This document shows positions 1 to 64,000 of a stretch of DNA of 64,000 bases, piece by piece. Source of the DNA: Klebsormidium nitens. Taxonomy: Eukaryota > Plantae > Klebsormidiophyceae. The notes under the pieces are model-generated. The model was given only the letters and a program-made list of their open reading frames with translations, had not been told where the DNA came from and ran no database searches. The DNA lies in assembly GCA_000708835.1 (NCBI GenBank), contig DF237362.1, forward strand, positions 1 through 64,000, in the 5' to 3' direction. Position 1 is the first letter of the stretch; each line of letters begins with the position of its first letter. The position numbers were made by a program, and so were the translations under genes.

Positions 1-90
1 ATTTCAGTCTAGATGGATGTAATATATGCACAAGAACCAAGAAAAGCCTATAAGACGTAAATAAAACGCCTTTGGGGCGCTTTTCAACCA

Positions 91-174
91 TTTTAAAAGG
101 TTTTAAAACAGTTTTAAAACGGGCGAAGCAAGCCAAACGGGGTGTTTTACTCCGCACATGACATGTTTTAAAAC
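91..174. repeat. Cluster of TTTTAAAA / GTTTTAAAAC palindromic motifs, probably subterminal repeats of a TE extending left of the window
   Basis: TTTTAAAA at 91, 101, 112 and 166; the TE origin is inference. Confidence 0.4.
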
Positions 175-752
175 TAGAGTTGCCACCCCGGGCCAAATAG
201 ATGCGGGCAGGTTCATGTAGATATGACTGTATTGAACTGGAATTGGAGACAGGATAAAAACAAGAATAGGTGCCGTAAAATTGCAGGATAGGTAGGTAGT
301 GTCCTAGGCTGCGGGTGGAGAATACAGTAACTCACCGCTGCACACTGCCAACTTACTCTAGCTCCAGTGATTACCACACTAGCAAGTACGACGAAGCATT
401 CTCCTTTTGTTAGTGTCTCAGGCTTCAAATAGTGTGAAAACGTTACACACGCGGGATCATAGGCTCTCAAGGTGTCCGCGTGGAATCAAATGTCAGATCA
501 GGTCCTTCGATCAAAACTTTGTCAGAGTTGTCAGCTTTTACCGTACAGTATGCGGTACGGACTCGGTACAGATGGGGACCGAGTCAGAGAAAGTGGCTAC
601 CTAGTACATTCACTAAACCAAAAGGACTCTGCCCGTGACAGTGACGAACCCTAATGTCACTGGAAAATGACGTAACCCTAACAAAACGCTAGTCGATTGC
701 CACGAACCGTCACAGGTTTGCAACATAACCCTACTGTCACAGTGAAGCCCCG

Positions 753-803
753 GTCACTGTCAATGTCACTGTCAGCGTCACTGTCAGCGTCACTGTCACT
801 GTC
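753..803. repeat. Degenerate GTCACT/GTCAGC hexamer array
   Basis: gtcactgtcaatgtcactgtcagcgtcactgtcagcgtcactgtcactgtc read directly. Confidence 0.75.
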
Positions 804-1479
804 GCAAAAGGGACAATCTACACTATTGTATTAGTGTCTCCGGTCGATCTGTCAGAGTAAATACTCTCACCGGGCGTCAATCTGTGCAGGCATTGGTTGA
901 TGGTCTGACATGTGTCAGAGTGATCTGTTTGCTCAATGCTTGGATGCGGGAGTCCGGTCCTCTTTGACCGGGCACCGGCATGGTACCGAGCTATTTCCCA
1001 GTTTCCCGGTGACACTGCACAGTGCACAGTCACTGCCTTTTCAGTCACAGTCACAGTCACAGTCTAGGTACCTCTTAAAGTGTCCAGTGTCAAGACCCAC
1101 AGTATGAGTCACAATTGGTTTCCGGCAGGTAAAAAAGCGCCACAGTTTACGGTCACAATTAAGGTTTAATCGTGTCTCAGTCTCAGTCACAGTTACAGTC
1201 TCAACCACAGTCACAGTGTCAATCATAAAACAAAGTTACAGTCACAGTCACCGTATTAGGTAGCTTTAAAAAAGATTCAAACCTGATTGACACAGAAAGA
1301 TTTGGCGGTCGTCCAGCTACCCGGCCGGCGATAGCAAGTGCCCGGATGACTGCTGTGCAGGTATGGTACCTACCGGCCAGCTTCATAGATTTGTTCATTT
1401 ATGGTCGCGGCACGGGAGGGTGTTAACACAGAAGAATTTACGGAGACACTAATATAATAGTGTACTTTGTCCTACTTGC
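804..1479. mobile_element. Non-autonomous TIR element (Mutator-like MITE), 676 bp, 39-bp imperfect TIRs, 9-bp flanking direct repeat
   Basis: 804-842 GCAAAAGGGACAATCTACACTATTGTATTAGTGTCTCCG matches the reverse complement of 1441-1479 at 33/39 positions. GTCACTGTC flanks both sides (795-803 and 1480-1488). A 9-bp TSD is typical of MULEs. Confidence 0.55.
1042..1252. repeat. CAGTCA/CAGTTA/CAGTCT hexamer arrays inside the TIR element
   Basis: cagtcacagtcacagtcacagtc at 1042-1064 and further degenerate runs at 1174-1252. Confidence 0.7.
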
Positions 1480-4064
1480 GTCACTGTCCTAACCACAGCC
1501 CGTAACCACTGTCAGAGTCGCGACTTTGATGACTTCAGGTGTTTGCATGTGTTTTACACCTATTTGGCGGGGCAGAGACACTAACAAAAGGAGAATGCTT
1601 TGATAGTTTTGCACCACTGTAAATCGGTACCAATGCCACATGGCATGCATGAGAGTCGAGATTGAGACGCGTCACGCGACACACTTTCCGAACCTTTAAA
1701 TGATTGTATCCGTAAAAACCGCCAACAGTGACGCAAAGTGTACGGTGTACCTTTCTTCAAGTAATTGATAGCTTCTGGGGTATGACACGTCACTTACTCT
1801 GAAAAACTGCGTCACAACAGCTTCGTCTTTCTAGATATTTACGTCATGTGTGCGTCAAAAACTGCTGACACAAGGTGACGTTGTGGTGCAAGCCAATATC
1901 TGGTAGTGATAGCATGCCATCACATTCACATCCCTGGACCCTGACCACTATAAAGCAGCACAACTACCAGTAAGGTGCCGTCAGCATACCGGTATATAGT
2001 ACCTACCAAGGACCTTTAGTGTACCGGTAATACCGTACCTATTGCCTACAGGTATTAATTGGTATCATTATTGATGTCCGCAATGTTCGAAGAATATTTG
2101 ACATGGGACGAGGGCGAATTGAAATCCCGACAGGAAATAGGTACACTACGGTATCCATAATATTCGTTCTGGTAGACCCACGTAGGCCGTATCACCCACA
2201 ACATTGGCGTTGCCAATATGGCCCAAAACAGTCCTGCGACCTGCGGCCACCAGCCTGAAATTCAGGAGAATGAGTTGGAAATTGAGACAATACTTTTTCA
2301 CCACACCGACGGTGACCGACCCACATCACAGCATCGGTGGCTCATCGGTGGGAGGGTGTTCATAGCTTATAGCCCAAGCTTCTACCTAAGCTTACACCGT
2401 GAGAAGGATACCTAAATGACCGGTCACCGGACAAGAAGTGACCAGTACCGCAAAGCGCGCTTTGCGCGGCCCGCGCAGCGCCCTTCACTCAAGTGTGCCA
2501 CCTAGACGATAACGGTGGTCACTGGTGGGTATTGTGACTCGTGAGAGTATGCAATCGTTGAGCGATTGATCCGCGATTGATGTGAATAACCCGGATTCGG
2601 TGATTTCAATATCTTCTCACGTGCTCAACTGGAAAGCTGCCGTCACGGTCACCTGCCTATTCGATTCTGCGCCAAATCATGATTGCCATCTGTCGTGAGA
2701 TTTGACATGGCGTGTGGGTGACCTCTGCAAAACGTCATCATTAGTCAGACGATGGCAGCCGGGTTGCCGCGTGGCTCCTGCGCAGGAATAGGCACCATGA
2801 GGGGACTCGGAAGCTGATCCTCCCGGCCGCCACCTCAAATGCAATGCAAGGGAGAAGAACTCGATTTCTTTCGACAGCACGAGGCCCTTCCAGGGCTTTG
2901 CGCAACAAGAAATGCTTTACAGGGGCCTTCACTTTCCACCTAGATGATGTCGCCAGTTGGAGAGGAACCAATTTTGCAGGAAAGAAGCCTGGGGCTCAAG
3001 TGTCTGCAAGCTTGGCAAGAGCGGGCAAGAGGGGGGTGATGGTCTTCCCTTTCCGACTTCGCGGCTTCGTTAAATGTGAGCCCTGCTGTTCCTTGGTCTT
3101 TGGTAGCTTGAAGTGCCGAAAGGATGATGGTAAAGCTCTGCGTCTTTGTTGTAGGGTATATAGCATAGTGTCTTTACCCTGCCCGTGGCTAGTATCATAT
3201 AAGCATCTGGCAAAGGCTGGATATGGAGCCTTTTACCCACATTGCCTCTCCTGTTGCAGAGCCACGCAGGGCGAGCTATGCTCTGACTGCAACTCCCAAA
3301 GCAATGTTCTCTTTCCGGAGAACGATTCTGTATTTTGTTGGTCCTCTAGAGTGATTTTTCTGGAACAAGGATTTGGATGTTCCTGTCTGTTGCATTTGCA
3401 TGATTGCATTTGGATTATACCTATGTGCTTGGATGCTTAAAGTCCTCGCAGAGATGTATCCTTGTTTCCGTGCGCTCCCAAAGGCCTGCCCTTAGGAGCT
3501 CACTTTCAGGGGTGCATTATGGCACTTGCAATTTGCGGCTGACGCACACTAGCTGCTGAATCTTCTGACCTTATCCATCACTGAAAGCGAGCAGACCACC
3601 CAGATTGCAGATGCAATGTAGTTTGGGAAGATAACAAGGGTCGAACAAGCTCCAACGCCCTGCACGAAAAGCCCTGTCTTTCCTTATGCTATGCCTGTTC
3701 TTTGTCTCACCTTCCACGGAGTTCTTCTCTTTGTCAAGGTTTCCACTTGCTTGATCTGCGGAGCTGCTTCAAATTGCTGCACAGCTCTGGGGTTGTTCAC
3801 AGGGAGAAGTGTCCTCTGAAGATGCCTCTCGCTTTCTGTTGCAGGATTACAATGAGTGGCCTGCTGCAAAGAGATGCTTATTGGGCTTCAGGGCTTCCTT
3901 AGAGCCTGGCATGGTGCTAAAATGCATGTCAAGTGACAAGGTGCTAAAAGGAGAAACGACAGGCACTTTGTTGTTTGGAGATCGACTACAATGATAAGCG
4001 GGAGCGTCTGAGGCTGCATTCAAGAAGTGAAGAAGGTGTGTGAGAGGGCGTGCCGTGAAGCAGG

Positions 4065-7000
4065 ATGGACGTGGGCTTGGACAAGCAGCGCAGTGGATCT
4101 CATGGGGGGTCAGAGTCTGGGCGGTCGTTTCGGAGCAGCCCCCGGGGCTTGGATTTAGAAACTGTTGCGCCGGAGGAGGATGAGTCGGAGCCAGAGACCG
4201 CCGTTTCGCAGAACGGCGCGCCCCTCCCTGGTTCAGAGGACCTTGCATGGAATCGGGACGCGATAGATCCTCAGGAAGAGGAATTGTATACGGAGAAGCC
4301 TCTCATTCCCAAGCAGCGGGGCCAAGGTGATGAAGCATCCGGTCGCGCGAGGGGATGGAATCTGGAGGAGGGGGGGCGCATGCTGCCCCCCCTGGAGGAG
4401 AATTCTGGTGGCCGAGGGGGGCGCGTGCCCATCGTGGGGGGGGTCGGGCCCGAAGGGGGGGGGGTGGGGCGAGTGGCGAGGGGAGAGGAGGTGCGAGGGG
4501 AGAGGAGGCGCNNNNNNNNNNNNNNNNNNNNCTGCCCATCTGGGGGGGGTGGGCCCAAGGGGGGGGGTGGGGCATGCAGGGGAGAGAGGTGCAGGGGAGA
4601 GAGGCGCTGATGAGCATGCGGAGAGTTCCAGGGATGCGGGGGGCTCTCCTGGCATGACGCATCATGCTGGTAGGGAGCGGGGAACTACGATAGCAGGCGC
4701 AGAGGGGCTGGGTTCAAGGGGTGAGTGGGGCAGCGCGTTTCGAGCTTTAGCATGGGCTCTGATCTTGCCTGCTGTGGGAGCTTAGGATGATCAAGGAAGC
4801 CGCCTTTTGTTGTCTCATGCATCATATTTGGTGCGACAATCTCATTGTCTGAGAAAGCAGACCAGTGGATGGATTGGCCAGGCTGAGCTTTTGCTGTCCT
4901 AGCTGGTAGCATGGGGTCCAAGCTCAGAGATGCACGGCCAGCTGTTTGAAAAGGTTATCTTAATTCTAATTCTCTTTTGTCGTTAGATTGCTGCTGCTGT
5001 CCAGCTTTTTCACGTTCTGGCATAGTCTGTGCGTACTTTGGGGGATCAGTGATTACATCTGCTGGGGTGTTCAATTCCCTCAACCCTTGATTGAATTGGA
5101 TCTTTGATCACAGATTTCAAATGCTTGCAATCTCCATAGATTCACTTTAATATGCACATCTTCCAGGTTTTCATGTCTTCTCACCGCTCACAGTGAGCCA
5201 GTATATGAGTTGCAAGTGCATCATTTACCATGCCCTGCTGCGTTTGCAAACAAACTGAACCCCCCCTCTGCTCCTCTCCACAGAAGCGGGCCCCGCTCAC
5301 CCCTCGTCTTTCCAAGGACCCACGTTTCCCCCCCGCCCCGTTGGCCTTGGGATTGCCCCCCTCATCCCCAATCTCAGCGGTATCGACCCCCGCTCCCTCG
5401 CGGCTTCCACCTGGTCTCGCACTGAAGCCTCGAAATGGGCTGCCCCTAATGTCGCGGGACTGCTCAATGCTTCTGCCCCTGCTGTGTCCCTTGGGGGATC
5501 CCCCCTGTTACCTGGCCCTCGCAGGCCCCCAGAGGCCCCCGCCGCAGTTCTCCCCGTGCCTGAGGACTTGGCTGCGCGTGCGAGCGGGGCGTGGCATGCG
5601 TCCCTGGGGCACCATGGCGTGCCACCTGGCACGCAGGGATTGGGTGCCGTGCCCAACTTGGCACTGGGGTCTAAGCCGTTTCCGGGTGACAAGGCGCGGC
5701 CTGAGTTGCAGTGGGCCTCGCCAGGCACTCCGTCGCTTGGAGGGGGGTCGGAGTGGGTGCGGGCCCCTCAGCATGAACGTGCCCAGGTTAGGGACGCCAA
5801 GGTTAGCGAGAAACCCAGCTGGTTAAGTCTAGAGCTCACCGCCACCCCCCACGAGCGGCAGGACACTGAGACCAAGTCGGGAGCTGCGAAATTAGATGCG
5901 GTCCCTGGGTCACACCCTCTCGCTCCAAGCCCGTCCCCCCTCCTACAGGCCTTGCAGAAAATATCCCCAGATGGCGCGAGGGGAGGCCGCCACCTGGCGA
6001 GCACGGGCCAGGCCGCTCAGCTTGTAGAGGAACAGTCGGCGTGGTACGAACAGTTCAAGGCCAACATCTCGAGCATTGCAGCGTCTGCAGAAACAGTGCC
6101 TGTCAGCACCTGGGCGCACGTGCAAGGCGCTGCAATGAAGCCCCCCTCCCCCGTCTTCCCGAGCCCAGTGCGCCCGCCGGCGACTTCGGCTTTCCACAGC
6201 GTGGCTCTAGACACGCGGCCGAGACAGCCGCAAGAGGAGCCTCGGGGGGCCCGAAAGGAAGCCGACTTGCTGTCGCGGATGGAAGGCAGAGAGGCGGGGC
6301 CGGTAGAGAGGGGCGGCATCGAGCCTGCTGTTGCGCAGGCCGCGGGGCTCATCTTCGGGGGCAGCTACAACGCCGTGGTTGAGGCTGCTCGCTCGAAGGC
6401 GTTGAGGGAGATCAAGGGGATCGCGCTGCCGCCCCTCCTGACCAGCACGGAAGCTTCAAGGCATTCCGCCGTGCCAACCCTCACGCAGTTTTCTGTTGCG
6501 CCCCCTACGGGCGCTCCAATGGGTATTCCCCCCCGCGCTCTTTTTGCCTTCTTGTCCGCCTCACAGCCCACCGGTCCTGCACGGCGCTTGCAAGACGTTC
6601 GGATGGACCCCCTTAAGCCCCTCGAGCTTTCCAGCTCCGCCTTGGGGGGGTCCCGCGACACCCGCGCCGACACCCCCCCCCTGGGAGAAGCCGCGTTGCC
6701 GTACAGCGTGTTTGGGGGATCATCCCCCGCGTCTGTCTCTCTGCGCAACTGGGCCGCTCAGTCGGGCACTTCGTCCGTCGCGTCGCTGGACGTGAGCTCT
6801 GCGGTGGGGGTCAAACCGCTGCGGAAACGGTCGCACGAGGGTCTGGATGCGGGGGAGGAACGGAGGCTGGCCCGTCAGAGGTCATTCGACACGGGCAACA
6901 AGAAGCAGAAGGGGAAGAGTGGGCGCTCGCAGGAGCCGCCCCTGAATCTGACGCTGGAGCTGGGCTCGGGAGAAGCGCCGAACGAGGATTGGCGCGCCGC

Positions 7001-8227
7001 GCAACCGCATCCAACAGCTCGGCGACCGAGTCCGCCGCAGTTACTGGCGCCAGGTACGTCCTCTGGGGTTGTGGTCACGATTCTCTACTGAAGTAGCCTT
7101 CAACGTTTGGCTGAAGTCCTGACATGCTGTGTCCAATTGGTGACCATCGTCGAGATAGTGATCAAATCTCGGTACGACGGCCCTTAGTGTAACTCCTGAA
7201 TGCGGATGTCGTTGCCTGCACTGAGGGCTATGTACGTGGAGCAAGACGGGCCCGCTTGAGAAGGCACACTAGGTTCATCTTTCTGCTTCGTGCACTGCAT
7301 CCAGGTTCACTGACTACAGTGAATCTTCGATTACTACTCACTCTGGCATCCGCGAGTCCCTGCCCAAACAAGACCGACGCCGGGATTCTATCTCCCACTT
7401 GTAATGAATTCTCTCAGTTGCATCGACATGTTGTTGACGAGCTGTGACGGCAGCAATTGTCGGACTCGACGATTCTGACGAGTCAAATGGTGAATAGAAG
7501 TGCACGTGTCATTTTCACAGGTGACGCCATGGCATCGGTCGCCGCCAGCACGGCATATGCCGCTTACCTGGACAGCATGAAGGCGGGTATGTCCCTGTCT
7601 GCGATCGGAGGCCCTGCGCGCGCCTCGACGCCCACCGCCAGCTCGTCAGGCTCGGGACCTGGAGTGAGCGCCGGCCAAAACAGGGCCCTGGGGGGCTCCC
7701 TGCTCTGGCGGAGCAGCAGCAGCGAGACGTGGAACTCTGACGCTGAAAGGGGGCCACAAGGGGAGGTCCCACACGAGGGAAGCACCCCGGGCAAAAAGTG
7801 GGGGTCAGCCGAATCGCTCCCTATTCACCGGATAAGCAGCGGGTGCGGAGGGCGGGTTTGGGAACAGGCGCCGGTTCCAACGGTGGGGTTTGGGGTTCCC
7901 GGGGTTTCTGCTTTTAAGGAGGTCCGGGCGAAGGAGGGGGCCATACGGGAAGCTGCCGGGGGGGGCCGCGCGGCGCTCCTGGATGCGGGGAGTCGGGGCG
8001 TCTCACCAATTGCTAGCAGTCAGCAGTCGCTCACTCAGTCTAGCGGGACGGAGGGGGGGGCCGGGCGGTCGATGGCCAGCATTCTAGGCGGGTACAGAGC
8101 AAAGCTGCCCGGTTGGCCGGACAAGCCCATGCCGGCGGACGAATATTTAGAAGCCCTCCAAAGCAGCCAGTTCCGGCTGAACGTCGACGTACGGGAGCAA
8201 AACCCCCGCGAGGGCAAACCCCAGTGA
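4065..8227 (+). CDS. Large low-complexity (Pro/Gly/Ser/Ala-rich) hypothetical protein; exons about 4065-4720 (crosses N gap), 5284-7053, 7521-8227; 5' end unresolved
   Basis: Long open frames. Phase-consistent junctions AGG G|gtgag(4721)...cacag|AA GCG(5284) and CCA G|gtacg(7054)...cacag|GT GAC(7521). Contains a basic patch (RKRSHE...KKQKGK) and LNLTLEL. No recognisable folded domain. Confidence 0.6.
4512..4531. other. Assembly gap (20 N)
   Basis: Run of 20 n, flanked by two noisy versions of the same G-rich ~85-nt sequence. Confidence 0.95.
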
Positions 8228-9527
8228 CGTGAGTTGTTGTCCTATTCCGCGATGTTTGGGCAGCCAAAGAGGGCCGTGCTGGCCTATGTGTATAGACTAT
8301 GCTAGCTTTCGCTTCTTGTGTTGCTTCTGGTATACCTTGTGCTAACAAGTCTGAGTCGGTAGCTTAGCTCCCTATGTGGGGCGTTGACTTCCTTTCCTGA
8401 ACGATAGCAGCACCTTAACTTAGCCTGTTACTTCTGGATTACGTCCTGTATTAGTCACTGAAGGGAGCGCGTTAGAGTAGAAGGGGCCACCTCAAAACAA
8501 TGCCACCTTAGCGCGTTGGTAAACGACATTCTTTGACCTTATATACCCTGGATTCAAAACCTCTGTATGCCTGTCAAGCACCACTACTTGCCTTCGCTCC
8601 AAGGAAGCAATTCATCATGTGCAGACGGTAATTGTTCCGCGAGGATCCTAGGGCTAGCCTCGACTGGCCCGGCCGCCTTTGCTCGACATACTATAAGATC
8701 CGTTCATATGGCTTCATAATAGATAATTCAGCATGTACGTCCAGCGCCCAAGCGCTGGTATGCCTAGGCCGTGAAGCGCCTCACAATCAAATTCCAAAAC
8801 ATTTGTGTGCTTCACGAGGAGCTTATGCCCAATCTGGCTCATTTACGATTACGGAGACTGAACACATGCAGGCGCGGGCCATGTACGTCACATGAGCTTA
8901 ATGAATGCTCCGTACAGTTCGAGTATAATCTTGACTGGGAGGTCCGTCTGACATATACATAGGAGTGCATGCAAGGAACTTGCCACGCTAAGTCCGAGAA
9001 GTGACTGCGCATATTGCTCCTTTCAGGCCGGGCCGCTCACGCACGTTTTAAGTGTCAACAAGATAATTGCAAGAAGCCTGTTAACGCTCCACCATGCATC
9101 GAAACAACTGCGAACACTTTTGGACGTTGACAAGGCACTAATACCATGAAGGAGGTTGACAACGCCCAGAAGTGCTATATCAGCGCAACTTGGCAGTAGA
9201 GGTATACTGTCGCACATTAGAGATACGGGCATGGATTTCCAAACCTCAAACCAAAAAGCAACCGTTTGTAACATCTATCTCTACCGCATCCGGACCGTGG
9301 GCTTCCATGGAACTTTAGCCTCATAAATGCTACGATCATGAACCAACTGACGACACTTGTGGCCGTCGCAATTAGATAGCCCCTGTATCACTAGCACCTA
9401 TAGTTACCAACAAAAGTGAAGACCTCAACCAAATCGAAGCACTACCTTTTGGACCGTCGATTAAGTGTTTGTTCCCCTATCTAAACCTAACGAACTAGGG
9501 CAACTAATCAAAGGCATCGAGGTGTTT

Positions 9528-12500
9528 TCATTGTGATACTCCACTCTCATGACGGGAGATCAGCGGCTCGCCAAACTTGACGGGCAGGTGGATGAAGTTG
9601 TCGACCCGGGTGTGCCACTTGACCACGAAATCGAACACTGCCAACACAGGAGCGGTGCCCGGTCAGCGGAATGCGCAGTCGGGATAAGGTGAAGCGACGG
9701 CGTACGCAACTGGGCAATTCAGGGGCTTTTCGGGCAGCTTCGCACACCCGAGATCAGCGATCAATTTCGATCAGTCATAAACCCAAATGGAGCGTATCCC
9801 TGGTGCTGCACACTGCTGAGTTGGGGCCTGCACTCGGCCAATCGCCCGATATACTTCGTAACGCCTCCGAGATGTTTGGAGGTGCATTTGCCAGGCTGTC
9901 CTCCGATGCCCGACTGACCGTCTAAGGATCGTTTACTCACTTAAATCTGCTCATCTTGGAGCGAAGAACAATGCTCTCACTGGCAGCTTTGGGCAGCGGA
10001 AAAGCAACGGAAGCGCGTTTGTTCCTTTGAAAGACCAAGGTCCTTATCACGGGAGGGTAAATATCGCGAGGTCATCACGTTCTTTGACAACAAACTGTCA
10101 AAGACGCAACAGAAGCTTTCACAGGGTCACACTGCTCGTATCGCAGGTTTCGTTGGAAGCCAAAGACAAAGCGCAGTTTAGGCGACCGCCGGGCAGGCCC
10201 CCTCACCCGGGATGTCGCTCTCGTCGCTGCCGAAGGGCTCGGCGAGGTTGTTGGCGAGCTCGCGCAGGCCGAGGAAGGCGTAGACGTTGAGGAAGCACGC
10301 GAAGATGCCCCAGTAGTAGCTGTAGAAGATCCACTGGTACGCCAACAGGAGCAGCCACAAATTGTTTACCAGGCTGATGTAGTGGTACATCGCAAACGGC
10401 ACCTGCGCAGAAACCGGGTACGGTTTGGGGCTTGTTGATTCAGGTTTAGTACGGTTGGCTCGTGCTGTTGGCTTGTCACAAAAGAAGGTCCGGTGAAGGA
10501 AAAGTAAGTGCACGAAGGGCGAGAGGTTCTCAATAGGATTGGTTGATTGATGCACGACCAGTGGCATCGTCGGAATCTAACAATCCGCTATTCCATCAAA
10601 CAGACCTGTATTGCAACAGAGAGTTAAAAAGCGCCATGGATCGAATGCAACAGCTTCTCGGGTAGCGCGTAAGTCAGGAGACTGCGGGTCCTGCGTCAGG
10701 AATAGATAGACACTCTCCGGTATCGACACAGTGCCGTTAGCATCACGGGCTGTATCCAGACCATCGCAATGCTCTGCCTATGCTCCCACCACTTGCGGGG
10801 CTCTGGTTGCATCTGTCCCGACCAACGTGGGCAGAAGCCCATCTCGAGCCAACGTCAGCAAAAGCAGAAGACCTTAGCAACAACTAAGAAGGCCTGGACT
10901 TGTTCCGCCAAGTTGCCTTTCCAGACCGGGAGACGCGCAGGCGAATGAGCTCACCGGCTGTTCGGTGGTTGCATAAAGGGCGAAGAAGTTATTCTGGATG
11001 TCCCTCATCTGGCCCCCCAGCTCCGCCGCCACGTTATCGCCAATCTTGCCCGCCTTCACGTACTCCCACAGCAGCTGACTGCAGCTCGTCGTGATCTGCA
11101 ACAGGTGGGTGAGACACCGGTCAGCTCGATCAGCCAACGACTGCGTCACAAAGTCTCTGAAGGGTAATCGCCAGGCCGGATGCGCAGAACATGGGACATC
11201 GGCAAAACGACCTGAGTGATGACATGGGATCCAATCAGACGGGAACAAAGGCGGCCAACCGGAGTGGTCGCCGGACGTAGAACCCAGACAGCCCAGCCCG
11301 ACTGTCCAATGCACGTTCCTGAAACCCACTGAAGTGATGCCAAGCGTCGAATATTACCCCATCAACATCGAATCAGGTAGCTTCGAAAGGAAGGCAAGTC
11401 ATCAGATCAAGAGTCAGCGTGAGAGAAGCCCTCCGCCAATCGGCACTGAGAGCACTGTCCACAAGGAGTCCTACAAGGACAACTCACTGTGAGCAACCCT
11501 TTTCAACAGGCTTACCATTGCCATTGGCCATCAAGTGGGATCGGCCCTTTTCCTTGAGACACCGCTTCAAGCGAACCCAAACTTTAGGAAGGTATTTTAT
11601 TTGGCCGTCCCGTTGAACCATGCCCTCAGCAAACAAGGTCAGTACCAGTTAGACAGATCTTCTTTTCAGGGATCCCTTTGACTTCAGCTCTTCCCTTTCC
11701 CTAGTCACAACCCCGAGTCGACTTTGAGAGCCCATAAGAACTTAGTAAGCATTGACTAATCCGGTGAGACTTCGTTTCAAACTCGACCTCGAATCCGTGC
11801 ACAAAACCAAACAACTGTTGAGAACTTCTTCTGTCAACTGTCAACTGTCAAACTTCTTCTCAACAGAAGTTTGACTCCAAAGGCTGAGCTGCAGCAGAAG
11901 CAGTGCGCGGCCGGCCCGACCCACCTCGGTGATGGGGTACTCCCCAACGGGCACCTTCATGAGCGCCTCCCTATCTGAAGCGCTGATGAGGCCGTACTCG
12001 TTGACCTTGGCCCACGCCCACTCGTCGACGCCGTTCTCGCGGTACGACGGCAGCCAGCCGAAACCCAGATACACCTGATAGAAAACGAATTTTGCAGGTC
12101 ATAAGGTCGTTTTATAATTTGGGGGATGGGTGACGAGAAGGGGTTGTGTTGGCGCTCTCGGAAGGTGCACTCATACCTCATGCGAGGGTCACCCGGGACC
12201 AATTTCCGGCCAGAAAGATTCTTCGTTCCGTCTGGTAAGAGGCTGGCATCTCTCTGCAGTATCGAACTCACCGGGCAACTGAATGAAGTGCCGAACTGAT
12301 TTAAAAAGAATGCAACTTTAGTGCTGAATTGCAGTTGGGGGAAGCCGATCTCAGTATGCAGGTGTCCGAGTCAGTGTTCTCTTGCGTTGCACGTCCCCTG
12401 CTGAAGCAAGGTTGCTGTAAGTCCGGTTACTATTGATCCACTTGCTGCACCTTCTGGTCCACAGACTGACCTGTGCCACTACCCAGCGCGCAACAGTCGC

Positions 12501-14188
12501 ACGCAGCTCGTTGGCGCCGTCAAAGACATCGTTGGGCAGGTGCGTGCGCAGGATGTTGATCACGGTGTTAATGTTGATCTCGATAGCGCGCACCGTGTTG
12601 TACTGCTGGAAGAATCTGCGAGGGGGAAAGGAGCTGCTTGCACGGGGGCGCTCGTGTGGTGTCGCAATGCGATCCGAGATAGCATACCGCCAAGGTAACT
12701 TGCCCCTAAAAGTCTGGAAGGAAATGGGAGCCTTATCGAGAAAAGGCGAAACTAAGAATGTATCTCAAAGATGCGTAAACCACTCATCTGCAGGGCTTAA
12801 GAAGCAGAGCTTTGCCTTGTGCGAATTGTGATATATTTCTCTAAGCGCGAGGCAAAAACTCAAAACATACGCAAATCAGTTTTCCGCACATAAAGGTGGC
12901 GAATCCTTTGGCCGTACGGTAGAAGTTGGTATTAGCAACGACTGGAGCGCTCTGATCAGTTTACTGGGCTTCTTATGAAGTGGTGCTACAGCTGTTTCCA
13001 TAGCTGGTCACACGAGATAGAAGCGACGGTTTTTGGAGCCCAGTTGATTCTAGCGGATTGCAAGTTGTCTTGACAGCAAGCCTATGAGTTTCGATCAGGT
13101 TCCATACACCAAAACATGAAATAATATGCAGAAAGGGAACGGATTGTCTTCGCGGCATCAGGTCAAACCTCTATATGAAGAAGGTCACGACTAGGGACGC
13201 CTGGACTTGCAGATTGAGATATGAATGCCTTAAATACCTCCAATTCCTAGATTGGAACTTAAGCTTCAGACAAACATTTTCTTGGTGCTGGGTTTGAGGG
13301 GCTCGTACTAACCTGGCATAGCAGTCGCCCGCGTGAATGACGACCATGAAGGTGACGAGCCCGCCGAAGAAACCGTAGATGAAGCTGCTCATCCAGGGCC
13401 AGCCATGCGCGTCCACAAAGAAGTCGACACTCTCCGAGTTGCCGAGCGCGGTGTAGTAAACGATGCTCAGCACAACGTTCATTGTCATCAGAAGCCAGAA
13501 GAAGGGGCTGCTGAACACGATTTTGGTCACCGTGCTGCTCCACGCGAACAGGTGGAGCAGCGTCTTGTTGGGGTCGTACAAGATGGTCATCGGGGCAATC
13601 TGGAGGCAGAGTCGCAAAAGGAATCAGCAGAAGATACTTGAGAGCAGAATCATGTGGGACTGAACGCTGCACCCGACATCTACTGCTCTTACTCAGAAAA
13701 AACGCAGCTGCAGCTCTCATTGCAGACGTCCGGCCAGTGAACAAGCAGCTCCAGCCACACCTCAACAGTAACAAGTGTAAACGCACTTGTCTCCCTTGCC
13801 TAGTCTGAGCCAGAAGATACATCCGACTTACTGTCACAATGCAACTAAACTCCTCCTTCAAGTTCCTCAAGATCAACAATAAATGATGGCCTCCAAAGAG
13901 CTTTCATGGGGGTGTCACGAAAATGTAGTTTGATCACAACATGCCATCTGCTTAAAACTCCGTGGACCTGTCTAGGATCACTTAGTTGAATCATAAGGCT
14001 GCCAAAGAATGGGCTAACTTCGTACTGACCTTGCCAGCACTCCTGAGCTTCTCCACCTCCTCAACATAGACGTTGCTGGAAAGGGGCCTGAACAGGTTCC
14101 CGTTGTTGTTCATTGCCGCGGGCAGCTGCTGCAAGCTTCCTATCTCCGCATCAAACTTGGCAGCGTCGATCTCCATGCCGGGGGCCAT
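9528..14188 (-). CDS. Bestrophin-like (UPF0187/RFP-TM) anion channel, paralog A, 7 exons, 395 aa
   Basis: Exons 14188-14030, 13599-13313, 12615-12471, 12074-11925, 11095-10955, 10402-10207, 9637-9528 (1188 nt), all GT-AG and in phase. Motifs GGLVTFMVVIHAGDCYARF and RELANNLAEPFGSDESDIP resemble bestrophin TM2/RF and E-x-PFG-x-D-x-x-D-x-P. Confidence 0.85.
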
Positions 14189-15804
14189 TGCACTGCTGGG
14201 GAAACGTCATTCATGAGAAAACTGACCAGGGTTTACGTTTCTGTGGGATGAAAGAAGTTTTCGCGGTCAATTTGCACAAAGAACAACAGTGACACATAGA
14301 TGAAGTTAGGCGCTTGTATGAACTTCTTGCATCTGCCAATCTTGATCTCAGAAGCTGGTTTTCTTTCTTTCCACGCTGACAAGTGAGACGAGGCACTGCA
14401 ATGATAACATGAGAAGAACACCGCCTGATAGACTGGTTAAACGCGCGCAAGCCTGCCACCAACAGAAGTTGCTGTCAGGGCCATGCTTTGTGATTTGAGT
14501 TTGAGCTTGGGCTGAGACAAAAGCGCCCGCTCCAAGCAATCTTTTAAGGAAGCTTCGGCAGCGACACGCTAAATCAGAGAGACACCAAACGGCCTTGGTT
14601 GGCTTAAGTGTGTACCAGCCATTAAACTTCAGCATTTGCTGCTGCTGTCAGGATTCAGGCCCAGGCATTTTTACCACTTAACTTGGACATCAGAAGTGAT
14701 TGTGTAGTCTGAGATACAGACAGAACCTGAAGATGCTGTAGCAGAAGCTGCGAACTTTGCTGTCTACATTGGGTCTCTCTCCCTCATAGCTTGTACGATA
14801 TGAAGCATCTACAAGTACTGCAGACCAAAGTTTGATGTCATGCTGCCTGTCTACGCGCACGAGAAACCCCTGTATCTTGCCTGTCAAGTTGATGCACCTG
14901 ACGAGCTGATTTCTTGTAATATGACTCTTTAAAACCACTTTGGGGCCCAGGATCAGGGTTTAGGAAAAGAAAACCCAATCAACTGACTCAGTAAGTACTA
15001 CACAGCATCCTGAGCAAGCTCCTGAGATTTTTTCGTTCCAGACATTGAAGAATCATGTCTTACTTCTTCAGCCCTCAAACATCAAACGAAAGTGTCAAAG
15101 GGAGGCGAAACTACAATGCACTATTGTCGCTGCAGTCGGGTCGTTGAAGTCTGGCCATGTCGCCCTATAATGCGTTGGATTTCGCTCCACGTATGCTCAG
15201 GGATGTTGTCATGTTTTCTCCAAAGTCAAGAAGAGTTGGCCAGAAGACAGAGGAAATCAGCAGCAGCTTGACATGATACACTACACAAGGGCTCACCTGT
15301 CTGGTGCAATCAGCCACACAGCGGCAGTAATGCAGCCTTCTCTTGGGATTTCTGTACGGCTCTCAGCGACTACTTGCCTGCAACAAGGCTTGTCCCTATA
15401 CTGGGGCTAAATATACTGTCGGGAGCGCAGCCGTTGTACTATGTCATTTATGCCCTCGTTTCCAGAACAGGCCAGGCCGTCCCTTGGTTTCTGCCCGCCC
15501 CTACGGCACGCACCCTGTTTGAGCAACCCAGTCAGACGCTTCGCAGCCCTGCTATGCCCTGCTGTACCAAGGCACTGACCATTAGTCCTGAACCCTTCAA
15601 TAACCTTGCAGAAACACAAAGTAGATACCTGCCGGCTCGTGGCAGCAGCATACCACTTCTTTCACCTCGCGACCACCATTGGCATGACAGCATGAACGGG
15701 TCTCAAGTCTCAACTCTATTATTATACTTTTCCTCCAGTTGCAGCGCAGAGCTCATGAGTTGTGACCACAAACTTCAAAGGCTAGAGCCTAGCTGCCTCT
15801 ACTA

Positions 15805-17300
15805 GGTAGGTAGGTACGGTAGGTACCTAGCCGGTTTCCAGTTCCGTCGTGAGTCGTGACTCGTCCCCTCCGAACAAGGTCGCGACTGGAAGACTGTACA
15901 CGGGACAGTCGTAGGCTACTCGTAGCTAGGTAGGCAGGTACCATCCGTACGGTCTGTACATTGACCTACGGTATTAAAGGTAATCTCCGTACCAAGTGCA
16001 CCGGTCGTGCACAATAGGCTATGCAGAGCTAGTGTCCCGGGAAAGCGTACCGGGTTCTCCAAATAGACCTTTCCCGAACGGGCGACAGGGTTTGGTGCTC
16101 GGCTCGGATGCTTTTCGCACGGAGGATTTTGAGCTCCGACCAGTACCGGCCGTGATCGAACGCATTAATGAGGACGGGTTCACGTCGTCTCTGTCGCGAA
16201 CGTCAACATTGGCCGGCCCCGGGCCATGAAGACAGGAAATATGAGCACGCATACGGGCCGTGGTCTCTGCACATACCGTAATTATAGAGGGCCCGGAATC
16301 GGTTGTATCGAATCGAGAGCCCGACTCCCCCTTTGTAATCTGACTTGCATGAAGCCGGTACGTATTCTGCAGAATGTTCGTCAACATGCATATAAGCTTT
16401 CGATTGACAAGACCGGTAGATGCCGGTGCTCATACCGGCGCGGCGCGACCTTTGGGTTAGAGTAGGTACAGTTTTTGCTGATACCCACCTGTACCTGACC
16501 AGTGAGCGGGGTACCAAAGACGGGCCGAAATTCAGATAGGAAGAAGTAAACTTCATAAGTGTAATAAGGTCTGACAGTAATAAGGAGCCGACGAAGACGG
16601 GTGGGGACCGGGGTTAATCTGGTGGCTAGGGACCAGGGTGGGTCCGGGTGCGGAACGAGCCATTAGTGGTTAGGGTTTCAGTGTACCTAAATAAACCAGA
16701 AGTTTTCTCTTCGTATATTTACAAATAGAGCCTTATTATTATTATTGAATTTTATGGTTATGATATATATGTAGAGGTACGTACCTGCCTCGAGGTACCT
16801 ATGCCCGTACCTACTGGATGCGCAAATCCGTTGGTACCACGTACCTACTTACCCTCGAACTACCTAGGTACCAGCTTCTTCCCGAGCAACCTGCAAGCTT
16901 TAGCCAATATAGGTACCAATATAGGTACGTAGCACCGTTTAATAACTACGGTACCTACCACAGGCCCGGGCACACAAACTCAGAGTCAGGACCCAGGAAT
17001 CAGGATCGAACTCAAGAAATGATATACGTTAGAGATGATCATAAATTAAACCGCACCAAGATGGGGAGGGTTAGCACGGTGATTAGCGTTGGTACACCTG
17101 TGGATCAGGCGTTCTGGGTGTAAGGTAAGTTGAGGTTTTTTAAATCAAACCTTGGCTTAACCGGTATTTCAAAAAAAGAAATTATTTCTTGACTTTCAAG
17201 TCTCCGGGGACCAGGGTAGCCGGGTACCTCCTGCGGTAGGTACCTAGGTACCTGTGCATTAATGGTGGCGCGAGCTGAGAAACTGGTTGGTAGGTACAAT
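15805..17300. mobile_element. Decayed TE/repeat relic, strongly GTAC/CTAG-enriched, with a broken ORF on the minus strand
   Basis: About 29 GTAC counted in ~1.5 kb (about 6 expected at 1/256), TAGGTAGGTAC runs and an (ATT)n patch near 16733-16746. Family not identified. Confidence 0.5.
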
Positions 17301-17395
17301 AAACACCTCTGAACTTTGAAGTGTCAGTGTCAGGAATTCAGATCGCTGACATAGAAGGGAGATTCCAGAATCCTAATGCGGCATGCCCTCAGCTA

Positions 17396-17668
17396 CCGTA
17401 GCGCCAAGGGAATTCACCACCTTTTTGTGCGAATAATTGATTTCGAAAGATTTTAGGTTTCACCGAGCGGAATGGATATTTTCCAACATTTCGCACAAAA
17501 GGCGAATCTGGTTTTTTTTGCCCATTTCCCCCTATATTTCAGCCGTATGACAATACTTTTACCAATATTTTTCATTTCGTCATTTCAACCTCGGATTTCA
17601 AATAGTTTCAAAATTTTCACACCGACCCCAAAATATTTAACTTCAGGTGAGTTCCCTTGGCGCTACGG
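17396..17668. mobile_element. Tc1/mariner-type MITE, 273 bp, 23-bp TIRs, TA target duplication
   Basis: TA|CCGTAGCGCCAAGGGAATTCACC ... GGTGAGTTCCCTTGGCGCTACGG|TA (22/23 match); AT-rich non-coding interior. Confidence 0.8.
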
Positions 17669-18661
17669 TATACCTAGGGCCTGGAGGCTGGCCCCTGGGC
17701 GGTGGCCCCTTCAAGTCCAACACAGGATCGCCTAATTTTGAAACACAGTACGGTATGTAACTTCCAGTCTTAAAATGTTCAGGTAATAGCGAAAGTCAAC
17801 TCCTCTCCACCATTTTCTTCAAAGTGATTAGGCTGGCAGCTCTGCCGGTAGTTGAGCACAATCTGCGGCTGGGCGCAAAGCAAACCGCTCTGTTGATGTG
17901 GAGCCGGCTTCTTGCATTGGTAAGTGATACGCTTGAGCTCATCGGCAAGGCCACTGCTTATCTAGGCAGGAATGTCGAGAGATCCATCGGACCTTTGAGA
18001 TCTGTGGTATCCGCTTGCAGTTCATCAACCAACATTGCTACACGAACACAAAGCTTTGGCTGAGGACTCTGGAAGAATCGGCTGCTCCTTTTGAATAAGT
18101 TCTGGTTTGGTGTATCAATGCTGATGTCGTTATTGCCCGCGTTATTGCCAATGCAGGGTCTCTCAGAATACTGCTATGGCAATTACAGACTGGATAGCAC
18201 TTTTGGAACTTCATGTGATTCGTTGCGAGAGCCAGGACATTGCCCTTGTCCTCTTTACTGATGATGGAGTGAAGGGTTTTCTTACGGGTGAATCTGAATG
18301 CAAACAGTCCCTGTCTCTCAGGCTCACTGACAGTCAAGCATCACTGCTGCTCAAGAACCACTGAACGTGGTTTCGCTACTTTCAGCAATGACCCCCAGCT
18401 GATTTCAGAGCACTTGATTCTGCCCCTGGACTTTGCATTGCCTCCATGAACGTGGAGTCAATGTTCTGACTTTGCTGCACCCCGGCACTCAAATGCAGCT
18501 ACATGTAAATGCGCCTTTGGACCACATGGTGTCAACCAAGCAATTGTGAGGGCCCATGTAGCACTGATCGCATCTGATTTAAAACTCAAAGCCCCTTTGT
18601 AACATGCTTGGTTTTTTTCGGTGGCAGGTTGACTAGTGTGCCACCGTGATAGAGAATAGTC

Positions 18662-21600
18662 ATGGCTTCCAGTACGTCCACCCCCCTGCTCGGCGATCAA
18701 AGCGCCGCTATGGAGAACGGGCACATCAAGCGACTTCCCGCCGCCATCGGCAGCAAATTCCGGCGGGCGGAGACTTCTGATTTCTCGGCCGCATTGGAGA
18801 AGCTGAAGGACGAAGGGAAGGTGAGAGTGGTGTGAAAAAGAGTCGTACCCTGTGAAATTCTGGTGAGGGTCTATGTCAAAGGCTGACCCTGCAATAGGAG
18901 GGACTCAGGCCGCATGCATGCACCGCAGAATTGGCAGGGTTTGCGAGTAAAGGAAGGGCAGAGTGTAGCTGTGACTTCAGTCCTCGGTGAGCAGGTTGTG
19001 ATTTCTGAAAGAGATTGCAAATGTGATCAAACGAAGGGCAAGGTACATTCCATCTTTTGAAGATTCAGGACTTCCTCGTTTGACTCTCCCAATCACAACC
19101 CTCATTTTTACTTCTTTCTCAAAGTGTAGGTTCCTTGGATACTTTGATCTCAATATTGTGTGGTGTGAATGGCGACCTCGTTGTGTGAAATGAACACCTT
19201 GTTGCATGCATTGCGTTCACGTTCAATGCAGCAAACGAACGTGCATCGCAGTAAATGCGCTCTTGGTCCGCCATAACCCTTGTGCTCTATTTTACAGCTC
19301 AAGCAATGGTGGGAATCCTCTGATACCCTCCCGTTTCGACAAGTCAAATGCAATGCAAGCGCCAACGGTAGGAGTGCTCCTGCGCTTATGCACCCCCTCA
19401 TTCTGTCTGCTGCAGGTGGCCCCCGCCACAATCACTTACGACGCCAACTACCCCCTCCGATACGCCCTCATGTTGGCAGGCACATCTGTCAAGATGTGCC
19501 TCAAGAGCTTCACCTTCTGGATGGTCATCCTTGAGAATGTCATCCTCTCATACGTCTACTATGCGATCTGCCACAACCACGAGAACTTTGATGGCTCGTT
19601 TGACACGGGCGGCTGGCCCTACATTACGTCCGCCATCTGGGGCAGCTTTGGTGGTATCGTGACGTTCATGCTCGTGTTCCACGCCAGCGATTGTTACAGC
19701 CGGTAAGGGTCTAATCTTGAATTCACACATGTTTGGGGAATCTGGAGTTGCTAGGTCCTGTCATCAATTACCACAAATATGGGAGAAAAAGATGTCCGAA
19801 GACGGTTGTCAATTAAAACTTTGATCTCTTGAAAGTGTTGACTTGGACTGGACGTTTGGTACAAAGGCGCTGCAATGCACAGTGGAACATTGCACGAATT
19901 TTAAAGGGCTTGCTTTTGGTTGGCGCCATTATTCACTGATTCTGATTCGCGCGCAGGTTCGCCCAATACTTGTCAATCAAGCTTGAAGCAGCCAGAGTTT
20001 GCTTGAGATAATCTCCGGGCAACCCTAAGTGACAGTTTCTAGGTGCATGCACGCATCTCTTCTTAGAAGGATTGATCGCTTTATCACGGCTTTTTGAAGC
20101 CACCAGAATGAGGAAGAGTTCTTCAGTGAGTGCCCCTTCGAAAACTTCTCCTTCTGCAGCAACTAGGACCAGAGTCCGCAATCTCTACTAGTTCCTTGAC
20201 ACAGGGCATCGCCAAATCCTGCAGTTTCCAGAAGCAGTACGACACCGTGCGCGCCATCGAGGGCAGCGTTCACACCGTGATGGGCCTCCTGCGCACCCGC
20301 ATCCCTGACGACGCTTTCCCCGGCGCGAGGACCGTGCGCAACAAGGTGGCCAAGTGGGCCATTGCGCAGACGTACCTGGGCTTTGGCTGGCTCCCGACCA
20401 ACCGCGAGAACGGCGTGGATGAGTGGACCTGGGAGCGCGTGGTGAAATGCGGCCTGGTGGGGAATGAGGAGATTGAGCATCTGCTGGCGCTGCACCCCGG
20501 CGAGTACCCCGTCAGCGAGGTGAGGCTTGGAACCTCAGGGTTTTGACTCTACAGGGTTCAGAATTTTCAGTTGGGTAAGACTTTTCGAGTTTTAACAGCA
20601 CGCTCCATACTTCCAGGCTTGTAGCAATCGAAGTTTGAGAGTTCTACCAGTAATGGATAAGGTGCAAGCCTGGGATGCCTCCCCGACCTTGAGCAGGTCT
20701 ATTACTTGCAGTTGATGTAATGCGCCTGGTTTTCAGCTCGTTGAAGAAGAACTAGTCTTCTGGGCTTTTTGCCGTGATGTTCCAGTATATCTTAGTGCCT
20801 TTGAGCAGAATAATAAGCTCTGACCTAGTATTCGGGTCGCTCCACACTGTAGCTCGTCCCCATGTTGCATCTTTTACTCCGTCAGGACAGCAACTATGCC
20901 TCCGTTTTCGTCTTCCAGACAGGCATTATCTTGGTCAAAAGCACACACAAAGAAGGCCTCCGCACCTTGGGCGGGTCCCATTCAGGCAGCTTGAGATGTG
21001 CGCCTCTTTTGCTCCTAGCTCCTGAAAACGAATCCTACTCCGGCCTTTATCCTCTCTTGAACTTCTAGAAGTACGAAAGCTCACCTACGGTCACGGCGAG
21101 ACAAGCAGGAGCGGTTGGGATTAAAGGAGCAACGAAGCCAAGAGCAGCCAGATTCGTTCTTCTCAACACGTCGTAAAGAGCGCACTCGAAAGTGTGATGA
21201 AACATGGACAAAACTTACCTAATTTGGGCAACTCTAACCTCTTAGCATTCAAGCTACACAGTACGGAACCAATCTCCTCTTCCGTGTGCAGCTCGAGTCG
21301 TGCGCCACGCAGTACCTGTGGGCCAATAAGGAGGAGATTGGCGAGGGCACCGTGTGCGAGCTCAGCGCCAACATCAGCGGCATCACCACCGGCTTCAAGT
21401 CGCTGTACGGAACCACCGAGATGCCGGTGGGCACAACAAACTTCAAGCCGTCTTGATACCATTTGAGTCCAACCCACTGCGCACAATAAACTTCACGCCG
21501 GCTTGATACCATTTGAGTCCAACCCACTGCGGTATGGGGTCGTTTTTTGGGGTTCTGAGACAAAAAGACGGTTAGGTCACGTAGAGGGCATAGCGCAACT

Positions 21601-23337
21601 TAGAGCTGCCGGCATCAGGTTGGGCGCATTGAGCAATCCCCCCATTGTTGTTTTGTGTAATGCCCTTAAACCTTATAAAAAGGCGTCTCTAGGATGACTG
21701 ACTTGGCGGAGGTTGCAGCGAAGTCACCTGCGAAGCGCGGAAGGGCTGCCTTCGGTCCTTATGGAAGATCCCTCTTAAACGTGCTCTGCCTAGACGCTGC
21801 TTCCACGAAAGTAAATCACTGGCATTTCAGGAGAAAGGCTTCTTATTGTCATAAAAGCCAAGATTTGGCATCGCTTCGCTTTCGTGCATCCTCAAGGGTC
21901 CCTGTCACGCGGATTTTGTAGGCGGACTCCAAATTGAAGCTCGTCCGAGCTTCGAAGATGGAGCGGGCGCGTTTTCTGTGAAGTTCGTGTTGGGTTCTGG
22001 TCTAGTTCAAGAAAATTTTAGCCAGGTTCAAATTTTCCTTCCCGCTCTCATCAAGCTCCTTAACGACCCACGTCAAGGTCCGCCCGCGACGAAGCCTCTC
22101 CATCTTCTCTTTACCAATCTTATCCGCTTCCACAACCGGGTTCTAGACCCGCGAAACTTAAGCAAGATGGTTTCTTTAAGACATGCGCAGTCCCAAGCCT
22201 GACACCACTCTTCCCCCTTCCGCAGGTGCCGTTTGCGCTGTACCACTACATCACGCTGATGAACACGGCGTGGCTGGTGCTGATCAGCTACATGTTCATC
22301 TTCTACTCGCGCTACTGGGGCATCATCGCCACCATTCTCACCGTCCTCGCCTTCCAGGGCCTGCGCGAGATCGCCAACGTGCTCGCGGAGCCGCTCGGCA
22401 ACGACGAGACCGATATCCCCGTAAGGCTCGCTCACAAGGGATCTCGTGAAACAGTTTTTGTATCACTCGTACAATGCGTTAATTGACTTTGGAGAATTTT
22501 GGCAATGCGCCTCACCGCGTTTCGCTTTTGTGGGCGGTTTGGATTTTGCGATTACCAGGCCACCAGGCTTTTGTTCTCGTCCGCTCCTCTGAAAGCTGCC
22601 GGAGGGGAACTACAGAGACATACTCCTACAATGTTGCTCGCCACTTGTTTCGCTCATCATGACAACTCAACGCGTTCCTCTTAAATTTCCGCTGCTTTCT
22701 TCCTTCTTTCTTGCATGGGTACCTCGCTGTACTCTTCTTCGAGAGCCGTAACGAGCTCCTCTCCTGCTTCTCTATTCTGGTTTCTTCCTTTTCTGGGACC
22801 GTATCACAGAGGTGTGGATCCATGTTTTGCCGTTATGGACGTGAGGAGTGGCAAGCTGTGTGATGACGGTGTCGCGTGATTGCAAGCTTGCCGGAAATCT
22901 GGATAAGATGATTGTTTCCTCTACTTGGGAGGCCGTTCGATCATTTGGCAATCCACATCAGAAGTTTATGCAGGTCTCCACAGGCTGTCTCGTGGGAGTC
23001 CTTGTATTAAAACTCGCTTGTCTCCGATAATGACTGCAAAGCAGCTATTATCCAGCGCTTTGCTGTGGTTCTGAACGACTTACAAATATCGAGAAGCAGC
23101 GAATGAGTCGGGCTGAGATGAGCATGCAGCTTTTCACGGCGAAATGCTCCAAGAATAACATACGACGTAGCATTCGCTTACGACACTGAGGCACCACGCT
23201 TTTGACGAGGCACGTTCCATGCTCACCAGTGCCACGTGTCAAAACCGCAGGTGTTCGACTACGTGGTCCAATGGCACACCTCCATGGAGTCCACCATCAA
23301 TGCGCCAGCGGCCTTTGCAAAGAAGGTCAAAGCCTAG
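18662..23337 (+). CDS. Bestrophin-like (UPF0187/RFP-TM) anion channel, paralog B, 6 exons, 385 aa
   Basis: Exons 18662-18820, 19416-19702, 20225-20519, 21292-21426, 22226-22420, 23251-23337 (1158 nt), GT-AG and in phase. Colinear with paralog A; motif REIANVLAEPLGNDETDIP. Confidence 0.85.
21431..21530. repeat. Two tandem copies of a 50-nt unit just after a splice donor
   Basis: 21431-21480 vs 21481-21530, 47/50 identical. Confidence 0.9.
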
Positions 23338-24762
23338 GGTGTTCGTGGATGATCCATGGTCCACACGAGGGTCGTATACGACAGTCTATTTCGGACATTT
23401 TGGTGTCGAAACGACAGTAGGTGGTAATGCGTCCATTGGGCGCTTTAGGTGGGTTGGTTTTTTCAAGAGGTCTCATGTCAAGCGTTGGTAGCTATTGTCC
23501 TTTAGCAGTCGATGTCAGGCCTGTAAACATCACTGAGAAAACGGGATATAGCAGACTGCAACAAGTCAACAACAACTTGTTATCTTAGTAGACACCGGAA
23601 ATCTCAACCTGGTCAGCCACTCTTAAGGTGACTGTCTTACCTATACATGGGTCTGAGGGCCAAGTAAGTATCTGTTTTGACAATTGGGCATGTAAGTTTC
23701 TGAGTCAGCTCGCCAGTCCAAGCTGCCTTCAACGTATGTCGCTAGCCTAGTACATGTCTCTGTGTCAACTTGCCAATTCCTTAGCGTTTACGTCCGGTCC
23801 GACTCTAGAGTTATGACGTGCAAGGCCGTCTGTGACTGACGTGTTGAGACTTTGGAAGTGAAAGCCGCTGTATCTCCATATGGCACTGCACCACTATGCA
23901 TTCCACGCAGAGTCGGCTTCATGCGATAGCACATGTGCCAGTTGTTTTAGATAAGTGGGCAGCTCAATACAGCATGCATTAGTGAATGTTATGTTCTGCA
24001 GATCTGCAAAGAATAGTAGTGACCCGGCCCTATAAGTGGAGTAGTGCATGCTCACTGGGTCCGGTCGTCCCCCCACATGATCGAGTCGCCTACTGCCTAT
24101 GATGCACATTCTAAGGTGCATGGAGTCGCGGGCTCGGATCGCCCGCGACCTAGCGTTACGGACTACGTCGGGGGCAGAGGCGTTAGGAGGCCATGATCTA
24201 GCGCAAATGCTGGCCGATGATGGCGGCATGGAATAATGGTCTTGATTACCATGCATGCCGCCGACTCATATATGTGTACTCAATTCATGACGGCCCAAGT
24301 TTCATCATGCTACTACAGTGGGAACTTGAATTGTTATCCCGGAGAATTCGCGGATTCATGCTCCCAAGCTTTATAAGTCGGATGTTTGCGCGGCCAGCAT
24401 GATGGGGCGAACAAATAGTCAATTTTAGCTTGTCTGTTTCATGTGACTGATTTGCTGCAGTTGCTAATAGAGCATGTATGATATCATCAGTCATAAAAGC
24501 CTAGAACTGTCAACCCACGGGCCACGTACGTGTCGACGTCGGCTTGAATTATGCAAGTCAAGCGGATTACGACTTAACATTAAGTCTGTTCATGTCCTGT
24601 CGAAGATTCAATACGAAAGCAATTTTTTCAAAAATCCTCATCATTGGGTGATATAACTTATGTCTAGCGCCTCATGTAATACTCATTCAGTCAACCGTTC
24701 ATTTTTGATTCTCCGACTCTTCAGCAAATAAGTGCGCATCGAGCTCGTCAACATGCGGTGCA

Positions 24763-27700
24763 TCACGTCCACCCCAGGTAAGTGTCCAAGAAGGCGACTA
24801 CGCCTAACGACAGGGGATACAACGCCAGGACCGGTGCGGCGGTCCAGAGGGGAAACGTGGTTCGGGACCCGCCCAGAGCGCCCACTGCGAAAGTGGTCAG
24901 CAGAATGACGGTGACTTCGCTGGAGAAGTTCCACGTCAGCGCGCGGAAGTGGACGAGCGCCAAGAAGATGCCCAGGCACACCGTGTTGTTCATCGTGATT
25001 GCGCCGTATACCTGCGCACGAGAGCAGGCAGCCATCGTGGTCAGGGGAGTACGTTAGCTCGACGTGACCCGCAGTTGGTTGGAGACTTCGTCAACACACT
25101 CGCTTCTGATTTTGTTTCGAATCTGGAAGATGGACTCAGGAGATGGGGAGGCAGGAAGTTCTGCCAACTCCGAAGTCCCCTGCTCACTTTACACAATACA
25201 CTTCAGAGGAATGTGTTATGTACGTAAGAGTTCTCTCCTGACTGGACTAGTAGAGTGGAGGGTAGAGTCAACGAGGTCACGCGGCTTCAGCTGGTCCAAG
25301 CCTTACCACCGAAATGTTTGATATCTGGAACTTTCTTGCCAAGTCCTAAGCTCTCTACGAGAGAAGGTCGTTTGAGCCAGCAGATCTTGGATCTGGAGGC
25401 GCCGGTGTGACTTTTTCCGCTTCTTTGGCCGACAATGAAACTTAGAATACTTCGTCGTTTCCGGCTAAGAGCCGTGCTGTTCTCTCATATGGACATGAGC
25501 AGATGAGAGGACGCAAGAATATGACAGAGTTGATGCCCACCTGACTGTACGTCAAGGAGATGTTCCGCTTCCGTTTCTTCTTGGCGAACGTGAGCGACGA
25601 TACCAGCTCGCTGGCGGTGGAGGCGAATGGCGTCACCTGGGAAAGGAGAAGATCGCTTATGAGTTGCATAAAAGTGTTTGCCTAGTGTGGTGACGAGAAG
25701 ATTTCGTAAAGTGCTGCATAAGCGACACGCACTTGATCTGGAGGGGTATTGGCAGATTGCTTTGGCCCTACGCAAGCTACCGAATATAACACCGGTATCA
25801 AGCAGAGTATGGTAAGCACCCTAATCAACATAAAGAGACTTTGGACACAAACAATGACTGTCCGAGCTTCAACCACGCCAAAGCTTTTGGCGATTGTGAA
25901 GGTCCACACCCGTCGGTTGAATCTATCCTGGTGAACCTAACATCCCGAGAAGCCCTCTTGACTCTAAGTACGTTCCACGCACGCGCAAAAGCGCAAAAGA
26001 AGTCCGCGTGTGAAGCGACGGGACGGGATAAAAGGGTCAGAATGGCCCCCCTACAACACGAGGTCGCAAGTGGCGGTGTGTGCAACGCTTCCTCAGCATA
26101 GTATACAGCGAGGCACAGAAAGTGGCGCGCTAATCTGCTCGCATACATATCTCCTGACTAAGACACCTGCCGTGGTGCCACCCTTTTCAGCAATTTCAGA
26201 TTCGTCCTTCTTGACTATTCGCTGGATGAAGCCTTCCATGTTCAGAGTGGATAAATCCCTATTCATAATCACATGAAAAATACAGGGCGGAAGTGTCAGC
26301 CTTTCTCACCACAAAGGCGACGAAGAATGGCGGTATGTTTGACGCTGCCGAGAAGCTCCCAATTGAGTCGACAAGTGGATCCGCAAACACGCCCGCTATG
26401 GCTGCGCCCGCTAGCATCAGCCCCGCGGCCTTGCGGTACACCTGACCCGGCGTCAGCTTCTCCTCTCCCCCCCCCTCCTCCTCCTCGTCTTCGCCACCCC
26501 CCATTTCAGTTTGGAGCAGGTCCCACGTCACCTTGGCCTCAGAGGCTTTTGCGGCCTAGAGAGCCGAGTACTAGAAGTTAGTATGAATTGACTCAGCATC
26601 AAGAATGTCACTCTAGTCAGTCCCATCACGGGTTTTCAAGGGGGCACAGATCAAGCTCAACTGCAAGCTTCGCTGTCTGACCCGCTTCTGAATCCTCTCA
26701 TTCTAACATACTGCAAGGCGGGTATAGAGAAGAGGCTGCAGACGACTGTGTGCCAATCCTTTGCCAGCTTGACCGAGAAGCACTTGAAAGTTGCATCCAA
26801 TGACGTTCTCAAGCAAAGTCTGAGTGACTCTCAGTTTATTCAGGAGTTTCGTATTTGAAAAAGTGCCCCGGAGACGAGCCGGGTTAGTTTGGGTGGTCAG
26901 GGTGAGTTCGGGTGCGGCGCGCATAGACTTGACGGTTAGGATCCTCGAATTAAGACCCGGTAAACTCGAGTCCCTGACGGAATGCTTCTCAACTGAATGG
27001 CAGTTGCCAGTATCTTAACCAGAGGTCCTTGTGGAAGGACGTTTTGCTACCTCTAGATTCAGCAGCAGCAGCAGCACTTTGCAAGATGGACGCAACTCAC
27101 CCAAAACTCTTCGTGCTCTTGCGCTGGCCTGGCAGCGGAGGAAAACGTGGCCCATCTTCGGCTGGCCTTCTGTGACGCTAGCTTCTTGGCCCACCTGCCA
27201 AAGGAAAAGACACCTTAACCAGATACGTAAACTGGTATGATATTCCATCACATTACGGTGTGCTGAGTCCATGCCCGAAGGACGGGTGGAATAGTTCCGG
27301 GGGTTTAGACTGTGTAAGGGTGCGGACATCTGGACTCTGGATTCAGATGTTTGAATTGTCGAGCCGAGGGATCTGATGCAACTCACCGTAGGCCTGATTC
27401 AACTTGATACTGAGACGTGTCTCAATAAGTCACTTCTTATGAAAGCTCGCTCCGAGGACGTCAGTAGGTAGCAGGCCTGCTCAAAGCTGCTCGATCGAAG
27501 AGAGATTGAGAAAGACTGCTTCACGTACCTGCCCATCCCCTCCAGAAACTCGTGCTTGGACAGCTTGCCGTCCTGGTTGACGTCAAAGTCTGCACAGACA
27601 ATCCAGTGCTGATGTCATTCTCAGTAACCGTGCATACTGCGGCCGACATTGAGCAAGGCCCTGCTCGCTCTTTGCTCCGCCTTGAGACATTTTTCTTTTC

Positions 27701-30700
27701 AAGTAACAAAGGAGCTAGTCGTTGCAACAGATTTTGGCCCTTGCATCCTCTTTGCAAATCTTCCAGAATCAGCATGTGTCAGCAGCCGCATCATACACAC
27801 CATGTTTGCGATCATCGACGGCCAAACTCCTTTTGGAAACGCCTTGAGAGATCAAACAGCAATCAGCGAGCAGGCCAAATCCCGAGGTTTAAACCGCACA
27901 GCCTGCCTGACCTTCCATCCAGGTCCGCACTTCCTCTTCTGGGGGCACATCGCCCTCGTATTCAATCCCCAGGCCCAGCATCAGGCCCTCTAGCTCCTTC
28001 CGCTCGAGCAGCCCTGCAGGCAGCACGTGGCAGGCGCTAAGCGAAACACGTGGGAACCTCGTACGGTTTGAAATGATGTGCAGCGACTAGCTCGTGTCAA
28101 TGTGAAAGAGAGATTACCAAAATTCTGCTTTCTTCGAGGGCTGCGACAATGCAAACGGGCTTGAAACGAAGAGGGTTCCAGCATATACGGTGGCTGGTGA
28201 TGACGTCATCGAAAGCAAACTTCTGACTGTGGGTTAGGCCAGATCAGGACCCTCAGCAGTGTCGATCGACGTGCTAAGCAGGACAACATCAGGATGAGCC
28301 CCAGGGAGATTCGAACGGCGTCCCTATTGGAGCACCCCTTACAACCCGTCGAGAAAAGCCATTCGTTTTCTAAGGTGGGCCTAAGAACTGCTATTCCTTG
28401 GTCAGCTGGTGCTTCGTCACGAAAGGAACGGGAAAGAGCAGGTGGATGACGCATCAGCATCTTGCAGCAAGATTTTCCCCGGCCAACCTGGTTGTGCGCG
28501 TCTCACTTCTCCCTGCGCCGCTTACCGTTTTTGTTTCCGTCAAAGTAGGCAAACACTTTCTCTAGTGCCTGTTGGTTTGGTGTCACGCCGTCACCCCGGA
28601 AGAGCCCCCCACGGCCGCCGCCAAAGAGCTTCGAAGCCCGGTTGGACACGCCTTGTAGGGCCCGGGTTCTGTAAGGCAGAGACTTGCGATTAAACCGCTT
28701 CCGTCACCCGTGATTTGAGACCCCAGTTGACCTTGGCTTTGGCTATCGCTCTTGCTTTGGTACAAAGATCTACTGTCGTCGCCGGCTGACAAGAAACCCT
28801 GATTGTTGTTTCCAATGCATTCCTTCCCCTATTTCCAGGAGACGGCCAGATTTTGCAGGCTCCGAGGGAATATCCCGGGCCACGGAGCTAGTTATCCGCT
28901 CACTCTGACCTTCATCTACCTACGGGGACTAAATTACTGTCCCGTACTTGAGTTCCTGACCGGTCAAGCTCGGTCCGGCCGGTGACCATTCCCGCTCTTT
29001 CGAAAGAGCCAAAGGAAAACAGCTCAAAAGTCGCGTTTTTGGTATCTCGCTGTCAGACCAGTTTCCAATCTAACTAAGCCTAGTGAGGTTCATTCGAGAA
29101 ACTAAGCGTCTCCTATGCAGACGCTTAGGAACTCTCGGGCCGCCCAGAAAGAGATATACCGCGAAACGAACGAAAGAGTTGGTAGCTCGGAAGTAGGGGG
29201 TGTTGCAAGGTGGCCTGCTTACTGGAGGAAAGTCAGCCGGGCTTGGTCTATCCGCTTTTGTTGGAGCCACGGGGAGGCCACCTGGCACGAAGACGACGTC
29301 AGCATGAATCAGCAACATCTTAGACTTCGCTTTGAATTCTGCATGCTCTAAGTCTGCTTCTTGTAGTACCTACGAGATCTGCTTGCTTCCTTGCTATTCC
29401 ACTTATTTGGCCCACTCCGTATGTCCTTTTGAGGATTGAAAATCTAGCGGGCGGGTGGAATCGTAACAGCATTCGCCATCTGCATGATGTAGTTCTGGCC
29501 AGAAACGTTGATACGCAGATTGCCACGCTGCATCGATTTCACGAAACATGGGTTAACACTACGCAGCGACAGCTACGCAATTAAGATGATGGCAAATTTC
29601 ACTGCGGAATCCAACTTTCCTCGTTCCTCTGGACACGCGAGTTGCTATCTCCAAACTAAGAAAAGATTGGATGATGACTCCTCTTCTGCATTTGACAAGC
29701 TGCCTCCATAAACACGCCGCCTGTCACCGGACTTGTTTCACGCTGAATTCGGAAGCACTCTATCGGCACGTAGGATACACCAAGAAGTTGCAACCTGCGG
29801 CTTGTACAACGGAAAACTCGTGCACAGGGTTCTTGAAAAGTACAAAAAACGTGACTTTCAGCCAGACCACTTTCGGTTAAATCCCAGACCTGGTATGCGC
29901 AGTAAGCTGCGAGACCCGTGAACGAGATGACGGCTCCGATCGCGGACGCTTCCGGGCCCTGGGCCGGCTGTCCGTCCAGGAGCGGAATCTGGACGACCGC
30001 GAACGGAATGGTGGATGCCATCATGATCCACGCGCCAAACCTGCCGGCAAACAGCGCGTTAGAACGGCATAAGATGGGAGAAAAGGCTGGCGGTTCTTTA
30101 GATGCTCATTCGTGAAACCGGTCAGGTGGTTCATGTTGTACAAAACGCGCACATCCATTGGCGGTTTAACGCTGGTTTCTTTGTTATAAAATCGCGGACC
30201 TAGAAAGGCGGTTGTACGGTACAGGCTTCCGTGTCTGACTGAGGTGGATTTTGCCATGTCGAAGCTTCTTAGAATCGAAGATGCAGGTCTCTTGCTGCGC
30301 GAAACGAATGATCTCGAAGCGAAAGCCGATCTTGAAGCGAAGCCAAGGACCGACCAAATTCGTTGATGGCCGCTCATTATGCAGCGAAGCGCAGTAGCTG
30401 TGTGCTTCGACACCACCTCTCAAACCCTTCCTTGACCTGCATCTCATAGTCGAAGCCCAAACAGAATAGAAGATTGTTCTCTAGACGCTTTCCCTCCGCT
30501 GCAATGCTCTGTTCGCTTGAATCTCCGACCCGCACGTTTCGATCTCCTTGAATCGAACGAAAAGATTACCAAAGCACGTCGTCCCCATAGCCGGACTGGA
30601 TGCCGACCCCATGCAAACTCAGGGCTCTGAAGTATTCTGTCTTGTAGAGAATCGCCATGAAGCAGTCTTTCCATCGTTAGCGCTTAGACAAGACTGCAAA

Positions 30701-33569
30701 AGTTGAAACGAACGACAACCGACACGGAAGAGACTGTTTCAACCTTGCCTAGTTTGCTCGTCGGTGGTGACTCCCGTGCCGGTCAGATCAGACGTCCGGG
30801 TCAGCGTGCGGTCCTTGGCAGTGTTCCCTGGGCCGTCCAGATCGCACCGCCCTGCAATAAGCGAATGGACATTTGAATCATCCAAAGATACTAAAGGCAC
30901 ACTTTAACATTCTTGAATGCAAATTGGCCGATCAGAAGAGGTTTCCTACGAGCCTCAATCAATTCGGTTCTGCGTTATCCTCGTACTTTGAGTGGGTTTT
31001 CGCCTTGTTGACGAGAGGGTAAGGTTCTTCAAACGCCGAAGATCGAGGATCAATCTGCTGTCGTAATAAATTCCACGCAGATGCTGCGTCCATAGGGGGA
31101 TGCTTCGAGAGAAGATGTCCATCCTCGACAGACAGCACGATCATGAGCCGGACCTGGGTGGGAAAGAGATCTGAAACGACCACACAGGTTTGGATATTCG
31201 TGACATTTCCTCCGCTTGACAATTCTAGACGGGGTGTCGTTTCTCTCGCTTGCTGCTACAACAAATCACGGCGCTCAAAATGAACATAGACTGGCAGGCC
31301 CTTCGGTTGTCCTCGTCCCAACAACGAACTGGAGTACACCACACGCTTCTCTACTTGTCAACCATTCAAGAGAAGCAGTGAGGTATGCGTATTTGGACAG
31401 GGGCCTTACCCACGTACAGCGAGCCGGCCCAGGCAACTGTCAGGATCATGATCGTGCTGCCCGCAAGGACGCCCATACCGACCATCACCTGCGCCCACCA
31501 GAAAGGGCGCAGAGGCGATTCGGTCCAGAGAGTCTCTGGAGTTGGAAAGTCTTTATCATTTGAACCTGACGGCGCTGGATAAGCTGTGTCAGATTCCGGA
31601 TGCTCTTGGGTGGTATGCGGAACAAAACTACCGAGTGGAGAAGCGTGTCAGAGGCTGTACCAAAGCTGCAGCCCGTGTTCGTTAGAGTCCTATCGGAATG
31701 TTTGACGATTGTTTGAGGCCACCCTAGTGCTGTCAAGCAGTCAAAGTCGCAAAAGGCCTCTGGATTAAAGTATCGATCCAATTCAGTGACGAGCGTCCCA
31801 GATAAGTGAAAGGGTTCAGAGTTTGTGTCCTCATTTCGAAACGTCAGACTGGCAGTCTCACCTGTTCTTGAGCTTCTGCAGGACTTCCTCCCAGGCCGGA
31901 AACGAGGACGAGCAGTGCGTCGGGAAAGGCGCCCAGGATAGGCAGGACGAGACCTCCAATGATGCCAGGATTCAAGACCTAGAAACGCAGGTAAAAGTGT
32001 TGTGGGCCTAGCTGGAGGCAAGAAAACTCGCGAAATCTAAGTTTGACAGGGCCGATGTGCTTCTACTTGAGCCCTACAGATATCAATTGTCAATAACAGT
32101 AGTACTGGACAGTCAAGGGTGAACGAAAGTCCAGAACCCGGAACACCTAAACTTTCAACGATGAGATCCTGCAACGTTCAGGGACAGGGGAGTTGAGAAG
32201 ACTGTTTGAACACTTCAGAGGTGGTGGTGCGTAACCATGACAAGAGCGTAAATCCCAGTGTGCCTGACAAAACTTTAGGAGATGCTGGCAGCTTGCAGTA
32301 TGTAGCCACGAGAAGAAAGATCTGGAGAGCAAGCAGAGAGTCTGAAACACCTGTTTGCCTCCCTTGTCTGAACTGCAGCGATTCTCAATAGATACTGAGG
32401 TCTATTGATTAGTGAGTACAAGTTACAGATCAAGTTCATGCCACTTTCTCACTTCCAAGAGCAGTTCGCTCCCATCAGATATGAAATTGGCCGCCACGAA
32501 GAGCAGGTAGCCGTAGACGGCCACCAGGAACAAGTTGGGGACGGCCTTTGTGGAGCAGGGAAAGAGGCCGTACGGTTCTTCGCACGCCTTGGGCGCTGCC
32601 TCCGAGACGTCAATGACAAGCTGGGATGCCTCTGCAAAAAAGACACGAAGTTGAGGGAATATCAGCCTGCGAAGAGTCAGAAAGTAAAGCTTCAAAAAGA
32701 TTGATGATGCATTGAGCTTTCAGCGAGCTTACACCTAGTCAAGAGAGTTGATTGCCTTGGGCAAAGAGGTCAAAGAGGCTTCTAGCTGTTTGGCAACAAT
32801 GCCACAAGGGGCTGCGGTCCCTTCTACCTTCTATTAGTGATCCTCATGTCCAATCTTCCAGCAGGTTTCCTTGAACAATTACATTCTACGCTTATTGAAG
32901 GGGACACGTAGAGTGCTGTGATGTGAGAGAAGCTACTATCGCTGAGCGACGGATGCTCCACAGTTTAGCATAGGTGGTCGCTGCCAGTCCTGGTTTGTTG
33001 CGCCCACACGACAATGCAGCCAGGGACGGAGAATTGGACTTACCAGGGCCCTTAATGACACCCCGTTCAAGCAATTCTCTACTATCAGGTCCTTTCATTG
33101 GTGGGGCAGCCATTGCTTCATCCGGATTGCCCAATGCGATTGACAAGCTGAGCGCAATTGCAACGCCCCAGTGAGCAATGCACTTCAACACAGTAGGGGA
33201 TTCATCATGATCCTGATGTAATGAATCCCTTGAACACCGCTGTTCGGCTGATCTAGTGTGCTTGCATCGGCGGGCAACTGAAGCGGTGCGATGGCAAACT
33301 CTAAGAGCCTCAGAAGGCTTGCATGCATAGTTCCTGCCTCCTTGCACTTGACCCACTAGAACTCTGCTACAAAAGGTGCTCGCGTTTCTGGGCTCACTGG
33401 CATATCTGACATGGTGGCTGCCCAGACTTGCTGCGTCTTGAGAAAGACTTGTCTTTGGCAAAACATCAGGAAACAATGCCGTCTTCAGGGTCCAATGAGA
33501 GTTGCCAGCAATGCCAAGAGCTGATCCTTGGATCAATGCAGCCCCGTGGCTGATCAAACAGTGAGCCAT
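24763..33569 (-). CDS. NCL: EF-hand Na+/Ca2+ exchanger-like protein (NCL/EFCAX family), 14 exons, 734 aa, long N-terminal extension
   Basis: Exons 33569-33044, 32631-32453, 31978-31862, 31488-31410, 30851-30749, 30040-29890, 29281-29223, 28668-28526, 28013-27912, 27589-27529, 27194-27101, 26555-26310, 25636-25541, 25011-24763 (2205 nt), all in phase. Family motifs CEEPYGLFPC, GSELLLE, GGLVLPILGAFPD, GVLAGSTIM, TMNNTVCL, LTWNFSSEV; EF-hand loops DGNKNGLLERKE and DVNQDGKLSKHE. Confidence 0.9.
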
Positions 33570-33970
33570 GGCAGCAGGCAGTGCAGATCAGCAACAATGA
33601 GACATGGTGCTGCAGCGAAAGTTAACTTTGTGAGCTAGCCAGATGGAGGGCCATTGCGGTTCTAGAGTTGATCCCTCTCAAACATTGAAACAGGATCAAG
33701 GCAAGCACTGAACAATTTGAATGACATTGACATGTGAGCGAACTTCCTCGCATCAACTCTCATGAGCAACAGGTCCTATCATTATGCCCTCACCTCTGCA
33801 GAGTCTGCAGTCAAGCTGGCACTTTCGTTGTCACGTGGACTCCTGAAGCACTTGACCCGTACGATAAACCACTCGGATCTCGTCGAACGGCGGACAGATA
33901 GCCAACTGTCGCCTTCCATCCATGAGCTTGGGCAATTTGCCAATTTGGCTAGCTGAGGCCTGAATGTCAC
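33570..33970. promoter_or_regulatory. Short (~400 nt) divergent intergenic region, candidate bidirectional promoter for NCL and the DUF4470-MYND gene
   Basis: The two predicted start codons (33569 - and 33971 +) face away from each other; promoter function is inferred only from position. Confidence 0.35.
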
Positions 33971-36900
33971 ATGCCCACGGTTGGAATCCTGGATGAGTCC
34001 CCATGCCCTGCCAAGTTTGGCCAACTTGAAGGCAGCATTGCTATCGAGGAGTGGCGCCCTTCTCTGGACAAGGTTTCTGATTTTTGCAACGACATGGCGG
34101 CCAGACTCCTCCCCTCCGCTGTGCGCCGCATTCTGCTGGAGAACAACCCAATGTGGTACCTCATTGGCAACACGAAAGGCAGAAGTCTGTTGGAGGCGCA
34201 ATGCAAAGAAGCGCCGGCGGTCAGCATTCTCTCTTTGGGCTGCGGTGACATCCGAAACGTGCTTGCAACTGCTGCGGAAGGGATCCCTCGACAGCCAAGT
34301 CCAGCTGTCGCCACCCGTGTGAAGAAATCAGTTGGGGGCGGTTTTACTACTTCTGCTCTGAACTTCCACTTGAATGACATCAATCCAGTGGTCATGGCTC
34401 GTGCGGCGCTCCTGCTTCAGATCTGCGCTTCCATCGAGCCTGACGTCAGCGCCGACCTGGACTTTCTCTGGGCGGTGTGGTACGACATGGCACTGTCGAA
34501 GCCACACCATTGCGCCTACTTTCTGAAATACAGAAGCTACTTGAGGAGAGCGGGAGGGGGCAGCTTGTCAACATCACAAGAGAAGAGGACCGCAGTGCCT
34601 TGGTTCGAATCTGGAGGCAATGGCTGAAGACTTCGGAGCTGCCGTCAGTGCATGCCGTGAAGCAGGAGCGGCGCGCAAACTTGCTCAGAAACCTGGAGCG
34701 GGTGGGGGCCCAAGGGAAGGGGCAACTCGATCCCCCCAGCATGATGCGTCAGGCGATGCCGCTTCTCAGGCCCCAGAAAGAGCAGGACGAGCTGATTGAC
34801 GGTTGTGGGACCTCAATGGCAATGCTGGTTTTCGAGGGGCTGGGTGAGAGGAACGGCGCCTTGGAGCGCCGAGCTGTGAATGAATGTCGAGAGTATTTTC
34901 AGACGGGGAGCACAGCGGGAGAGCTGGAGAGGCCCTTTCTCAACCCGACGCTGCTCGATCCCGAAACTCGAGCCTGGCACGTGCATTACGGTTCGTGCCC
35001 CTTCCTTGCGTATTTCCCGCTAGGTGCCAAGTCAATGGAAGAAGCACAGAAGCGAGCGCTCCATGGACAATATTTGGTGACCTTGTGCAAGGGACATCTG
35101 AAGGCGCAGGTGACGGGATTTCAGGCCTGGGGGGAGAGCCTGAGGGTCTGGCTGTGGCCGGGGGACGCGATCAAGCTCTGCCTGTACGAGATGCCAGGTG
35201 TTGCAGAGTTTGACGCCATCGACACGTCCAATCTGAGCGACCATGTGGGGCTGCTGAACCTGCTAGTGGGCGCCGCACCCTTGCTGAAACGGTAAGCCGC
35301 CCCAGACTGCACTTCTGAATACACCTTGTTCTGGGTGACTTTGCTGACGGAGAATGTTGTTTCTAACTGTGGAAGGAAAAGGCGAGGGAGATGCTAACCA
35401 AGGGCAATGACACTCTGGGCCTCACTTTGGTCGGAACAACTCGGCCAGTGAGGATGACTGCCATTCTCCCTGTGCCTTCATTTCCAAGACCCTGGCCGTT
35501 TAGCCAAATGATCTGATTGGCTGCATGCTAACATGGAATTGATCTTTCAACTCTATTTGAGTGTGGCTTGGTTATCTTGGGTGCATGCCTTTGTTGCTGA
35601 TCGTGTCGAGCACTCCGTTGCGGGTAGGCCAATTGTAAGCTGCTTCCCGGCCATCACAGCTCAATGATCCAGTCTTCCTGGAAGAGTACAGGTTGTAATT
35701 ACCCTAAGCTGGCAGCAACGAGAATTCGTATCAAGCACAACTTGCCTCCTGTGATATCTCCATCTCTTCATTTTCATTTTTCCGTTTTATTCCTGACAAA
35801 AGGCCATTCGTAAGCAGTTTCTCCAATGCACCTACAGGTCTTCCAACTCCGGCCTGTACACCGCCTCAATCACATGGCCTGCTGCCGCCTCCACCTTTCC
35901 GGATTACCTGGACCTCGCTCTGAGTTTCCCCCCTGAGATGGCGCCTTCCATCCTCGGGTTAAGGCTCGTGACTGACCTTCCAGATGGGGAGCCATGTCCC
36001 CCCAACTCTAGCCACTCGCTTAGGTATGGTGGGCACCTCCGTCGACGAGCAGATCCTTGAGTGGGCTGTCCCTGAGCTGCCACGTGGCAAGACCCGATTG
36101 GGCAACGCAACAACCCGACTCAAGCTGCTCTCGGAAACAGATCCAGCGATCGAAGCATTGGGACCGCTGCCGGCGCCCTGCGGAGTCGGCGCATCGCTCG
36201 GTGGTGTCTACAGAATGTGCTGCCCAAAGATCGTGGTCACAAAAGAAGCGGGCAGCGCCAGCTGTGCTTTGGACGCGGTGACGCCACTGACAGCTGTCCT
36301 CAATCTCCAGCGCATGGCGGAGCGGAGGGTCCTTGAACAGGCTTCTGCACTTGAAGCGCAGACTTTTCTGAGCGCAGAGGAGTTTGGTGACACGCATCAA
36401 TTGTTCCAACTAGGATGGGACACCCTCCAAGCGACTCTGACTCTGCAGAAAGAAAAGGCTAGCGACAAGGGTTTGGCTTCAGAAGCAGGGCCGTCGCCAT
36501 CTGTTACGGTCTTTGAGTCTTTGATGGACAAAGACCTCCTAAGCAGCATGTTCCACGGAGTCACCAGAAGCATGCCGATGCTGCGTCTCATTCTCGTGGA
36601 GAAGCTCCCCCGCCTCAAGGACTCAGCCAGTTTGGCCCCCCTCCTCTTAAATGCTCTTAAGTCCGACTCCAACACGCGCTCACTTCACATACTGGACAGC
36701 TTTGTTCTCGACAGTGACGAGCCCCGCCTGTCGTTTCTCCTGAAGTCGGACCATGGGCTGAAAGCTGAGGACACGTGGGCAGTCATTGCGGACATTCACA
36801 GCCTGCTTCCGCTGTACGCACCGAAGAAACTGTCGGACTTCCGGACGTGTGCTTTCGAGCTTGGGTCGGAGGGACTCAGCTCTGCGCAGAGTGTGGGAGC

Positions 36901-39090
36901 GTCTCGAGAGGAAGCGACTGACCTCCAGCAAGGAGCGTCAGACCTTCAGGTAAGAACTAATCTGCGCTAAGTGGCGGCTGTTGGGCAATAATACCAAGGC
37001 AACTCTACATCCGTTTGCAGGGTTGCGCGTTGTTCCGCATAAGAGTACAAAATCCTCAATCTTGACAGGCAACTGACAGGATTTCGAATCATACGGCCGC
37101 ACGGTTTAATAAGACTGCGGCACTGCATCTGCCTTCGCATTTCTACCCCCCTATTTTTGGAGGTCTTGAACCTCCTGAGTCCGGGCGTATGACAGTTCCG
37201 GCAGACGCTACTACTTTCTTGACAGGGTCTTGCAACTCAAACCGTCCATGCCTTTCAACGTCAGCACATTCTATGGTCGTAAGTATCTGACGTTCCACTG
37301 AAACACTTAAGCGCCTTTTGCATCGTCCAGGTGTCCGCCGTGGTCGAGTACACGGACCACTACGTGGCAGTTCTTCGCTTCCCGCCCGGATCGAAAGGAG
37401 CGCTCGAGGTTCGTGGTGCCGACTCGGCTGAAGGGAAAAGCTGTCACGCAATCGTTGTAAAGCTCGGGGAGGCAGAAGAGTAAGTGGCGCCTTCTTCGTC
37501 TGGTCTAGCAGTGTGCATGTCTGGATATAGGTATACCTGTGTCGGCAAAGAGTTGGTATGATGGACGCAAAACGACCGGACGGGGTTCAGTTAGAGCTTA
37601 ATAAAAGCTTGGTCGCTTTCGGATGTTTCAAGCTTTTGATGTTTCAAAGCCTCGAGCCTTGATATTGATGAACATGGCAACAGACTTCATCTCAGTGCGA
37701 TGGTCTGCGACGTTTGCGGTCACTTTCGATGCTTTGTGCCCCACCTAGTTGTTGGATCTCGGCGTGCAAACTTGACATTCATGGGGACAAATGCAAGTGC
37801 GACTGCGACTGCGACTTGATTTTCCCGCCAATATCGATTCGCGTGTTCGGGCTATTTGCAGTATCCCTCATGTGTCTGACCCCTTGGAAATCAATCCCCA
37901 GGCTTCAAAGTTCTTGGCTGATTGACGTGTCCTGTCTCGTGTTCAGGTTTGCGGCGTCTCTGCGCTTCTTACACCCCGTGGACGCATCGAAGGCCCGCTG
38001 CCAGATCTCCCGCAAGAGAGGCCTCGTTAGCTGCACGCTGCCCAAGTCTGCCCACTGGCCGTCCGACGCCTCGGGCCAAAACAAGGCCTCCCAGATCGAC
38101 ATCGGCAGTCTTCCCGTGTGGCCGGCAACAGACGTCGGGGGCCTGAGCTCAGTCCTGGGGCTCATGTTCACGTTAGAGGAGTCTTTGAGCAAAGTGCGGG
38201 GCACGCAGTACCAAGACTCCAACCGGTCCCCCTCGTTCGATCTGCGAGAGACGCTGCAGATTCTGTTCGTGCGGGCGTTCCGGGACGGGTACAAACGGCA
38301 CGCGATCAAGCTGAAGAGCGACGGACCGGAAGACGAGGCCCGTCTGTCGATCTTCATCAAGTCGCTCCGCAAAACAGCAAAGGGTATGCCCCTGCTCGAG
38401 CTCGTATACGCCGATCATGCACAAGCCCGCGCGCTTTTGAACGCGGGCAAGATCGTGGGCATGGAATCCGTCCAGCGGTTCACGGCAGCCATGCACAGCG
38501 TCGGCGGTCACGCGGAATGGCACACAGTGCTGGTATCGTCCGCCGAGCTGGAGCTTCTGCGGACAATGCTGGAGAAGAACGCGACACGTAGCAAGCCGTC
38601 CGCTTGGCAAGTGGCGCATACTCAAGGCCCCGAGTGGCGCGCAAGCCACGTGGTTCCGGTGTTTGGGGAGGAGAAGAAACGGGTCCTCGGCAGAGACGGC
38701 GACGGGCCGGGCATGGAAGAGCTGCTGCGGTCGCTGGAAAAGGAGAGCGCCCATCTGAGGGATCCCCCTGCGCAAGCTTTGGAGGGGCGGCCAACTCTGG
38801 CGGATCGTGGGCAAGGAGGACGGAGCGCCGGGCAGGGGGGTGCGGGAAAGGCCAAGCAAGCGGGGGGGGAAAAGATGCCCGGACAGCGGGGGTATGGCAG
38901 CGAAGCGACGGAGGGGGGAACAGCGAGATTGACTGATACGTGTGCTAATTGTGGGCTTGGGGGGGGCGACGAACAGGGTGGAGTGGTTCTGAAGCAGTGC
39001 TCTCGGTGTAAGAAGGTGAAGTACTGCAGTGCTAGCTGCCAGAAAGCAGCATGGGCCGGGCACAAGCCGCACTGCGTTGCGCAACCGTAG
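33971..39090 (+). pseudogene. DUF4470-like (SAM-binding-like) protein with C-terminal MYND zinc finger; two apparent 1-nt frameshifts (pseudogene or sequencing error)
   Basis: Exons about 33971-35291, 35838-36949, 37331-37479, 37947-39090. Motifs YLIGNT, ILSLGCGDIRN, FHLNDIN, FDAIDTSNLSDHVGLLNLL; MYND CANC...CSRCKKVKYCSASCQKAAWAGHKPHC. Frame switches near 34510 and near 36000 inside exons. Confidence 0.7.
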
Positions 39091-40803
39091 GCAACCTTTA
39101 CGCCGTACGATAGTTGCATCAGCTGATCCGGGAAAAGAGTCCGTATTCGAATGGGGTAGTGAGAGTGTCCTCATGCCGTTCTTCTCGCCAACTCCCTAAG
39201 GACATGCAAGACTGACAACCGCAATGTACCCCACACGTCTATGGATTCGGAGCTTCACATCACGATTGATCGTCTTGGTCAGTCCGTGCAATCCGCTTTC
39301 TCAACGTTTGCAGCAATTGTCTGCGTTTCCTCACGTACATGCGCTGTCAACACGAAATGCCCAAGCCCTCCTATCCCCGGTGACTTCTGCATGAACCAAC
39401 TTGCACGTGAACCTCGCCATGTGAATGCACTCAAGCGGGGCCTGAATATTGTAGCTTTTGTCGCACATGTCGGATGCTGCTCGAGCTTGGCTAACATTGA
39501 CACCGTGACTACACCATGACAAGTAGGCACAAGAGTCATGGTATAGGACCGTCAATTCGAATATGGATCTTCTGCATAGCATGTACGTAAGTAATCATGA
39601 CTTGTAAAAGAGTATGTTGGCCGTACATACATGCTTAATGCTGGAGATTGAGCGATCATGCAGGCCCTGCATGACAGACTCGATATTGTCGCGGGCCATG
39701 GGCCAGTAACACATGGTGGTTAATACGAAGCCTGACATGCATGTACCGCACTCCAATATGGATGCTTTTGCACATTCCACGCAGGCGGCGGCATCGTGAG
39801 TTGCAACTGCACATCATTGCACTGGCCTGGCATGGATGCTGCCGCCACCATGTGACCCGTTGCCAATGTTGGGATTATAGTAGTAGGCAAACGATGCAGG
39901 CCAGGCGGTACTGCAGCCTATACGCCTACCCGGCTAAGTTCAACTGGCCCATGCGACTCAGGCTCGGGTATGCTCAATAAAATTCTTTCATTGTAGATAG
40001 TGATCATACTATTTTAGGCCTTCGTCAGAGCCGCCGTTTCCAGCACGGCCTTCAAGCCAGGCTTCTGTTATTGATCATGATTAATGAGAAACTGTGGAAC
40101 AGGGATACCAGAGCTCCAAACGCCAGCCGTCGTCAAATATACAAACACGTGGTTGGAAATGTGGACAAGTCATGCAAGGCGGTCCAGACATTCAGCGAGC
40201 TATGAGATGTGACCAGATGCTGGCACCACAAGGGTGAACCGTCCTTGACACCTTTGAAGCTGAATGAACGTCAATAAACTTCTCTTGAAAGATGATACTT
40301 CAGCCGCACTTGTACAGAACCTACTTCAGCTATCAGACGTTAGTTGCTCGGACGATTGTCCGTCATTTTTCGTCCATCTATTCTTCTCTGCCCTCGCTGG
40401 TCAGAGGGATGAGCTCTGTCAGTCGAAGTTCGCTTCGCCTACTTGATGTCGCAAATCTACCTGCGAAAAATATACATCCAAGAGTCAGAACGTTGAGAAT
40501 ACCAGAATATCGACTAGGCTTGTAACGGTTGGTTGACTCGCTCAACCTGCGCGAGCTTATGACAGGCGGCACTCTGCCAAGGTCAGGGCTTGGAGGCGAC
40601 AACTGCAGAGGAATCAAGGCTCGTCAGACTTTGAATGTAACCAATTCCAGTCTTGCATTGAACGACGTTATTTTTGGGACAGGTAACGGGCAGCCAGCGT
40701 GCTTACCTGCAAGCGCAAAGCATGCCGGTCAGTGGTGCCGCTCTCGGAATCTCCTCTCGCGTTAGTTCCTAGCACGGGGTGACGTCATGCGAGACAGGTG
40801 ACG

Positions 40804-52285
<11,482 letters not shown>

Positions 52286-52592
52286 CCTGTCAACACGCGC
52301 TGGCAGTCTCCAGATTGGTGATCTCGTCCTCCCCAGCTTCACACTTCAGCTTCTTCACCCTTCCTGCTTCATTGAGTCGCCCCCTGAATCCTGATTACAC
52401 TGTTATAATGCATAATTGCATTGAGCTCGCTCCAGAAAATGAAGCTCCCAAGTTTTCAAGCATGAACACTTCGACAATGGCATTGCAAATGCAATGCCAA
52501 TGGATAGCCCCGCTGGACCATCCAACGAAGCACGACCAAGCTCTTGCAATTCGACGGGCAGAACTTCTTCAGAGTCTTCCAGACTTTCTTAC

Positions 52593-52710
52593 GTGGCGCT
52601 TCGCCCTCCCAACCTCGCGAGCCGGCACGCTGCTCGGCCCCCGCGGCCGCCTGCTGCACGCGGCCGCGCGTTCGGAGCAAAGATTCTATCTTGCATTGCT
52701 GCATGCCCAT
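52593..52710 (-). other. Upstream (5' leader) exon of ECA3 carrying upstream ATGs
   Basis: Donor GCCAC|gtaag at 52593/52592 and acceptor ttgacag|G ATG one base before the ECA3 ATG. ATGs at 52710, 52704 and 52696. Confidence 0.55.
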
Positions 52711-54083
52711 TTAGTACTATGGACGCTTTGTTGCACACAGAGTTTGCTAAATTGCTATCAATTATGCATCCTATGCTAGTATTAATCTGGACCGTCCCTG
52801 GCCAAACGTTCGACGACGACCGGAGTTTGATCTGCCCAACGGACGAGAAGGTATTGTTGAATGACCGGATATGGCGGTACATCAGAGAGTTTGGAATCAT
52901 CTTCGAACAGGTAGAGAGGCACATTCCGAGAGGGTCCCATTTGTATTCAGGTCGCCCGATCAGTTAGACCCTCCGCGAGGGGGCGAGACGCAGAATCATG
53001 AACTGTCAATGCATGGTTGAAAGTCCTCGCTTCGCGATCGCGTGCCCGGTATAGTTCGAGTGATCGAGTCTATAGCGCCCTAATCCGTTGTGAAGTGCAA
53101 GCACTCTATAAAGTTCAGCCACTGCTAATAACGCTCACACGTGCTCTGCTAGCTACTCTGAAGATTTGGCGTTCCGCCTGAATCTGTTGATCTTATGATC
53201 TGCTTTTCACATCAGGCGGGCCAGTCCTTCAAGCTTTAAGATGCTTGTGACGGAACCGACTGGTGACCAGTTAATTTACATGTTGTCATGGTCGAACTTT
53301 CGCGTTGAACGGCTGCGGAGCGTATGAACGTTTCTGCAGGCTTAGTTGAACGGATTTGCACTATTATCATCTCATGGAAGCATACGGCCAGACTCGGGAT
53401 ATGACAGGCCGGTCAGATTGCTAGCTTTTTCGGATTCGGATCGCTGCTCGTTGAGCAGTTTATGGCTCATTTCCGAGTTGGAAGAAACAGTTGCAGACCG
53501 CCTGGCGGCTGAAGGCCCCGGCGCATCTCGACTAATATACCGCGTGCTCTGTAATGCTAAGCTTCGGGTCGGCATGCCAAATGCAAAACCAAGTCGATCG
53601 GTTGCACCGTGAATATATACCCAATTCATAAGAAGCGGCCCACAACATCCTAACTGCAAAGCGTCTCGTCAACGTATACGTCCATAAGACAGCCTTTGGG
53701 CGATGTACGATATTCAGCTGCGGACGTAAGCCGTAACAAAATCAAACGCATTAAAAAGGTTGTTGGTGATACGGCATGTGTGCTGTGTCCATAGACATTG
53801 AAGTCACGGAATCGCGTGCACCTTCATGGCTAGCCATGAGTAATATCTGGCTACGTGAAAAAGTAACATGATAACCAGCGGGTTGCCATATCTGGAAGTT
53901 TTGAATGTAACAGAACACCCCGCCGGAGCTCCACCGCGGTTTTCCGATTTTGACGAATCTGCAAGTGTTTTCAGACCGAATCGGAAGTTAGTCCGCCCAA
54001 CAAGATGGTTGGAGACTGGAAGCGCCCAATCAATACTCTTTCAGTTGCATTCTTGGCGTCAGCACTTGCTTCCTATCACTCTC

Positions 54084-57000
54084 TCACAGCTTTTTCAGAA
54101 TGGCGGGACGCGCTATCTCGGGCGACGTCGTCCGTCTCCCAGCTTTGCGAGGCTTCGGCTTGCTGCGGACGTCCTGTAGCAACTCGATCATCCGTTTCTG
54201 CTCTTTCTCCGTAATCACGCTATACCCTTTGAGCTCCGACTTCTTTTCGTAAAGTGGCTTCCGCCTCGCGGCCGGCTGGGGCGACACCGCGTTGTTCAAC
54301 ACTGAATGTAACCCCGGAATCTCCAACTGCCCAAGTAGCTTGTTTTCCGTTCCGGCCTTCCGCCGATCCGGCATCCGCGCCTTGTGCATCATCCGCTTCA
54401 AGAACGCCTTGTGGCTCTTCCCCTTGCGCGGTTCCGCGGCCTTCGAGAATTTCTCGCGCAGCGCGACCAGATCGACGGACGCGAAGTCGCGCTTGAACCC
54501 CAGCTCGTCCTCGTCGCCGTCCGATAGCAGCCCATTCAGCCGCTCGCGCAGATGCGACCGCGGCCGCGAGGGCGCGCCGTCGGAGAACTCCTCCGACAGC
54601 TCCGCAGACAGCCGCTCTAGTTCCTGCTTGAACTCCGCGCGCTGGCGCGCGATCTCAAGGTCCGCGGCCGCGTTCTCCTCCTCCGCGGCCGCCCCGTTGA
54701 CCTGCATACTCCTTCGATACCACTGCGACTGCCGGCGACCAAGCACGCCTTCCGGCGTTGCAACGCGCATGTTGAACCTCGGCATGTTGACCTTTTCAAC
54801 CGGCGGGGGATAGTGCATCCGCGTTCCGGGCAGAATCGCCTTTCTCGCACCTCTTTCATCGATACCGACCCCCAAACCCGCAGCCCGATTCTGTTGCAGC
54901 ATTTGCCGCCGCATTGCGCGCCGCACCCCCGACTCCAACGCACTCGGCTCGGGGGCTGGTGCATCTTTCCCGGGGGGTCCCGGTTCAAAGTTGAACGGCG
55001 GGCCGGGTTCCTGTATCGTCACCTGCGGCTCCAACACCGTCTTCGAGCGCATCGGTTTCGGCTCCCCGTCTTCTGAGGTCACCTCCTCTTCGGCGAACCT
55101 CATTCCCTTCGCCGGCGACATCATCACTTCCTCCGCATTTTGCGGTCGCCGCCTGTGCGAGATCCTCACCTTCCGTTCGACGTTCCCGTCGCTTTCTTCT
55201 GACAGCCCCGAGACTTCCGACACCAATTCCTCCAAAATTGTTTCGGTGACGCCCCGCGCAGTGCCCATTTCGCCCTCGGGACTAAGAAGCGATTCAAATT
55301 TCCGTTCTCCGTCCGAGCTCCGCGACGCCTCGCTAGACTTCCGAACGGAATCCGCGCTCCTCCGCTTCGGACCGTCCTCTCCGGACGGACTCTGTGTCGT
55401 GAAGTCAGAGGCCCTCCGCTGGTGACCCTTCTTCCGATCATCCCTAAAGTCTGAGCTTCTCCTTTGAGCAACCGGGGGCCGATCGGCGTACTCCGAACTC
55501 CTCCTAGGGGGGGACCGGCTCGTGGGATCGCTACCCCCCCGAGGGGCTTCGTCGCTCTTTCGGGTCGGTCTCCCCTTATCGTCCGACTGCTTCCACTGCG
55601 CGAAGAGGTCCGTAAAGCTCTGCGAGTCGGCGCGCGTTTTCGGGCTGCCCCGAAAGCTGCGACGTGGCGTGGTGCTACCGGAGTGTCTAGCGGACCGTCG
55701 CCGCGAATTGGATTCCAGATACGCGACGCTGGACGGATCCACGCTCTCCATCAGCTTCACCAGCTTATCGCCTATGGTATCCATCTTGGATAGCGTATCC
55801 TCCAGCTGCCGCGACTCGTCTGTGACGGGTTTCGGGGTTTCGGCCCACGTGCCCATCAGCATCGACCCGTTGATGCTCATCGAGTTTCGTCGCTCGGGTT
55901 CGCGCCCCGAGCCTGGGTGAATGCGCGCGCACAGCGCGTCCAGGCCGCTGCGGATGGGCGCGATCAGCTCCACCGCCTGCAAAGTTTTAAAAGAGTCGCT
56001 TGGATAAGGCAACAGGGATTTTGGTGGGCGGTCATGATGATAAAAATAAGAGTTCCAATGTGGTCGCGCTTCTTCACCAAACACGGAGAGGAGAGCTCTT
56101 AGCTGTAGGGGACACGTTAGACTGTATAGACCTCTCTGAGTAACGAGCGGGCCACGATGTTTCAACTACCGTTTCTTTGCTTTACCTCAGTGGTATGCAG
56201 CAGCCCAAATAACGGCGTCCTGGAACACCCAGAGCTTTTGAACAGGGAAGGTAAGTTTTCAAAGAAGAAATGTTTTGCTGAGAGACAGTCTCAGAACCCA
56301 AAACCCTCTTCTAGTGTTCATATCCTGACGGCTCACTCGAGACAGCCTTCTTACCCTCAGATCTCCTGGGGTTGCGTCTCCAGGGTTCTGAGAGCTTTCA
56401 GACTTAGCCCTCAGTTGGAATTACACCCAGATCGCGCGCGCGCCTCCAATTCCAAAAGCATACATAAGAAATAAAAATAGGAAGAAGGACAGAAAGTTCT
56501 TTCTTTCCTCCGGAAGAAGAGGATAGACGTTGCCCGAGGCCCTCACCTGATGATAAACCCTGATTGCCCGCGTGAGCCGCGCCTCGCTCTTGATCATGCG
56601 GCTCTCGATGTCGCCCGTCGACCGCTTCTGGTACGCCTCGTCAACCCCCTCTAGTTGCAGCTCGCGCTTGTGCAGAATGAGGGTCTGGAGGGTTTGGTTC
56701 AGCCGCTCGAACGAGTCGTGCGCGCGCGATTTCTGGAGCTCCAGCGTGCTGTGGGTCTGGTCCCGGGTTAGCATCTTAACCAGGAACAGGTTCGGGTCGC
56801 TCACGCCGGTCGCCTCCAGAATGCGCTCCGCGAGGGCGGCCCTGAGGAAACAAGAGGTTCAGGGTTTAGGGCGTATGATTGCGCAGATTTAACGTAACGA
56901 CGGGGGGAGCCGCCAACGACGGCACTCGCCATAAAGATATTTCGCATACCGCATGGGAGACTATAATTATGGGGAAAAGCAAGAAACAAACAAGTCTGAA

Positions 57001-60000
57001 AGAATGGGCTAAAGAGTTCCATTGGGCGACTTGATACGTTCGCAGGGCCTTCTCTCGCGGGTGCGGCTTCGGAAACCTGAAGATGTTTTGATTGTCCTTG
57101 GTCTTCAACGCTGTTTATAGCAACATCTGATTCTCACATCCGGATGGCTATGTTGCTAGCTGTGTCTGCGTGCAAAATTGTACGCTTTATGGTGCAAGAT
57201 AGAACTCCAAGAGGAGCACCAGTTCCTCCCTTCCTCCAAGCTTCGCAACAGGTTCGCGCTAGCTCCCAAGCTTGCAGCCCTCCTTGAAGAAGCAATTACT
57301 CAGAACCCTCGGATTCCGCATCCACATGCCAGACTCACTCACCTAGCATTTCGAACCAAGACCCACTCGTTTGAAATTCAGAACCATACTTCCAGACTTA
57401 CTCGTCTAGAACTTCCAGCTTGGCCATCCCCCCTTCCGCCCCGAGCGGCAGGCCCTCCTCCGCCGCTTTCAGCCGCCGCAGTCGCTCCATTCTCCGCTGG
57501 CTCTCCTCGTTCTTCATTCGCGCGAGGACCTGCGCTTGCTTCTCCTGCCGCCGCACCTCGCGCATCCGGCTCTCCTTGATGTCGGCAATGCCCAACCGCA
57601 GGAAATCGAGCTCCTGCCGGGAATGAGTAAAAGTGGTTTCAACTTGATGTGTAAAGGGTTTTGGAGTTTGTTTTGGCAGGTTGCAGGCTGTCGTTACCAC
57701 TATCGTCTCGCTCTAATGGCACTCTAATATCTCTTGCGAGCGTTGTGAGACTGTCTAGATCCGGCTATCTTTGATGTCGGCAATGCTCGAGCTCCTGCAA
57801 CAGAAGGGTCAATACAACGATCTTCAACATGCTATCCAGAAGTCGAGCTTCTGACGTGGAAAGAACTAACAAGCTTTGATATGCTGTTTAAAAGCTGTTT
57901 GGTATGGCGTCTTGGGGTACAGGCTTTCAATACGACTTTAGTTCTTGCTCTTTCTATACATCTTTCTCTCGCAAAAAGTTGCGACACTGTCTAGCTGCAG
58001 CCGGTCCCGGAAGTCCAGTATCGGTCCGCATCTTTGGACGGGTTGAAACGGATGCATTACGCAACACGGCATTAATGGGTCAGATCAGAGATGAAACGGT
58101 AATCAAGGGATGAAGGACGCTGATGGGCTGCGCAGCGGAAGTTTACCTTTTTACGGTGCTCCCGTTCTTCCGCCTGCTTAGCCTTCAGTTCTTCAAGCTC
58201 CTCAAGCGACAATTGCTTCGCCCGGTTAGCCTCTGCTAGCTTGACCTGCGGGCAGACACGTTCGTGACGTAAGCCACAGAGCTTTGCAGCGTCAGCTACG
58301 GACTTAAACGAGGCCCTTAACCAGTGCTCTATACAATCCAATGGGCCAAACTCAGACCATAAACACGTAAAAATAAGGCGTCACAAAGAAGCGGGTCAGA
58401 CAGAAAAGAAATACACTTGGAGGGCAGCATCTAAAACTTTGAGCGGACAGTGATGCTGGGAAAACCAAGTTGGACCCGTTGATTACGGTACGTCGAATCG
58501 AGCTTCCAAGAGCGACGCAGGCCTGGAGAGAGCTGAAGATGTCAAAGGAGCAAGTCGGTCTAGCAGTCGCACTCACGTTCGTCTCGACAATCTGCCCCTC
58601 CGTCTTGGCGCGGCTGTCCCGCATAAGTGCCACCATTGCCTGCATTTCCCGCTTTAGGTCCACCATTCTCTTAAGCAGCATCTTCAGAGTGGTGCTGTTG
58701 CGCCACGCCTCCGCCTGGCCCAGCTCAATCCCGTCCAACTCTTCCTGCGGACGCAAACGCTGGATCTTTGAGTCTTGATCGTCTAGATTCTTTTGAGCAG
58801 ATTCGTTCTGCGGGATTTGGCGCTGAGGTCTGGGGAACCCCTGAGAGGCTGGTCCAGTTCTCAGAGGGGTTGCACGGCTCTGTGGGCTTGCAATTTCAAG
58901 CATCCCTCCAACCGTTCTCACGGGTGAGGCTGTCGCAAGCTGACTGACTTCGGTGATTTTGCCAGCCCTTGGAACGAGGGTATGAAATGCATATAATGAA
59001 AATCTAAAGCTTCATCTTAAGAGGATCGAGTATAGAGCTCCAAATCTTATACGTGATTTCAGCGGTGCCTGCTTTGCCATAGCCCAAGTAGCAGTCCCAC
59101 TAGTTTGGTCTACATCGCGAGACCTCAGTCGGCAACACTGAAGGCTCCGAGGGTTCTGCAAATCTGCATTCGGAACTCAACATTGCAAAAGTGTCATGCG
59201 CAGCAAGACCCCTTTTTTTGAGCGCCCGTCCTTCTTGGCTGCTTGGCTCTCCGGTGCGTCTGCGGCCGCTCGCACTCGTGCCAAGGATCAAGGATACAAA
59301 ACTTCTTTCGTTTGAAAGTAAAGCGTTTGAAGATCCTAGACACCCCTGAAAAGCCGTGAGTACGAGCAAACGTGGCTTTTCCGCTTCGCCTGCAGCCGCT
59401 CGTAATCGGCTGAGTACTCAGCGGAAATTGACATCAAACATTTCCCTGTTGAAACTTCCTGGACTCCATGATGAAGACGCAGTACTCGTAGCTTCTATCG
59501 CAAGCCTCTAAGTTCCCAAGGGCGCCCGCCTCCTGACTCTGCCCAGTCCTCAAGTACGTCGGAGTCGAAATGTCCTCCTTTCTATCTATAAAGTGGAAGT
59601 TGTCTAACGTAAGCACTCGCCTGCTTGGCTTTCCGCTCCGCCTGCAGCCGCTCAAATTCCGCCCAGTCCTGCTCGAGCATCATTTTCCGATGCACGTGCG
59701 CCACGTCCTGCATCTCCTGCAGCCTCTCCAGCAGCTGCACGTGCAGCCGGCTGAACTCCACGCGCTTCGCGCCGATCTGCCGCACCAGCTCCTCCTCCTC
59801 CGTCGTCTGCAAAAACCATTCAACAGTTGGCGGGTATTATTCGTCATTTTGGTATTTGTTGCGCAAGTGAACAACGAGCTTCATGTAAGCATTGAACCGA
59901 ATTGAAAGGTCAAACTAGAGGGTTACGCAGTTCGCGCCGATGCCGGACCAGCTCCTCCTCCTCCGTCTGCCTGATGCATGGCGCGGACAACTTCGGATTT

Positions 60001-60923
60001 GGCTGGTGTTATCTGCCCTTTTGCTTGGTACCTCTCAGTCTGATGAAAATAAGCGCTGAACCTAACCAAACGCCAGAAACAAAAAAATGAGCGCTTCGCG
60101 CCGATCTGCCGCACCAGCTCCTCCTCCTCCGTCGTCTACAACAATCATATGGCTTAAGATTCAGTGCTCCTCGGTGACGCTGCTCCGGTGCTCGAGGGCT
60201 GCCAGCCTGAGCTAAAGGAGATTGCTATCAACGGCTGCGACTCTGAGTTGTGCTTTTGCACGCATTTTCCTAATTATCCACTTATGCTTAACGCATGTTG
60301 GAAAACGTTGCGTTGTATTTCCCGAAAGGAAGTACATGTGGACGGGCTTACAGGAAGGAGAATAGAATCGAGCGGACCTTCAGGCAGCGTCATTTCTAGA
60401 AACGGCATATTGTGGGCATCAGACGTTTGTTCACCCACTTTCTGTCTTTCTTCCCCCAACAGGATGCCTATCTCTTTTTCCGCCCGACCTTAGCAAGAGG
60501 GCTACGATACAAAAAGGTCGTGGTCGTCCAACAAAAAGCGACAGAGGCGCCAGCGGACCTGCTCACATTAAGAGCCGTTTCCTTCCACATGGCGCAGATG
60601 GCCATGGCCCGACCGAAACCCAAGTGCGGGCGTGTGAAAATTTGCCTTTTACGTTTTCAAAAGAAGTTAGGGGACGCGAGGAGGAAAAGCGAGCAGACTG
60701 CTTCGATGGCCGAGAACTGTGTAAAGACCAATCAGCAGCCGCCACTCACCACGTGCAGATGCGCTGTATATTCCCCCTCGACGTAGAATGACGCGACCGG
60801 GGACGCCACCCGGGACATGGACGCCTCCATTTCGGGGCTCGGCGCGGAGGTCGTCACCCGGAGGCGGGACCCCGGGACAGCTGTCCGGGCCTGCCGGCGT
60901 ATGCTCGAGGCAAAAAAGCCCAT
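54084..60923 (-). CDS. Coiled-coil protein resembling outer dynein arm docking complex subunits (CCDC151/ODA-DC1 family) with a ~600-aa disordered C-terminal tail
   Basis: Phase-consistent exons 59806-59621, 58744-58577, 58245-58147, 57613-57402, 57076-57038, 56841-56547, 55976-54084; candidate first exon 60923-60750 (5' end uncertain). The segment ERILEATGVSDPNLFLVKMLTRDQTHSTLELQK resembles the KIKEATG-D...FL.Q..T...L motif I recall for this family; the family call is from memory. Confidence 0.6.
59925..60140 (-). repeat. Two tandem copies of the acceptor and first ~45 nt of the exon starting at 59806
   Basis: tgtag|ACGACGGAGGAGGAGGAGCTGGTGCGGCAGATCGGCGCGAAGCGC at 60135 (identical to the exon start) and a decayed copy at 59966. 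Confidence 0.85.
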
Positions 60924-61460
60924 CTCGCTGATGGCCCGAAAGTGGGGGTTGCGTGAGGGCCATCGAACCTCCTCCTACAAGCATACGCTATGGTGTCAAG
61001 GCGAGTCCCAGGCGGTAAGTGTAAGTCAAGTTCGGCTCCAAGCGTTTTGATGACCCTGATTCAGTTCCGAGCGGATTCTGTAAGTGATTAGCTGGGGAGC
61101 GCTTCCCAGAGAGCTCTGCCAGGCTGCATTTGGTAACTTTACCCGCTTTTGAGCCAATTACAGGAACAAACGTTGGAAGCTACTCTGCGCACTGATGGAC
61201 TTCGCTGACTCAAACAGACTGGCCGCTGGAACTCTTGGTGGAGACGGAAAGACAGCCAAAACCGATTGGATAAGGACCAGTCCTGCGGTCCTGCGGTCCT
61301 TCTCTGGTTGCTGAAGGAGTAAGTCGTCGTTGGAAGTTGCGCCAGGTCTTTCAAGGTGTTTAGGGAAGCAGCACATGGGTTCCGACAGCTCTTGGACGTC
61401 ACAAGCGGGCCCCGTTCCAGTCAATATCTTCTCAGAACGTTTAGCAAGTGAAGTCCTATT

Positions 61461-61988
61461 TCATATTTTTTGCTGGACGGCGTCACCACACCTGCAGCCG
61501 TCACGCTTTCAGATTGATGCCAGCTGTCACCTACCCGCAATCAAAAGTCAGGGACCCTTGGTTGAGACTGCTTGACGCTTGACTCTTCCTGATGCCAAGT
61601 TCGTCATGTGTCTGACGAAAGCTACTTGTTTGAAAGGAACGCAGCCTCACCTGTCGGGCAGTGGAGGGTCGTGAAGGTCTGCCGCTTTCTGGTGAGTAAG
61701 AAGTAGACGTTGGAGAAGAGCTCCGTTCATTGACCTGAGAGGCAGAAAGAGCAGCTTCTTAGAGCCAGAACATTATTGCCCTGCAATGAGAACCTGTCAC
61801 TGCATGAGCATCTACATTTATGAAGAAAGCAGACCGCACCGTAATTGCTAGAGCGCAAGCGTTGGCGAAACACTCACATATGGTTCTGGGGTTTGCAGCC
61901 ACTTGGTAAAGTTCTCCCCCGTCTCTGTAGGCGCATTGCTGCTGGGGCTGTCTTCTGTCCCGTCCTCCATGTCTGGACCAAGACCTCC
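61461..61988 (-). CDS. Probable 3' exons of an unidentified gene extending toward the right end
   Basis: Exon-like segments 61988-61878 (GGLGPDMEDGTEDSPSSNAPTETGENFTKWLQTPEPY|gtgag), 61688-61651 (KAADLHDPPLPDR|gtgag) and 61491-61461 (stop) are phase-consistent. Upstream exons unresolved. Confidence 0.35.
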
Positions 61989-64000
61989 CTGCACAGAGAA
62001 CGAAGATCAACGAATTGCTTAGATCTCTTACCGTTCGAGATCTGCCACCACTATCCACAATGTTTTTGACACAAATCTGTCTGGGACTGAATTCACCTCA
62101 CTGAAAGAGTAATCTTTAGAAAAACAATTCATCCTTAAGCATCTCCCAATTAATAGCTGGCTTTGGTTATCCGAAACTCCCACTTTGTGTCAACGGCAAG
62201 GGCACTCAGCTTTCCAGGCAATATTCAGCAAGCTGCCGGCTGACGGGCAGCCGACTTATTTGATGGAATACTTGGATGCAGCTAAGATCTGCTTGAGTGT
62301 GGCAGTTGAAATCCGGTGAAAAGCAAGCAACGTCATTGATCTCAACATTCAGGGCGGGTAGCATTGCGTGATATTGGCTCCAAATGTTAGAGGCCATCCA
62401 CGTTTTCTTTTTGTACTTCCAACGGATCAAGAGAGCCTTCTTGGAGATGATGCAGCAATCAGTGCTGTCCACGCTACTTTGAAACTGGGAGCTAGCTTGC
62501 TCAATGCTTAGAAAGTTCACAACCTCGGTGGGCACCAAAATAAGGAAGTAGCAGCTCCGAATGCTCGCTGCATTACCTCTGCCAGGAAACACTTCTAATA
62601 ATTACTATGAATGAGCAAGGGATTGCCTTTCTATGGGTATAGGCAGAAGCCAGCATTGCACCGTTGATCTGAAGAAAAAGTATGCCACAGCTATCCACCC
62701 CCAAAAGCCCAAAAAGCAGAGCAACTGCATCAGGGTGAAAAGCCCACAAGCTTTCTCCTGCCCCAGCTAACTTTTGCAGACTGTCAATCTCTGGTGGTCC
62801 ATTCAATCGTCACAGCTCACCTTCCAATAAGTCTATGGTCAGCTGTAGGTGCTCATTTGCCGCCTATTAAGTAAAGTTCCGACACAAGTTGACCTTGGCG
62901 CGCTGGACAATATACCATTGCACTCTCGCGGAGAAAGGCAGCTCTCCACCTCGATCAACGAGAACTTACGACATCTTCAAAAGGTAAGAAGGAATTTGAG
63001 ATACTACTGTAGGAGTAGATACGCACGATCACTGCCTCTTCCGATGGGCCGTTCTGAGCTCCTTGTTTTGGTGAGTGGGTGATTCTTTCCTCTAGTGCAC
63101 AGTGCCACAGAGCCGAGCATCGGTCAGAGACCGCCAATTTCGCTTTCCTCGGTGACCTATGCACTCTCCTCTCCCCGTGCACGCAAGCAAGCTCAGTACA
63201 AGCTCTTGTCTCTTTGCTGCTTGCAGCTCTTCGGACCACACCATGATGATAACCATAAACTCTAATAGTAATAAGGATCTTAGGTACTGAAAGTACTCAA
63301 TTTCTCGGCTTAACCAACACTAAAGCCCTAAGGACAAGATGACCTGCTCCGCACCCGAACCCACCCTAACCACCAAACTAACCCCACCCGTACTCGTGTA
63401 CCTTAAGTTCCTTATTACTATTAAAGTTTATCCCTATCCATGATGGTACATCAAGACAACGTACCACAATACTTGGACCCCATTCTGCTGGCAACAAGCA
63501 CCTACCTACTGCTCCGCTTTTGTCATTGAGTGCTTGTCTCCATTTCTGCGCCTGTGGCCCAGACTGGGTGGGCTGGCACAGGCCAGACTGCTGAACTGTG
63601 GACAAAACCCCCGTTTACCTACCACGAATTCAATGTTTTTGGTGCGCGCGCGCCGATTGACCAATCAGGTTTGAGCCGTCGATGCCCGTGCCAGTGGAGC
63701 TGGGCAAAATTACGCTTGCCGTATTCACACTTGGTTTTTGGCGCTGATTGTTTCTGCAGAAGGCCCTTACTAGTTCTCTCTTGCCTGAAGGACCTGGCAA
63801 GCCGCTTGCTGAACTTTGCCAGAAGGTACAGGGGCAAAGGTATTCAGCTTAGCGCGAGAGGTGGAAGGAGAACTGGAAGAGAGTTGCAAAGTCAAGTGGT
63901 GATTGGAGAATCTGCAGTAGTATCCCAAAAGTCCCACTAGGATTGGCAGTTCCTTCGCATGCACCAGCTGGACCACTGTGTCTAGTCCATACAGCTGATT

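Follow-up and report, generated by a model that had tools for sequence, protein, structure and literature searches.

The window analysed here, a 64,000-nucleotide stretch of Klebsormidium nitens DNA, carries on its minus strand, at 24763–33775, a gene for an NCL/EF-CAX-type Ca2+/cation exchanger. The spliced model comprises 14 exons and 734 residues (Table 1), the same protein length as in an earlier sequence-only reading of this DNA. An ORF runs through exon 1 from 33569 to 32892 on the minus strand, with a GT donor after 33044, and the coding part of the exon is 526 nt long (175 codons plus 1 nt). RNA contigs from four runs in four studies contained exon 1 intact from 33044 to 33730–33775 and joined to exon 2 at 32631; because these contigs hold the exon as one piece, we conclude that it is transcribed and not spliced internally, and their ends give a 5′ untranslated part of at least 160–206 nt. 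Further downstream, exon 5 is followed by a GC-AG intron (30041–30748), and the loose RNA end of the exon 8 contig matches the genome from 28012 on, in exon 9. Compared with the orthologous locus L001, described below, exon 3 is 100% identical and exon 2, which also has the database matches P0002–P0004, is 87% identical.

Table 1. Features of the exchanger gene in the window, in the direction of transcription.
Feature	Position	Strand	Basis
5′ UTR of exon 1	33570..33775	-	RNA contigs, upstream ATG list
Leader, residues 1–125	33195..33569	-	start ATG 33567–33569
Hydrophobic domain and A-M-A, residues 126–154	33108..33194	-	conservation in three orthologues
Remainder of exon 1, residues 155–175; predicted mature N-terminal (trans-side) domain begins	33044..33107	-	
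Exon 2: motif C-E-E-P-Y-G-L-F-P-C and transmembrane segment 1	32453..32631	-	RNA joints
Exon 3: transmembrane segment 2, N-terminal Na_Ca_ex-like part	31862..31978	-	RNA joints
Exon 4: transmembrane segment 3	31410..31488	-	RNA joints
Exon 5: cis-side loop	30749..30851	-	RNA joints
Exon 6: transmembrane segments 4–5	29890..30040	-	RNA joints
Exon 7: large loop begins	29223..29281	-	RNA joints
Exon 8: loop and first half of EF-hand 1	28526..28668	-	RNA joints, loose RNA end
Exon 9: second half of EF-hand 1	27912..28013	-	GT-AG sites, conservation in L001
Exon 10: EF-hand 2, loop DVNQDGKLSKHE	27529..27589	-	Pfam EF-hand_1, motif
Exon 11: loop	27101..27194	-	GT-AG sites, reading frame, 83% identity to L001; outside the RNA read coverage
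Exon 12: acidic stretch, transmembrane segment 6, start of putative alpha-2 region	26310..26555	-	96% identity to L001
Exon 13: putative alpha-2 region and KKKRKR cis-side loop	25541..25636	-	
Exon 14: transmembrane segments 8–10, stop codon 24763–24765	24763..25011	-	94% identity to L001

The protein was scanned exon by exon with the Pfam Na_Ca_ex profile (PF01699; cut-off 24.9 bits). Exon 3 (E 0.1, profile positions 33–65) and exon 14 (E 0.008–0.17, profile positions 64–149) both scored under the cut-off because single exons contain only part of the domain. Residues 179–501 were 41–64% identical to P0011, P0036-38 and P0048, all precomputed carriers of PF01699, and P0048 combines an EF-hand with Na_Ca_ex. 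Two canonical 12-residue EF-hand loops, DGNKNGLLERKE (residues 448–459, spanning the exon 8/exon 9 boundary) and DVNQDGKLSKHE (residues 489–500), sit in a 189-residue central loop between the membrane halves; exon 10 alone scored 23.1 bits against EF-hand_1 (E 4.8e-5; cut-off 25.4). Where exons 12 and 13 join, the stretch T-P-F-A-S-T-A-S-E resembles the alpha-2 region of NCL, a family marked by an alpha-2 repeat and the lack of a consensus alpha-1 repeat. A sequence search with exons 12 and 14 found no PDB relative. Hydropathy gave 5+5 membrane segments with the Lys/Arg-rich loops, including the EF-hand loop, all opposite the mature N-terminus, in agreement with the earlier proposal that EF-hands and N-terminus lie on opposite sides of the membrane.

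AtNCL (At1g53210) and rice OsNCL belong to the same Na+/Ca2+ exchanger-like/EF-CAX branch of the CaCA superfamily and resemble the window protein in their hydrophobic N-terminal half, in the EF-hand pair of the central loop and in the C-terminal half, where the window protein has a probable Na_Ca_ex domain and a putative alpha-2 region (PMC3355786, PMC4488139). They also share a signal-peptide-like segment followed, after about 40 residues, by the motif C-E-x-x-Y-G-x-x-P-C; in the window protein the cut is predicted behind residue 154, the motif occupies residues 190–199 and the first transmembrane segment residues 209–227. The same signal-peptide/motif layout is found in P0004, P0008, P0031 and others, the difference being that in the present protein the segment is internal. 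Other NCLs carry the signal peptide at residue 1 (Singh et al. 2015, PMC4488139); those of land plants are predicted to be ER signal peptides, and the location reported for AtNCL is the tonoplast or the plasma membrane (PMC4488139, PMC4982074, PMC7081724). Land-plant NCLs have about 585 residues and a predicted signal peptide at the very N-terminus, whereas the window protein places about 125 of its residues ahead of that peptide. N-terminal NCL fragments with a classical signal peptide, from Sphagnum (P0031), Hanusia phi (P0008), P0004 and the low-GC P0055/L003 group (GC 35–45%, probably land-plant), are 41–75% identical to the window protein from about residue 148–190 on. Their signal peptide, of the type M-A-I-A-L-L-S-Y-L-L-S-L-Q-L-G, aligns with V-A-I-A-L-S-L-S-I-A-L-G in the window but begins at or near Met1, unlike the segment in the window and L001. 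With its low GC and no 66-nt cassette array, the P0055/L003 group was rejected as a second NCL gene of the present genome.

The extension ahead of the family core, which the sequence-only reading had assigned to exon 1, is real coding sequence beyond chance, as borne out by RNA, an open frame and three orthologues. The ATG at 33569 is the first in-frame Met; its context, GCTGCC-ATG-G, has a purine at −3 and G at +4 and contains the gccATGG noted earlier. An in-frame stop lies 19–21 nt upstream, and between this ATG and the hydrophobic segment there is no further in-frame Met. Seven upstream ATGs in the 5′ UTR, all with short ORFs that terminate before the main ATG, may keep translation of the main ORF low. 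Two syntenic or collinear orthologues, L001 and L002 (the latter with a DUF4470/zf-MYND neighbour in common with the window), retain the start, open frame, leader, hydrophobic segment and A-x-A/A-P site, and all three sequences have the strong start context and the first residues M-A/V-H. In each of them the exon-1 frame is open over 175–179 codons, for which shuffling gave a chance of 5e-5 to 3.5e-4 per sequence; the two alternative frames have 5–14 stops, and the probability that the frame would stay open between window and L001 under neutral substitution was 0.023. Leader length was 127–135 residues across the collinear orthologues. Between window and L001 the leader is 49% identical with a dN/dS of 0.55, compared with 95% and 0.056 for the core, and its nucleotide identity is 70% against 68–69% for the introns, yet it contains a single in-frame 3-nt indel against 21–23 indels per intron. 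The window and L002 leaders are only 28% identical. The leader is therefore fast-evolving, with frame and length kept, and low sequence constraint combined with a kept frame and length is the usual pattern for transit peptides.

On the Kyte-Doolittle scale exon 1 has a single hydrophobic peak, at residues 127–145 (1.74 over 19 residues), which is followed by NPDE-A-M-A/A-P-P, with the predicted signal-peptidase-type cut falling between 33108 and 33107. The A-x-A reads A-M-A, A-M-A and A-S-A in window, L001 and L002, with A-P next in each, and the core A..G.AI.LSLS.A...P...A.AAP is invariant in the three orthologues. As this is the best conserved part of exon 1, cleavage probably matters, and a leader that is removed by cleavage can act only beforehand, in targeting. 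The segment aligns with the N-terminal signal peptide of other NCLs (low-GC, probably land-plant fragments). The hydrophobic A-x-A segment of the sequence-only reading is thus present and conserved, but not as a new acquisition: to judge from this alignment it is the family's own signal peptide, and only the leader of about 125 residues is new. Since window and L001 have no Met at the signal-peptide start position, their translation must start 125–135 codons upstream. All three orthologues have acidic sequence (QDHDES, NEDCNE, AEDRNE) in the 10–15 residues leading up to the hydrophobic domain, and where a basic n-region or twin Arg would stand each has a single Lys/Arg within 10 residues of the domain. 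A twin-arginine signal was rejected, Arg-Arg 100–101 being unconserved and 25 residues away from the hydrophobic domain.

Residues 1–125 contain 13% Ser, 12% Ala, 9% Arg, 7% His and 5% Cys, with the first acidic residue at position 35, consistent with the Ser/Ala/Arg/Cys-rich, initially acid-poor stretch described from sequence. Asp and Glu are absent from the first 34, 40 and 51 residues of the three leaders (shuffle p 0.054, 0.03 and 0.007), whose net charges are +6, +9 and +12 in window, L001 and L002, respectively; at 16–18%, Ser+Thr is on the low side for an envelope-transit part. The window leader has no Arg in residues 1–54, and its highest hydrophobic moment (0.38) is located away from the N-terminus; Arg9 and Arg14 are present in L001, and the first 28 residues of L002 include four Arg and one Lys. 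We rejected the idea that the Cys/His-rich leader forms a folded or zinc-binding domain, as AlphaFold with a shallow 3-sequence alignment gave no confident fold (pLDDT 27–39) and Cys/His are poorly shared (only Cys83, Cys92-His93 and His104 with L001, none with L002). An ER signal peptide at the extreme N-terminus was likewise rejected: the only moderately hydrophobic stretch there, residues 4–18 (KD 1.28), is marginal and not kept in L001 or L002, and the hydrophobic core begins at 127–131 rather than within the first ~30–40 residues. When exon 1 was run exhaustively against 1.84 billion representatives with HMMER, the single match was P0001, the L001 orthologue, and a metagenome scan with the exon-1 alignment returned no match; no source of the leader could thus be detected among the presequences of other proteins. 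Among the nearest Atlas feature clusters were CHLOROPLAST VESICULATION (0.85) and PsaN (0.75), both under the 0.9 reliability line and hence no more than a weak lead towards a plastid location.

Because the leaders lack early acidic residues and are net positive, as organellar presequences are, we favour reading leader and signal peptide together as a two-part organellar presequence, most likely plastidial, with a probability of roughly 0.45. The leader looks like an organelle address tag, probably for the chloroplast, and the NCL signal peptide would have become internal because about 125 extra residues are translated ahead of it. The acid-free, net-positive N-terminal part would take the precursor through the chloroplast envelope, and the retained signal peptide would then direct membrane insertion or export at the thylakoid or the inner envelope. 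Cleavage at A-M-A/A-P by a type I signal peptidase would leave a mature N-terminus of about 50 residues on the lumenal (trans) side and the large loop with its two canonical EF-hands facing the stroma. Such a topology would parallel that of tonoplast NCL, with stroma in the place of cytosol and acidic lumen in that of the acidic vacuole, and the exchanger could move Ca2+ between stroma and lumen under the control of stromal Ca2+. That an NCL in the Klebsormidium lineage moved from the secretory pathway to the thylakoid membrane in particular, by translating a transit-peptide-like leader, is a more doubtful proposition.

Two-part thylakoid-lumen presequences are known from plastocyanin, PsbO, CFoII and PsbW, and Chlamydomonas CAH3 is a secretory-family protein that reaches the lumen via a transit peptide placed before its signal peptide. 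In general terms, these presequences and that of the window share an acid-poor N-terminal part, a hydrophobic domain and A-x-A, in that order. Known lumenal presequences run to roughly 65–110 residues, Sec/Tat-type transfer domains normally have a basic n-region, and polytopic thylakoid proteins rarely use cleavable lumenal signals; the window presequence, in contrast, is about twice as long, has an acidic stretch in place of the basic n-region and precedes a 10-segment transporter instead of a soluble or single-span protein. Against the plastid reading we counted the total presequence length of 154–162 residues in the three orthologues, the acidic stretch, the low Ser+Thr and the unusual His/Cys richness of the leader, and the seven upstream ATGs.

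Nearly as likely as a plastid presequence, and a possibility to be weighed beside it, is that the exchanger resides at the tonoplast or plasma membrane like AtNCL, the hydrophobic segment engaging SRP and the ER translocon, whether it acts there as a signal peptide in an internal position or as a type II signal anchor, and the leader being a cytosolic, disordered regulatory or sorting tail, or part of a very long signal peptide. Alignment of the segment with the family's ER-type signal peptide, the predicted secretory nature of land-plant NCLs and the vacuolar location reported for AtNCL (PMC4488139, PMC4982074) all point this way. Hydrophilic tails of 27–45 residues ahead of the first hydrophobic segment in P0003, P0006 and P0028 suggest that the family can tolerate a tail followed by a signal anchor; they are, however, shorter than the window leader and have acidic residues early on. 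Great length and acidic residues ahead of the hydrophobic domain poorly suit a transfer peptide, and the near-neutral leader (dN/dS 0.55) would suit a weakly constrained, disordered tail created by a shift of the start codon into what had been 5′ UTR, but such a tail would not be expected to be acid-free over 34–51 residues and positive in three diverged orthologues, and the conserved A-x-A/A-P argues for cleavage, which would detach it from the transporter. A model for a cytosolic tail is provided by plant CAX1-type exchangers, CaCA relatives of NCL in which an autoinhibitory tail at the N-terminus precedes the first membrane segment (PMC3355786), although the CAX tail measures about 36–65 residues and is followed by no cleavable A-x-A signal, and CAX is without an EF-hand loop.

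An improbable variant of organellar import is a mitochondrial two-part presequence, in which a matrix-targeting part would precede a hydrophobic sorting signal and the inner-membrane peptidase would cleave the latter, so that the exchanger would sit in the inner membrane, its EF-hands facing the matrix, and function much as a Ca2+ efflux exchanger does. The acid-free, net-positive leaders, with several Arg in the first 18 residues of L001 and L002, would fit, and a hydrophobic sorting domain with a small-x-small site also suits inner-membrane peptidase substrates in general. The window sequence, however, has its first 54 residues free of Arg and a low N-terminal helical hydrophobic moment, 125–135 residues is very long for a matrix signal, and sorting domains are normally preceded by basic rather than acidic residues. 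It is most unlikely that the leader is untranslated or functionless, with the start at Met153/Met158 or another transcript start and an accidental open frame in a uORF-rich 5′ region. The seven ATGs ahead of the main one and a substitution rate near that of the introns would accord with this, but the frame is open in three orthologues at the chance levels given above (p 5e-5 to 3.5e-4, against 5–14 stops in other frames, and p 0.023 for window and L001 under neutral substitution), the one indel between window and L001 is of 3 nt, and the start Met and its strong context are conserved. A downstream start, which the sequence-only reading had named among the cases that would overturn it, is also contradicted by Met153 and Met158, neither of which is conserved in L002; out-of-frame ATGs intervene before both, and starting there would lose the best-conserved part of exon 1. 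From RNA contigs, conservation and open frames together, we rejected initiation further downstream as well as splicing within exon 1.

Were the plastid presequence confirmed, chloroplast Ca2+ handling would gain a new class of player, a CaCA exchanger gated by EF-hands in a plastid membrane. At the thylakoid it would exchange Ca2+ for another cation (H+ or Na+), as CaCA-type proteins do, while its EF-hands sensed Ca2+ in the stroma, and it would be a molecular candidate from a streptophyte alga for thylakoid Ca2+/H+ antiport, an activity that has long been known. Stromal and lumenal Ca2+ signals have been measured and few transporters assigned; the current candidate for thylakoid Ca2+/Mn2+ transport is BICAT1/PAM71/CCHA1, of the UPF0016 family, and the role of BICAT/PAM71 in Ca2+ versus Mn2+ transport is debated (PMC7081724). 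This protein would have a similar job if the window NCL is thylakoidal, but it is of unrelated fold and family, has no EF-hands and has an experimentally established chloroplast location. Our literature search turned up no study of an NCL from Klebsormidium or of one in chloroplasts. A thylakoid location would also make the gene a worked example of an ER signal peptide reused as a lumenal transfer signal. Even in an endomembrane protein, a leader of 125–135 residues before a conserved cleavable signal peptide would be uncommon among cellular proteins and call for an explanation. The locus offers a clean comparative case of how targeting can change, in which the family signal peptide stayed and a fast-evolving, presequence-like leader was added upstream; the signal peptide's own start codon has been lost in two of the three orthologues (window and L001).

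The sodium/calcium exchanger-like (NCL) gene was modelled on the minus strand as 14 exons with a coding part of 24763-33569, encoding 734 residues, the length that the sequence-only reading had given for its spliced protein. The model is based on RNA joints, a loose end whose match begins at 28012, GT-AG sites, and what is conserved in one orthologue. Across the stretch 28000-33999, Logan contigs of four runs (spliced, their identity as RNA being only guessed) joined exon 1 to 32631 and contained six more joints down to 28525; the picture was identical in all four runs, which come from four studies. A 2622-nt RNA contig could accommodate the 5′ leader plus the CDS of 2205 nt, with roughly 230 nt remaining for a 3′ UTR. 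Exons 10-14 lie outside the RNA-contig stretch; their placement relies on splice sites, on the reading frame and on identities of 83-96% with L001, an orthologue-bearing Logan contig (SRR23617307) with all 14 exons at identical lengths save for 3 additional nt in exon 1.

Searched exon by exon against Pfam, the gene gave sub-threshold but mutually consistent matches to the N-terminal part of Na_Ca_ex (exon 3), EF-hand_1 (exon 10) and the C-terminal part of Na_Ca_ex (last exon). Hydropathy of the joined protein revealed five plus five hydrophobic segments separated by a 189-residue loop that contains two canonical EF-hand loops at 448-459 and 489-500. By local BLAST against retrieved proteins, residues 179-501 were 41-64% identical to fragments with precomputed Na_Ca_ex and EF-hand domains, one of them named sodium/calcium exchanger/EF-hand protein by Atlas. 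The architecture is that of NCL/EF-CAX as described by Emery et al. 2012 (PMC3355786). Hydropathy and Lys/Arg distribution gave a self-consistent topology with the mature N-terminus on the trans side and loops 294-337, 387-581 (EF-hands) and 634-655 (KKKRKR) on the cis side.

Features of the NCL locus and of its orthologue on metagenome contig L002
Feature	Location	Strand	Remarks
NCL coding ORF, exon 1 part	start ATG 33567-33569 to GT donor after 33044	minus	context GCTGCC-ATG-G
NCL exon 1	33044 to 33730-33775	minus	single unbroken piece in Logan contigs of four runs
NCL intron 5 (GC-AG)	30041-30748	minus	sole GC-AG intron in the model; same joint in RNA contigs of four runs
DUF4470 + zf-MYND gene	33971-39090	plus	divergent to NCL
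DUF4470 + zf-MYND gene, L002	2260-8185	minus	divergent to NCL
NCL exon 1, L002	8632-9168		start M-V-H-C; 135-residue leader

The leader, comprising residues 1-125 ahead of the first hydrophobic segment, is real coding sequence. A stop codon in the same frame is found 19-21 nt before the main ATG, and the next in-frame Met after that ATG is residue 153, beyond the hydrophobic segment. An exhaustive search of representative proteins, with exon 1 as the query, yielded a single protein, P0001 from L001, an ORF call reading through into the intron, which is 54% identical across all 175 residues and has the same M-A-H start. A second orthologue, P0002, was retrieved by a word search that used the ORF of exon 2 and lies on JGI metagenome contig L002; this locus is syntenic with the window, since both have the divergent DUF4470/zf-MYND neighbour. 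The L002 leader is collinear with that of the window in MAFFT at 28% identity overall, although not alignable by BLAST; after it come the hydrophobic core shared with the window, and V-A-S-A|A-P. In all three genes the frame is open for 175-179 codons (shuffle p 5e-5 to 3.5e-4), and the other frames of exon 1 hold 5-14 stops. Given their divergence, neutral substitution would leave the window-L001 leader open with a probability of 0.023, and a single 3-nt indel, counted at protein level, separates the two leaders, against 21-23 indels in each of introns 1 and 2.

Between window and L001 the leader is 49% identical (dN/dS 0.55) with a nucleotide identity of 70.5%, about equal to the 68-69% of introns 1-2; the core (residues 176-734) is 95% identical (dN/dS 0.056). 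The best conserved parts of exon 1 are the first 17 residues, an island at about 77-96 and, most strongly, the A-x-A-A-P motif together with the hydrophobic core. The leader is therefore conserved in start, length, frame and composition but hardly in sequence. Asp and Glu are absent from the first 34, 40 and 51 residues of the window, L001 and L002 leaders (p 0.054, 0.03 and 0.007 by shuffling within each leader), the leaders carry net charges of +6, +9 and +12, Ser+Thr makes up 16-18%, and acidic residues cluster just before the hydrophobic domain. AlphaFold, given the three-sequence alignment, returned no confident structure for the leader.

The hydrophobic segment (residues 126-154), previously read as a thylakoid transfer domain, is instead, as judged by alignment, the NCL family's own predicted signal peptide, because other NCL N-termini carry an aligning one. 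A second word search, with NCL fragment P0003, retrieved 60 N-terminal NCL fragments, most of which have a classical signal peptide at Met1 (for example Sphagnum jensenii P0031, the cryptophyte Hanusia phi P0008, and P0004) and a C-E-E-T-Y-G-F/L-L/F-P-C motif some 40-60 residues after it. N-terminal signal peptides were also predicted for AtNCL, OsNCX1 and OsNCX4 by Singh et al. 2015 (PMC4488139). In a group of 35-45% GC, probably from land plants (P0055 on contig L003), the signal peptide M-A-I-A-L-L-S-Y-L-L-S-L-Q-L-G-V-M-E-V-Q-A aligns with V-A-I-A-L-S-L-S-I-A-L-G ... A-M-A of the window. The novelty of the Klebsormidium-type lineage is thus the leader ahead of this signal peptide. Met is absent from the signal-peptide start in the window and in L001, which therefore depend on the upstream Met; L002 retains a Met two residues before the hydrophobic core. 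In fragments P0003, P0005, P0006 and P0028 the first hydrophobic segment, which is Ala/Val-rich, is preceded by a hydrophilic tail of 27-45 residues in which acidic residues appear early; the tail ends in a twin-arginine-like G-R-R-E/Q right before the segment. Among low-GC NCL contigs (P0055/L003 6001-6492; P0057, P0058, P0059, P0061, P0013; L004, L005), S-S-W-x-R-S is conserved just upstream of the signal-peptide Met, which is Val in P0057; these genes may start further upstream than assumed, or have a conserved 5′ UTR.

Because its length, start and composition are kept but not its sequence, its N-terminus is acid-free and positive, and a strongly conserved cleavable signal follows, the leader is most simply a targeting presequence. 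In primary plastids, the lumen side of the thylakoid is normally reached by means of a transit peptide followed by a signal peptide, and we give a probability of about 0.45 to leader and signal peptide forming such a two-part plastid presequence. The thylakoid specifically is a doubtful target; the inner envelope, in the same orientation, would be an alternative membrane, and the protein would share the topology of tonoplast NCL with stroma replacing cytosol. In the Atlas feature search, the closest entries to the exon-1 peptide included the small chloroplast proteins CHLOROPLAST VESICULATION (0.85) and PsaN (0.75), both scoring under the reliability line. Against plastid targeting count the total presequence length of 154-162 residues, an acidic n-region lacking twin arginine and a merely moderate Ser/Thr content.

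The main rival, which we regard as somewhat less likely than plastid targeting, is that the segment still acts at the ER as an internal signal/anchor, leaving the leader cytosolic and the protein in the endomembrane system. The shorter tails elsewhere in the family and the reported location of AtNCL at the tonoplast/plasma membrane (PMC4982074, PMC7081724) favour this, but the acid-free N-terminus of the leaders and the conserved cleavage site do not. Less likely than either plastid or endomembrane targeting are a mitochondrial two-part signal, which appears improbable, and an untranslated leader, which we consider very improbable.

Seven ATGs precede the main start in the 5′ leader of the transcript (33570-33775, minus strand). 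Each opens a short ORF of 5-43 codons that stops ahead of the main ATG, and one of these uORFs, 5 codons long and in frame, finishes 18 nt short of it. The orthologues have 5-6 upstream ATGs each within 300 nt (L001 9700-10000; L002 8331-8631), which suggests uORF-limited translation. As no more than some 200 nt separate the start of the DUF4470/zf-MYND gene from that of the NCL transcript, the promoter between them is probably bidirectional. The palindrome TGACGTCA occurs at six sites in the window (27578, 28201, 34441, 40780, 40799 and 44821), the first of which falls inside the EF-hand-2 exon at codons F-D-V-N. On L001 a P-type (E1-E2) cation ATPase gene (97-5286) is located some 5 kb upstream of NCL. 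The window has an ECA-type ATPase at 45.5-60 kb, which is 12-26 kb upstream of NCL and separated from it by other genes; two genes for Ca2+ transport may thus be loosely linked.
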